DNA of 64,000 bases from Mobula birostris (lineage: Eukaryota). Under the pieces are notes generated by a model. That model worked only from the letters and a program-made list of their open reading frames with translations. It ran no database searches and was not told the origin of the DNA. The stretch is taken from assembly GCF_030028105.1 (NCBI RefSeq), contig NC_092370.1, forward strand, positions 182,786,647 to 182,850,646. Reading direction: 5' to 3'. Of this stretch, positions 1-64,000 are shown one piece after another (within the stretch, counting starts at the first letter, position 1; every line of letters begins with the position of its first letter). A program made the position numbers and the translations under genes.

Positions 1-639
1 GCTTTGCATCTTCATCCAGACTGTCCTCTTTTGATCTCAGCTGCCCTTTCTCTCTAACTTCACAAGCTAAATACCTTATTTTCTTCAAGTTCTCTTCCTC
101 CATCTCTAACCTCTGATTATCCTGCCTTAGGATTACCATACCAGTATCAGATATATCTTTTTTTTTGCATTAGATGCATCATTGGCTGCACTCAGCCATC
201 CGGAACACCACGCACGCACACTATTGACTTTGTGCTCTCTCTGTCTGGCTACTTTCCCTCCACTCACTTCATGCTCCTTTTGGATGTTTGTTCTAATTTT
301 ATATCTTTCATGCAAAGTCCCTCAAGAAGCTAACTGGGACACAGTGCTTAACCTTTGTACTCATTTGGATCATTTCTGAAACACCTGTTTGATTTAGTAA
401 TAAATAGTCAACAACCCTGCCCACCATGGGACAGCTAATTTACCTGGAGTATCACTTAATGTTCATGCACAGTCAAATAATGACAGGGATTAAATGAACC
501 ATCTCTATTTTAATGGGTAGAATGCTGCCAATTTGTTACTGCTACAAAGAAAGTCCAGGTAAAATATTACCTTGAATGTTTATTAGTTATTTGATCCCTA
601 ACTGAAGTTTTGTGGTGGCAATGTGTTCTATGCCTTTCA

Positions 640-1045
640 TGTTTTATGAGCATGTCTTATAAAGAAAGGTTGAGTGAGCTAGGGGTTCTTTTTGGAGCAA
701 AACAGGTCTAGAGGTGATTTGGTAGAGGTATATTACATTATAAGAGGCTTTGATATAGTGGAGAACTAGCAACTTTTTCTCAGGGTAGAAATGGCTAATA
801 TGAGATGGCATAATTAGGGGAAAGTATGGGGGATGTCAGAGACACAAGAGAGTGGTGGGTGTGTGGAACACTCCACCAGGAATGGTGGTAGTCAGATACA
901 TTAGAACCATTTAAGATACTCTTAGATAGGCACATGGATGAAAGAAAAATGGAGGGCTATGTGAGATTGATCTTGGAGTTGGTTAAAAGTTTGTCCCAAT
1001 GGGCTGAAGGTCTGTACTGGACTGTAGTGTTCTATGTTTTATGTT
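640..1045 (+). mobile_element. CR1 LINE 3' fragment (decayed)
   Basis: Degenerate CR1 ORF2 C-terminal sequence (agagagtggtgggtgtgtggaac, RVVGVWN-like) ending in a ttctatgt-like tail; resembles the younger copy at 13297-13800. Confidence 0.8.
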
Positions 1046-1072
1046 GTATCTGGTCTCACAGAAAGTAACAAT

Positions 1073-1790
1073 TGTAGCCCCCCCACCCCCCTCCACGGCC
1101 ACCCTCAGAGTTGCTCGGCTCGCTGTCGTCTAGGGAAACAGCCTCGGACCCGCCAAACTGGATAATACGTTTGTGTGAATGCTGTGTGATGTATCCCACC
1201 CCGCCCAAATAACAGACAATACACCAGATACGATTAAATGGTTTACAGTTTATAGATATTACTGGAACTATATAATTTAAGAGAGAATAAAATATAGAAG
1301 GAAAATAAAAGGTGCCACACTTATCAAAGTTCAAGCTCTTCGTGCACAAAACTGTTGGAGCTCAAGGACCTTCTTCTTCACCCTGCAACCCCTCGGACCA
1401 CCTCTATCGGCCGCCTGGGACCAACAACGGTGGTTGACCAGATGCTCCACACAAGTCCATCTCCATCTCCTCTCCTCGCCGAGCGCCCCTATCGGGGTCT
1501 GACCCCATTAGCGGACATCACAGCACCTGGTCCATCCTCTGTCTCGGTCTCCCGCCTTCTGCCCAAAAACCCCGCACATACAGTATCTTCAAATACACCA
1601 AAAACATAACAACTATCCCAATTGGTTAATAACATATTTCTTATCACACTCTAAACAAAAACAAGCTGCTAGCGCAAACTTTCTCAGCGTTTAACACAAC
1701 AAAACTGCATTCCCCAGATTAACATAACAAAGACACCATTTTAATTAACCTCCGCAGTAACATAAAAGTTGAAACCCCCTGAAATCTACA
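1073..1790 (-). mobile_element. Putative solo LTR (Gypsy-like)
   Basis: CpG-retaining ~720 bp block bounded by TGTAG...CTACA, with no ORF and a CCAAT motif. No matching TSD found, so the boundaries are tentative. Confidence 0.5.
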
Positions 1791-2422
1791 GTGAAAGTAT
1801 AAGTAAATCTATACAAAGGCTGTATTTTGTAATCACATTTTTCAATGGTCTTACTATGCTTGAATGGCTTCTATGCTTGAGACTTCTGCCACTGATTCGA
1901 GTACGTATTTCTTTTCCAAGAAAGGTTGACTTGCATTTATATAGCATCTTGGATGCCCCTTTCAGGATGTCTCAAAGCACTACAAGAGCCAATTAACTGC
2001 CTTTGAAATGGGCAAAAGCAGAATTCTGTTGATGTTGAAAATATGAAATAGAAACAGAAAATTCTGCAAATACTCAGGACAGGCAATGCTTGATGGAGGA
2101 AGCATCTCTGCAGATTTTGCCTGGTCATAAACATTATAATAAGTTTCTATTACTTTTGATTAATAGTCAGTATGGTACTGCCATGGGAAATGTGCATTTA
2201 ATGCTCAGCTTCTAGAGTATTCTCACTTTGACTTTTTCAAATCTGAAGGCCTAATGCCTTTCCTGGTAACTGACCTCTACTTGGTCCCATTGGGAGTGAA
2301 CACACATTAAAACTATAACGTGGAACAATTCCATAGTCCCAAAGACTGAGAATGACCGAGAAGATCCATGATAGCCCAATAGTGTAACTATTGATGTGCA
2401 GTGTCATGTAGTATACGTTGGT

Positions 2423-2515
2423 AACACACATCAAAGTTGCTGGTGAATGCAGCAGGCCAGGCAGCATCTGTAGGAAGAGGTGCAGTCGACGTTTCAGGCC
2501 GAGACCCTTCGTCAG
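2423..2515 (-). mobile_element. Penelope-like element 3' terminal fragment with truncated hammerhead
   Basis: Near-identical reverse complement of 55560-55655; truncated immediately at the CTGACGA core. Confidence 0.85.
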
Positions 2516-3049
2516 AAAAAAGCTACTTCTTCAATTCAAGTGGAAAATTGCATGTTGCTTTTTAGTTCCTCATTCAGTTTTATCACATAGTGAAAGAAAC
2601 AAGGGTAAGGAAATGATTCATATTCAGTATGGTAATTATTAGAAACAATATTGTATTTGGGCTGGTGCTAGGCAAATAGCATTAAGGTAGCTTTAGCACC
2701 AATGAAACTACTCTGAATGGAGAGGGGATTGCTTGGGTTGGTAGGGGGTGATGAGGGTGTAGAAAAGGAAGCAACACTTAAAAGCTTTAATCTTACAGAA
2801 TAGTATCTTTAAGTGTTTTAATATAGTTTTCTGGCAAGGTGACAACATTGAACATTGAACTAGTCTTTGTTAGTATGTTGTGAGAATTGAAAATAAATTA
2901 GCTAATGTCAGTGCTGAACTTCCAGACCTGCTCAACGTTTCTTGCCTTGGCCTTATATCCTTTCATACTTGCTCAAAAATCTATTGAGCTCAGTTACTGA
3001 TCCCAAAGATTCATACCCTTTGTGTCAAGGAGTTTTTCTGAATGACCAG

Positions 3050-3580
3050 CTCACCAGATAGACCACAGAAAGCATCCTATCTGGGTGCATCACAGCTCGG
3101 TATGGCAACTCTCTGCCTGAGACCACAGGAAACTACAGGAAGTTATGGACGCTGATCAGCACACCATAAACCAAACCTCTCTCCATTGACAGTCTACAAC
3201 TCATGCTGCCTTGGTAAAGTACCCAAAATAAAGACCCCTCCCATCAGGCAAAAGATACAGAAGTCTGAAAGCATGCACCCTAAGCTCAAGGCCTTTTATT
3301 TCACTGTTATAGGAAGATCAAATGGACCTCTTGAATGCAAAGATGGACACTTGCTCCCACAATGCACTTCTTCATGGCCTTGCACCTTATTGTTGGGCTG
3401 CACTCCACTCTCTCTGTAACTACAACACTTTATTCTACATCTGGCTATGGCTTTTCCCTTGTACTTCCTCAATGTACGGATGTGTTGAATAATCTGTGAC
3501 CATGGCATGCAAAACAAAGTGTTTCACTGTAGCTCAGTACAGGTGGCAACAATAAACCCATTCACCAATTTAATTTACCA
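3050..3580 (+). mobile_element. Rex1/Babar-type LINE 3' fragment
   Basis: agaaagcatcctatctgggtgcatcacagctcggtatggcaac matches the ESILTGCITAWYGN motif of ORF 50060-50410; ends in aataaac plus a short repeat tail. Confidence 0.7.
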
Positions 3581-5499
3581 AATTCTGAATTTGCTCTCTA
3601 AATTTATTTTTACTCTAATTTTCTCGATAATGCTCCTTTACCTCACAATTTCATCACCGCTTGCCTCTGACTTCCCAAGCATTCCATCATCTTCATCTTT
3701 TTCCAAATCCAACAGTCTCACTGCTCCAGTGAACAAAATTTGATCCCGACCTCCAATAGTGTCAATGTGGAGAGGCCTTCAGAGTTGTCCTAAAGGTATG
3801 TTGGTACGTTAAATGGCCACTGTAAGTGGCAAAAGAGTCAAGAGTGCAAATGGACATAGAGGACAATTTGCAGATGTACAGGAAAAGAGGAAATGGGATT
3901 GGCATTGTTCTGATGTAAATCTGCATAAACCCAATGGCCTGAATGGCATTATTCTGTGCAGTAATAAGTTACTAACTGCCGAGTGGATCAGCAAATATTT
4001 GCTCCCTGATTAGTGGTAGAACAAAATTCTGATTTTACGAAATCTATACAGTACATGGTGCTGGCTGAAGGCAATGCAGAGTTAAATCAATTTATGCAAA
4101 ATATCCAGCACAGAATATTTCATTCCAATAACATATGCATAATCCAATTGAAAATATTAGGCTTGAAACCCCACGGGGTTTTTGCAGTCAGCATAACAAA
4201 TTCTTTTGGGAAGTAGGTGGAAAATAATATAAACAGACATTTATGTATAGAAGAGGAACTGATACATGCTTGGTGAAATATCTGAGCTGTTGTATTACTT
4301 CAGAATTGTACAAACATAAGTGGAATTGGCATATGGACAAAGATGAAGCTGTTGAGGAAGGAAGTCTCTTTCACTCCACTAACATTCCAGTTGCCTTCTT
4401 CTGCCACATAGTCCCCCTGTTATTGTGCTTTCTTTCCTTCCTGTCAGTCCTTATCTTTGCTGTATATCTCCACTTGTACTTCTGGCTCTTCCCCATTTCA
4501 TACTCTCCCTTCCTTTCATCTGTTTCCATTTATAATTTCTGCTTTTCTCTCTTGACCTTTATTTTCTTTATTCTTTAGGTCTTCAATACTGACCTTTCAG
4601 AGCAATTCTCTTGCTCCATTATGCAATATAGCATTCAAGTTATCATGTGCAGGACTTGGGTGTAGTGCGATGAATAAGGAAGGAGCCAGACTATAAGCAA
4701 ATCCAGATAGCAAGCAGCCAGCGTAAAAACTAAGATGCTAGCTGGTATTCAGTGCTAGCCAGAACATTCCCCAATGTCTAAAGTGCAATTGAACATCTGT
4801 TCTTTGCAACTGATTCAATGTGTGCGCTATCTTTAATAGTATGGTATACATTAAAACTGATTAATTTTAACCTATAGAATTAGTCATCAGGTTCCTCACT
4901 AAAGACACTTACTTTTTTTTAGTTTAAACTCAGAACTGCATGGCAGAAAATGCACAGATATCAGTGCAGTGTCATTTAAAACATGCTTTTGAAGATGGTG
5001 TTGATCTTGATTTGTACAACTCATTATTTGATGAAGGCGTACAGCTTACTGTGTCTCCCAGTACTCCTATGCAGGAACTTCTTGATGTTTTGAATTTTTA
5101 AACTGTTTGTTTCTCTTCTGGAAATATTTTTCCACTGTTACGTGGAAGCATCCATTTAATTTGGAAGATGGCACTCTCTAGTCTGGCTTTCTCTTGCTTG
5201 TGGTACTCAGGTGTGTTGGTCCTAGCAAGTTCCTGTTTACTCAGCTTGGAATATCTAACAGTGAAATGTCACCCCTGACACCTACCACTGGAGTTCACTT
5301 CAGCCATCCTGATGGCAACTTACATCCCACCCCATGTGGATGTGAAGCCTGGACTCAAAGAACTATATACTGTGTTCTATTGAATACCCTGAGGACCTCT
5401 TCATCATTGGCGACCCCAAGAGTATGTTACCATTGGTGCACAACTATCAAAGATGCCTACCGAAACATCCCGCTCACTCTCACACTTTGGTAAATGAGA

Positions 5500-7790
5500 T
5501 CACCAGGCTGTGCTCCTTCTCCCTGCAAACAAGCAGAAACTGCAATACGGTAATCCAGCAGAGAAAATTGTATCGTGCTGGCCTGAGGAAATGGTGAGTT
5601 TTTATATGACTGCGTTGAGTCATTAGACTAATCCATGTTTAAAGACTCAGTGGCTAGCCAGGTGAGTCCATCACAGAGTTTACAAGCAAGTCTGTTGAGG
5701 AGTTTTATAAGGAATTGAGATACAACCTCTGCAAACCCATCGGAGATACCAAGAGCCAATACCAGTCCAAAATCAAGTTGCAGACCAGCTGTCAATTATG
5801 GCAGGGAATACATGACATAATGGGTTACAAAACAAAGGCAGGCAATGCTTCAGTTCTTCTTGATGAACTTAACACATTCTATGCAAGTTTAGAACAGAAG
5901 GGGATTAAAATGTCACCCCGCAACCAAACAGCCTCCAATGCCCCTCAACCCACAGTCACAATTGCAGATGCAAGATTAGTTTTCCAGAGAGTGAACCTGA
6001 AGAAAGCATCTGGCCTAGTGATGTCCCTAGTCATGTCCTTAGATCTTGTGTGGATCTGCTGGTTGGGCTATTTGCAGACATTTTGAACTTATTTCTGCTC
6101 CAATCTAAGGTTCCCAGCAGCTTTAAGGCCACTAGCATTCCAGTACCCAAGAAAAACATGGTAACGTATCTTAATGCTCAAGCAGTGACACCCTCTAGCA
6201 TCCGCCATCATGAAGTGCTTCAATAGGCTAGTCCTGGCACACATGAACTCCAGACTCCTAGACAGCCTCCACGCAGTGCAATTGCCTACTGCAGAGACCA
6301 TCTCCCTGGCTCTACACTCAGCACCGTAGCATCAGGACAGTAAAGAAACCTGTGTTACATTAGATTTATTGACTAAAGCACTGCTTTCCAAACAACGCAA
6401 GCTCATTTCCAAACTCCTAGACTTGGGACTCAACACCGCTTTTTGCAATTGGATCATCGACTTCCTGACCATCAGTAAGGATAAGCAGCAACACCTCTGC
6501 CAGGATTATCCTCAACACTGGTGCCCCACAAAGCTGTGACCTCATCCCCCATGCTCTAATCTCTATATGCTCATCAATGCATTGCCAGATTCTGCTCCAA
6601 CTACATCTACAAGTTTGCTGATGCTACTATCATCGTGGGTCGTTTCTCAAATAACACTGAGTCGCAGAACAGGAATGAGATAGAGGGCCTAGTGACATAG
6701 TCTCATGAGAACCTTTCTCTTAATGGTAGCAAAACAAAAGAGCTGGTCATTGACTTCAGGAAGTGGATGATACATATGCCCTTATTTATATCAACAGTGC
6801 TGATGTGGAGAGGGTTGAGAACTTCAAGTTGCTGAGCGTGAACAAATCCAGCCTCCCCTCCAAGTACTTAACGTTCAAAGTAAATTGATTATCCAACTAT
6901 GTATACAGTATGTCACCATATACTACCCCGAGGTTCATTTTCTTGCAGGCATTCACGGTAGGTTAAAAAATACATCAGAATCAATGAGAAACTACGAGAA
7001 AGACAGACAATTGGTCTGCAAAATTCAGAGACCATAGGTTGTGGAATCATTTCAGTGTTGATTGAAGTTTTCCATGCAGGATCAGGAGCCTGCCTCTGTA
7101 AAGCAGCCAGCATAATCAATGACCCCACCCACCCCAGGCAGAAGACACAAATGCCTAATAGCACATATCACCAGGCTCAACACAGCTTCTATCCCACTGT
7201 TTTACAAGTATTGAATAGTTCCCTAGTACTATAAGATGGACTCTTGACTACCTGCAATATACTTGCACCTTATTGTCTACTTGCAGTGCACTTTCTCCAT
7301 AACTGTAAGACATTACTTGTCATAAGGTGGGTGATGGTGGCAGACCCAAATGCAAGACACAAACACTGAAATACTAGGAACAGGATTTGACTTGAGAGCT
7401 GGGACAAGAACACAGACTTGGGCTGGACATTGGCTAATAAACCCGGAACCCAGACAAGGAACTGGGAACTAGGAGCCTGGGCTTGGACTCCGAGCCAGAG
7501 ACTGGACCAGGACCCAGAACCTGAGGTATTTATGTGTCTGCCTAGACAAGAATCATGTGCTTCAATTAGAGCACCCAACAGAACAAAGGAAAACCAGAAA
7601 ACCTGGAATAAGGATCGATGGACCGGTCCATGAACCAGAATGAGGACTTCATGGACCGGACTATGACATTACTCTACATTCTATTATTATTTTTAACTCG
7701 GACTGCCTCAATGCTCCATTGTAATGAAATGATCTGTAGGAACTGGACTCATTGTATCTCAGTACATGGGACAATATTAAAACAATTCAC
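5500..7790 (+). mobile_element. Rex1/Babar-type LINE, decayed RT region, interrupted by a solo LTR
   Basis: Frameshifted RT motifs: LDELNTFYA, IMKCF, ggtgccccacaa (GAPQ), aagtttgctgatg (KFAD). Confidence 0.75.
7318..7668 (-). mobile_element. Solo LTR (351 bp)
   Basis: Termini TGTCATA...TATGACA with a perfect 5-bp TSD TTACT (7313-7317, 7669-7673). Strand is tentative. Confidence 0.85.
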
Positions 7791-9375
7791 CCAATGATAA
7801 AACAAATTCAAGTTGTCACACTGCAGAGGGGGAATAGACACATTTGTGTGATAATAGTTCACAAATATTTGTTATCTCAGCAAAGCTATGAATTGTAGAT
7901 AAGCAGGTCTAAAATACTTGTATACCCACAAAGACCAAGTACAGACCACAATGCAGTAAGACAGTCAAGGAGATGTTCAAATGGCCTCCTAACTAGGTGT
8001 TGGCTTGTGAAGTGTAATAACTCAGTATTAGGAATTGAGGTAGGTGATATCAGTTGGCAGAGGATAAATGAATACTTTTTCTAAAGTGAAGCATTCAAAC
8101 TACAGCAGAATGTATGTTGATTAAAACGCAAGGATAATTTTAGGAAGAAGACAAAGACACTGCCAACCTATATCAGAATAAGCATTGGTAATGGTTTATC
8201 ACTATTTATAGTAGCTTCAGCAATCAGAACAATAGAAAATTAATTTGCTAAAGGAAAGATATGAGTCTTGGTGCAAATCTAGACTTACAATAAAGATACC
8301 AATCTCAATTAGATACATTCTACTTGATATTAAACATTTTGGTTCCAGTATAATAGTAAAATTTCATCTCCTTTGAATGATCCCGGAGATTGGAGCAAAA
8401 AGATTATTTCAAAAATCTCAGCAGATTTTCCAATCAAATTGTGAATCAGAGGAGTGCTATTTTACAGTGTCAGGAACCAAGTATACAGACAAAAAGTAAC
8501 ATGTGAAAAATACAGAAGTGTTCACAGAAGGAAGAGTCACATACCTGAAGGGAGAGAAGAAATCCAATGAAATATGTGAGCACAAGGTCAGTGAGGTCCA
8601 GTTACCTGCTGTGCTCAATTTGCCCAAGACTGAAGGAAATTTCCAGTTTGTATTTCTGCAAATTGAGGGCAACAGAGATCTGAAATACTGTAAATTTGAG
8701 ACTGAATATGATGAATGATTTCTGTTCTGAGACAAATCTGCTGAGCGCTACAGAGCAAAGTTGTGTGAATAGGTTTGAGTTATAGAATAGCCATGATTGA
8801 CTGGATGGAGAAACAACATAGATGGGTTAAAATACTGTTTACTTGTGCTTTGTTCCTAATTAATAGCTGCTTGCAAAGCTAGGTTATGCTTTACTTGCAA
8901 TGTTTTCTTATCGACAATCTCCTCGGAGTCATTCCTGTCTGAACCGTAATTCGTTAACAAACTTCCTCTTTTGAACAATTTGGATGAAATTAAAAATCCC
9001 ACCCCAAACTTTCATGGTCTCGTTCAAAGTCAGGGGTCGGATCAAGTGAAAGTATTTTCCTAACACAATGGGGCCTGTAATTGGTGAAAATGTAGGGATA
9101 CCTGTCACAGCCAAAAAGTAATGGAACACACTCAGGATTTGGCAATATTAATAAATATCTTCCAGCTTCAGGAGCTGAGTTACTGTTGTCTTTATGAAGC
9201 AAGGCATAATCATCAGCCTCTCTCCTCGCAACTTTGTGCTGCTGCTCACCATCACCTCTCTGGACACCACTCAGTAGTCTCTGGGAACAACAGCACAGGC
9301 TTTCCACTCCCTATCACCTGCATACAGTCGAAAAGAGGTTGCTAGCTACCTCTTCTGCTGGCCTACTGCTAACCC

Positions 9376-9723
9376 TGTCATAAGCCCCGTGGGCCTGTGC
9401 AGTGAGCCGGAGAGCGTTGGGCTCTGAGATTGCTAGAGCACCTGTGTTTGTTAATTCTTGTCTCAATTAGAATCGGTAAGCACTTGTGCTTTCTGTTTAA
9501 TGCTGTCAAGTTTATTTTGACTGTGATTATTTAAAGTGCACTCCTGATTAGGGCTCATCACAGGGTCCTTGTTTTGAGAATGATTTGTCTCGCAGTGTCA
9601 CTCGGTGGAGCCACAGATGTTCTGCAGGAATTTCTATGGATAAACTGTTGTTTCCATCTCTACATGGGAGTTCAGTCTTTCCTCCACACCTGGGTTCAGT
9701 CTTTGCCAGTGCATATCATGACA
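9376..9723 (+). mobile_element. Solo LTR (348 bp)
   Basis: Termini TGTCAT...ATGACA with a perfect 5-bp TSD AACCC (9371-9375, 9724-9728). Strand is tentative. Confidence 0.85.
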
Positions 9724-10317
9724 AACCCTCTCAAACCAGCTCTCAGCTGCTCTGTTATATGATTTAAATAAAAATGGAAGAAAATGGAAAATGGAAAATT
9801 GTCACAATTGGAATTAGTGGTCTTGAAAACAGATATGTCAGATTTTTATCCCACTTAATCAATTTTCACAAATGCTGTATAAATTCTATTGAGTATATTC
9901 TGTCCTCTGACCTGAGAGATCTGATCACCTGACACAATACATCATGAGCTGGCAGTTTTGGGCCTGACATTTTCTAAAGCCCAATATTTCCTAAAAGCAT
10001 TCATATTCTCTGGATACAGAAGGTCAGACAATTTAACCTGCAGCACCCCAGGACCAATCCTGAGGTCCAGAGGTTCTGCATTGTTTAATGTACTGATTTA
10101 TTCTGATTCATCCCTTGTTCCACACGCTCCTTCCTAACGTCCTCTGCTAATGAAAACAAACTGAAATCTCTTTCTGCCCTAGTTCTGGGGAAAGGTTACA
10201 GACATGATATGTTGACTATTTCTCCTTCTACCGATGCAATTTAACCTGCTGAGTGTCTGCAGCATTTGCGGTTTTGGTTCCGCAGAGTGACTCAGCCCAC
10301 GAGGCATTGTCTACAGA

Positions 10318-10635
10318 GTAGCATATCAGTTAGCACGATGCTATTACAGCTTGGTGTCTTGGGGTTTGGAGTTCATTTGCAATGTCCTCTGTAAGGAATT
10401 TGTACATCCTTCCCGTGAGTGTGTGAGTTTCCTCCTGGTGCTCTGGTTTCCATCCGAAGTCCAAAGACGTACTGGTTATTAGATTAATTACTCATTGTAA
10501 ATTGTCCTGTGATTAGGTAGGGGTCGAATGAGTGGGTTGCTGGGCGGTGCAGTTCATTGGGCATGGGGGTTGTGGGGGGAGGCGGGTAGGACCTCTTCCA
10601 CATTGTATCTTTAAAGAAAATGAAATAAATAAAAA
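10318..10635 (+). mobile_element. V-SINE (HE1-like, tRNA-derived)
   Basis: tRNA-like head, V-domain gtttcctcctggtgctctggtttccatccgaagtccaaagacg, CR1-like tail and A-rich end. Confidence 0.8.
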
Positions 10636-10879
10636 CTCGAGCACATTTGACAAAAATGAGTCAGCGATATTTAAATGCTATTCAAATAATTTTAAATAAT
10701 TTTTGAGACTGGCTGTTTTGCGGCGGAAGGGCTGTGCTTGAGGTCTAAGTACAGAAACTTTGACCAATGAGACTTTATCAAGGTGTTTTACACAGGACAG
10801 GACCCATTATGTCAATGTTTTGTCTTTCCTCTTCCTTTCTTTTAACCCAGTTCTAACTCCAGAAGAAGAAATAACTGTC

Positions 10880-12610
10880 AGTAGAGAGTAGCATGCTCCC
10901 TCTATGAGGTGAGGAAGACCAGGGTGAAGTCAGTTATCCCTGACAACTGCATTTGCAAGTAGTGGTACCCTGTTCAGACTACATGGATCAGCTGGGCTCA
11001 CTGAGGAACAGAAGGGGCATAGACTTTCATAAAGTTGATCACATCACAGATTCAGCCAGGTAGATGGGTAATCACTTGAATGGGCAATGAGGTAATTCCG
11101 AAGTCCCTGTAACTGTTTTGGATACTGTTGGGGGGAAAGGCATCCACTCAAGTGAAAGCAATAATAGCAGCCAGATCAGAGGCACCACAAATGGCTCTGT
11201 TGTACAGTAGGGAAAGTCAAGGTCTAGGTGAGCAACAGTGATAGGGGACTCCATAGTCATGGGCACGGGGTGGGGGGGTGGGGGGCATTTCTGTAGCTAT
11301 GAGCGAAACTCCAGGATGGTATGCTGCTGCTTCCCTGGTGCCAGTGTTAAGGATATCTCTGAACAGACATTTTGAAAAGGAAGGCTGAGCAGACAGGGGT
11401 CCTGCTCCATATTGGTACATAGGTAAGAAGAGAGAGGAGAACATGCATGGCAAATTGAGAGAGTGAAGTAGAAAGTTGAAGAGCAGAACCTCTGGGGTTG
11501 TAATCTTGGGTTTCCTCCTAGGGCCATGTGCAAGCAAAGGTAGCAATAGAAAGATAGTGCATCGGAATTTGTGGCTAAAGAGCTGGTCTTAGAGGTGGGA
11601 GTAGGGAGTCTTCAGGTAGTTGAACCTTTGGGCTTTTCTCCAGAGCAGGTGCAATCTGCACCAAAAAGAAAGGTTGCAGCTAAAATTGGGGGGTGGGGGA
11701 CCAATATCATGGTGAAGTTTATGACTGCTACACAGGAGGGTTTATACTGGTGTGGCAGGGAGATAGGAACTGAAACAGGAATCAGCAGGTGGAGTGATTG
11801 AGGAGAAGTTAGACGTTAAGTCAAATAAGACTCAACAGGACAACAGGCAGGGCCAGAATAATTAATGATGCAGGTTTGGTGGCCTGAGATATATTTATTT
11901 TCATGCAAGAAGTGTAACAGTGGAGCAAATGTAATTAGGGCCTGTTTTAATACATGGAACTAGGATGTTGCAGACATTAACAGAGGTTTGGTTGCGAAAG
12001 AAGGAGAAAGACAGCTCAACACTATGTCATAGCTACACTAAGAGAGGATGTCTTGGAGGGCTCATACAACAAGCCATATGGGGCAAACTCAGAAATAAGA
12101 AAGATGGAATCACCATGATGAAGTTATACCATAGCCTCCCAATAGTCAGCAGTAGATAGGTGAACAGATATGCATATAGACCATGGAAAGATGTGAAAAC
12201 AACAGGATTATTGTACTGGATGATTTTAACTTCCTCAGTTTTAACTGGGACTCTCTTAGTGCTGGGAATTTAGATGGGCAGAATTGATTTGGTGTATTCA
12301 GGAGAGTTTCTTGAAACAATATATAGATGGTTCAACGAGGGATGGGCTGTACTAGATTTTATATTGGGATATGTGCCTGGCCAGATGATCAAAGTTTCAA
12401 TAAGGGATATTTCCGGGAACAGTGACCATAATTCTATACATTTTAAGATAGTTATAAATAAGGCTAAGACCTTATTTAAAGGTCTTTGGGTTAAATTGCA
12501 AAATTGGAGGAAGGCTAGTATGAGGAAGAAACTTGGAGGAATAGATTGGGAGTTTAGGTCAAGTATGCTTTTGTGAAAATAAAGAGCAAAGACAGCAAGG
12601 TTCCGGAACC
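10880..12610 (+). mobile_element. Old CR1 LINE: ORF1 esterase and APE remnants (resumes ~14330-14905)
   Basis: gtgataggggactccatagtc (VIGDSIV), GDFN-like and GNSDHN APE motifs; many stops. Confidence 0.75.
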
Positions 12611-14330
12611 ATAAGACCTTAAGACATAGGAACAGAATTAGGTAATTCAGTCTAACGAGTCCTCTCCACCATTTTATCATGGCAGATTCAATTCCCTCTT
12701 AACCCTGTTCTTCTGCTTCTCCCCATATCCTGACTAATCAAGAACCTATCAACCTTCAACCTAAATGCACCCAGTAACCTGGCCTCCACAGCCACCTGTG
12801 GTAACAAATTCCACAGATTTATCATCCTCTGGCGAAAGAAAGTCTGATTCATCTTTGTTCTAAATACACATCCTTCTATTTTGATGCAGTGTCTTCTGGC
12901 CCTTGACTCCCCCACCAAAGGAAATATCCTCTTCACATCTACTCTATCTAGGCTTTTCACATGAGAGATATCCTCTCATTCTTTTAAATTCCAGCAAGTA
13001 CAGGCCCAGTGCCTTCAATCGCTGTTCATGTAATAATCTTTTTATTCCCCAATCATTCTTGGGAACCTCCTCAGAACTCTCTGCAATGTAAGCACATCCT
13101 TTCTTGAATAAAGAGCCCAAAACTATTAACAATACTCCAAGTGAGATCTCACCAGTGCCTTATACAGCCTCATCATTACATCCTTACTTTTATATTCCAA
13201 CCCTCTTGAAATGGTTGCTAACATAGCATTCTCCTTCCTCACCAGCAATTCAACCAACAAATTAACCTTAAGGTAATTCTGCATGAGGACTCCCAATTCT
13301 GGTCACCTCACCATAGGAAGGATGTGGAAGCATTGGAAAGGGTACAGAGGAGATTTAACAGGATGCTGCCTGGTTTAGAAAGTATTCATTATGATCCGAG
13401 ATTAAGGGAGCTAGGGCTTTACTCTTTGGAGAGAAGGAGGATGAGAGGAGACTTGATAGAGGTGTACAAGATAATAAGAGGAATAGATAGAGTGGATAGC
13501 CAGCGCCTCTTCCCCAGGGCACCACTGCTCAATACAAGAGGACATGGCTTTAAGGTAAGGGGTGGGAAGTTCAAGGGGGATATTAGAGGAAGGTTTTTTA
13601 CTCAGAGAGTGGTTGGTGCGTGGAATGCACTGCCTGAGTCAGTGGTGGAGGCAGATACACTCGTGAAGTTTAAGAGACTACTAGACAGGTATATGGAGGA
13701 ATCTAAGGTTGGGGCTTATATGGGAGGCAGGGTTTGAGGGTCGGCACAACATTGTGGGCCGAAGGGCCTGTACTGTGCTGTACTATTCTATGTTCTATGT
13801 AACTCAGAGTTTTTAAATTTCTCCCCGTTTAGAAAATAGTCTATGCTCGTATTCCTTCTGCCAAAGTGCATGGCTATACACTTCTAACACTGTAGTCCAT
13901 CTGTCACCTCTATGCCCATTCTTCTAATCTGTCTAAATCCTTCTGGAGCCTCTCTGTTTCCTCAACACTACCTGCCCCTTCACTTACCTGCAAAGTTGGT
14001 CACAAGCCCATCAATTTCATCATCCAAATCGTAGACATACAAAGTAATAAGAAGCGGTCCCAACACAGACATCTGTGAAACACAAGTAGTTACTGACAGC
14101 CATTCTGAAAAAGATCACTTTATTCCCACTCTTTGCCTCTTGCCAATCAGCCAATCCTCTATCCAGGCTAGTCGCTTTTCTGTAATACCAGCCTCACGTG
14201 AGGCACCTTGTCAAAAGGCTTCTGAAAATCCAAGTATACAACATCCACCAATTCTCCTTTGTCTATCTTGCTTTTATTTCTTCAAAGAGTTCCAACGGAT
14301 TTGTCAGGAAATATTTTTCCTTAAGGGAAC
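12610..14330 (-). mobile_element. CR1 LINE 3' part, interrupted by a younger CR1
   Basis: ORF 12688-12960 (FFRQRMINLWNLLPQ) and RT remnants at 13800-14330. Confidence 0.8.
13297..13800 (+). mobile_element. Young 5'-truncated CR1 LINE
   Basis: Open ORF 13324-13737 (LERVQRRF...RGDLIEVYK...FFTQRVVGAWN) followed by a (TTCTATG)n tail. Confidence 0.92.
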
Positions 14331-14926
14331 CATGGGAACCTTGGATGACAAGAGATATTACAATTTTATCAAAAAGATAAAAAGGAAGCATATGTAAGGT
14401 TCAGGAAGCTGAGTTCAGACAAGGCACTTGAGCAATATAAAAGAAGCAAGAGGGAACTTAAACAAGAAATTTGGAGGACTAAAATGGGTTGTGAAATTTA
14501 ATTGACAAGCAATATTAGTGAGAATCCCAAAACAGATTAAAAGTAGGTATAAGAGGAGGAAGAGGATAGCTAATGTAGGCCCACTTAAGGACAAAGGAGG
14601 GGTTTATGCTTGAGGAAATATATGCTCCTTATCGAGTTGGAGAAGGACATGGATAATAGTGAGATTAAGGAAGGGTATGCTGATATTCTAGGCCATGTTG
14701 ATATTAAGGAGAGGTTGATGGGATAAAATCCAGAAGAGTGAAGGAACCAATGGAGAAAATTTCTGAGGCCTTGACTGAGATCTTGGTTTCCTCTTCAGTC
14801 ACAGGGAAGATAACACAAGATTTGAGATTAGCCATTCTTTTCCTTTGTTTAAAAAGGGCAACAAGTATAATCCGGCAAATTATAGACTGATGATCTTTAC
14901 ATCAGTGGCAGTACACTAGATATGTA

Positions 14927-15470
14927 CACTCAGAGACCACTTTATTGGGCCCCTCCTGTACCTAATAAAGTAGTCACTCAGTGTTTGTTTGTGGTCTTCT
15001 GCTGCTGTAGCCCATCTACTTCAAGGTTCATCGTGTTGTGTATTCTGAGATGCTCTTCTGCACACCATTGTTGTAACACATGGTTGTTTGAGTTACTGTC
15101 AGTTTGAACCAGTCTGAGCATTATCCTCTGATCTCTGTCATTAACAAGACATTTTCATCCACAGAACTGCTGCTCGCTGGATGTTTTTATTTCTTGCACC
15201 ATTCTCTATAATCTCTAGAGACTGTTGTGTATGAACATCTCAGAAATGAGCAGTTTCTGAGACACTCAAACCACACTGTCTGGCACCAACAATCACTTCA
15301 TGGTCAAACCCACTTAGATCATATTTCTTCTCCATTCTGAACAATGACTGCACCTCTTGACCATGTCTCCACATTTTTATACATTGAGCTGCTGCTATAT
15401 GATTGTCTATTTAGATACTTGCATTAACAAGCATGTGTACATGTGTACCTAATAAAGTGGCCACTGAATA
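14927..15470. mobile_element. Tc1/mariner-derived non-autonomous element (MITE)
   Basis: Terminal inverted repeats cactcagagaccactttattggg / tgtacctaataaagtggccactgaa, TA at the left flank, no transposase ORF. Confidence 0.75.
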
Positions 15471-15699
15471 TGAACTTGAATTTGAATTTTATTCTCTGCT
15501 CTACCTCACCTGATTGCAACTGCCCATCATCTCCTCCTCACTGGGTTCCTACCAGACTCTGTCTCACCTTTACTTATTTATACTTGTTATCTTCCTGCTA
15601 CACTCTTACTGCTGGAGAAGGGCCCTGACCCGAAACAATGACCATCCCTTTGTCTCCATGGACACTATTTGACCCATCAAGTTCCTGCAGTTGTTTACA

Positions 15700-15940
15700 T
15701 TTAGAAACATAGAAAACCTACAGCACAATACAGGCCCTTCGGCCCACAAAGTTGTGCTGAACATGTCCCTACCTTAGAAATTACCTAGGCTTACCTATAG
15801 CCCTCTATTTTGCTAAGCTCCATGTACCTATCCAAAAGTCTCTTAAAAGACCCTATCGTAACCGCTTCCACCACCGTTGCTGGCAGCCCATTCCACACAC
15901 TCACCACTCTCTGAGTAAAAAACTTACCCCTGACATCTCT
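15700..15940 (-). mobile_element. CR1 LINE 3' end
   Basis: ORF 15791-16051 contains FFTQRVVSVWNGLP; agaaacatagaaa tail. Confidence 0.88.
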
Positions 15941-18786
15941 CTTCTGTATTGTAAGTTGTGCAATTGGAGACTCTGTCATAAGGAACACTTCAGCTTTGTT
16001 GTTTTTGTTCCAGATTTCAATATCTGCAGTCTCTTGCATCTCTGTTCTCACACTTACTGGGTTTGATTAGAACGACAATACTTCACACTTAGTTTCAAGC
16101 CCACTGCCTTCATTGTGCAGGATCAGTGAATTTATCTTGAAGAAGATTACAGATGTGGAATATTTGTGAATGTGGCAGTGGTAAAATATATAAGGTTTCT
16201 CACTCTTTTGTGAGGAAGCTAATGATGATTCTTTCACTGCTCCTTTTGTTAAATGAGCCGTGTCAAAGTTTATAGAACAATGTTTCCATATTTTATATCC
16301 ACTATAATCATTTTTGCTCTTGATGAATGATCATTAATATACCAAATTAAATATTCAAAATGTTGTCCTTTCTTTGTCAAAATGAAAAGTGAATTTTCAT
16401 TTCAATATTAATCCTTTTCTTCAATTCTTAACAATGTTCATGTACAGAAGAGAATTTTTTCAAAGGTAACTTACTACATGTCCCTTCATTTTAATTTTAT
16501 CAGAAAAATAGAAACAATCACATCTAGTCTCAGTTAAGGCTTAATACCAACTTTGAGACCAAGCTGTTTAATGCAATTATCCAATTTTATATATTTACAA
16601 TGATTAATAATAGAATTCACACAGGAAAGGTTAAAGTGCAAACCCAGACTACAGCTATGTTTTATGATTTGTTAAGAATAAATTACACTCAATTTCCACT
16701 CTTCTAGAGATGAAATTAAGGATTTTATTAATGTGGATTTGTAAAGTCATTACTTCCTTTTCTAAGTTAATGCGATACTGAAGGAATTCCAAGGACTTGG
16801 AAGTCACCAGAGCTTTGAGGACTTTTATTCAGACCTTTATTCAAAAAGAACTACTGGTATTTGGACCAACAATTATCATCAACAAACTTCAGCAAGAATA
16901 GCGGATCATCTGATTACTTACATCATTGTTCAAGGAGCATGTTTGATGTTGCCAGATGTCTGCAACACCCTATGCCTTTCTACCAAACCACTTCCCTTCA
17001 CCAGGCTGTTAGATTATAGAAGACAGAACAGTACAGCCCAACAGAAACCCCTCGGCCCACCATGTTGTGCCACACTTTGACCCCACTCCAAGATAAAACT
17101 AATGCTTCTCTCCCATGTAAACCTCTATTTTTCTTGCATCCATTTGCCTTAAATGTCCCTTGTGCCTCTAACACCACCCCCATCAGCACGTTCCACACAC
17201 CCACCACTCTCTATGTAAAACGCCTACCTCTGACACTTGCTCCATTCACCTAAAATTCATGCCCTTTCATATTAGCCATTTCCACCCTGGGAAAAGGGTG
17301 CTGACTGTCCACTCTATCAATGTCTTATCATCATATATACTACTGTCAAATCATGTCTTGTTCTCCTTTGTTTCCTAGCTCACTCAAATTTCCTCATAAG
17401 ATGTGCTCTTTAATCCAGGCATCATCCTGGTAAATCTACTCTGTTCCTTCTCTAAAGCTTCCACATCCTTCCTATAATGAGGTGACATAATACTCCAAGT
17501 ACAGTCTAACCAGAATTTTATCGAGCTGCAATACTACCTCGCAGCTCTTGGACTAAATCCTGTGACTAATGAAGGCCAATGTATCATATGCCTTCTTAAC
17601 CACTCTATCAACTTTCGCAGCTTTGAGGGACCTGTGGGTGTAGCCCCCCAAACTCCCCAGTCCCTGTACACTACTAGGGATCCTACCATTAATCTTGTAT
17701 TCTGCCTTCAATTTCGACCTTCCAAAGAGTATCACTTCACACATTTCTGATTGAACTCCATCTACTACTTCTCAGCCTAGCTCTGTAGCCCATCAATGTT
17801 CTATTGTAATCTATGGCAACCATCTACAATGCCACCCAACCTATGTGTCATCTGCAAACATACTAACCCACCCTTCCACTTCCTCATCCAAGTTACTTAT
17901 TAAAATCACAAAGAGCAGGGGTCCTAAGCTGATCCATGCAGAAAACTACTAATCACCAACCTCCAGGCAGGATATGCTCCATCTACTACCACCTCTGCCT
18001 TCTGTAGGCAAGCCAATTCTGATTCCATGCAACCAAGTTCACTGATCTGCCATCATTGACATGTTTTGTCATCTCCTCAAAGAATTCGGTCAAGCTTGTT
18101 AGGCATGACCTGCCCCTCACAAAACCATGCTGACTACCCCTAATCAGACTGTATGTCTCCAAATGCTTATAGATCCTGTCTCTAAGATTATTCTCCAGTT
18201 CTTTGCCCACCACCAACACAAGGTTCAGTGGTCTATAATTCCCAGTGTTATTCCTTTTACCTTTTTGTGAACAAAGGAATGGCATTTTCCACCCTCCAGT
18301 CCTCTGCATTACTCCTGTGACCTTGATGATGTAAAGACCACCATTAAAGGTACAGGAGTCTCTTCCCTCACTTTCCGCAATAACCTGGAGTAAATCCCAA
18401 CCAGCCCGCAATGACTCATCTATCCTAATGTTTTTCAAGAGTGCCAGCACTTTTTTACCGTCAACATGTATGATCATCAGCCTGTTCAATGCTAACCTCA
18501 CATTCGTCAAAGTCTCTCTCACTGATGAATACTGAAACAAAATATTCATTAAGGACTTCCTCTATCTCCTCTGATTTCAGGCACACTTTTTTTAAAAAAA
18601 TCCCTGATTGGTCCTTCCCTCACTCTAGTCATTCTTCTGTTCTCCACATATGTGTAGGATGTCTTTCGGTTTTCTTTAAATCTACCCACTAAGGCCCTTT
18701 CATGCCCCTTCCAACTCTCCTAAGTCCATTCTTAAGCTCCTTCCTGGCTACCTCGTGACCCTCAACAGCCCTGTCTGTTCCGAAAT

Positions 18787-19445
18787 ATAGTTGGCCCTCC
18801 ATAACCATGGGTTTCGCATCCGTGGATTGAAAATATTCGAAAACAAATTCCAGAAAGTTTCACAAGCAAAACTTGAATTTGCCACACGCTGAGCACTACG
18901 CTGAATGCACGTGAATGAAGTGATGTGTAGGCATACCCTGCTGTAGCCTCCCGCCATTTCACAGATCCTCAGTCTCTCTCCAGCACTCGTTGTTTGAGCA
19001 TTGTCCGCCTCGCATCTCGTTCATTCGCTTCTTGTGTTGTGAGCAAGAGGAAGGAGCTTAAGGCTAGTAAGGGATGGCTGGCTAGCTATGTAAAGCGCTA
19101 CAGCCTCAAGAACTTAAAGATCACGGGAGAATTGGTATCGGCTGATGCCGAGGCAGCATCAGTGTTCCCAGAANNNNNNNNNNNNNNNNNNNNNNNNNNN
19201 NNNNNNNNNNNNNNNNNNNNNNNNNNNNNNNNNNNNNNNNNNNNNNNNNNNNNNNNNNNNNNNNNNNNNNNNNNNNNNNNNNNNNNNNNNNNNNNNNNNN
19301 NNNNNNNNNNNNNNNNNNNNNNNNNNNNNNNNNNNNNNNNNNNNNNNNNNNNNNNNNNNNNNNNNNNNNNNNNNNNNNNNNNNNNNNNNNNNNNNNTCCC
19401 CAGGGGGCCGTGGAACCAATCCCTCACGACTACCGAGGGACGTTA
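18787..19445 (+). mobile_element. Tigger/pogo DNA transposon derivative
   Basis: Tigger-like ends (gttggccctccataacc...ggaaccaatccctcacgactaccgaggg) and the CENP-B-type peptide LKASKGWLASYVKRYSLKNLKITGELVSAD; spans the assembly gap. Confidence 0.8.
19174..19396. other. Assembly gap (223 N)
   Basis: Run of N. Confidence 1.
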
Positions 19446-20509
19446 CTTTCTTCCTCTTGACTAGATGCTCCTCATCTCTTGACAACCATGGTTCCTTTAC
19501 CCTGCCTCAAGGAGACAAATCTGTCCAGAAACCCACTGACATGCTCCTAATCAATCTGCACATTTCTGCTGTGCATTTCCCTGAGTATATTTATTTCCAA
19601 TTTATACTCCCAAGTTTCTGCCTAATAGCATAATAATTCATCCTCCACCAATTAAATTCTTTTCCATGCTATCTGCTCCTATTCTTATCCAAGGCTATGC
19701 TGAAGGTCTGGAAGTTGTGGTCAAAATACAAAGAGTGCATGTCATATTGAATCTCCAAATGATCTTTTTCTCATAATCAGGTATGGATACCCCTTCCACA
19801 AAGTTTTGCATTGGAAATTTCATTCATGTATTGACCAGTATCCTTTTCTAGAATGAATGCAGACACATGGTTTGAAATATTTTTTCCTCTGTCAACAGTG
19901 TCTGAATTTTACTTCTTGGACGGAGATGGCACATAACACCACAGGGAGTAAGTCAGAAAGACCACCCTGACACATCATGAGGAAGCAAGAAGAATCAGTG
20001 AAGAGGAGAGGTCAGTGGGCAAAGGTCATTACTGCGCTCCTCTGAAACGACTTATTTCCCTCATCCTGGCTATAATCTCCAAAATGATGTCAAAGAGTTA
20101 AGCTAGAGAAGGTTTGTATGTAAGATGACACAGCGACCATATGAGTGGCAGGAACTGGAGTAAGAGATAAAATTGGAGTAGGAATATGCCTTAAGAATGA
20201 CAATTACGTGCTCAGTGATGATTTTAATGGCAGAGTGGGCCCTGCTGTCATGGTATGTAACCAATATTATGATAGTGAAACTCTGCAGGTTAAACAGCAC
20301 CAATGAATTTATATTTCATTTCTAGAACCTTCCATTGGAACATAGACAGGTTAGTCTAGGCAGAGGAGGCAAATGACGAAAGGGCAATGGTCCTACAAAC
20401 TGAATTCCTCTGTTGGGTGAAATAAGGCCAACTAAGGGCAGTGAAGCTCCTTCGTCTGTCTAATGTGTTGTCAATGATGTAGAGTCTGTGTAATGTTTTC
20501 ATTGATGGG

Positions 20510-21600
20510 TAGTTACACCACACAGAAACAAGCCCTTTAGGCTAGGTTGTCCAAGTTGTCCCATTTGCCTATGTATAACCCATATACATCCAAACCTCTC
20601 TCATCCATGTACCTGTCCAAATGTTTTTTTTAATGGTGTAATTGCACTTGTCTCTATCTCTTACTCTGGCAACTTGTTCAATGTTGGCACTATCTTCTGA
20701 AAAAAAATGCCCCTTAGATTTCCCTTATAGTTTTCCTCTCTCACTTTAAATCTGCATCTTTCAATTTTGGACTCTTGTATTCTGGGGGAAAAAAGATGAT
20801 AACAATCCATATTATCTGCATTCCTTATGATTTTATAAACTGCAGTCTTCTTCAGAACAGTTCCCAGCTTATCCAGTTTCTCTTCATCACTGAATGCCTG
20901 CATTACCAGCAATAAGCTTGTGAACCTTTCTACATCCTCTGCTGTTCTATCACATCCTTCCTTTGGCTTGGTGACCAGAACTGCAGACACTACACAAAAT
21001 ACTACGTGCAGTCTAATCAATATTTTGTACAACTGTTAAGTGACTTCCTAATTCTAATGCTCCAACTGAGGAAGGCAAACACACCAAATGTCTTCTTTAG
21101 CACATGGCCTAAATGTATCTTAACTTCTAGAGAACATGTACCCCCTGGTTTATTTACTCAACAACACTTACCAGAGCTCTGCTATTCACCATGTATGTCT
21201 TGGCCTGTTTTAACTTCCCAAATTACATTGCTTTGCGGTTGTCCAAGTTAAATTCCATCCACCATTCCCTTGTCCACTTTCCCAGTTCACCAATATGCTG
21301 TTGTAATCTTAGGCAATCTTCTTCATTGTCTACTATACCACTAAATTTGATGTCATATGCAACTTACCAATCAAAGCACTTCCACTCACACTCATATCAT
21401 TAATATTTATGACAAACAATAGCAGACCCAGCACTGATCTTCGTGTGGCACATCACATGTCACAGGCTTCCAATGTAAAACATAATCCTCCTCAGCATCC
21501 TTTGACTTCTTTCACTAAGCCAGCCTTGGATAGCACATCCAAGGTACTTTGAATTCTAACATGTAGGTTTTTGTCAAAGGCCCTGGGTAAAGTTCACGTA
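20510..21600 (-). mobile_element. Old CR1 LINE 3' fragment
   Basis: ORF 20661-21032 (YKILIRLH...NKLPE) is a degraded CR1 ORF2 C-terminus. Confidence 0.75.
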
Positions 21601-22404
21601 GAACTGTGGATGTTTCAGATTGAAATCCCATCTCAGACACCCAGCAGTTACCCTGATTCAGCTTTTTAATCCAAAATATCGACAGTTCTTTTCACTTTAC
21701 AGATTGTTTGATACTGAAAGAAATTCCTCTTGTCCTTGACACTCTATAACTTTCCCAGCAAACTAACTTGCTTCACTCTCATTTACAACTGAGGTCCCAG
21801 ACCTACAACATTAACTGTTTCTTTTTCTACAGTTAATGCCTGACATACTGAGTTTTTCCAGCATTTTCTGTTTTTATTTCAGATTTCCAACATCTGTGAT
21901 TTCACCCAGTTACTTCCTTCCTAATCAGGAGAGTAATGATAGCCAGGATGTTAGTCATTGTCTGATATGGTGCTGTCTGGCACAGATGAGCCAGGATTTG
22001 AAAGAGTGTACATTACAGGAAAATCCTGACATTTGGTATAATTACTGCATAGAACTGTGCTGTTTTCAGAATCTGTGTGGAATGTACTGAATTAACTTTA
22101 AACAGGCAAGCAGTTCACCTGATATACCAAATGAGAATATTTCCACCTGCAACCCACCGAGTGTTCACAGCAAATGTTGGAAAGAGCCATGTATTTACCA
22201 CAACCTATTGATAGCTCAAATAGCATGACATCTTGATAACAGCATCTTCAATGTCAACTGGAGTTGGGAATTTGGCGATTCTATCAAACTAAATCTTCTT
22301 CTACTATGGTCTCTGGGCTTCCTCAGTAAAAAAAAGATAATATTTCGGATGTTTCCCAATTTAGCTTCCCATTCAGTTCAAGCCCACCTGTTTCCGGTGG
22401 TTAA

Positions 22405-22980
22405 ACGAAAACACGAGGAAATCTGCAGATGCTGGAATTTCAAGTAACACACATAAAAATTGCTGGTGAGCGCAGCAGGCCAGGCAGCATCTCTAGGAAG
22501 AGGTACAGTTGACGTTTTGGGCGAAGACCCTTCATCAGGACTAACTGAAGGAAGAGCTAGTAAGAGATTTGAAAGTGGGAGGGGGTGGGGGTGATCCAAA
22601 ATGATAGGAGAAGACAGGAGGGGGAGGGATGGAGCCAAGAGCTGGACAGTTGATTGGCAAAAGGGATATGAGAGGATCATGGGACAGGAGGCCTAGGGAG
22701 AAAGAAAAGGGAGGGGTGAAGCCCAGAGGATGGGCAAGGAGTATAGTGAGAGGGACAAAGGGAGAAAAAGGAGAGAGAAAAAAAGAAAAAAAATATATAT
22801 ATAAAATAACGGATGGGATACCACACTCAGGTTGGAGGAACAGCACCTTATATTCTGTTTGGGTAGCCTCCAACCTGATGGCATGAACATTGACTTCTCT
22901 AACTTCCGTTAATGCCCCTCCTCCCCCTCGTACCCGATCTGTTATTTATTTTTTATATATATATTCTTTTTCTCTCTCTC
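22405..22980. mobile_element. Penelope-like insertion with inverted segments
   Basis: 22405-22820 is the reverse complement of the 3' UTR at 55270-55690; 22820-22980 is a forward copy of 55170-55330. Confidence 0.88.
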
Positions 22981-22984
22981 CTGT

Positions 22985-23440
22985 GGAGTGGTCTTACAGA
23001 AAAGCAGCATCCATTGTCAAGAACTACCATCAACTAGGCCTTGCTCTGTTCTCACAGGTGCCATCAGGATGGAGGTACAGGAGCCTTAGGCTGCACAGCA
23101 CCAGGTTCAGAAATAGTTATTACACTTCACCCATCAGGATCCCAAACCAGAGTAGATAACTTGACTCACGCCAACACTGAACTGATTCCATAACCTTTGG
23201 ATTCTCTTTCAAGGACTCTACAACTCATTACAACTATTATTAGTATTCTGTTTTTTCTTATTGTACTTGCACAGTCTGTCATCTTTTGTGCATTGGTTGT
23301 TTGCCCTTCATTACTGTGTAGAGTTTTTCATTGATTCCATTCAGCATTTTTTGTATTTACTGTGAATGCTCACAAGAAAATGAATCTCAGGGTAGTATAT
23401 GGTGATGTGTATGTACTTTGATAATAAATTTTCTTTGAAA
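22985..23440 (+). mobile_element. Rex1/Babar-type LINE 3' end
   Basis: Peptide RKAASIVK...PSGWRYRSLR..STRFRNSY followed by a 3' UTR ending aataaa. Confidence 0.72.
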
Positions 23441-26350
23441 ATTATTAGGAAGGAGGAGACTTCCTAGACCACATGGGTGGCCTGGTGAATTCTTCACATT
23501 CAGAGGGAGTTTCTCCATTTCATGTCAGTTTGCATCTCATGGCAAAAAGGACTCATTGTACTCACCTGCCTTCCTAGAAGACCACCACATTTGTTTATAA
23601 ATTTTCCTTAGGTCTTCCTGGCAACTACTTTAGTTAAAGTAAGCAATGTCACTCAAAGGAATCTGCATTGCAACATTAAAACACAGATCCTTCATTTGCT
23701 TTACTTTAAGAACTCCCATACGGGAATCTTGACCAGAAAGTCCAATGCAGATTCCTTTGTTAACACTGGACTAGTCATTCTAAAATGGTTGCTGTGAACA
23801 TTTGTAAGCAATCTGGATGCCTTCTGTTACCCTTGTTTTGCTAACTCCCTCTGTGGTCCAGGGATATGAGAATTCCTGCAAAGTCTTGCCTGTTCCTGCT
23901 GCACTGTAATTGTAAAAGGCTCTAGAAACCTCTTAACATTAAGCTGTGGTTGGATGTATGTGAGCCAAAGTCCTGACATAGATGCTGTCTGGAGCACACC
24001 CAGTGTTGGACCGCTGTAGGAGCTACAGTCTCCAGCCCAGAATCCTTCACCTTCTGAAATGAGATGGGAACTAATCATCACTCCTCTAAAAATCAAAATG
24101 CACAAAAGAAAATTAAAAATGGATTCATGTTAACCTACAATGATTTTTAATTTTGAGCAATTCTGCTGTTAGATCATACTCCTCTCACCTTGATGTCTCG
24201 GTGCACTGTAACTATTCACTCATTTCTTTTTTGTTGTTTAAAGGGAAATGCAGTTCCAAAGTTTCATTAATACAGTTAAAGTTACATGAATCAAATCAGG
24301 GTTATAATAAGACTATCTCATTATCTGCTTAGCTTCTACACTGAACACAGCACGTAGATCATTACAGCACAGTTCAGGCTCTTTAGCCCACAATGTTTCA
24401 CCAGTCTATTAATCTATTCTCAGATCAATCTCACCCTTCCCTCCTACATAGCCCTATATTTTTCTCTAACCACAATAATTACATTTTCAAGGCAGTTTTC
24501 ATCCATTGAAGTCCAAAAGCAATAGTGCAAAGCATATAAAATATTAAGGCTACATGTGGTATTGGCATACCAACTTTTTGACTTAAATACCTAAAATCTA
24601 AATAACACCCTAAACTATTAAACTGAGCTATTAACAAACTGATACCAGTGCAGCCGTTTCATGTTATTAAATGGATCATGGTATCATCAGATATTGAATT
24701 CTCCACAGTCAGTCCAGTGCCAAACACTTAAGGACACAGGATTAGATTAAAGAGGGAACTGACTGACTATTACCAGACAAAATCAAGTCTCCCTGGTACA
24801 ACAATCACATATTGGAAACTAGGGACGAGTATTAATTTTACTGCAAGCAGCAAACAGGGATTAACTACTTGTTTCTGACTTTGCTTTATTTACTGCCCAG
24901 ACATAAAGGTGAAATTTCACCCACATATACAATATGGGTGGCAGAAAGAGATTGTTTTCTACTTTTTTTGATAGATACAGTCACAGTAGTAGACAGAGGT
25001 CCCAGTGCGGACAAGCATGCCAGTTTTAGCATCTTTGACATGGCATCCAACAGGGTGATAAGGAGCTTGTTTGAAATTAATTGCTGCTGCATGGTTTCCT
25101 GTGGTTCTGGAAACACAGCAGTGAAATATGGGCATGAGCAACTGATACCATAAGTGGTCCCTCATATGCCAGGGAGCAAGAGGATACCCCTGGTGACCTG
25201 TCAAGGAAGCCTTCGCTCTGCTCCAGGCCAGACCTCCATTGCCCAACTAACCTGCAGTGGTCCTCTGGAGCTCCTAGCCATGACTTCCCTTCCTCCCGCT
25301 CTCTGGGTTAGCTACTTACTACTGAACCAGGCAGCTCTGGATGTCAGAAAGGACTGCACCATTCAGCTGGGCCAAATTCTTTGGCAATCTCACTTCCTGT
25401 AATAAACTAGGACAATATATCACAAACCAAATATTACTTCTTGACTAACCTTCTCAAAAAAAGAAAAAGACCAGATTTTTTTAAAAAAAGCATGTGAAGC
25501 TTAGATAGAGGAAACCAGAAAATTATCTGGGTGATGAGGGATTGGCAATGAAGTGGTATTAAGGGAAGGAAGGAAGAGGCCAGGTGAAACTTCATTATCC
25601 TGACAACGACTGCAACATGTTCACCAAGATGGTGGAATTATCCAAATATGGGTAGGAAAGAGAAAAATAAAGTGCTTGATGGAAGGAACATAGGGCAGGG
25701 AGATTAATGTTAGATTGAGTCACAAGAATAAGCAGAAGGCTTGTTGGTGTGGATAGTTTCCTCTTTGTGCTTTTAAAGGCATAAGAGTTAGTCATGGGGA
25801 ACTATCATACCCTTAAGAAAAACTCACAGAGCTCTGCAGATTCAATTCTTGATCCAATCTCTCACCTCAAGCTCCAATTTTTCTTTAAAGTGGGTTTTAG
25901 TTCAGAAGTTGCAGCCTTCCGTTTGCACATAGATTTGATCTTACACATACAGAAAGAATGAATGCTCCAGTAGTCATATTGCTTTTACTTCCTACTTTTT
26001 TCAATTTAATCCTTTTCTTGTTGTATTATGTGCTGCACTCACAAAACATCAACGCGGTAAATGTTCAACCATAACAGGTGTAGACCTCTCACTTCGGGTG
26101 CATTCTGGGCACAAATTAAACTCAAAATTGTGCTTGTTCTCCAGATTTATTTTGTGGTTTTAGTTTCCATTCAAAAAATAAAATCATTTGAGATCTAGTG
26201 GAATTGGGCTTTATTGTATATATTTTGAAAATACTGTATTATTTGGTGTACCTAAAACTAATAGCATGGCACCATTTTATCAATACAATCTGATGACAAT
26301 TTAATCAAAACATCTGGTCTAACAATCATGGAAAAAGATTCTAAAATACA

Positions 26351-29300
26351 TCCTGTGGATGTGCTGGGACACATCATCAGTGATGTAACCTGGGGTCATC
26401 GGGTGTTTCCGGTCTTTCAACATCATGCACCCTCGCCCAGGTGATCCCGCCGGGGTTGATCAGACCCCAGCTTGTGTCCCAGCAGCATTGGCCCACGGGT
26501 CACCCCTCCTGATCCACAGCCATCTCGAGGCTCTCTCAGCGGCCTCTGTGATCGCTTTCCTCTTGCCAGCCCCAGTGATGCCAAGTAGGGTGTAGACTCT
26601 GCAGAGTGAGTGGCCGGCAAAACCCCTGCAACCCACTTCGATGGGCTTGCAGTGAACCTTCCAGCCTTGCCTCCAGCACTGCTCCACCAGCTCCTGGTAC
26701 TTGGCCCGCTTCCACTCATTTGCTTCCTCAATGCGGTCCTCCCAGGGAACTGCCATCTCAATGAGGACAACCTGCTTCGAGGACACTGAAGAAAGAACCA
26801 CATCTGGCCTCAGTGAAGTTGTTGCTGTTTGGTCGGGGTGCTTCAGCTGACTCCCCGGGTCAAATTGAAGCAGCCAATCTGCTGCAGTGTTAAGCAGGCC
26901 CGATGATGATGCTGGTCCGGGCTGACGTAGGGGCTGTGCTCCGGCTCTGACAAAGGAGATGTTCTTCCTCTGACCACTCTGTTTGCTGGTGGTCATGGCC
27001 ATCGCAATGCTCTCTGACACTGACTTCAGCACCTGGTCATGATGCCACTGGTAGCCACCTTCCCCCAAGGCTTTAAAGCAGCTGCTAAGGATGTGCTCCA
27101 GTGATCCTCTTCCTGGACAGAGAGGACACGCTGGTGTATCGCTCTTGCCCTAGACATGGAGGTTTGCAGGGTTTGGTAAGACATCATAGACAGCCTGGAT
27201 CATAAATTTAATGCACTGGGGTTCTGCCTGCCAGATGTCAGACCAGGAGATTTTCCGCTCCAGCGCACCTTCCCACCTTGTCCATGCTCCCTGTTGCCTC
27301 ATGCCCACCATCCTGCTATTCCTTTCCTCTCCAATGCCAGCCCGCACTTCCTCCAGGACTAGTTGCTGTCTGTCCTTGCCTTTGGCCTTGTCATAGAGAG
27401 GTTGTGAAACGGAGCCCAGCTCCACTCGCCTAGTTGACACTGTCCCCACCACAGCCCTGTGACTCAGCCGGGACTCTGTTACCACCAGCCCTTCCTGAGC
27501 CTTCCACTTCCCGTCCGTCCGTACCTGGATGCCTGCTGCTGCCACTTTAGGGCCCTTGGAATCCCTGTACTGCAGCACCTCTCTTATGCGGGAAACCCTG
27601 AATTCCTCGTCCAGGCTGCTGAAGGGAAGTGGCAGCTCATTGCACCTTTCGTACAGTGCTGTGCTGTTCAGACTACGAGCTAGGCCCAGCCATCTTCGAA
27701 GGTAGTTACTGACCTTCCTTTCCACAGTTGTCACAGGCACCTCGTATATCAGTAGCAGTCATAGGATTGGGGGTAGGATGCCACGCTGGTAAATCCAGGC
27801 TTTGAACCTTCCAGGTAGACCTGATTTGTCCACCGTGGTGAGCCAGCTCTACAGGCTACAGTCGAAGACCTTCCCCAAGCTCTTGACTGGCTTCTCGGTG
27901 ATAGATGGAATTGTAGTGCCATCCGAGGTAAAACAAAACTTGTCCACCACTTTGCCCTTCTTCAACACCATGGACCTGGATTTAGCTGGTTTGAAGCTCA
28001 TCTTTGCCCATGCGATGAGCTTTTCCAGGCCCTGGAGGATCCACCTGTTGCCAGGAACTGATGTTGTCGTGACATTGAGGTCATCCATAAAGGCTCTGAT
28101 CGGGGACTGCCGAACACCAGACTTGGTCAGTGGGCCTCTACACTCTGCCTCAGCTGCCTTGACTATCATATTCATGGCAAGGGCAAAGAGAATTACGGAG
28201 ATTGTACACCCAGTTATAATCCCCTTCTCCCGCCTCTGCCAGCCTGATGTCATAGCTTCAGAAGTGATTCCATGTCTGAAGTTCCAGTAGTAGTTCATGA
28301 TGAGGTCCTTGATATTTCTGGGAACATAATGTTGGTCTAGTGTAATCTCCACCAGTTTGTGGGGTATTGACCCATACAAATGTAGCCAAAGCACGACCAG
28401 GTCCCCCTTCCCCATCTGTGCCTCCCTGATCAGCTGGGTGACTACTCCAGTGTGTTCCAGGCACCCAGGCACTCCGGGAATTCCACCCTACTGCACTGAA
28501 GTGTCGATACTGTATAAGTTCTTGAGGAGAAAGTCTGCCATCTGGCGGGACTAGACACTAAAGAAGATTTTCCCTTCCACACTAAGCAGCGAGATGGATC
28601 TACACTGCTCCAGTCAGACGAATTTTTCTCCTTGGAAATCTAACTCCCTCTGCGTACCTCCACTGGTCTGCCCCTGTCCCCCTGTGCCAGATCACTCACA
28701 GGATCTTCCAAAGAATCTTGAGAAGCTCCGGGCAGTGCTTGTACACCTTGTAGGGTACTCCACTGGGTCCTGGCACAGAACTGGCTCTGGCTGAAGTCAC
28801 AACTTCCTTCCAGGTGGGCTCCCTCACATCGAACTCCACCATGGGGAGTGGTTGACTTGTAAGGGCTCTGTGGAGGCCCAGCTCTTGCTCCCTTGCAGGG
28901 TCACTCAGGGTGTTATGAAGGAAATGGTCTACCTCTTCTTTAGGGCACACAAGGCGGCCACTGCATTTCTACCCTAGGAGCTGTTTTGTAAAACCAAATG
29001 GATTGGCTATGAAGGCAGCTCGCTTCCTGGCTCTTTCTCTCCCTTGCCTCCTGTGCCATTCTGCTCTGCACAGGGTCATTAGCTCCTTCCTGCAGATGTT
29101 CTGGAGCTCAACCAGGGCAGGCTTCTCCTCCTCCATTGCTACCGTGAACTGCCGTGCCAGGGACCGGAGCACTTGGCGCAGTTGGTGGATCTGGGCTGCC
29201 CTGCGGTTCATCGTGTATTGGGATCTGGTGGTCTTTCCCTCTTCTATCCCAAATCTCTCTGTAGCAGAGCTGACAATGATGATGATCATTGTCTGAAGCT

Positions 29301-29893
29301 GTCCGTCAACATCTCCCTTGGCTGTCAACTCTATGATCCTTGCTACATCCCCATCAAACTGGAGCCACTCTTTCTTGTTGCTGACTGGGGGCCACTTGAT
29401 CCGGTGCTGTTGAACTACGTTGCTTGGGACAGAAGCTTCTGACGCTTGGAGGTTCTGGGCTCTGTGGGGCGACTCCAGGCCGCGCTCCTCCTGTGTCTCA
29501 CCAGGCGTAAATCCTGCGCGCTGCGAACATTCTCCTGCTCCAAGCACTTCATTCTGGCCTGATGGATCTTTAGGCTGCGCTTGTTCTTACAAACCGTGCC
29601 GCAAATGCATCTCCTGTCATCGATAATCCATTTGCCTTGGTCGTTGTTATTAGGTCTGTCCTATTGGGGTGCTCATTTTGCCCCCCCCCCCAGGCTCCCC
29701 TGGGGGTGGCTTTCATTGGGTATATCTATAGCTTTCTTGGGTTCTTCTTCAGAGAAGATGCAGGTTGGTCTGCTCCCCCTCCCTGCCACGTTTGCTGTCT
29801 TTCCGAGCTGTCAACTGTCTCTCCAGTCATCACCAATCTATTCGGTGGTCACCCAGCCTTTTCCTGAGAGTCACTGGCTTAGCCAGTTTGTGT
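26351..29893 (-). mobile_element. HERO-type non-LTR retrotransposon (R2-group, RLE endonuclease), full length, decayed
   Basis: N-terminal zinc finger CICGTVCKNKRSLKIHQARMKC (~29545-29610); RT motifs YGSIPH, GIITGCTISVILF, AFMDD; CCHC CPLCPGRGSLEHILSSC; RLE motifs WHHDQVL, RPDVVL, IEMAVPWE, KRAKY. 14-bp TSD with one mismatch: GATTCTAAAATACA (26337-26350) / GATTCTAAGATACA (29894-29907). Several stops and frameshifts. Confidence 0.9.
26368..26442 (-). ncRNA. Rearranged (non-circularly permuted) hammerhead-like motif in the HERO 3' UTR
   Basis: Minus strand GGGUG-CA-UGAUGU...GACCG-GAAA-CACCC...ACAUCA-CUGAUGA-UGUGUC: both core motifs are present with perfect helix I and helix III complementarity, but in non-standard order. 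The cleavage triplet reads GCA in this copy. Confidence 0.55.
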
Positions 29894-30859
29894 GATTCTA
29901 AGATACAACCTATTTAAACTTCACTATGCTGTAAGTAGTTTCCACAGAGGACAGTTTTTTTTCATAAAGTTTTTATTGAAATTTTTAAAAAGACATCAAA
30001 GATGCTCTTGCGCAAACAATTTGAAAGGTTTGCTGGGAAGTTTGTAAAAAAAGTACAATTAAAGGAAACTCAGAATTTGTTATAATTTTCCGTACTGTTG
30101 TTGGTGCTGCTTTCCAGTGCAATTTTTTAAAATTAGGACAGAATTCGCACTTGAAATTCTGCTCTTTAGGCACTTTGAGTGAGTTGAACCAGTCTCATTC
30201 GGTTGCCATATTGGTATTCCTGACATGAATTTGACATCTGTAGGCCAAAGTGTACTAGATTGCTGAGCATATTCTCTGGACATCAGCAACTCAGGGCATC
30301 AATCAATACTGCCATGGTGGAGATCAATATGCACCCTAATTCCTCATTCTAGCTTTGCACGGTTTGACAAGTATTTGAAAATTGCTATTTAAAGAAATCA
30401 TCAGCACTCACAATTTAGTTTTTGATTGTTTTCATCTGCCTGTTGTACCAAATCCACAAGATATTGGCCATTACTAAATTTGTTTTGAATCTACTGAAAA
30501 TTTTTGAGACAGAACAAGATTCATTATTTTTCCACAAGCTTTTTTAATGTATGCTTCATCCAAGTACACGACTGTATTGTTTAGCTTTTTGGGATCAGAA
30601 GGGGTGTATTTTTGTTAATTGATACATTGTCAAGCATAATTCCTCTAAAGGGCAAGCCGCGCCACAGGTTATTAGAAAAACTCAGAGGTAGAACAAAAGA
30701 AAACAAAATAATATCTGAGAATTCAGATATGTTGCCTGGGATGACATCATCTTTAACTGAAGTCATTGTCATGCAAAAGGTACCATCAGCATAATGGCAG
30801 ATCAATGCTGAGACCAATGTTTCCCACACAACAGGTGCTCATGTACTCAAAAGTAACCG

Positions 30860-31020
30860 TCCAACACAGCACTGAGGGAGCACTGCAAGTTGGAGACACT
30901 GTCTCCTGGTTGAGAGTTAAACTGAGATCTTATCTTCCCTCTCTAGTTCATACAGATACTTCTGGAGTAGCATTCGAAGAAAAAGTTTCTCTCAATATGC
31001 TAGCTAACACTTTGGCCATG
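30860..31020 (+). mobile_element. DeuSINE (SacSINE1/AmnSINE1-like) Deu-domain remnant
   Basis: cagcactgagggagcactgcaagttggagacactgtctcctggttgagagttaaactgag resembles the Deu core as I recall it. Confidence 0.65.
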
Positions 31021-31534
31021 TGAAAGGCTACACTATGACCCACCCTTGCCCTCAGCTCAAGGCCTTTACATTTCTGGTAAAATAGATCTCTGCTCCATCA
31101 CCTTGTCAGTAACTTAGGTCATCTGTGGTACATCCATAACACATTGGCATACCATTTCCATGAACCTGCAGGCTCAACATGTCTCCCTTGGTAGAAAATG
31201 TCTTTTAAGCTACTTCCTTACTTGCCCCTAACACCCACCACACACACACAAAACTGGCTAACTGTATTTAACATATTACGTTATCAGGTTCCATACAAGT
31301 GCAAGGTATACGACAGCTGTTATTTTACTCCCTTCCATCAACAGGCCCTCAAAATGTCGTGTTGATGAAATTGTGATGTACTTCTACTTCCTTCATATTT
31401 GTTTATGTACCCATAGCTAGAAGTAGCATCTCATTACACTGGGGGTGGTGGGGGGGATGCAGCAGGTGGCAAATACAGATCAACTACCAATCCTGGGTAA
31501 GTTACAAAGACAATCAGGAACTTGTAGGCACTTC

Positions 31535-31720
31535 ACACACAAAATGTTGGAGGAACTCAGCAGGTCAGGCAGCATCTATAGAAGAAAATGAACAACTGAT
31601 GTTTGGGTTGAGACCTTGCCTGAGTCCTGATGAAGGTGCTTGGCCCAAATCATCAACTGTCCATTTCTCTACGCAACTGTTGCCTGACCTGCAGAGTTCT
31701 TCTAGTATTTTGTGAGTTAC
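31535..31720. repeat. Inverted repeat of two Penelope 3' termini
   Basis: caaaatgttggaggaactcagcaggtcaggcagca ... tgttgcctgacctgcagagttcttctagtattttg, with a degenerate CTGATGA hammerhead core at the centre. Confidence 0.75.
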
Positions 31721-33005
31721 TCACTTACCTAATTACCGTCCATTACACGCTGGTGTTTGGGGCAAAGGTCCTGCATCTCTGACAATATTCAGAGCTTTCT
31801 TCATTATGTCAATAGCTTCCTCTCAATTTTCACTATTGTCGGTCAAGCAAGTGTCAGGTGAAGATTCAGGAATACTGTCACACTCAGATGTACAAGTATT
31901 CTTCATTTCTGTTTCCATAACAATTTTGTTTTACCAGTTAAGGCTATCAGCCCTGAGCTGAACTCCTGAACATGGAGGGCCAATAGTCCACTCTTAGCCT
32001 GGCCTCTACCCTTTGGCCTGTTTGGCATGGAAAACCCTACCAAGAGCCAAAGCCTTGTAAGTGTTGCACACCTACTGGGGCCCACCCAGGGATGCCAATT
32101 ATGTCACAAAAATCACCGCTGGTAATCATGATCTGAGAGGCACAGAGAGAAGATGTATTTACTGACAAGTAACCTTTATTGTCTCAACTAAAAAGCATGT
32201 GGGTTCACAAACTAACCACCTGTGTGCACACACATTAGAATTCCCTGATCCTCCATGGACAGTCAATGCAGAGAAAAGGTATTACCCGTGAAAGGAGTCT
32301 ACGCTGGCCAGGCATTCCTCGTGGTCTTGATCTCCATGTGCCTGTGGGGTCCTCCTCAACCATGATGGCTGGTCTCTGATTGCTGGAGAATTATTGCCAT
32401 CACATGTTTGGAGATTCTGATCCTTATAGTGTTCCTCATCAGTTGAACTGGTAGATCTCCAGCCCACTGGCTCAAGGTCTCCTGACCTACCTGGGTCACT
32501 TTCTTAGTGGTTCTAGTCCAGGGCTACAACCAATGTTTCATGGCTCTGCCCGCCCCCCACACACACCTTGTGTATTTGTGTCTTTCAACTCTGAGTGGTC
32601 CAAACCATTAAACTAGGGACCCAGACACTGATGCGATTGCAGATTTCTTCCTTGGTAGGTCTGGCACTTTACATAATAAATAGCTACTCATTTGAAAATG
32701 GTCTCAGGTTTAGCAGGTCATTATCTGAAACTCCTTGGATTCTCATTCAATTGCTCTGATTAGAGTAACCCAGAACAACAATTTGGGGGGACAAAGACAA
32801 TTGATTTGTTTACTCCCCCTGACTTTGATTCATCTGAATCTACTCATTTGTAGACTGTAGTTCTTCTTGTCAGCTTCCACTGCCCTTGATTCATTCGAAT
32901 TCACTAATTTGTAGACTGCAGTTCCTTCTGACCAACAGCTCTGACTCCAGCTCTCCAGTTCATTGAGGCATGCAACCCTTCAAACCATGACATGGTTGTG
33001 GAGGA
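31720..33005 (-). mobile_element. Non-autonomous RTE-like retroposon, interrupted by an LTR-like insert
   Basis: (TAAG)-like tail at the left end, RTE-like 5' UTR, and approximate TSD attttgtg at ~31707 and ~33006. Confidence 0.5.
32056..32937 (-). mobile_element. Putative ERV-type solo LTR (~880 bp)
   Basis: TG...CA ends, tandem ~45-bp repeats near the minus-strand 5' end (32820-32925), minus-strand AATAAA at ~32175-32180. Splits the surrounding element; TSD imperfect. Confidence 0.55.
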
Positions 33006-33142
33006 TTTTGTGTGTGCTGATCCAGATTGCCAGTATCTGCAGTCTCTCGTGTCTCTGACTTGCAGGCACTAGTTGGAATATTGTCACCTACAATATTCCA
33101 CTGTAGCCCAATGAAAACAAGGAACATTAGACTTCAACTATT

Positions 33143-33945
33143 TTCAATAGGTTCAATAGGTACACTTAATGTCAGAGAAATGTATACAATATACATCCTG
33201 AAATTCTTTTTCTTCATAAGCATCCACAAAAACAGAGGAGTGTCCCAAAAAATGAATGACAATTAAATGTTAGGACCCCCAAGCACCCCCCCATCTCCCC
33301 CCTCCCACACATAAGCAGCATCAAAGCGACGACCCCCCCTCCTCCACCAGCAAAAAAGCATCTGCACCCCTCACGGAGCACTCAAGCGCGCAGCAAAGCA
33401 TCAATGAACACACAGATTTGCAGTACCCCAAAGACTACTCACTCACCCAATAATTCAACATACAGGCTCTCTCTCTCCCTACTAAAGGAGAAAGAGGTTC
33501 CTCCATTTCACATGGAGAGGGGGGACGTAACAAAACAACTTGTTGTTTTATGGTGTTAAAAGTCTGTTGAGCCACTTTTTCTGAGCCCTGTGCCCAAAGA
33601 TCTCGAGTCTCTCAGCACAGCCAGCAGCCAGCTCACTGCTTTCGATCTTCCGTGCACTCCCACGTCATATCAGGCGGTGGCACCAGCTTCGAATCAGCCA
33701 ATCTCCAGAGCCACGAAACCCGGCACCCTGAAGGTGCACTAGTCTTCCAGGTTGCCTCCTTGACATATCGAAAAGTCGCCAGCCGCGAGGCCTGAGAGTG
33801 GTCCCATTTCTGCAAAGAGCCAAAGTCAGCCTGTAACTCCAGGTCAGGGTCTTTAAGAGAACCCTGAAAAGGAAAAAAAGGAGATGTTAAAGATAGAAAT
33901 AGAGCTGCTTCCGAAGATGCAAGCAAAGGAGTTGCCGTTAGGTGG
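33143..33945 (-). mobile_element. Non-autonomous non-LTR retroposon (GC-rich head, LINE-like tail)
   Basis: (TTCAATAGG)x2 tail, 3' UTR resembling the Rex1-type tails elsewhere in the window, CpG-rich 5' part, no RT. Confidence 0.55.
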
Positions 33946-35465
33946 CAAAATAGTTGAAGTAAATGCAGCTTTTCATCCCTTAGTGCCAATCTGATAAACA
34001 AAGAGATTACTTTCATGTACTGACCTCATATCACTTGATTCCTTAATATTCAAAAATCTATCACACTTATGAAACCTGCTAAACTACCACATGGAGAAAA
34101 GCAGTGTTTGCTGGCTGCGTCAAATAAAAACAACCACTGTTAAAAAAAATGCACAATCTGAAAATGTTGAAACGTAGCAGACAGTTACACCATTGTAAAT
34201 AGAAAAGACAAGTCAACATGCCAGGTGACCCATTAGTCAGAGGAACAGCTAAAAGCCGTAGAGAATTACATTTCCTGGTGAATTGTGAGATCACTAACGT
34301 AAGTTGGCGTTCAAGTGGCAGAGAGATGAAAGCAATCCTCTATTCGCACCCTTCACATATAATGTATGATGTACCTACATATACAGCCCTCACTGAAATC
34401 CTCCATGCAAAATTGGGAAGCACCTGAGTTTTCCTGTTTGATTTATTCGTTTTCAGCATCATTGTCTTCTCGTGACCGCTCTAGCCAAAATCACCAAATA
34501 AGCACCAAGTCCAAGGACGATTGTTTGCTGTAGATTCATGTTCGCCAGGAACTGAAGTGAGCTTCCTAAGTTATTTCAATTAGTCCCCTTGACAGCTGTC
34601 AGGAGGAAGAAACTATCATCTCTTCTGTCTGAACTGAAAGCAAGCCCAGGTCTCAGAGGTGAAATGACAGTGATCAAACAGACTGCTACCCAACTGCAAT
34701 TCCCTTAACTGTGCCATACATCTGGAACCTGAACTTAAGTATATATCAAATAAACCAACAGTAAGTCTGGCTGTGCAAGTGTTCTATTATTTGCTTCCAT
34801 CATTCTCTTCTCCTTGCTGCATTGCAGTGAGAGAGATTCTTTTTCTCAGTTCAACCAGAACATTTCTCAATGGTCACATTTGATCCTTTGTGATCTCGTA
34901 CCAGCCTCTACCCCTCCACCACCCCATCGTCTCCTTCTATTGTCCCTTTGGGCACAATCCTCAGTTTGTACTGAATGCTGGAATTCATTTCTCAAGAATT
35001 ACAGTTCACTGGTAAGGAAATGAAATATGATAATAGCTGTAATTCTTTGCACAGGGAACAGTTATGTTCCCCCAACCAGCTACAGAGACATGGAAAACAA
35101 TCACCAAAAATGAGGAATGATGTTAAGCATTGCCAAATGTCCACTGTCACTGAAGCATGTGACTGGGACCTGGCACAGGCTTGTGAACAGGAAGTCTGTC
35201 TTAAATTAGCATTACATCAGGCGACACGGAGACAGAAGTGAAAGAAAGTGTTGAATATAGAACTAATGGTGTTATATTTGAAGGCACACAGTATATGAAA
35301 TAAGATAGATGGTCTTGTAGAGCAGTTAGAAATTTTCAGGTATGATGTTGTGGGCTGAGTCAAGTCAAATGTCAAGTGAAGTTTATTGTCATTTAACTAC
35401 ATATATGTATATAATATACATAGAAATGAGACGTTTCTTTGAACCAGGGTGTAAAGCACATAACC

Positions 35466-36910
35466 ATAGTCATAGCCATAGTCATACTTTATTGATCCCG
35501 GGGAAAATTGGTTTTCGTTACAGTTGCACCATAAATAATAAGTAGTAATAAAACTATAAATAATTAAATAGTAATATGTAAATTATGCCAGGAAATAAGT
35601 CCAGGACCAGCCTATTGGCTCAGGGTGTCTGGCCCTCCAAGGGAGGAGTTGTAAAGTTTGATGGCCACAGGCAGGAATGACTTCCTATGACGCTCTGTGT
35701 TGCATCTCGGTGGAATGAGTCTCTGGCTGAATGTACTCCTGTGCCCACCCAGTACATTATGTAGTGGATGGGAGATATTGACCAAGATGGCATGCAACTT
35801 GGACAGCATCCTCTTTTCAGACACCACCGTCAGAGAGTCCAGTTCCATCCCCACAACATCACTGGCCTTACGAATGAGTTTGTTGATTCTGTTGGTGTCT
35901 GCTACCCTCAGCCTGCTGCCCCAGCACACAACAGCAAACATGATAGCACTGGCCACCACAGACTCGTAGAACATCCTCAGCATTGTCCGGCAGATGTTAA
36001 AGGACCTCAGTCTCCTCAGGAAATTGAGATGGCTCTAACCCTTCTTGTAGACAGCCTCAGTGTTCTTTGACCAGTCTAGTTTATTGTCAATTCGTATCCC
36101 CAGGTATTTGTAATCCTCCACCATCTCCACACTGACCCCCTGGATGGAAACAGGGGTCACCGGTACCTTAGCTCTCCTCAGGTCTACCACCAGCTACTTA
36201 GTCTTTTTCACATTAAGCTGCAGATAATTCTGCTCACACCATGTGACAAAGTTTCCTACTGTAGCCCTGTACTCAGCCTCATCTCCCTTGCTGATGCATC
36301 CAACTATGGCAGAGTCATCAGAAAACTTCTGAAGATGACAAGACTCTGTGCAGTAGTTGAAGTTCAAGGTGTAAATGGTGAAGATAAAGGGAGACAAGAC
36401 AGTCCCCTGTGGAGCCCCAGTGCTGCTGATCACTCTGTCGGACACACAGTGTTGCAAGCACACGTACTGTGGTCTGCCAGTCAGGTAATCAAGAATCCAT
36501 GACACCAGGAAAGCATCTACCTGCAGCGCTGTCAGCTTCTCCCCCAGCAGAGCAGGGCGGATGGTGTTGAACGCACTGGAGAAGTCAAAAAACATGACCC
36601 TCACAGTGCTCGCTGGCTTGTCCAGGTGGGCGTAGACACGGTTCAGCAGGTAGACGATGGCATCCTCAACTCCTAGTCGGGGCTGGTAGGCAAACTGGAG
36701 GGGATCTAAGTGTGGCCTGACTACAGGCCGGAGCAGCTCCAGAACAAGTCTCTCCAGGGTCCTCATGATGTGGGAGGTCAATGCCACCAGTCTGTAGTCA
36801 TTGAGGCCGCTGGGGCGCGGCGTCTTCGGCACAGGGACGAGGCAGGACGTCTTCCACAGCGCAGGAACCCTCCAGAGCCTCAGGCTCAGGTTGAATACAT
36901 GGCGAAACAC
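35466..36910 (-). mobile_element. Young 5'-truncated Rex1/Babar LINE (RT and C-terminus)
   Basis: ORF 36194-37096: YRLVALTS, DPLQFAYQ, FFDFSSAFNTI, GAPQGTVLSP, KFSDD. ORF 35612-35983 is the C-terminus. (CATAGT)-like tail. Confidence 0.92.
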
Positions 36911-37269
36911 ATGATAATTTATGAAGGTAAGGATTGAATCTACAGATGAATCACATATAAATAACAAACTAAAATGCATTAATATTAAATATTGTAAGGT
37001 ACGTAATAGATTAGCCAATGACACTTTGAATATGATGTGGCTGGGAGTCCTGAAGCCTAATAGCCTGGGAGAAGAACTGTTTCTCATCCTGACCATTCTT
37101 GATTTTATGCATTGTAGTCTCCTGCCTGATGGTAGAAAGTCAAAGAGGATGCTGGATAGATGGGTGGATGGGTGGGATCCTTAGTAATACTACGGGCCTT
37201 GCATATGCAGTGCTCCTGATAAATGTCCCCGATGTCCCCTATGATCCTCTCAGCTGTTCTCACAGTCAT

Positions 37270-39470
37270 GGCTGAAAGAAGCTGGGAGCTTAACATCCAA
37301 GGGTACACATGGCATCGAAAGGACAGGCACCTGAGTAGAGGGGTGGAATGGCTCTGTTGGTAAAAAATGAAATCAAATCCATTGAAAGAAGTGACGTAGG
37401 ATCAGAAGATGTAGAATCCTTGTGGATAGAGTTAAGAAACTTCAAGGGTAAAAAGAGCCTGATGGGAGTTATATGCAGAACTCTGGTGGATTGAAATTAC
37501 AAAGAGAGATTGAAAAGCCATGTAAAAGGGAGAATGTTAGAATGGCCATGGGGGATTTCAGGTTGGTACTGGACCCCAAGAGAAGAAATACGTAGAATAC
37601 CTAGTGATAGCATTTCAGAGCAGATCAAGCCTACTAAGGAAAAGACAAATCTGGATTGAGTATTGTGCAATGAACCAGATTTTATTAGGGAGCTTAAAGT
37701 AAATATGATAGAAAGCGCCCTGGAGTTTGAGAGGGAGAAGCTAAAATCAGATGAATTGGTATTGCAGTTCAGTAAAGGTAACTATAGAGGCATGAGAGAG
37801 GAGCTGGCCAGATTTGATTGGAAGGCCACATTAGAAAGGACGATGATAGAAAGATTTGAAGGTAGATAAGTCACTTGCATTAGATGGATTACACCGCAAG
37901 TTTCTGAAAGTAGTGGTTGAAGAGATTGTAGAGGTATTACTAGTGATATTTCAAGAATCACAAATGTCACTACACTCTTTAGAAAGGGCGAGAGGCAAAA
38001 GACAGGAAATGGTAGGCTAGTTAGACTGACTTCAGTAGTTGGTCAGATGTTGGAGTCCATTACAAAAGATGAAGATTCTGAGTACTTGGAGTCCATGATA
38101 AAATAGGCTGAAGTCAGCATACTTTCCTTAAGGGGAAATCTCACCAAACAAATCAGTTGGAATTCTTTGAGAAAATAACAGGAAGGATAGACAAAGGAAA
38201 GTCAGTGGATGTTGGTGAACGCAGCAGGCCAGGGAGCAACTTTTGTGTGTGTTGCTTGAAATTCCAGCATCTGCAGATTTCCTCGTGTTTGTGTCAGTGG
38301 ATGTTGTTTACTTCGATTTTCAGAAGGCCTTTGACAAGATGCTACATGTGAGGCTCCTCCACTGTATAAGAGCCCACAGCATTATGGGAAAGATAGTAGC
38401 ATGGACGTAAGATTGGCTGACTGGCAGATGCTAAAGAGAGTGAATAGTAGGGACCCTTTCTGGTTGGCTGCTGGTGACTAATGGTGTTCAGCAGGGATCA
38501 ATGTAAGACTGTTACTTGGTACATTATGTGTTAACAATCTTCATGACAGAATTGGTGGCTTTGTAGCCACATTTGTGGATGATGCAGAGATAGGTGCAGG
38601 GCAAGGTAGTGTAGGGGAAGCAGCGGGTCTGTAGATGAACTTGGACAAATTAGGAAAATGAGGAATAGAGTGGCAAATGGAATATACAGTGTAGGGAACT
38701 GTATGGTCACACACTTTGGTAGAAGGAGAAAAGGCATAGACTATTTTCTGAAGAGGGAGTGAGTTCAGAAATCAGAGGTGCAAAGGGACTTGGGAAGTTC
38801 TAGCACAGGATTCTCTGAAGGTAAACTTTCAGGTTGAGTCAGCAGGAAGGAAGACAAATATAATGATAGCATTCATTTCAAGAAGACTTGATTATAAATG
38901 CTGAGGCTTTATAACACATTGGCCAGACCACATTTAGAGTGCTGCAATCAGTTTTGGGTCCCATAACTAAGAAATGATGTGCTGGCATTGGAGAGAATCC
39001 AGAGGAAGTTCATGAGAAAATTCCCAGAAATGAAAGGGTTAACATATAAAGAGTATTTGATGGCCCTTGGCATGTACTCGCTGGAGTGCAGAAGCATGAA
39101 TGGGATCTCTCATAACCTACTGAATGTTATAAGGCCTAAATAGTGTGTACGTAGAGTGGAAGGTTCTTGGACCAAAAGGCACAGCACAGAATAGAAAGAC
39201 ATCCCTTTAGAACAGAGATTTAAAGGATTTCTTTAGTCAGAGGGTGATGAATCTGTGAAACCCTTAGCCACAGACAGCTAATGAGGCCAAGTCATCGGGT
39301 GTACTTAAAGTGGAGGTTGACAGGTTCTTGATGAGTAAGGACATCAGAGGTTGTGGGGAGGCGGCAGAAGAATGAGACTGACAGGGAAAATAAATCAGCC
39401 ATGATCAAATGACATGTCACACTTGATGGGCCAAGTGGCCTAATTCTGCTCATATGATTTATGGTCTTAA
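37270..39470 (+). mobile_element. Old CR1 LINE ORF2 with internal deletions
   Basis: APE and RT remnants (WELNIQG, KGNYRGMREELA, DFQKAFDK, FVDD) and a CR1 3' UTR; the upstream piece lies at ~35240-35360. Confidence 0.82.
38215..38292 (+). mobile_element. 78-bp Penelope terminal micro-insertion with 14-bp TSD
   Basis: Flanked by GTCAGTGGATGTTG at 38201-38214 and 38293-38306; content matches the Penelope 3' end, with a short inverted 5' piece. Confidence 0.85.
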
Positions 39471-39574
39471 TGAAATAGATCCTTTTATCTTCATCTCAAT
39501 CAGAAACCTTTCTTTGTCAATAAGGTGCTCAAATAACATTGGTTAAGAAAGGCAATATAATGTTTGACTCTGTA

Positions 39575-39890
39575 AACAACAGGAATTCTGCAGATGCTGT
39601 AAATTTAAGCAACACACATCAAAGTTGCTGGTGAACGCAGCAGGCCAGGCAGCATCTCTAGGAAGAGGTGCAGTCGACGTTTCAGGCCGAGACCCTTCGT
39701 CAGGACTAACTGAAGGAAGAGTGAGTAAGAAATTTGAAAGTGGGAGGGGGAGGGGGAGATCCAAAATGATAGGAGAAGACAGGAGGGGGAGGGATGGAGC
39801 CAGGAGCTGGACAGGTGATTAGCAAAAGGGATACGAGAGGATTATGGGACAGGAGGTCCGGGAAGAATGATGGGGGGTGCGGGGGGACTA
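39575..39890 (-). mobile_element. Penelope-like 3' terminal fragment
   Basis: Reverse complement of ~55380-55690. Confidence 0.9.
39672..39707 (-). ncRNA. Minimal type I hammerhead ribozyme
   Basis: AGUC-CUGACGA-AGGGUCUCGGCCU-GAAAC-GUC-GACU; intact core and 4-bp helix I. Confidence 0.8.
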
Positions 39891-40922
39891 TTCAGGCCAG
39901 ATCATTGAGCAGAAATACTGTTTCCGATCTCTTTGTGTAGACTCTGTCCGACCTCCATATAGATCAACATTTTCAGTTTTAGATCTGAAGCTTTCATTCA
40001 GCTCATCTTGCCATGACAAACCATAGATATGAAATCAAACACTACTAGCTACAGTTGACAAGAAACAGGAGCCATCTACAGTTCTTAAAATGTAAATGAC
40101 AAGCATGTAATCAGTTTGAAGTTAAAACGAAGCACTGTCTATAGAGCAGATTGCTAGCACACTGCATCTGGTTTACTGCTGCTCAAAAGGTGCAGCATAA
40201 GATAATAGGTTATTTACTTTGGCTTGTTTCAAAATAGACGACACTGACCCTATTGCTTAGGTCAAGGAAGCTTGCAAACCATGTGGAAACAAATCACTTA
40301 GCATATCAATAACTGATCTGTTAATAAGTTGGGACTTTTATGTACTCAGAGAAGATGGTGTTACAGCATTAATTGTGGGTAGTTGGAAACTATGTCTCCA
40401 AAAATCTCTTAGACCTTTTGTGTAAAAAGGGTATCTGAGGGAATATCATACAAGTGCGAAGTCACACAAATGGCAAAGAAACCGCATAAGTATAGAGAGG
40501 AGTTCAGGCTTATTGGGAATGAGATAAGGAACATCAAGAAGCATGAAAGAAAAATGGGGTGAATTAGAATCCATTCCTCCAACTTCTGTTTCTGCAATAG
40601 ACGATTTATTCATCTGCTTCGTTGGTATGCCTTGTTAGTTTGCAAGATTTATACCTGTGCTCTGGAATGTTTCAGAAATGGTTTGCAACTTGGAAATGTT
40701 TTATAAAGTAGAAATCATCTGTGAGTTTTAAATGTATTTAAGAATGCTGTTCAGATTTAAACATGTATCACTGAAAATAAATGAACTGTGTTTTAAACTA
40801 TTTTGTTAGCTGGAAGTATTTCCTCCTTGGTAGGGTGGGTGGACCCACCACTCAAATAGTGGAGCTCACTGTGGAGAATAAACAGGGAAAAGAACTAGTC
40901 TTTGACAATTGGGTAGTTTCAG

Positions 40923-41029
40923 TATAATCTCCCTTTAGAGAGAGTACTTGTGGTTATTTACATCGGATAGAACTTAAGGTTTTTGCTTGAGTTTAGAACT
41001 TTGTGATCAGCAAATCCAATACCATCACA
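40923..41029 (+). repeat. 5' LTR U5 end (direct repeat copy 1)
   Basis: Aligns to 41871-41973 with about 15 substitutions and one 4-nt gap (counted by eye); both copies end CAATACCATCACA. Confidence 0.9.
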
Positions 41030-41031
41030 GT

Positions 41032-41049
41032 TGGTGCCCAACATGGTCA
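41032..41049 (+). promoter_or_regulatory. Primer-binding site, tRNA-Lys1,2 type
   Basis: TGGTGCCCAACATGG matches 13 of the first 15 nt of TGGCGCCCAACGTGGGGC; both mismatches are CpG transitions. Confidence 0.75.
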
Positions 41050-41151
41050 TGTTATACCGGAAGTATTATTTTAGAAAGAACTATTATTTAGCAGTAGTCC
41101 AACTCAAGGTGTGCTCAGTAAGAGCAAAGGGACTTCACCTAGTGCTATAAA

Positions 41152-41870
41152 ATGGACAACATCCTGGTTTCCAGCAGAAATGCTAGTCAATATCATGAAT
41201 GCGTTAATAGTATTGCAGAAATACTGGATAATGCCCCAAACTGCTCCTCAAACTGAGCATGATGAATATTTGATTCTTCAAGTCGGAGACTGGAATGATG
41301 AAGGGATAGGGCATCGAGTAGGATGCAGATTAGATAGACCAAACCTCACTGTACAACCTGCAGAACCCAGACCATTGCAATTTGTACCAGATCCCAGCTC
41401 TGCAGCAATAATTCGTACCTGGAGACAACAAGTTAGACCCTTTTTAGATAGAAACAAAGCACCCGAGTGGGGACCACATATTTCTGTTTTAGAACTTGGT
41501 GACACGTATCTTAAACTTGACACATTGGGATACCATGTATTCCTTCCAGACACACTTGAGATAGCATCCACACCAGTAAACCCTAGAGGTACTAATAAAG
41601 CCTGGAGAATCAATGCTTGGGAACCTGCACTAGAATTACTAAAAAGATTGACTATTACCAGGAAAAGAATACAGGGATAGGCTCCTGTTCAGGAAGCTAC
41701 TGGAGCTTCCCCAGCATAAACATTCTGTCAGGTTTTTGGAACTTTGACTATTCAGATTTTGCAGGCAGTATGCACCACACAACTGATGCTGAAGGAATTC
41801 CATCGTGGCTACTTCAGAATGTGAGGAGGTTACAGGCCTTCTGGGCCAGTCAATCAGTTATACTCCCCAA
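41152..41870 (+). pseudogene. gag: Spumavirus-like gag 5' portion with two frameshifts
   Basis: ATG 41152 MDNILVSSRNASQYHECVNSIAEILDNAPN; shift to HDEYLILQVGDWNDEGIGHR...PEWGPHISVLELGDTY (ORF 41111-41680); shift to DAEGIPSWLLQNVRRLQAFW (ORF 41617-41886). Colinear with foamy Gag motifs as I recall them. Confidence 0.65.
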
Positions 41871-41973
41871 TATCATCTCACTGTAGTGAGAGTACTTGTG
41901 GCTATTTATAGCGGATAGGACTTAAGGCCTTTGAGTTTACAACCTTGTGGTCAGCAAACACAATACCATCACA
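41871..41973 (+). repeat. 3' LTR U5 end (direct repeat copy 2)
   Basis: Direct repeat of 40923-41029; ends in CA and is not followed by a PBS. Confidence 0.9.
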
Positions 41974-42809
41974 ATACACTTAGAAGAGCAAATGAATTTA
42001 TATCGCAATTTTGATATATAACATAAAATGAAAATATAATCAAACCAAGTACCATGTAAAAGCAACAAGTATAATAGCCTGGACTGCAAGATGTGAGTCT
42101 GGAAACTGGAAGATATGCTGCTGTGTGCTTGTAAACACTGGAGCCAATTTATGGAAAGCCGTGCAGTAATCCTACACTATTTAAATGGCTGCTTAGGCTA
42201 ATCACAGTCACTTCGGCAGCTTGCTGCTAAGAACTTGAGGCTGCCTAGGAAATCAAGAGACCGCTTGCCCAATTTCTACACCTATGGAAATATGGTCTGC
42301 ATTGGTAATTACAGCATAGCTGAACATTAAGCCGAACCCTTTGTAATTCACATAGGTACTGGCATGATGGAATGGATCTTTGAGGTGTAATCAATATTCT
42401 CCTGACCTTTGCATGTCCTGCCATTCTCTGACATTACACAGGCCACTCTTGGCCATGAGAAAGATGATAAATTATGATCTGAGCAAATAATTCAACTCTG
42501 AAATGTTTCACGCCTGTTGTTTGACTTGATAGATGTCTTACAACCTTAGACTGATTCTGCTTGTATTCCCACTGTTAATAGTGACAGCATCAAAAAATCT
42601 GGGCACACAAACGTTCAGAGCAGCCTCATCAATAAGAACTAAGGGCAGGGCTGTGACTTTGGTGAAGGTTGGCTGGAGATCTGCTTGCAGCTAGTAGAAT
42701 CAAAGTGCAAGGACCACTCTGAGCATCGACATTTCTGGGTGCAGAACAGCAATCTGACCTGTACCTCAGTCTGGGTACTCAGGTGTGGGGAACACTGAAG
42801 GATAAGTGT

Positions 42810-43363
42810 TTCAAAAAGGCAACAATCATACCAGTGGCAAAGAAGAGCAGGGCTCCCTCAATGACTATCGCCCAGTGGCACTCACATCTTCTGTGATGAA
42901 GTGTTTTGAGAGGTTGGTCATGCTAGAATCAACTCCTGCCTAAGCAACAACTTGGACCTACTGCAATTTGCCGATTGCCACAACAGGGCTGCAGCGGATG
43001 CAATCTCCCTGGTTCTCCACTTGGCCTTGGATCACCTGGAAAATAACAATACCCATGTCAGGCTGCTGTTTATTGACTACAGCTCAGCATTCAACTCAAT
43101 CATATCCTCACTTCTAATCAATAAGTTCCCAAACCTGGGCCTCTTGTACCTCCCTCTGCAACTGGATTCTTGACTTCCTCACTGGGAGACCACAGTCTGT
43201 ATGGATTGGAGATAACATTTCCTCCTTGCTGACAATTAATACTGGCGCAACTCAGGGATGTGTGCTTAGCCTATTGTTTTACTCTCTCTACACCCACAAT
43301 TGTGTAGCTAGGCACAGCTCAAGGGCCATCTATAAAATTGCAGCTGACACTACTATCGCTGGC
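42810..43363 (+). mobile_element. Rex1/Babar-type RT fragment
   Basis: NDYRPVALTS, LFIDYSSAFNSI and GATQGCVLS motifs. Confidence 0.82.
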
Positions 43364-43899
43364 TGTTACATGGAAACAGATTCAAGGCTCTAGAAGTGAG
43401 TGAAACAGAAGGCACAGATTTCAAATGAGTACAATAACTATTTATTTATAAGTGAACCACAAAATACTAATCTGGGCATCTAGCGAAAGAAGTGCTTGTC
43501 TAAACGACCCTAGACTACATAGAACTACAATATTAAACATTCAGTAACCCCTGTAACTTAATGGATACTCCATTAAATCTCCCCAGGTTATAAAACTGCA
43601 GAACTAATCATGTTACAAATGAGTACTTAACTAAATAAACACGGGAGGAATGCCTATGGCTGGAATGCTCTTTCCCGATGGTCCTTCAGTGCTGCTCGCG
43701 ACTTCAGCCTGAAGTGGGCCCTGGAGACAAAACAAAATGTGCGGTGGAATGACCATTCTTGGAGTGGTCACTGTTTGAACGTGCCAGCCTTCAGAGTGGT
43801 TTTGGCTCATCAGGCTGAGGCACGATCAGGCTTGGATAAGGTAAATTGCCTTGTAAGTTACTCTTTCTCCATATTTATTTGTTCATTCCTCATCTATTA

Positions 43900-45040
43900 G
43901 GGCATGGTAGTTTAGTGAGAATGGCTCCAAGGGCAATGTTTTGTACCCTGTGTGGGAGGTGGGAAGTCTGGGAAACCTCCAGTCTCCCAGATACACACAC
44001 TTGCACCAGGCACACTGAGTTGCAGCTCCTGAGAGAACGTATTAAGGGACTGAAGCTGCAGCTCAATGACCTTCAGCTCCTATGGGAGAGTGAAGAAGTG
44101 CTGGACAGGAGCTACAGGGAGGTAGTTACCCCTTGGTTGCAGGTGATAGGTAACTGGGTGACTGTGAGGAGAAGGAGGGGTCAGTGCAGGGTACATTTGT
44201 GGCCATTCCCCTCAGTAATAATCTAATAACTTTAGATGCTACTAATGGGGGGCGGGGGGCGCGGTCAAGCTACCAGGGTGGAGCCACAGTCTCTGAAACT
44301 GAGTCTGTGCTGTGGCTTTGAAGAGTAGAGAGGTGAAGAGGACTGCAGTGTTGATAGAGATTCCTTAGTCAGAGGAACACGAAGTTCTGTGGCCGCGATA
44401 GAAACACTGGGATAGTACATTGCCTCCCTGATGCCAGAATCAGGGTTGACTCAGATTATGTCCATGGCATTTTCAAGGGTGAGGGTGAGCAGCCAGAAGT
44501 CTTGGTCCATATCGGCACCAATGATATAGGCAGACAAGGTGAGGTAGTCCGGAAGAGGGATTGGAGGGAGCTATGTAGAAAGCTGAGAAACAGGACCTCC
44601 AGGGTAGTCATCTTTGGATTGATGCTGTGCCACATGCTGGTGAGGGTAAGAATAGGATGATTTGGCAGGTGAATGCATGGCTGAGAAATTGGTGCAGGGG
44701 GCAGAGGTTCAGATTTCCGGATCATTGAGATCTCCTCTGGGGAAGGTTTGACCCGTACAAAAGGGATGGGTTATACCTGAACCCAAGCAGATCCAATATC
44801 CTTGTGGACAGGTTGGCCACAGTTGTTCAGGTGGTTTTACACTAATTTGGCAGGGGTATGGGAACCAGAATGATAATGATGAAGGTAAGGTAGTTGGTTT
44901 ACATACAGAGACAATGTGTAGTGAGACTCCTAGCAAGGAGAGGCCGATGACAGGGAAAAATAGCAGTCACCAGGATCAGTTGCAATGTAAAAAGCGGACA
45001 AAATCAAAAAGGGTGATAAATAGAGGACTCAAGGTGTTTT
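43900..45040 (+). mobile_element. Older CR1 LINE ORF1 region (host of the young CR1; resumes 48882-49660)
   Basis: CTLC..W..C / leucine-zipper segment (ORF 43846-44226) and VHIGTND esterase motif. The APE start is split between ~45030 and NKVDEL at 48884. Confidence 0.8.
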
Positions 45041-45041
45041 T

Positions 45042-45065
45042 TATATATATATATATATATATATA
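45042..45065. repeat. (TA)n microsatellite
   Basis: About 12 TA units. Confidence 0.95.
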
Positions 45066-45178
45066 ATGTAGAGAATAACATAGAAACATAGAAAACATAG
45101 AAAATAGGTGCAGGAGTAGGCCATTCGGCCCTTCGAGCCTGCACCGCCATTTATTATGATCATGGCTGATCATCCAAC

Positions 45179-48062
45179 TCAGAACACCGCCCCAGTCTTC
45201 CCTCCATACCCCCTGACCCCCGTAGCCACAAGGGCCATATCTAACTCCCTCTTAAATATAGCCAATGAACTGGCCTCAACTGTTTCCTGTGGCAGAGAAT
45301 TCCACAGATTCACCACTCTCTGTGTGAAGAAGTTTTTCCTAATCTCAGTCCTAAAAGGCTTCCCCTCTATCCTCAAACTGTGACCCCTCGTTCTGGACTT
45401 CCCCAACATCGGGAACAATCTTCCTGCATCAAGCCTGTCCAATCCCTTTAGGATCTTATACGTTTCAATCAGATCCCCCCTCAATCTTCTAAATTCCAAC
45501 GAGTACAAGCCCAGTTCCCCCAGTCTTTCTTCATATGAAAGTCCTGCCATCCCAGGAATCAATCTGGTGAACCTTCTCTGTACTCCCTCTATGGCAAGGA
45601 TGTCTTTCCTCAGATTAGGGGACCAAAACTGCACACAATACTCCAGGTGCGGTCTCACCAAGGCCTTGTACAACTGCAGTAGTACCTCCCTGCTCCTGTA
45701 CTCAAATCCTCTCGCTATAAATGCCAGCATACCATTCGCCTTTTTCACCGCCTGCTGTACCTGCATGCCCACTTTCAATGACTGGTGTATAATGACACTC
45801 AGGTCACGTTGCACCTCCCCTTTTCCTAATCAGCCACCATTCAGATAATAATCTGTTTTCCTATTTTTGCCACCAAAGTGGATAACTTCACATTTATCCA
45901 CATTAAATTGCATCTGCCATGAATTTGCCCACTCACCCAACCTATCCAAGTCACCCTGCATCCTCTTAGCATCCTCCTCACAGCTAACACTGCCACCCAG
46001 CTTCGTGTCATCCGCAAACTTGGAGATGCTGCATTTAATTCCCTCATCCAAGTCATTAATATATATTGTAAACAACTGGGGTCCCAGCAATGAGCCTTGC
46101 GGTACCCCACTAGTCACCGCCTGCCATTCTGAAAAGGTCCCGTTTATTCCCACTCTTTGCTTCCTGTCTGCTAACCAACTCTCCACCCACACCAATACCT
46201 TACCCCCAATACCGTGTACTTTAAGTTTGCACACTAATCTCCTGTGTGGGACCTTGTCAAAAGCCTTCTGAAAATCCAAATATACCACATCCACTGGTTC
46301 TCCCCTATCCACTTTACTAGTTACATCCTCAAAAAATTCTATGAGATTCGTCAGACATGATTTTCCTTTCACAAATCCATGCTGACTTTGTCCGATCATT
46401 TCACCACTTTCCAAATGTGCTGTTATCACATCCTTGATAACTGACTCCAGCAGTTTCCCCACCATCGACGTTAGGCTAACCGGTCTATAATTCCCCGGTT
46501 TCTCTCTCCCTCCTTTTTTAAAAAGTGGAGTTACATTAGCCACCCTCCAATCCTCAGGAACTAGTCCAGAATCTAACGAGTTTTGAAAAATTATCACTAA
46601 TGCATCCACTATTTCTTGGGCTACTTCCTTAAGCACCCTGGGATGCAGACCATCTGGCCCTGGGGATTTATCTGCCTTCAATCCCTTCAATTTACCTAAC
46701 ACCACTTCCCTACTAACATGTATTTCGCTCAGTTCCTCCATCTCACTGGACCCTCTGTCCCCTACTATTTCTGGAAGATTATTTATGTCCTCCTTAGTGA
46801 AGACAGAACCAAAGTAATTATTCAATTGGTCTGCCATGTCCTTGCTCCCCATAATCAACTCACCTGTTTCTGTCTGCAGGGGACCTACATTTGTCAGGTG
46901 AGCCACTTTCTCTGGCTAATTTGTATGCTGCATCTTTGGAATTGATACTATCCCTAATTTCTCTTGTCAGCCACGGGTGCACTACCTTCCTTGATTTATT
47001 CTTTTGCCAAACAGGGATGAACATTTGTTGCAGTTCATCCATGCAACCTTTAAATGCTTGCCATTGCATATCCACCGTCAATTCTTTAAGTGTCATTTGC
47101 CAGTCTAGCTTAGCTAATTCACGTCTCATACCTTCAAAGTTACCCCTCTTTAAGTTCAGAACCTTTGTTTCTGAATTAACTATGTCACTCTCCATCTTAA
47201 TGAAGAATTCCACCATATTATGGTCACTCTTACCCAAGGGGCCTCTCACGACAAGATTGCTAATTAACCCTTCCTCATTGCTCAAAACCCAGTCCAGAAT
47301 AGCCTGCTCTCTAGTTGGCTCCTCGACATGTTGGTTCAAAAAACCATCCCGCATACATTCCAAGAAATCCTCTTCCTCAGCACCTTTACCAATTTGGTTC
47401 ACCCAATCTACATGTAGATTGAAGTCACCCATTATAACTGCTGTTCCTTTATTGCACACATTTCTAATTTCCTGTTTAATACCATCTCCGACCTCACTAC
47501 TACTGTTAGGTGGCCTGTACACAACTCCCACCAGCGTCTTCTGCCCCTTAGTGTTACGCAGCTCTTCCCATATCGATTCCACATCTTCTCGGCTTATGTC
47601 CTTCCTTTCTATTGCGTTAATCTCTTCTTTAACCAGCAACGCCACCCCACCTTCCCTTCCTTCATGTCTATCCCTTCTGAATATTGAATATCTCTGAATG
47701 TTGAGCTCCCATCCCTGGCCACCCTGGAGCCATGTCTCTGTGATCCCAACTATATCATAATCATTAATAACAATCTGCACTTTCAATTCATCCACCTTAT
47801 TACGAATTCTCCTCGCATTGACACTCAAAGCCTTCAGGCGCTCTTTTACAACTCTCTTAGCCCTTATACAATTATGCTGAAAAGTGGCCCTTTTTAATGC
47901 TTGCCCTGGATTTGTCGACTTGCCACTTTTACTTTTCTCCATAGTACTTTTTGTTTCTACCCTCACTTTACACCCCTCTGCCTCTCTGCACTGGTTCCCA
48001 TCCCCCTGTAGTGAACTAACCTCCTCATGCCTAGCCTCTTTAATTTGATTCCCACCCCCCAA
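45179..48062 (-). pseudogene. CR1 ORF2p (APE endonuclease + RT), disrupted
   Basis: GITETW, MGDFN, SDHN (46860-48062); NYRPVSLTS, DFQKAFD, GVPQGS, KFADD (45830-46906); C-terminus 45179-45814. Deletion/frameshift at ~46900 and a stop at 45830. Confidence 0.92.
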
Positions 48063-48067
48063 CCATT

Positions 48068-48637
48068 CTAGTTTAAAGTCACCTCAGTAGCCCCCGCTAA
48101 TCTCCCTGCCAGGATATTGGTCCCCCTAGGATTCAAGTGCAACCCGTCCTTTTTGTACAGGTCACGCCTGCGCCAAAAGAGGTCCGAATGATCCAAAAAC
48201 TTGAATCCCTGCCCCCTGCTCCAATCCCTCAGCCACGCATTTATCCTCCACCTCATCGCATTCCTACTCTCACTGTCGCGTGGCACAGGCAGTAATCCCG
48301 AGATTACTACCTTTGCGGTCCTTTTTCTCAACTCCCTTCCTAGCTCCCTATATTCCCCTTTCAGGACCTCATCCCTTTTCCTACCTATGTCATTGGTACC
48401 TATATGTACCACGACCTCTGGCTCCTCACCCTCCCACTTCAGGATATCTTGGACACGATCAGAAATATCCCGGACCCTGGCACCAGGGAGGCAAACTACC
48501 ATCCGGGTCTCTGGACTGCGTCCACAGAATCGCCTATCTGACCCCCTTACTATCGAGTCCCCTATCACAACTGCCCTCCTCTTCCTTGCCCTACCCTTCT
48601 GAGCTACAGGGCCGGACTCTGCCGGAGGCACGGCCAC
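48068..48637 (-). CDS. CR1 ORF1p SGNH/GDSL esterase domain (partial)
   Basis: VIGDSIVRG, VHIGTND and DGLHLN blocks. Confidence 0.88.
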   Translation of the reverse strand: MAVPPAESGPVAQKGRARKRRAVVIGDSIVRGSDRRFCGRSPETRMVVCLPGARVRDISDRVQDILKWEGEEPEVVVHIGTNDIGRKRDEVLKGEYRELGRELRKRTAKVVISGLLPVPRDSESRNAMRWRINAWLRDWSRGQGFKFLDHSDLFWRRRDLYKKDGLHLNPRGTNILAGRLAGATEVTLN

Positions 48638-49664
48638 TGTCGCTTCTCCCGGGTAAGCTGTCCCCCCAAACAGTACTCAAACAGGAGTACCTGTTGTTAA
48701 GGGGCACAGCCACCGGGGTACTCCCTATTACCTGACCTTTCCCCTTCCCCCTCCTAACCGTGACCCACTTGTCTGCCTCCCGTGGCCCCGGCGTGACCAC
48801 CTGCCTGCAGCTCCTCTCTATCACCTCCTCACTCTCCCTGACCAGACGAAGGTCATCGAGCTGCAGCTCCAGTTCGGTAACGAATAAGGTTGATGAACTT
48901 GTAGGACAATTACAGATTGGCAGGTATGATATTGTAGGCATTCCTGAATCATGGCTGAAAGAAAATAATAGCTGGGAGCTTAATGTCCAAGGACACACTT
49001 TGTATTGAAAGGACAGGCAGGAAGGCAGAGGGGGTGGCATGGTTCAGCTGGTAAAAAATGAAATCAAGTCATTAGAAAGAAGTGACATAAGATGTGAAGG
49101 TGTTGAGTCATTGTGGATAGAGCTAAGGGACTGCAAGGATAAAAAGACCCTGATGAAAACTATATACAGACCCCCTCTAAACAGTAGTAAGGATGTGCTT
49201 TACAAGTTATTATGGGAGATAGAAAATGCATGCCAAAAAAGGGGATTTCATTATGCAGGAAATCGCAGGATGGTGCTGGATTCCAAGAGGAAGAATTTCT
49301 AGGATGCCTACAAGATGGCTTTTTACAGTAACTCTTGCTTGAGACCACCAGGTGATCAGCTATACTGGATTGGCTGTTATGTAATGAACTAGAATTGATT
49401 AGAGAGCTTAAGGTAGAAGAACCCTAAGGGGCAGTGAACATAATGTGATAAAATTCACCCTGAAATTTAAGAAGGAGAAGCTAAAGTCAGATATATCAGT
49501 ATTACAATGGAGTAAAGGGAATTGCAGAGGCATGAGAGAGGAGTTGGCCAGAATTGATTGGAAAAGAACAGTTGGTAGTCCTTGTGCAGGATTCGTTAAA
49601 GGTTAATTTGCAGGTTGAGTCTGAAACGAGGAAGGCAAATGCAATGGTAGCAATAATTTCCTGA

Positions 49665-50580
49665 GCCCCCTCCTTCTCTTTACTCTCTGTATACCCATGA
49701 CTATGTCGCCACCCACAGCTCCAATCTGTAATTAATCTTGTTGATGACACTACATTGATTGGCCTACTCTCAAATAATAATGAGGCAGCCTACAGAGAGG
49801 AAGTCATCAAGTCATCACCCTGACACAGTGGTGTCAAGAAAACAACCTCTCCCTCAATGTTGCAAAAGCAAAGGGGCTGGTTGTGGACTACAGGTAGAAT
49901 GGAGGCAGGCTAACCCTTATTGACATCAATGGATCTGGGGTTGAGAGGGTAAGCAGCTGTAAGTTCCTCGGCACACACATCACCGAGGATCTCACTTGGT
50001 CTGTACGTACTGAATGTGTGGTGTAAAAAGCACAGCAGCGCCTCTTTCACCTCAGATGGTTGAAGAAGTTTGGCATGAGTTCCCAAATCCTAAGAACTTT
50101 CTATAGGGGTGCAATTGAGAGCATTCTGACTGGCTGTATCACTGCCTGGTATGGGAACTGTACTTCCCTCAGTCACAGGACTTTGCAGAGAGTGTTGCGG
50201 ACAGCCCAGTGCATCCATAGAGGTGAACTTCCTGCTATTCAGGACATTTACAGAGACAGGTGCGTAAAGAGGGCCAGAAAGATCACTGGGGATCAGAGTC
50301 ACCCCAATCACAAACTGTTCCAGCTGCTACCATCTGGGAAACGGTACCGCAGCATAAAAGCCAGGACCAACAGGCTCCGGGCAGCTTATTCCACCAGACC
50401 ATCAGACTGATTAACTCACACTGATATAATTGTATTTCTATGTTAAGTTGACTGTCCTGTTGTACATACTATTTATTAGAAATTACTATAAATTGCACAT
50501 TGCACATTCAGACAGAGATGTATTGTAGATTTTTACTCCTCACGTATGTGAAGGATGTAAGAAATAAAGTTAATTCAATT
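49665..50580 (+). mobile_element. Rex1/Babar-type LINE 3' part
   Basis: LSPLLLSL, VDDT, ORF 50060-50410; aataaa plus (aattc) tail. Confidence 0.82.
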
Positions 50581-50589
50581 CAGCTTACT

Positions 50590-51210
50590 ATTTTTCCCCT
50601 TGATATGTTGTATATCCATTGTGAACACTAATAGGTAAGCCAGATGGCACTGATGCTGTGTAGACCAAGGGTCTTTTATTTTGGCCATCACTTGCATCAT
50701 TGAGGTGGGGCAAGGAGAGCACTCAGACTCCAATAATTCAACTGTCTGCAAAAGGAGAGTTTTCAGTGATGGAAATTTATTGTGTTCAGACAGTTGCTCT
50801 AATAGAATCACCACTCTCAATGCTATGGAACTGCTGAGCAACGCCACCACGTAGTAGAATTTGGTGTGGTTTGCCGTGATTTCTTGCAGCACAAATTGGG
50901 CCTCGGCTTGTAAAAACCGGACAATGGCATCTTGCTCCCCAAATTCTGGCAATTTCCAAGTGGCTGTGTTGGTTGACACGTTGAATAACTCTGGAATCAT
51001 CTTGGAACTTTGGGGTCACCAATATAGGTCTTCACAAATAAAAAGGCATGAGGCGTTTTATATTTAAGAAAAACCATAACAACTTATTTATTGTAATCAA
51101 AACTCTGAAAACAGCATGGTAACAGTACTTCATGTAATTATATCATCACATCGGACCAGTCTCTTAAGTGAACCCCAACTCAATGTTGGTGGTTGTGAAT
51201 TATGTATGTC
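50590..51210 (-). mobile_element. Gypsy LTR retrotransposon remnant (LTR, PBS, gag start fused to RNase H end)
   Basis: PBS TGGTGACCCC (tRNA-Trp-like, 51012-51021); gag KLPEF...FLQAEAQF...TKFYYVV; RNase H tail DIQHIKGKN in ORF 50575-51000. Confidence 0.75.
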
Positions 51211-51514
51211 TTATATTCTGTTATTGCTTTCTTTTATCCTACCTCATTGCACTGTTGTAATTAAATAATCTGTATGCCTGGCATGCAAAAGAAAGTTTTT
51301 CACTCTACATATGACTATTAAAAACCAATTTACCAATTTACTTTCATTTACCTTCAACAATATCTGCAATATTGTAATCCCATGTGTGAATCAACATTGA
51401 TGCTATACACATCAAACTCCTTAAATTAAATTTGATGCAATCAACTTGTGCAATCTCCCACATACCTTACTATGCCCAGGTGTACTATGCCAACTGGAAT
51501 GCCTTAATATTTCT

Positions 51515-52265
51515 TCAAGGACAGTGGGCCAAGTAATGGCAGATAGAATTTAATTTGGGCTCGTGAAGTGCCGCATTTTGGTAGGAAAAACCAAGGCAGG
51601 ACTTATGCAGTCAATGGCAGGTCAATTGAGAGTGTTGCAGAACAGAAAGACTTAAGGATACAAGTATATACTTCTCTGAAAGTGGTGACACGGGTAGACA
51701 GTGGTGGTGATGAGGATGTTTGGTAAACTTGCTTTTATCCATTGAGTACAAGAGTTGGGATGTCATGAAACAGTTGTACAAGGCACTGGTGAGACCACAT
51801 CTGGAGAATTGTTTGCAGTCCCCTTTGCCTAGCTATATGAAGGCTGCCATTAAGTTGAAAAGGGTGCAGAAGAGATTTACAAGGATGTTAATGAAACTTC
51901 TTCACACAGAGAGTGGTGGGAGTATGGAATGAGCTGCCAGTCGAGGTGGTAAATGCGGGTTCTTTTTTAACATTTAAGAATAAATTGGACAGATACATGG
52001 ATGGGAGGTGTATGGAGGGATATGGTCCGTGTGCAGGTCAGTGGGACTGGGCAGAAAATGGTTCAGCACAGCCAAGAAGGGCCAAAAGGCCTGTTTCTGT
52101 GCTGTAGTTTCTATTTCAAGAGGACTAGAATATAAAATCAAGGATGTAATGCTGAGACTTTATAAAGCACTGGTGAGGCCTCACTTGGTGTATTAGGAGT
52201 GTTTTGGGCCTTTTGTCTCAGAAAGGATGTGTTGAAGCAGAAGAGGGTTCAAAGGAGGTTCATGA
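51515..52265 (+). mobile_element. Stacked CR1 3' fragments; the last resumes at 55690-56120
   Basis: YKALVRPHL occurs twice; RVVGVWNELP; CR1 continues after the Penelope insertion. Confidence 0.82.
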
Positions 52266-52267
52266 AA

Positions 52268-55261
52268 TTGAAACCATCTCTCACTGCTCCCCATCTGTAA
52301 TTTCTTCGGCTCTTCAACTTTTCGACCACATTTTGACTCAGACTCGCTATCACAGCCATATATCCTTTCTTGGAACGTGCCTCCATCGCCAACTTACTCC
52401 AGTTGGCTTTAGGATTGGTTTCCGAGCCTCTCAATTTGGACCTTCTGAGGATCCCAGGTATTCACATTTTATTGACTCTGCCTCTCGCCGCTTCTCCCGT
52501 CAAGCTCTGAAGGTGACTCTCTCCGCCATGAGGAGGTACTTGGTGTCCCTATCCCAGACCCTTCCACACCTTCGGGACACTTTCTTCGCCGTCTGTAATG
52601 GTCCTACCCGTTATTTCATCCTCCGTCGGATTCACGCCTGCAATCGCTGTTTTTTTGACTTTGTCATGTTAGGCAAAGATCGCAAGATCCTACATCTACG
52701 GACTCCAGAGCCTGCTGGCCATGAAACTAGCAGGCATGAACTTCAGATTGCCTCTGCCATTGATCTCGCCGGCTCCAACACCTCAGGGCATATTCAAAAC
52801 CCGGACTCCAGCAACGACCATGGACACCTTCACAGCGATTGCGCAACCACCAACTGAGACTCCAGCCTTGAACTCCAGGCCGGGTCTTTATGTGCTGCTA
52901 TTGTGACTCCCGTTTCCCCTTCCCCCACCAATACTCTGCAATCTCGTCTCCTTCAGATCCCATCGTCAGCTCCTGGGTACTCAGAGGCTCCACCTTCCTC
53001 TCACCCCAACCCTCCCCTCTCCATTGACACCCCCAGCCTCTGCCCTCCCACCTCTGATCCCAGCTCTCATCTGTGCCGGGTCTTTACCATCCCCTCCGAC
53101 CTTCAACTGTCGGAGGCAGAACGCTCTGTCCTCAGTAAGGGCCTCACCTTTGTCCCCATTCGCCCACACCTCAGCGAGTTCTGCATTCGCCATGATGCGG
53201 AACTCTTCTTCCGCCGTCTCCGTCTCCGAGCCTACTTCTTCGGCAAGGACTCTTCCACCCCCACCGATGACCCCTTCTCCCATCTTCAACCTTCCTCTTC
53301 TTCATGGACAGCCCGCTCTGGGCTTCTGCCTGCTCTGGATCTCTTTATTGTTAACTGTCAACGGGACATCAACCGTCTCGACTTCACCGCACCTTGTCCC
53401 CATTCCAACCTCACTCCTTCGGAACGCTCTGCTCTCCACTCCCTCCGCACTAATCCTAACCTTATTATTAAACCCGCCGATAAGGGGGTTGCTGTTGTAG
53501 TCTGGCGTACTGACCTCTACCTTGCCGAGGCACAGCAACAACTCGTGGATACCTCCTCTTATTTACCCCTCGATCGTGACCCCACTAAGGAGCACCAGGC
53601 CATTGTCTCCCACACCACCACCGACTTTATCCACTCAAGGGATCTCCCATCCACTGCTACCAACTTTATAGTTCCCACACCTCGCACTTCCCGTTTCTAC
53701 CTCCTACCCAAGATCCACAAACCTGCCTGTCCTGGCCGACCTATTGTCTCAGCTTGCTCCTGCCCCACCAAACTCGTTTCTGCATACCTCGACATGGTTT
53801 TATCCTCCCTTGTTCAATCCCTTCCTACCTATGTTCATGACACTTCTCACGCTCTTAAACTTTTCGATGATTTTAAGTTCCCTAGCCCCCATCGCTTTAT
53901 TTTCACCATGGATGTCCAGTCCCTATATACTTCCATCCCCCATCAGGAAGGTCTCAAAGCTCTACGCTTCTTTTTGGATTCCAGACCTAATCAGTTCCCC
54001 TCTACCACCACTCTGCTCCGTCTAGCGGAATTAGTCCTTACTCTTAATAATTTCTCCTTTGGCTCCTCCCACTTCCTCCAAACTAAAGGTGTAGCTATGG
54101 GCACCCGTATGGGTCCTAGCTATGCCTGCCTTTTTGTTGGGTTTGTGGAACAATCTATGTTCCCTGCCTATTCTGGTATCTGTCCCCCACTTTTCCTTCG
54201 CTACATCGACGACTGCATTGGCGCTGCTTCCTGCACGCATGCAGAGCTCGTTGACTTTATTGACTTTGCCTCCAACTTTCACCCTGCCCTCAAGTTTACC
54301 TGGTCCATTTCCGACACCTCCCTCCCCTTTCTAGATCTTTCTGTCTCTGTCTCTGGAGACAGCTTATCCACTGATGTCTACTATAAGCCTACTGACTCTC
54401 ACAGCTATCTGGACTATTCCTCTTCTCACCCTGTCTCTTGCAAAAACGCCATTCCCTTCTCGCAATTTCTCCGCCGCATCTGCTCTCAGGATGAGGCTTT
54501 TCATTCTAGGATGAGGGAGATGTCCTCCTTTTTTAAAGAAAGGGGCTTCCCTTCCTCCACTATCAACTCTGCTCTTAAACGCATCTCCCCCATTTCACGT
54601 ACATCTGCTCTCACTCCATCCTCCCGCCACCCCACTAGGAATAGAGTTCCCCTGGTCCTCACCTACCACCCCACCAGCCTCCGGGTCCAACATATTATTC
54701 TCCGTAACTTCCGCCACCTCCAACGGGATCCCACCACTAAGCACATCTTTCCCTCCCCCCCCTTCTGCTTTCCGCAGGGATCGCTCCCTACGCGACTCCC
54801 TTGTCCATTCGTCCCCCCCATCCCTCCCCACTGATCTCCCTCCTGGCACTTATCCGTGTAAGTGGAACAAGTGCTACACATGCCCTTACACTTCCTCCCT
54901 TACCACCATTCGGGGCCCGAAACAGTCCTTCCAGGTGAGGCGACACTTCACCTGTGAGTCGGCTGGGGTGATATACTGCGTCCGGTGCTCCCGCTGTGGC
55001 CTTTTATATATTGGCGAGACCCGACGCAGACTGGGAGACCGCTTTGCTGAACACCTACGCTCTGTCCGCCAGAGAAAGCAGGATCTCCCAGTAGCCAGAC
55101 ATTTTAATTCCACATCCCATTCCCATTCTGACATGTCTATCCACAGCCTCCTCTACTGTAAAGATGAAGCCACACTCAGGTTGGAGGAACAACACCTTAT
55201 ATTTCGTCTGGGTAGCCTCCAACCTGATGGCATGAACATCGACTTCTCTAACTTCCGCTAA
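52268..55261 (+). pseudogene. Penelope RT + GIY-YIG endonuclease ORF (one stop at 52855, one frameshift ~54760)
   Basis: KPADKG, FYLLPKIHK, MDVQSLYTSIP, GVAMGT, RYIDD; linker CKWNKCYTC; VIYCVRCSRCGLLYIGET...RFAEH. Confidence 0.92.
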
Positions 55262-55555
55262 TGCCCCACCTCCCCCTCGTACCCCATCTGTTACTTATTT
55301 TTATACACACATTCTTTCTCTCACTCTCCTTTTTCTCCCTCTGTCCCTCTGAATATACCCCTTGCCCATCCTCTGGGTTCCCCCCCCCCTTGTCTTTCTT
55401 CCCGGACCTCCTGTCCCATGGTCCTCTCGTATCCCTTTTGCCTATCATCTGTCCAGCTCTTGGCTCTATCCCTCCCCCTCCTGTCTTCTCCCATCATTTT
55501 GGATCTCCCCCTCCCCCTCCAACTTTCAAATCTCTTACTCGCTCTTCCTTCAGTT

Positions 55556-55591
55556 AGTCCTGACGAAGGGTCTCGGCCTGAAACGTCGACT
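55556..55591 (+). ncRNA. Minimal type I hammerhead ribozyme
   Basis: AGUC-CUGACGA-AGGGUCUCGGCCU-GAAAC-GUC-GACU. Confidence 0.82.
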
Positions 55592-56309
55592 GCACCTCTT
55601 CCTAGAGTTGCTGCCTGGCCTGCTGCGTTCACCAGCAACTTTTATGCGTGTTGCTTGAATTTCCAGCATCTGCAGAATTCCTGTTGTTTCCAGGATTAAA
55701 TGGCTTGTCTTTTGAAGAGTGCTTGATGGCTCTAGACCTGTATTCACTGGAAGGCAGAAGAATGATGGGTGACCTAATTGAAACCTATTGAATGGGGAAA
55801 GGCCTTGATAGAGTGGATGTGGAGAAGATCTTTCCTCACAACCTCGAAACAGAGGGGTGTCCTTTTAGAATGAAAATGAGGAGGAATTTCTTTCTCCAGA
55901 GAGTGGTAAATCTGTGGAATCCATTGCCACAGGCAGCAGTGGAGGCCAAGCCATTGTTTACATTTAAGGCAGAAGTAGATAGATTCTTGTTGGTCAGGGC
56001 ATATGGAGCAACGGCAGGAGTTTGGGACTGAGAAGAAAATTGGATCAGCCATGATGAATGGCACAGCAGCCTCGATGGGCCGAATGGCCTAATTCGGCTT
56101 CTATGTCTTATGATCTTATGGAAAGAGAGTGAGACTCTTGCATGTGCTATTCTTATACACCCTAAGGCATCAGAACTCGAAACTTGTGCTGCGGCAGCCA
56201 AGGCAATCAATAGGAAAGAGCTACTGCATCTTTGATTGGGCCAATCAATGATCGACACACCAGAAGTGGCTTTGGACTGGCAAATAAAACAATCCTTCAC
56301 ATGACACTG

Positions 56310-57160
56310 GCCAATTTCAGATAGGGGTAGGGAGATGTATAAGATTGAGATACAAAAGTTTAGATCAGCTGGTTGAGTGGTGTAGCAACAAACTTACACT
56401 CAACATCAGTAACACCAAAGAATTGAATGTGAACTTCAGGAAGTGGAAGTTGAGGGAACACACACCAGTCCTCACCAAGGAATCAGCAGTGAAAAAGACG
56501 AGTAGTGTCAGGCTACTGTGTGTCAGCATCTCTCAGGATCTATCTTTGGCCCAATATATTGATTGAATTACAAAGAAGGCATGACAGTGACTATATTTCA
56601 TTGGGAGTTTGGGGAGAATTGGTATGTCACCAAAGACACTCACAAATTTCTACATGTGTACTATGGAAAACATTATTACTGGTTGCATCACTCTCTGGTA
56701 CGGAGGGACCACCGCACAGGATCGGAAAAAAGCTGCAGAAATTTGTAAACTCTGTCAGATCCAACATGGACATTAGCCTCCCTAACATCCAAAATATATT
56801 CCAAAGGCAATGCCTCAAAAAAGCAACATTCATCATTAATGACCCCCATCACCCAGGATGTGCTTTTTGCTCATTGCTAAGATCAAGGAGGTGGTACAGG
56901 TGTCTGAAGACACACACGTATCATTTCAGAAACAGCTTCTTCTCCTCTGCCAATGCATTTTGCAATGGACAATCAATCAATGAGCGCTACCTCAGCATCT
57001 GTTTTTCTTCTCTTTCTGCATGACTTATTTAATTTAATTTTCTTCTTTATATATACTTATTGCAATTACTGTTTTTATTATTATTCACATATTGCAAAGT
57101 ACTGCTGCAGCAAAACAATAGATTTCACAGCATATGCTAGTGATAACAAAACTGATTCTG
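56310..57160 (+). mobile_element. Rex1/Babar-type LINE 3' part
   Basis: WCSNKLTLNISNTKEL; CLKKATFIINDPHHPG...FRNSFF; tail aaaactgattctg. Confidence 0.8.
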
Positions 57161-58724
57161 CAATGCTCATCTGGAGCAACAAGAAAAAAGTAAGGCAGTT
57201 AAGAGTGATAGCTTCCCTACTTCACTATTTGGTTTGCTGTCTATGCCACCATAGGACACAGTGCCAGTCAACTCTGGCCTGGTCAGGGAAGCAGGTTATA
57301 TGGATGAAATACTGCAGAAAGTCACGTTCAAGATGTTATTAGATTATTTTACATCAATTTTGCAAGTTACATTCTGATTTATTAAATAATACACTGAATA
57401 AGCCTTTGTCTCCTTACTGTTGTTCAGTGAGAATGGTGAGAAAGGCAGGACTTTAGAAAGAGATTTCACAAAGAGCTAGCAGAAACAAATAAAATTAAAA
57501 TAGATTGAAATAGCATCCTAACAGAGTGTGATCGTTTAAAGGAACAAAAATGATTCTGCATAATTATTCAGTACATCATATTCAGATTCTCCACTTGCTT
57601 CATGTTTTGGTTTGTTATTTTCTGGAGATGAAATGGTATTACAAAATGAATGAAATGAAACAGCGAATTTCATTAGACACATAAGTGAATCCTAGATCAC
57701 ACTTTGAAGGGTTTATGATGTGAGAATGTTGGTTTCAGGGACGGGGTGGGAGTAGGAAGCTATCTGCACAAAATCATTTCAAGCAACAGCATGTTGTAGT
57801 ATTGACCAGTATTGTGATTTTTCATTGTGAACCTTTTCTGCTTATGCATTCTACAAAATACTTCCACAGCCATATTTTACCAAAAGGATCATTCAGAAAT
57901 CATCTAGGAAAGGTAATTATATAAAAATATTCATAGTGAAATATAAAGGCTTAGGGTTTCCTGCAAATATTTGACATATTAATGGCATACGAACCCACTT
58001 ACACTTTTAGAAACATACAGTAGATGAATGAATAGAATACACATGGATTATGATAAAAGATAAGCAGAGAGCAATCAGTCTAAGAGAAGTAATTTACTAA
58101 TTATCTAAATTGTGGAAAAATAGTTAAGAATGAGGTAGGTAATCTATGAATTGGGTAGCTACCTGCCTTAAAATAGAACTGCATATTTTTAAAGCCTAAT
58201 ATAATTAAAATATATTTTCCTGAAGTAAAACATAGCAATGACCACTTTGAGGCTATTTCACTCTCTAATACAAAGTGGAGATTTTCAAGCCCTAGTCATC
58301 CTTCATGCCACTGATGAGAAGTCCATGCTGGAACCACTTGCAATAATGCATTTTGTGTAGCCTTGATTTTGGAGCATTGTAAATGACTTAGACTTCATTT
58401 CTCCAGAGTTATTGTTATCAGGTATACCTTGCACACAACCATCTAAGCATCTCTGTACTATACAGGGGGACTTGCCATGAAGATATGTCTTGAAGCAATT
58501 CAGTATCCAGTTCTGCACTGAATTCCTATCTCTCCTCAATTGAGAGGACAATCCTGACTCTATGATCACTCATGCCCTTGGCCCTGAACTATAACATCCT
58601 GACTACAATTTTACTTCCCTCGGTTTCTCCTCCCCCTTTTTTTGTTTCCCCCATTTTGGTGGCCTTCTCATTCTTTTTCTTCTCTTTCTTCACCCTTATG
58701 ATCTGCCCATCACCTCCATCTGGT

Positions 58725-58905
58725 TGTTGAGTTCTGTTCATTTGGGCTATTTAAGCATTGAGTTGAAATGCTCACTTTTCCCTGTTATTGGTATCTGCAC
58801 AAGGGTGTCGGGGGGGAATTGGGGGTAAGAAAATGGCAGCTTAGTGTACTAAACGTGAATGGGGAAAGTAAAGCTGTTCTCATCTTTATTGTTTGAACAT
58901 TAACA
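58725..58905 (+). repeat. Copia 5' LTR
   Basis: TGTTGA...TTAACA; homologous to 63407-63597. Confidence 0.88.
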
Positions 58906-58906
58906 T

Positions 58907-58926
58907 TGATAGCAAAGGATTGTTTC
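58907..58926 (+). promoter_or_regulatory. Primer-binding site, initiator tRNA-Met
   Basis: TGATAGCAAAGGATTGTTTC matches 17/20 of TGGTAGCAGAGGATGGTTTC. Confidence 0.8.
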
Positions 58927-59084
58927 CAATTATAGGATCCCACCAGCATTCGACGAGAGCAAGCCATATGAAAGCTGGAAAAATGGAATGGGAATATGGA
59001 TTCATGTTATGAAGCTCAAGAAGAAGAAGGCCCTTTCAGTTGTACAGGGGCTTTCATGAAGAGTGAGAAGAAAGACTTGAAGAC

Positions 59085-59950
59085 CTTAAGACATAAGAAT
59101 AGAATTCCTTATGGTCTATGGAGTCTGCTCCAAATCATTGATATACAGCATGAAAAGAAACGGTCCCAATACCAACCTCTGTTGGACACCACCAGTGACT
59201 GGTAGTCAACCAGAAGAGGATCCTTTTATTCCCACTCACTGTCTCCTACCAATCAACCAATGCTCTAGCCATGCTAGTAACTTTCCTGTTATACCATGGG
59301 CTCTTAACTTGGTAAGCAATCTCATGCATGGCACCATGTCAAAGGCCTTCTGAAAATCTAAATGTTTAACACCCTCTATATCCCCTTTATCCATCCTACT
59401 TGTAATCTCTTCAAAATATTCCAACAGCTTTGTCAGGCAAGATTTTTCCTTAAGGAAACCATGCTGACTTTGTCCTATCTTGTCCTGTGTCACCAAGTAC
59501 TCCATAACCTCATCCTTAAACATTGACTCTAACATCTTCCCAACCATTGAGGTCAGGCTAACTGGTCTATAATTTCCTTTCTGTTGCCTCTCTCCTTTCT
59601 CTGCAGACAGTGATATTTGCATTTTTCCAGTCCTCCAGAATCATGCCAGAGTCCAGTGATTTTTGAAAGTTCATTACTAATGCCTCCACAATTTCTACTG
59701 CTACCTCTTTCAGAACCCTAGGATGTAATTCATTTGGTCTAGGTGACTTATGTACCTTCAGGTCTTTCAGCTTTTTGATCACCGTCTCCATTGTAATAGT
59801 AACTGTACTCACTTCTGTTCCCTAACACCCTTCAACACCTGGCACACTGTTAGTGTCTTTCACAGTGAAGTCTGTTGCAACATATTCAGTTAGTTCATCT
59901 GCCATCTCCTTGTCCCTCATTATTATTTCCACAGCCTCATTTTCTAGCAG
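59085..59950 (-). mobile_element. CR1 RT fragment nested in the Copia element
   Basis: ORF 59236-59622: NYRPVSLTS, SQHGF, DFQKAFD. Confidence 0.88.
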
Positions 59951-62900
59951 TCCTAGAAAGACCTCCAAGACAACAGTCGGAATTAGTTTGAGTTTGGAAA
60001 TGGCATACTTCACTGAGCAGAAACAAGAGAGTAGCAACTGTAGGTCCCAGAGTGACTAGATGAGGGCACCATTACCTGGCACAAATTCACTAAACAAGTA
60101 CGGCAGGTCGAAATGTGCTGTTTGTCAAAGTACTTACCACTAGGCAAAAGACGGTCTGCATAGAACCAAACAAGTTAAGCTAACAAAACAAAATAACAAA
60201 TCTGAAGATGTAGAAGAGTAGCATATAACATTGTTTGCAAAGGAATCACAGTAGTGCAGAGATATCTGATGCAGGTATTTTGATGATAGAATCTCTAGGA
60301 TATGCTGTTATTGATACAGACTGTACACACGCAGTGTGTGGAGAAAAATGGCTTGAAGGCTATGTAAGTGAAATAAGCCAGAATGAAGTGCAGAAACTGG
60401 TGAACACAGATACACCCAGTTACAAAGCATTCAAATTTGGAGATGGAAAGATTATCCATTCTCCAAAAAAGAGTGAAAATTCCCACAAAAGTAGGGCAGA
60501 CCGAATGTTACATCGAAACAGAAGTGTTACCAGTAAATATTCCATTAGTCTAGAGTGAAACTTCCCTATCAAAAGCAACGATTTTTCAACAGCCAGAGTT
60601 TCTTGAGCTCATCAGCTCTGGGCATTACTGTGTGAGCATTCTAGATGAAGGCGTTACTGAGAATCAATGTGAGAATGAAGTATTAACTGTCATAGTGAAC
60701 ATGACCCTGGATGAAAAACGTAACGTGTTGCTCAAGCTTCACAAGCCTCAACTGATAGACTTCAGAAACTGCTCAGCAGTTCAGGAAACAAAGATGCAGA
60801 CTGCTTATCCATTCTGAAGCAGATAGTAGATATCTGTGAGATGTACCAACATTTTGGAAAGTCTGAACTCAAGCCTGTGGTTCGGTCTTCTGCTAGCATC
60901 TGAATACAATGAAATAGAAGTCGTAGACCTACATGAACTTAAGCAAGGAGTGTGGTACCATCACAAAATTGATGAATTCACATGTTTTAATGCTGCTAGC
61001 ATTGTGAACACAAATAACACCTCAGAGATAGTAAAAAGCTTCATCCATTCCTCTGTACTAGTTGACTGGCCACCTGCTTGAGAGGGCTCTCCAAGGAGTG
61101 AATGAATTGGGAAACAAATTTTAGCATTGCATGCGTCAAGGAGGGATTACTGAACCAGACTGCTCAGAGAGAATTTGAAGAGCACTGAGGGCATTTCAAA
61201 GATCAGAATGCCATGGAGACTGACATAAAAAAAATGAAAAGCACTTACCTGATACAGTGTCACATAGCACAGCCAGTGCCGTGGAGAGTACAGCCGAGGA
61301 CCCAACAGAGTTGCTCAATAGCGGCACTGATGGTGCTGAGGAGAGTGCAGTTGGGTAATCAACAGACTTCCCTGAACAGAAATCATCACAGGTGCAAAGA
61401 CAACTTGTAAGTTTGAGTCTTAAAACAGGACAAATTCTGAGATTTGTAGACCAAGACATTGGTTTCTCATACAAAGTCTTGTATCTCATACTGAAGTCTT
61501 AGGATGAGCAGGCAAAGCCACTGGGAGAAACAAAAGTTGGTACAACTTGAGTTACCTAGAACCAGTCACAGTCACCGGCACTGCAGGGTCAGTTGACATG
61601 TCACATGCAGACAGACTTCATATGGAACCAGCTTTCAATCAGGCGGGGCCATCTGAGAAATGTCAAGATGAAGATGTCCTAGTAACTAAAGAGCTGTCAT
61701 TTGAATCTGCAAAACAATAAGAAATCAGAAGTTGAAGAAATAATGGAGTGTTTGAGGAAGTCAGAGACATTGGCCAAAAGACAATGCCTACAAAATGGGC
61801 TTGCACCCTGAAAGAAACCCGGACAGGAATTATACCAAAAGCACGCCTGGTGGCTAGAGGTTTTGAGGAACTGAACATAAAAGAACTCCAAAAAGACTCA
61901 CCAACATGTGCATCAGAGTCTTTCTGACTAATTCTCTCAGTGATATGTCAAAAGCATTTGCCACCTCATTCCATGGACATAAAATCTGCATTCTTACAGA
62001 GAATGGAGCTTTCACATGACATTTACATTAAACCCCTGCCTGAAGCCAGAAGTGAAGGAACACTGTGGAAACACAAAAGGTATAAGTGTGGTCTAGCAGA
62101 TGCATCACACTACTTGTATAAAAAAAGTCAAGGAAATAATGTTAAAAGCAGGCGGAAAGATGTCACAAGTGGATCCCGCTGTGTTTTAATTGTAAGATTC
62201 AGGATACCATGTGAGTGGAATACCTGCCTGTCATGCAGATGCCTTCATATGGGGAGACTCACTCACAAAACTTTGCCATATCAGTCATCCCTCAGTAAAG
62301 TCAGACTTTCAGATTGGATGTGAGGAACACAACAGATTCTGCTCTGTAGCAACGGATGTCCTTGCTGTTGATGGAACAGTACAACTGCACCAGGAAAGCT
62401 ACATCAGGAGTCTCCAGACAATACACTTGAAATCCTCATGTGCCGTACAGCAGGATTGAAGCTGAAGCTCAGCAAATTAGGTGAAAGATAGGTCAGATTC
62501 TATGGGTGGAAAGACAGAGCACATCTGACATTATGTTTGAAGCCTGCAACTTGGCATCCAGCACAAAAAACGCCACAGTACAAGTACAAACTTTACATGA
62601 GGGAAACAAGATAGTGTGAAGAATTCAATCTGAAGAAGTAGTCTGGAAGTTTCAACAGCTTGGAAAAGATACTCACTGAGGCTCGTTGTCTTCAGTTGAT
62701 GCCTTTCTTGGAAATCTCCCTGATGGGGGTACTCAAGGGGGGGGCATTTTATTGTACTGATGGGAGAAGACAGAAGATTTCACCTCGCTGTTGGCAATCA
62801 AAAAGAAACCAAGGAGTTGTACATAGTACACTGGCAGGAGAAATGCTGGCAATGTCTGAAGGTGTTGACAATGCTCTTTATCTGGCCACACTCAATTCTG

Positions 62901-63390
62901 AGTTTGTGACCCTAAGAAGAACAGTCTACAAATAACTTGTGTCACAGACAACTACTCTCTGGTTGATAGCATCAAATTCTTCAAGTCAGTCACAGACAAG
63001 AGGCTTCGTCCAGAGATAAACAGCATCAAGAAACTTGCCCAAGCACAGAAAATTCATCATGTGCCATGGTCAACTACAAAGGAGAAACTAGCTGGCTGCC
63101 TCACAAAGAAGGGTGCATCAGCTCCTATGCTGCTGAAGGCATTCGGTACCTTAAGAACTGTATCAACATCAAGGGTTAGAATTAATCCCCATATCCTAAA
63201 GGACATTCAAATGATGAAATTAATTCTCATATCCTAAAGGACATTTAAGTTGCTGTATATATAATTTTTTTAGTACTGTGAAGGCACTAAGTGAGGGTAT
63301 ATGATATCTTAAGAAATTTATTAAGCCAAAGAATAAATTAATAGTAATACATCTGAACCAATGGACATGCATTCTTTTTAAAATTTGCAT

Positions 63391-63405
63391 AAAAAGGATG
63401 GGAGA
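63391..63405 (+). promoter_or_regulatory. Polypurine tract
   Basis: AAAAAGGATGGGAGA immediately before the 3' LTR. Confidence 0.75.
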
Positions 63406-63406
63406 T

Positions 63407-63597
63407 TATTGAGTTCTCTTCCTTTGGGCTATGAAAGCATTGAATTGGGATCTTGACTTTTCCTCTTATGGGCATGGGCACAAGGATGTCGGGGGAATTG
63501 TGGGAAAAAATGGCAGCCTGGTGTATTAAGCATTAACAGAGAAAGTAAAGTTGTGAAAACAAAAGACAATCTAGTCTTTGTTGTTTGAATGTTAGCA
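63407..63597 (+). repeat. Copia 3' LTR
   Basis: TATTGA...TTAGCA; follows the PPT and is followed by the TSD copy CTGAT. Confidence 0.88.
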
Positions 63598-63861
63598 CTG
63601 ATATCCCACCTCCTTCCTTTTATTCCACTAGCCTTTCCTATTAGATTCTTTCTTCTCTAGCTCTTAACTTCATTCACCTATTACTTTCAAGCTTTTCACA
63701 TCATTTACTCTCCCCCACACACCCACCAATCCCCTCATCTGGTTTCACTTATCACCTGCTAGCTTGTACTCCTCCCACTTCTTACTCTTATTCTTGTTCA
63801 CCTTCCTTTCCAGTCCTGACAATAATTCTGTGGAAAATGAAGTTAACTGTTTATTTCCCAA

Positions 63862-64000
63862 ACACAAAATAATCTGCAGATGCTGGGGTCAAAGCAACAC
63901 TCACAACACATTGGAGGAACTCAGCAGGTCGGGCAGCATCCGTGGAAAAGATCGGTCGACGTTTCGGGCCGGAACCCTTCGTCAGGACTGTAGAGGGAAG
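63862..64000 (-). mobile_element. Penelope-like 3' terminus (second subfamily), runs off the window
   Basis: Homologous to the reverse complement of 55550-55690. Confidence 0.85.
63954..63989 (-). ncRNA. Minimal type I hammerhead ribozyme
   Basis: GUC-CUGACGA-A-GGG-UUCCGG-CCC-GAAAC-GUC-GAC. Confidence 0.78.

Follow-up and report, generated by a model that had tools for sequence, protein, structure and literature searches.

HERO-clade retrotransposons are widespread mobile elements of animals and carry near the element tail what comparison of their sequences identifies as a real and conserved hammerhead variant, new in its strand wiring and seen here in a dead copy. That copy lies in the window, i.e. 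the whole 64,000-nucleotide stretch of Mobula birostris DNA that was analysed. The deduced fold, which has the block order S-G-C and is opened between A9 and G10.1, is well supported; its cleavage is a prediction. A literature search, with thin coverage of subscription journals and with the supplementary alignments of Eckert et al. (PMC10085705) mostly outside it, found no hammerhead split at A9/G10.1, and, with the same thin coverage, no HERO ribozyme or circular intermediate.

The host of the motif is a non-LTR element with a restriction-like endonuclease (RLE), and has the following parts.

26337..29910, minus strand: decayed whole element (HERO-clade, RLE, non-LTR) that opens with a short repeat of its 3' end
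26460..29660, minus strand: broken single ORF with N-terminal Cys/His finger, reverse transcriptase (RT), CCHC knuckle and PD-(D/E)xK-type endonuclease motif
26462-26460, minus strand: ORF stop codon, inside the loop of hairpin h
29893..29910, minus strand: 5' terminal repeat, an 18-nt copy of the element's 3' end, 16/18 identical, directly abutting the 5' UTR

The single-ORF layout, with an RT followed by a C-terminal CCHC knuckle and restriction-like endonuclease, is present, the ORF being broken in this copy. One ORF piece gives an RVT_1 match (E 9.9e-10, within 27852-28487), and the knuckle and PD-(D/E)xK-type motif are visible in the translation of the last piece; the names finger, CCHC knuckle and PD-(D/E)xK follow what is established for RLE elements. 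There are 182 longer proteins that match the last piece at E <=1e-10, with fish and lancelets predominating among the 120 matches listed. Over most of the ORF, identity is 58-63% to Takifugu Q76IN2 and Tetraodon Q7T1J8, which we take to be HEROFr and Zebulon, both of the HERO clade; Zebulon is said to have been described earlier as a partial tandem. Placement in HERO is to be read with a tree that covers the C-terminal part only, is without outgroup clades (R2, R4, NeSL, CRE) and has a weak backbone. Taken alone, the 18-nt 5' repeat has an E of 0.34, and the same junction occurs in 27 of 30 loci, as discussed below; no target-site duplication was seen by eye at the ends of the window's copy. 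In the genome (4.0 Gb), one 21-letter anchor from the 3' UTR of this copy has at least 2952 copies. No relatives were found in the viral contigs searched, and the prokaryote genomes searched gave two short contigs (L096 and L097; 507 and 809 bases) without a 3' UTR, these HERO fragments in two marine bacterial assemblies being most likely animal DNA contamination. Elsewhere in the window, 35612-36034 (minus) gives a weak PF09004 match (E 0.0025); this region and 22887-23159 (plus) presumably resemble the C-termini of other LINEs.

The fold of the window copy, all on the minus strand, maps as follows.

26473..26483, minus strand: P0 5' strand, in the last codons of the ORF
26448..26472, minus strand: hairpin h, between P0 and G10.1
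26443..26447, minus strand: stem II 5' strand, beginning with G10.1; GGGUC in the family, with G to A at 26445 in this copy
26436..26441, minus strand: interaction-helix 5' strand, corresponding to the stem I-II interaction helix in ribozymes of type SGC
26433..26435, minus strand: non-bulged strand (N-G-A) of a kink-turn-like element
26426..26432, minus strand: stem III 5' strand and cleavage triplet; GCA here (U16.1 to C at 26427), GUA or GUC in the family
between 26426 and 26425, minus strand: predicted cut
26419..26425, minus strand: stem I strand on the 3' side of the predicted cut
26401..26414, minus strand: stem II 3' strand, GAAA and stem III 3' strand; C11.1 to G at 26410
26389..26400, minus strand: kink-turn-like 3-nt bulge and GA, then interaction-helix 3' strand
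26374..26386, minus strand: stem I 3' strand and CUGAUGA core
26363..26373, minus strand: P0 3' strand, directly after A9
26337..26362, minus strand: terminal hairpin and tail-less 3' end

An earlier note on this DNA had pieced together, in the 3' UTR of a HERO element, a hammerhead of non-circularly permuted order from three minus-strand blocks, GGGUG-CA-UGAUGU (26432-26420), GACCG-GAAA-CACCC (26414-26401) and ACAUCA-CUGAUGA-UGUGUC (26386-26368), within an enclosing CCUGGG/CCCAGG helix (26441-26436 and 26394-26389). All of these are present, in the order S-G-C and 18-92 bases past the ORF stop on the minus strand, and the cleavage site of this copy does read GCA instead of GUH. The interval proposed for the motif contains the core, the full motif being larger (26483-26363). 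The suspicion that the copy is dead also holds up: besides U16.1 to C (26427) there is a second core lesion, which that note overlooked, C11.1 to G at 26410, and because of these two changes and the stem II mismatch at 26445 the copy is predicted to be inactive as a ribozyme.

An Rfam scan of 24000-34000 returned no hammerhead at E up to 10, and two chance matches. The folding z-score is -0.65 for the originally proposed interval alone and -4.59 with P0 included, P0 also forming in the minimum-energy fold of the window copy. Relatives gave -5.85 (L049), -1.94 (L032), -0.03 (L042) and -0.70 (L047), from a program without pseudoknots and with P0 clipped in the L032 and L042 regions. The loop of hairpin h (window 26454-26463, minus) often reads (C/U)UGAUC(A), also in the unrelated families of L039, L047 and L059, and these letters could possibly reflect a protein or tertiary contact. 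Coupling of folding to translation termination was considered and rejected as a general feature; the stop is in hairpin h here, and lies upstream of or far from the motif elsewhere.

Conservation was assessed on 65 metagenome-contig loci from a protein-based search, chosen blind to the RNA motif, of which the 43 extending at least 100 bases beyond the ORF end formed the test set, the other 22 being left out. A strict S-G-C descriptor matched in 19 of the 43, at 31-63% protein identity, two of the matches having U at position 3; in dinucleotide shuffles the core appeared in 1/8600 and the full fold in none. On both strands of the 64 kb window the strict descriptor gave 0 matches, the decayed copy included. 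With a relaxed rule allowing two lesions the motif was found in 31/43 loci, compared with 0/43 opposite strands and 0/40 ORF-internal segments, and was absent in the remaining 12/43. The motif-less loci include L066, L079 and L084 (31-42% identity), which may mark a limit of distribution or decay. A family with UUGAAGA, i.e. U at core position 3, has all of its stems intact (L043:2200-2295 and L044:2150-2245), its motif sitting 100-380 bases beyond the ORF end. In the most divergent carrier (L068:2830-2945, 33% protein identity) the core and stems are intact and the interaction helix is extended.

The wiring of stem II is the unusual feature of the deduced fold. In 18 of the 19 strict matches the partner of the strand before GAAA lies upstream, begins with G and forms 4-6 pairs. 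The strand after CUGANGA, which forms 0-1 strict pairs with the strand before GAAA, pairs instead with a farther-upstream strand to give P0, with at least 10 pairs in 9/18 loci, some of the shorter automatic picks being wrong by eye. Hairpin h occupies the gap from P0 to G10.1, without any unpaired linker in L032, L042 and L068. In a 21-row MAFFT alignment made from sequence only, 91.7% of 448 cells are paired in stems I to III and in the enclosing helix, a count that covers these four helices, with P0 and h outside it, and for which the structure was derived from the same sequences on which pairing was counted. Cells changed on both sides number 87, compared with a shuffled mean of 24.1 (0/500 shuffles), and slid controls are 33-47% paired. 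By helix, 96.9, 96.2 and 91.1% of cells are paired in stems I, II and III, with 4, 4 and 3 pairs changed on both sides, and 84.4% in the interaction helix, with 4 such pairs. Helix I, helix III and the enclosing helix of the earlier note are thus real, and all covary across diverged HERO elements.

Among 11 representatives, stems I, II and III have 44, 44 and 42 of 44 pairs, as against 49-61% across families, a count biased in that anchors were chosen to maximise pairing. The G10.1-C11.1 pair is kept in all 11; position 7 of CUGANGA varies (U, A, C) and the remaining core letters are constant. On sequence grounds a free position 7 with a kept G10.1-C11.1 is the pattern that hammerhead chemistry predicts. 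The link from stem III to the interaction helix appears kink-turn-like, with GA on one side and a 3-base bulge followed by GA on the other, in 15 of the 19 strict matches, a raw count without a null in which many of the matches are related; the pattern is missing in L068 and likewise in L054.

The nearest described class is type SGC of Eckert et al. 2023 (PMC10085705), who treat the hammerhead as three blocks and assume that CUGANGA and its flanking paired bases are inseparable. Their cleaving construct SGC-1 has CUGAUGA and one U, next the stem II 5' strand, and then one base and the interaction helix (PMC10085705). As in type SGC (HRIMA-1 and variants; also types CSG and GCS), the HERO motif has the blocks in reversed cyclic order with two pseudoknots, has stems I and II joined by a short linker, and has a single base between the stem II 5' strand and the interaction helix that comes after it (PMC10085705). 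Unlike type SGC, HERO has block C split, with P0 after A9 and G10.1 upstream, where SGC-1 has one extra U, and it alone shows the kink-turn-like link from stem III to the interaction helix, set against type SGC (PMC10085705). Thus, block order S, G, C and the I-II outer helix are those of type SGC, the uninterrupted block C of that type is lacking, and so is the direct or one-base joining of A9 to G10.1 that characterises hammerheads in general. Since the second half of SGC-1 is, in effect, moved to the front, with P0 and h replacing the extra U, the HERO motif is best read, from the strand order, as belonging to the SGC class with the strand open at a further, fourth place, between A9 and G10.1. 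The suggestion in the earlier note that the class might already be known is right, type SGC being described (PMC10085705); the HERO motif, with its stem II strand upstream, is not plain type SGC. Eckert et al. report finding none in genomes; their descriptor requires CUGAUGA(U)G to be followed at once by at least 2 more pairs of stem II and would miss the HERO fold, which is consistent with their result (PMC10085705). Insertions in the hammerhead core often impair cleavage; the part of Perreault 2011 (PMC3088659) available lists short core insertions only.

The cleavage triplet was compared in 30 fetched loci (of 40 scored, the window's own included), reading GUA in 26, GUC in 2 and GCA in 2, with the base preceding GAAA mostly C in those 30 HERO loci. 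NUH is kept in 57/60 own-genome copies sampled by chromosomal order, the 60 being drawn from the first 64 listed, less L129 (a 1-nt site deletion), two presumed duplicates and one close neighbour. The family consensus, proposed earlier as a check, thus favours a hammerhead, both in its triplet and in its covarying helices; within a family, site identity reflects descent, not selection.

The hammerhead site does not mark the 3' end of the element, as had been proposed. Real 3' ends are tail-less and fall about 90 nt downstream of it, with a stagger that takes them several bases into junction sequence (at successive bases 43/45, 37/43, 27/37, 12/27 and 2/12 continue), and one copy (L003/L224) extends about 30 nt into the 5' UTR. 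Only 1/4 matches to a stop-after-site pattern truly stops there. There is no pile-up of 5' ends at the site either: the predicted cut is cleanly crossed in 2952 anchor matches, and, of 30 examined among 32 pattern matches for the 13 positions up to the site, 9 are by reading true 5' truncations, with 2 at the site itself, and the others are subfamily variants or internal deletions. With an estimated pattern sensitivity of 0.44, roughly 0.2% of the 2952 copies would start at the site. A lone truncation-pattern match taken for a truncation at the site was rejected as really a 1-nt insertion there; insertions number 1 at the site, versus 0 and 0 at control positions, numbers too small to use.

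Of the 30 loci fetched together with their 5' UTR, out of 40 scored from 98 candidates, 27 have an upstream repeat of the 3' end. When copies that share flanks are counted once, 19 repeat events remain, of which L126 and L127 may be a single one; 15 start upstream of the cut, 1 at the cut and 3 after it. The shortest repeat has 18 nt; both repeats are visible in 12 of 20 longer stretches, where they measure 57-449 bases, and the longest, an upstream one, reaches about 1.2 kb. In the metagenome loci L032, L042, L044 and L049 the 3' end runs, by eye, into the HERO 5' region. An R2-like role, in which the cut makes the RNA 5' end, was rejected, as 15/19 5' repeats begin upstream of the cut. Repeat identity within 10 insertions is mixed, and confounded by subfamily and age. 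Rare variants are shared by the 5' repeat and 3' end in L242 and L224; four polymorphic sites are discordant between the repeats of L240, those of L238 and L239 are discordant by eye, and in L223 all 21 comparison copies are closer than the insertion's own 3' end.

As judged from these copies, the template is continuous both across the cut site and across the junction of 3' end and 5' UTR. A mechanism that would accommodate this begins with the strand order seen in the sequence, i.e. P0a, hairpin h, the stem II strand with G10.1, the interaction strand, stem III with NUH, stem I, then stem II, GAAA and stem III, the interaction helix, stem I with CUGANGA, and P0b. By stacking, P0 and h would make up the other arm of a four-way junction and bring A9 to G10.1, and the kink-turn would bend stem III onto the interaction helix. 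In a transcript that spans both 5' repeat and 3' UTR there would be two cuts, and ligation would then give a circle; the RT/RLE protein would nick the target, prime internally at the junction of 3' end and 5' UTR, and copy past its own start, which would restore the 5' repeat and the ribozyme in it. A circle made by cutting and re-ligation, internally primed and copied past its start, would account for both continuities and for the kept catalytic bases. Intact family members are probably active and, given activity, a circle is the somewhat likelier outcome. That the conserved S-G-C fold, opened at A9/G10.1, cuts itself and that its RNA is rejoined as a circular RT template has, taken together, close to an even chance. 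The full proposal, an active HERO hammerhead of new topology (reversed, and split at a four-way junction) with autonomous transposition via ribozyme-made circular RNA and internal, target-primed, more-than-unit reverse transcription, is tentative, with a little less than an even chance.

Clean crossing of the site is equally expected from an uncleaved template. It may be that the ribozyme is active while transposition uses uncleaved read-through RNA from tandem masters, internally primed, with slow or protein-gated cleavage serving to regulate, release or destroy RNA, an account that we consider less likely. It explains the clean crossing and the lack of end pile-ups, and yields most of the observations of the circle model. 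The discordant repeats of L240, and by eye of L238 and L239, fit an origin from two different genomic UTR copies, whereas a monomer circle predicts repeats identical at birth and the observed identity is mixed. Against it, a partial-tandem parent should be unable to lengthen its 5' repeat, leaving only shrinkage unless full tandem masters persist, and repeats reach 1.2 kb; nor does it explain the retention of the core and of the four helices in elements with 31-63% protein identity. R2-type RTs jump templates, and the RT could pass from the 5' end to the 3' end of a cleaved, linear, unit-length RNA, over the cut and without ligation. The few copies that begin exactly at the site (L125/L237, L135, L143/L241) or bear 1-2 nt indels there (L128, L129, L131) are as this would have it. 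Jumping is nonetheless improbable, since it should give many 90-nt copies starting at the site, which are rare (2/9 truncations), and frequent untemplated bases, of which there is 1 insertion match, and 0 among 60 sampled copies. For uncleaved RNA there is also an in vitro precedent in the Penelope element PAc, which used unprocessed RNA (PMC11167929).

Two other readings concern the fold itself. A non-catalytic, hammerhead-shaped structure might bind the RT/RLE protein and position priming, in keeping with a split core that lacks a tested precedent, a fold at a fixed distance from the 3' end, and genomic copies that show no need for a cut. The conserved positions, however, are exactly the catalytic ones (CUGANGA with its free N, GAAA, U16.1-A15.1, H17 and G10.1-C11.1), and the stems vary freely, so that this reading is no more probable than template jumping. 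Very improbable indeed is the version of the earlier note, a contiguous type-SGC hammerhead with stem II following CUGANGA and a cut defining the 3' end. It had the S-G-C order right, and in fish-type copies the downstream strand does make 4/5 pairs, with one mismatch. Its helix II, GAC with the downstream GUC, has 0-1 strict pairs, counted from G10.1-C11.1, in 19/19 descriptor matches, several families lack a G there, and the downstream strand is held in P0; the 3' ends some 90 nt from the site contradict an end-defining cut. The contiguous register is paired in 66.7% of cells, above shuffles (0/500), versus 96.2% for the upstream strand, and among the representatives in 24/44 pairs (437/20000 permutations). 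A second, contiguous stem II register may thus occur in some families, as in fish-type copies, and the contiguous version as proposed is, from these alignments, largely refuted.

The preferred reading, a self-cleaving fold and a circular template, has parallels among known elements. Like HERO, Penelope-like elements have a ribozyme in the terminal repeats of a partial tandem, internal priming and a proposed circle model (PMC4209133, PMC11167929), the last dating from 2014 (PMC4209133); their hammerheads are minimal or canonical and their endonuclease is of the GIY-YIG kind (PMC4209133, PMC11167929), whereas HERO, a true non-LTR element, has a rearranged ribozyme and an endonuclease of the restriction-like kind. 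In PAc, insertion in vitro was unaffected by ribozyme mutants, and RNA that had not been processed served as the main substrate (PMC11167929). The two flanking hammerheads of retrozymes excise a unit RNA, as proposed here for HERO, and its circularisation has been shown; retrozymes differ in being non-autonomous LTR-type plant elements with canonical hammerheads (PMC4918200). R2 is likewise an RLE-type non-LTR element with a self-cleaving RNA (PMC13580325, PMC7650587), of the HDV-like class (PMC4209133). The R2 ribozyme makes the RNA 5' end (PMC13580325, PMC7650587), by contrast with the HERO site, which lies within the 3' UTR and is crossed by the copies.

If the HERO fold is what it appears to be, it would count as a naturally occurring hammerhead beyond the six permutations allowed by Eckert et al. 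(PMC10085705), and as a non-circularly permuted one present in animal genomes in thousands of copies. It would offer one possible mechanism for the partial-tandem, tail-less build of HERO elements, and would allow the Penelope circular-template model of 2014 to be tested in an R2-like, autonomous element. With termini that leave it between A9 and G10.1, the ribozyme would also give RNA engineering a new insertion point.

Within the M. birostris genome, segmental duplication has multiplied HERO copies with their flanks on G000:C6 at 185.7-188.0 Mb (L099-L102, L105, L106), and further flank-sharing duplicates lie on C24 at 38.3-39.1 Mb (L115-L118) and C1 at 8.07-8.21 Mb (L170-L174). The copies L163-L222 fall into at least 4 subfamilies with differing 3' termini and a ribozyme core common to all, the largest HERO subfamily in this genome being a different one from that of the window copy.

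Follow-up and report, generated by a model that had tools for sequence, protein, structure and literature searches.

The DNA analysed here, a stretch of 64,000 nucleotides referred to as the window, contains a compact locus that the sequence-only reading had taken for a cryptic foamy virus-like endogenous retrovirus (ERV), and this raises the question of what kind of element it is and how it acquired its present form. Searches with the window's own ORF translations gave no match in Pfam, PDB, or the ESM Atlas, so its identity had to come from its relatives in the 4.0-Gb genome. We put at roughly 90% the probability that the locus is a dead member of a high-copy foamy-like ERV family and likely lost the remainder of gag, pol, env, and most of its 3′ LTR in one deletion after integration.

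Organization of the locus

The locus consists of a 5′ LTR, a primer-binding site (PBS) for tRNA-Lys(CTT), and half of gag; a deletion has brought gag directly next to the terminal ~105 nt of a 3′ LTR (Table 1). The direct repeat that had first drawn attention to it is present at 40920–41029 and 41868–41973 (81.8% identity over 110 columns with one 4-nt gap, E 1e-24), and both copies terminate in CA. The 2-nt spacer and PBS-like string that follow the first copy are also there, TATAAA (40702), AATAAA (40877), and the ATG (41152) lie exactly where they had been placed, and the peptides proposed to resemble Gag fall on three stop-free segments (41143–41256, 41075–41680, and 41599–41886). The anatomy differs from the first reading, however, in that the repeat is not a whole LTR. 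The lengths of family LTRs and the homology upstream of it indicate that it covers no more than the U5 end of an LTR of ~1.1 kb. Homology of the window to family copies extends upstream to ~40040–40063, and the first ~125 nt of its 5′ LTR are not recognisable.

The two proposed signals fared differently among 29 other family LTRs: AATAAA, noted for its R/U5-like spacing, is conserved in 22 of them, whereas a TATA-like word occurs in only two, so that TATAAA is specific to the window and the proposed TATA box gains no support. The ATG at the start of gag is found in 12 of 17 family copies. The right end of the window copy is clear from the sequence, with a unique flank starting ATAC directly beyond the 3′ LTR piece. 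The left end and its TSD are uncertain. The candidate in Table 1 would set the 5′ LTR at 1,111 nt, which fits the family lengths; positions 39919–40040 showed no alignment to family LTR starts (z 1.2–2.0), and the 6-mer of the candidate, which was spotted after the fact, occurs at 0.33 per kb in the window.

Table 1. Features of the proviral locus, in window coordinates
Feature	Position	Strand	Basis
Candidate left TSD, ATAC then TG	39915..39918	+	Equals the 4 nt beyond the 3′ LTR end
5′ LTR (U3-R-U5), recognisable part	40040..41029	+	~70–85% identity to family LTRs; end shared with 5′, 3′, and solo LTRs
Likely poly(A) signal AATAAA	40877..40882	+	Conservation in other LTRs; function inferred
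PBS complementary to tRNA-Lys(CTT), decayed at CpG positions	41032..41046	+	Column counts over 20 copies
5′ half of gag, with frameshifts and stops, truncated early in the capsid-like central domain	41152..41870	+	Sibling homology
Deletion junction gag/U5	41866..41874	+	Imperfect 6–7 nt microhomology between gag and LTR
Terminal ~105 nt of 3′ LTR, downstream of the poly(A) signal	41868..41973	+	K2P 0.17 to the 5′ LTR over 106 sites

Other repeats populate the window. On the minus strand, a LINE in pieces (45179–48676) carries a GDSL-esterase ORF1, an endonuclease, and an RT, and RT fragments of other retroelements lie at 17986–18561, 27849–28487, and 36194–37180. A Penelope-like element with an RT followed by a GIY-YIG endonuclease occupies 52858–55261 on the plus strand. 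Just left of the provirus there is an abundant short repeat (39574–39880 and 38235–38290; up to 66 matches among the fetched loci) that has an inverted partner 1.3 kb away. Positions 19174–19396 are a run of N.

Primer-binding site and gag

Column counts over 20 family PBS regions place the base variation chiefly at CpG positions. The complementarity to tRNA-Lys covers the first 15 nt and not the full 18. The PBS-complementary pattern occurs at 24 genomic sites, and the three that were checked are all tRNA-Lys(ctt) genes, which together with the column counts confirms the proposed tRNA-Lys PBS. A cluster of 14 matches to the tRNA-Lys(CTT) 3′ pattern was seen at G000:C6:83.20–83.33 Mb.

Gag_FV_central (PF20672) was the sole profile family matched in 54 frames, in 8 of 17 copies and always below the cut-off. 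In the genome-wide search, three of 39 candidates exceeded the Pfam cut-off of 30 (40.6, 35.6, and 31.3 bits), and all three loci match the window DNA; the best of them, L162, is 69.5% identical to window positions 40244–41850 over 1,709 columns. Through these siblings, the proposed capsid-like similarity between EGIPSWLLQN of the window and REIPIWLGRN of prototype foamy virus (PFV) gains support, although the window's own frames score nothing against the Gag profile.

The three N-terminal Gag similarities that had also been proposed found no support from PF03276, PDB profiles, or folding of these decayed sequences. Gag_spuma_N (PF03276) matched neither the window frames nor the genome; the sequences are decayed, and in the genome-wide search the controls were silent too. 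Family Gag profiles run against the PDB did not retrieve PFV Gag, and word-index protein searches gave no match. AlphaFold models of the Gag pieces had pLDDT values of 43 (N-terminal) and 58 and were uninformative; for the latter, Foldseek returned no match, and the best VIA-align Z score was 6.2, to unrelated helical proteins.

The deletion in the window copy

At position 41870, where the window passes from gag into U5, 18 of 19 other copies run on into more family sequence, and none of the 19 shares the junction. In siblings that have both ends, the missing stretch measures ~3.3 to 7.5 kb, which includes their own deletions and insertions. A single post-integration deletion likely removed what followed in gag, the whole of pol and env, and the greater part of the 3′ LTR. 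It would have been a chromosomal event via short microhomology, because the U3 present in the 5′ LTR would have had no source in a template whose 3′ end lacked polypurine tract, U3, and R.

Among six organisms compared, contigs from organisms B, D, and H bridge the deletion junction, and contigs from B, D, E, and H bridge the junction between LTR and flank; the flanks of the locus differ by up to ~8% in other organisms. Runs X16 and X17 had no bridging contig among those listed, which is not evidence of absence. The insertion and the deletion therefore predate those splits, and the deletion would predate the split of organisms A, B, D, and H. The window locus is a dead, inert fragment.

Size and insertion signature of the family

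First-look searches, whose candidate numbers are not copy numbers, returned 275 loci for 841 nt of the internal sequence, 915 for the integrase ORF, and 3,588 for the last 330 nt of the LTR. When 40 of the gag candidates were scored, 43 matches were obtained on many chromosomes, mostly at 73–82% identity, and 150 scored integrase candidates gave 151 matches; 40 of the LTR candidates were scored. Internal sequence follows none of the 29 best other LTR matches, which points to a predominance of solo or 3′ LTRs.

In natural copies, the family LTRs start with TGTGAT and end with TCACA, and the family has 8-bp inverted ends. A survey of the LTR ends at 29 loci gave no left end in 17 and no right end in one. 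The 11 complete solo LTRs range from 805 to 1,383 nt, with seven at 1,115–1,194 nt, and eight of them are flanked by a 4-bp TSD with at least three of four positions matching; a 3-bp TSD with at least two of three matching occurs in two, and a perfect 5-bp TSD in none. A G-rich run precedes most of the seven family 3′ LTRs examined. One provirus, L104/L084 (G000:C28, 40.55–40.56 Mb), shows both LTR ends with no matching TSD and may be a recombinant of two insertions.

pol, env, and phylogenetic placement

The siblings have the gene order gag–pol (RT, RNase H, integrase)–env-like. RNase H and integrase were found downstream of gag among the 150 longest of 295 ORFs. All eight PDB matches of the integrase ORF at E ≤ 1 are PFV integrase, and one long pol frame had no PDB match. 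The integrase profile counted for the foamy type (35–39 versus 17 bits), as did the RT-thumb profile (72–80 versus 32 bits). In a small protein set, the family integrase profile gave 34 bits for a frog NYNRIN-like protein, 29 for an arachnid retroelement, and 28 for feline foamy virus (FFV). At L093:8991–9785, a further integrase-like stretch with 29–31% identity to the FFV and P0002 (see below) integrases lies on the plus strand, opposite to that of the family copy, and belongs to a second element.

The RT core of one copy, read in a single frame with X at four stops, scored 116–123 bits against marmoset and prototype foamy virus RT, with the next score at 38; Ty3 RT reached 37 bits compared with 123 for foamy RT. 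In a search of 1.84 billion representatives, FFV Pol led with 121 bits, ahead of an unnamed Logan protein at 116 bits and a fragment from Scyliorhinus torazame at 110, with the next row at 83. Judged by sequence comparison, the RT and integrase of the family are closest to those of foamy viruses.

Foamy_virus_ENV (PF03408) gave weak matches below its cut-off, at profile positions 338–392, in two of 101 short post-integrase ORFs (E 0.0016 and 0.031). A stricter genome-wide search with this profile found no match, and its controls were silent too. PF00523, the Mononegavirales fusion protein, had no match in the same 101 ORFs. No A9 protease match was found in nine frames of three copies, in which the region is decayed or deleted.

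For the RT phylogeny, a first tree used 70 of 150 representatives, and the later trees kept 30 of those. Six family copies were included, namely the two found first and four of ten further copies taken from the best-scoring long matches. They group together (100/98) with the catshark fragment as their sister (81/96), and the inner clade that holds them (95/93) also includes FFV, the Logan protein, and two rows from Pleurodeles. The Callorhinchus milii and teleost rows lie outside this clade and inside the next (96/95). With only two family copies, the support for the inner foamy clade was 86/90. The rows from fish and newt come from database proteins without annotation rather than from curated FLERVs, and no row is a labelled lokiretrovirus.

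The sister row, GCB66461.1, shares 40% identity with the RT core of the family. It is an unannotated and distant fragment (end branch 0.76) and not a described ERV; in its entry, the foamy-like RT fragment is joined to a PRDM11-type PR/SET domain, probably as a gene-model artefact. The Logan protein, P0002, comes from a contig of 10,956 nt and has 1,687 residues; its N-terminal part is Gag-like and shares one frame with a foamy-like Pol that contains protease, RT, RNase H, IN, and SH3_11 domains. A single frame for Gag and Pol would be unusual for a foamy virus. P0002 falls inside the foamy clade of the RT tree and is by far the best match to the family integrase profile (69 bits compared with 28 for FFV).

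Copies lacking the RT active site

Of 30 loci retrieved with a deleted-type query, 29 have 22–28 nt between the two RT blocks, in contrast to 228–246 nt in three others, and the additional ~220 nt contain the catalytic motifs. Among 40 loci picked by gag or integrase, 10 lack the RT core, 6 carry it, and 24 are uninformative. One aligned copy has a second deletion of ~600 nt that spans the protease and the start of RT, a stretch present in few loci. The core-spanning family matches listed all carry stops, and the YxDD motif is kept in 4 of 12 core-retaining copies.

Because one deletion is common to dozens of loci on different chromosomes, the element appears to have been copied after the loss, and so through complementation in trans, a mechanism used here as defined in excerpts of PMC8922424. 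The comparison implies a subfamily that lacks the RT active site and would have been mobilised by intact helpers. The window locus itself is cryptic, as had been proposed, and would be missed by RT-based screens. The same does not hold for the family, in which many copies bear RT or integrase; RT screens would find it through its many core-retaining copies.

Age

The paired LTRs of 11 proviruses differ by K2P 0.148–0.235. Five further pairs gave no alignment, and one 35-nt match was an unrelated repeat and was dropped. LTRs have diverged two to three times as far as the flanks have between organisms, and the family is old. Absolute dating was rejected: a rate of 2.2e-10 (excerpts of PMC4422223) gives ~340–530 Myr and 1e-9 gives ~75–120 Myr, and CpG decay inflates both.

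Alternative explanations

Gypsy and class I elements likewise produce 4–5 bp TSDs, and the TSD length would suit an element of Ty3/Gypsy or epsilon type that has a Lys PBS and resembles foamy Gag by chance; the weak Gag and Env scores and the similar rating of some non-foamy proteins and FFV by the integrase profile point the same way. This explanation is barely credible, however, given the RT scores (116–123 versus at most 38 bits), the siblings with Gag_FV_central above the cut-off, and the AU tests, which rejected the Gypsy (0.024) and epsilon (0.007) placements with six copies and again with two (0.043 and 0.012). The tree had been named as the check that could overturn the foamy assignment, and both groupings failed in it; the assignment is borne out by RT, integrase, the Gag central domain, and the PBS, mostly via siblings. 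A different placement within a wider foamy-related group, on the side of the teleost FLERVs, C. milii, or the lokiretroviruses, is unlikely but not negligible, and the family may then equal a described shark lineage such as ERV-Spuma.0-Sca. AU tests rejected neither the teleost (0.055) nor the C. milii (0.13) grouping, and the sister row is from a catshark. Nevertheless, the best tree places the family with the FFV and newt rows; ERV-Spuma.0-Sca is reported with AciFLERV/AliFLERV and without Gag and Env domains in the available text of PMC10699275; and the post-integrase ORFs gave foamy Env matches instead of the F-type match, a lokiretrovirus trait according to excerpts of PMC7947760.

The form of the locus could also be accounted for without the proposed deletion. 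Its compact layout, with two similar ends and a PBS, resembles a mobile TRIM-like miniature element in which the LTR–gag–U5 unit has 105-bp terminal repeats. The absence of this junction from the 19 other copies, the identity of the 5′ repeat as the tail of a ~1-kb LTR, and a 3′ end devoid of polypurine tract, U3, and poly(A) signal leave this only the faintest chance. There is a slim chance that the 3′ U5 piece stems from a separate neighbouring insertion and that host DNA between two elements was deleted, as the genome holds thousands of LTR candidates, the left TSD is uncertain, and some other LTRs are up to 86% similar to the 5′ copy compared with 82% for the 3′ piece. Against this, the best of 22 matches of the 3′ piece is its own 5′ LTR (81.8%, next 80.2%), the K2P of 0.17 falls inside the paired-LTR range of the family, and the candidate TSD stands at the expected distance. 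For the preferred reading, a deletion within a single provirus, an ancestral virus of foamy type would have reached the germline, with tRNA-Lys as its primer and a 4-bp duplication made at integration; the family would then have multiplied, with most insertions collapsing to solo LTRs.

Discussion

Among foamy-like ERVs, a type already known, the family represents a new lineage. Foamy viruses have accessory genes and an internal promoter and express Pol from its own spliced mRNA. The family resembles the Spumaretrovirinae (feline, prototype, and marmoset foamy viruses) in a collinear RT core with ~40% identity, a PFV-like integrase, the Gag central domain, a Lys PBS, a long LTR, and a weak Env likeness. 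It differs in being wholly decayed, with neither a Gag N-terminal domain nor an A9 protease detected, and in its LTR candidates, which number in the thousands; excerpts of PMC8922424 call foamy fossils 'extremely rare'.

Like CmiFLERV and ERV-Spuma.0-Sca, the family is multi-copy with a foamy-like Pol in a (probable) cartilaginous fish. The chromosome-scale 4.0-Gb assembly and the catshark sister row are consistent with such a host, which the sequence-only reading took to be probably a ray. For the C. milii element, the available text of PMC5512871 describes only pol and an unresolved placement; for ERV-Spuma.0-Sca of Scyliorhinus canicula, that of PMC10699275 gives 293 elements with no Gag domain, grouped with teleost FLERVs, and elements only in the catshark among 12 screened chondrichthyans, three of them batoids. 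Both were placed with, or basal like, the ray-finned-fish FLERVs (excerpts of PMC5512871 and PMC10699275). These published descriptions set them apart from the present family, which has a detectable foamy Gag and a weak Env and lies near FFV and newt. NviFLERV, AciFLERV, and DrFV share with it the order LTR–gag–pol–env and Lys-tRNA priming, which is found in most fish foamy-like elements (excerpts of PMC5210030). Teleost elements are mostly young, however, and their Gag and Env cannot be aligned to those of mammalian foamy viruses (excerpts of PMC5512871 and PMC5210030), whereas the family of the window is old by its paired-LTR distances. Abundance alone is not new, since a chondrichthyan genome has on average 474 Clade III RT loci (excerpts of PMC11089739).

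What is notable in the family is its placement near true foamy viruses with a recognisable Gag, together with the RT-dead subfamily. Neither a foamy-like ERV of rays nor an RT-deleted foamy subfamily was found in the available, mainly open-access texts, including PMC6955096, PMC6001957, and bioRxiv 2020.12.18.423569 and 2021.11.23.469661. We tentatively suggest, at a little under even odds, that this is the first described foamy lineage of rays, nearer to mammalian and salamander foamy viruses than to the teleost and chimaera elements, with recognisable Gag and Env, mass-copied, and including RT-dead copies, a subfamily mobilised in trans.

Host co-divergence is the ground on which the age of retroviruses, foamy viruses included, has been argued, and its weakest part is the cartilaginous-fish branch (excerpts of PMC5512871). 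If the ray lineage is true, the 'true' foamy clade would gain a branch of cartilaginous fish at its base, along with orthologous insertions for dating; the insertions shared between species are such a set for the family itself. Its catalogue of LTRs, gag, pol, and env-like sequence, with hundreds of internal copies, is material for a deep-phylogeny test, and the family could help to decide whether the foamy viruses of bony vertebrates have an elasmobranch lineage as their sister. Germline copying of a foamy-type element without its own polymerase would bear on the rarity of foamy endogenisation in mammals.
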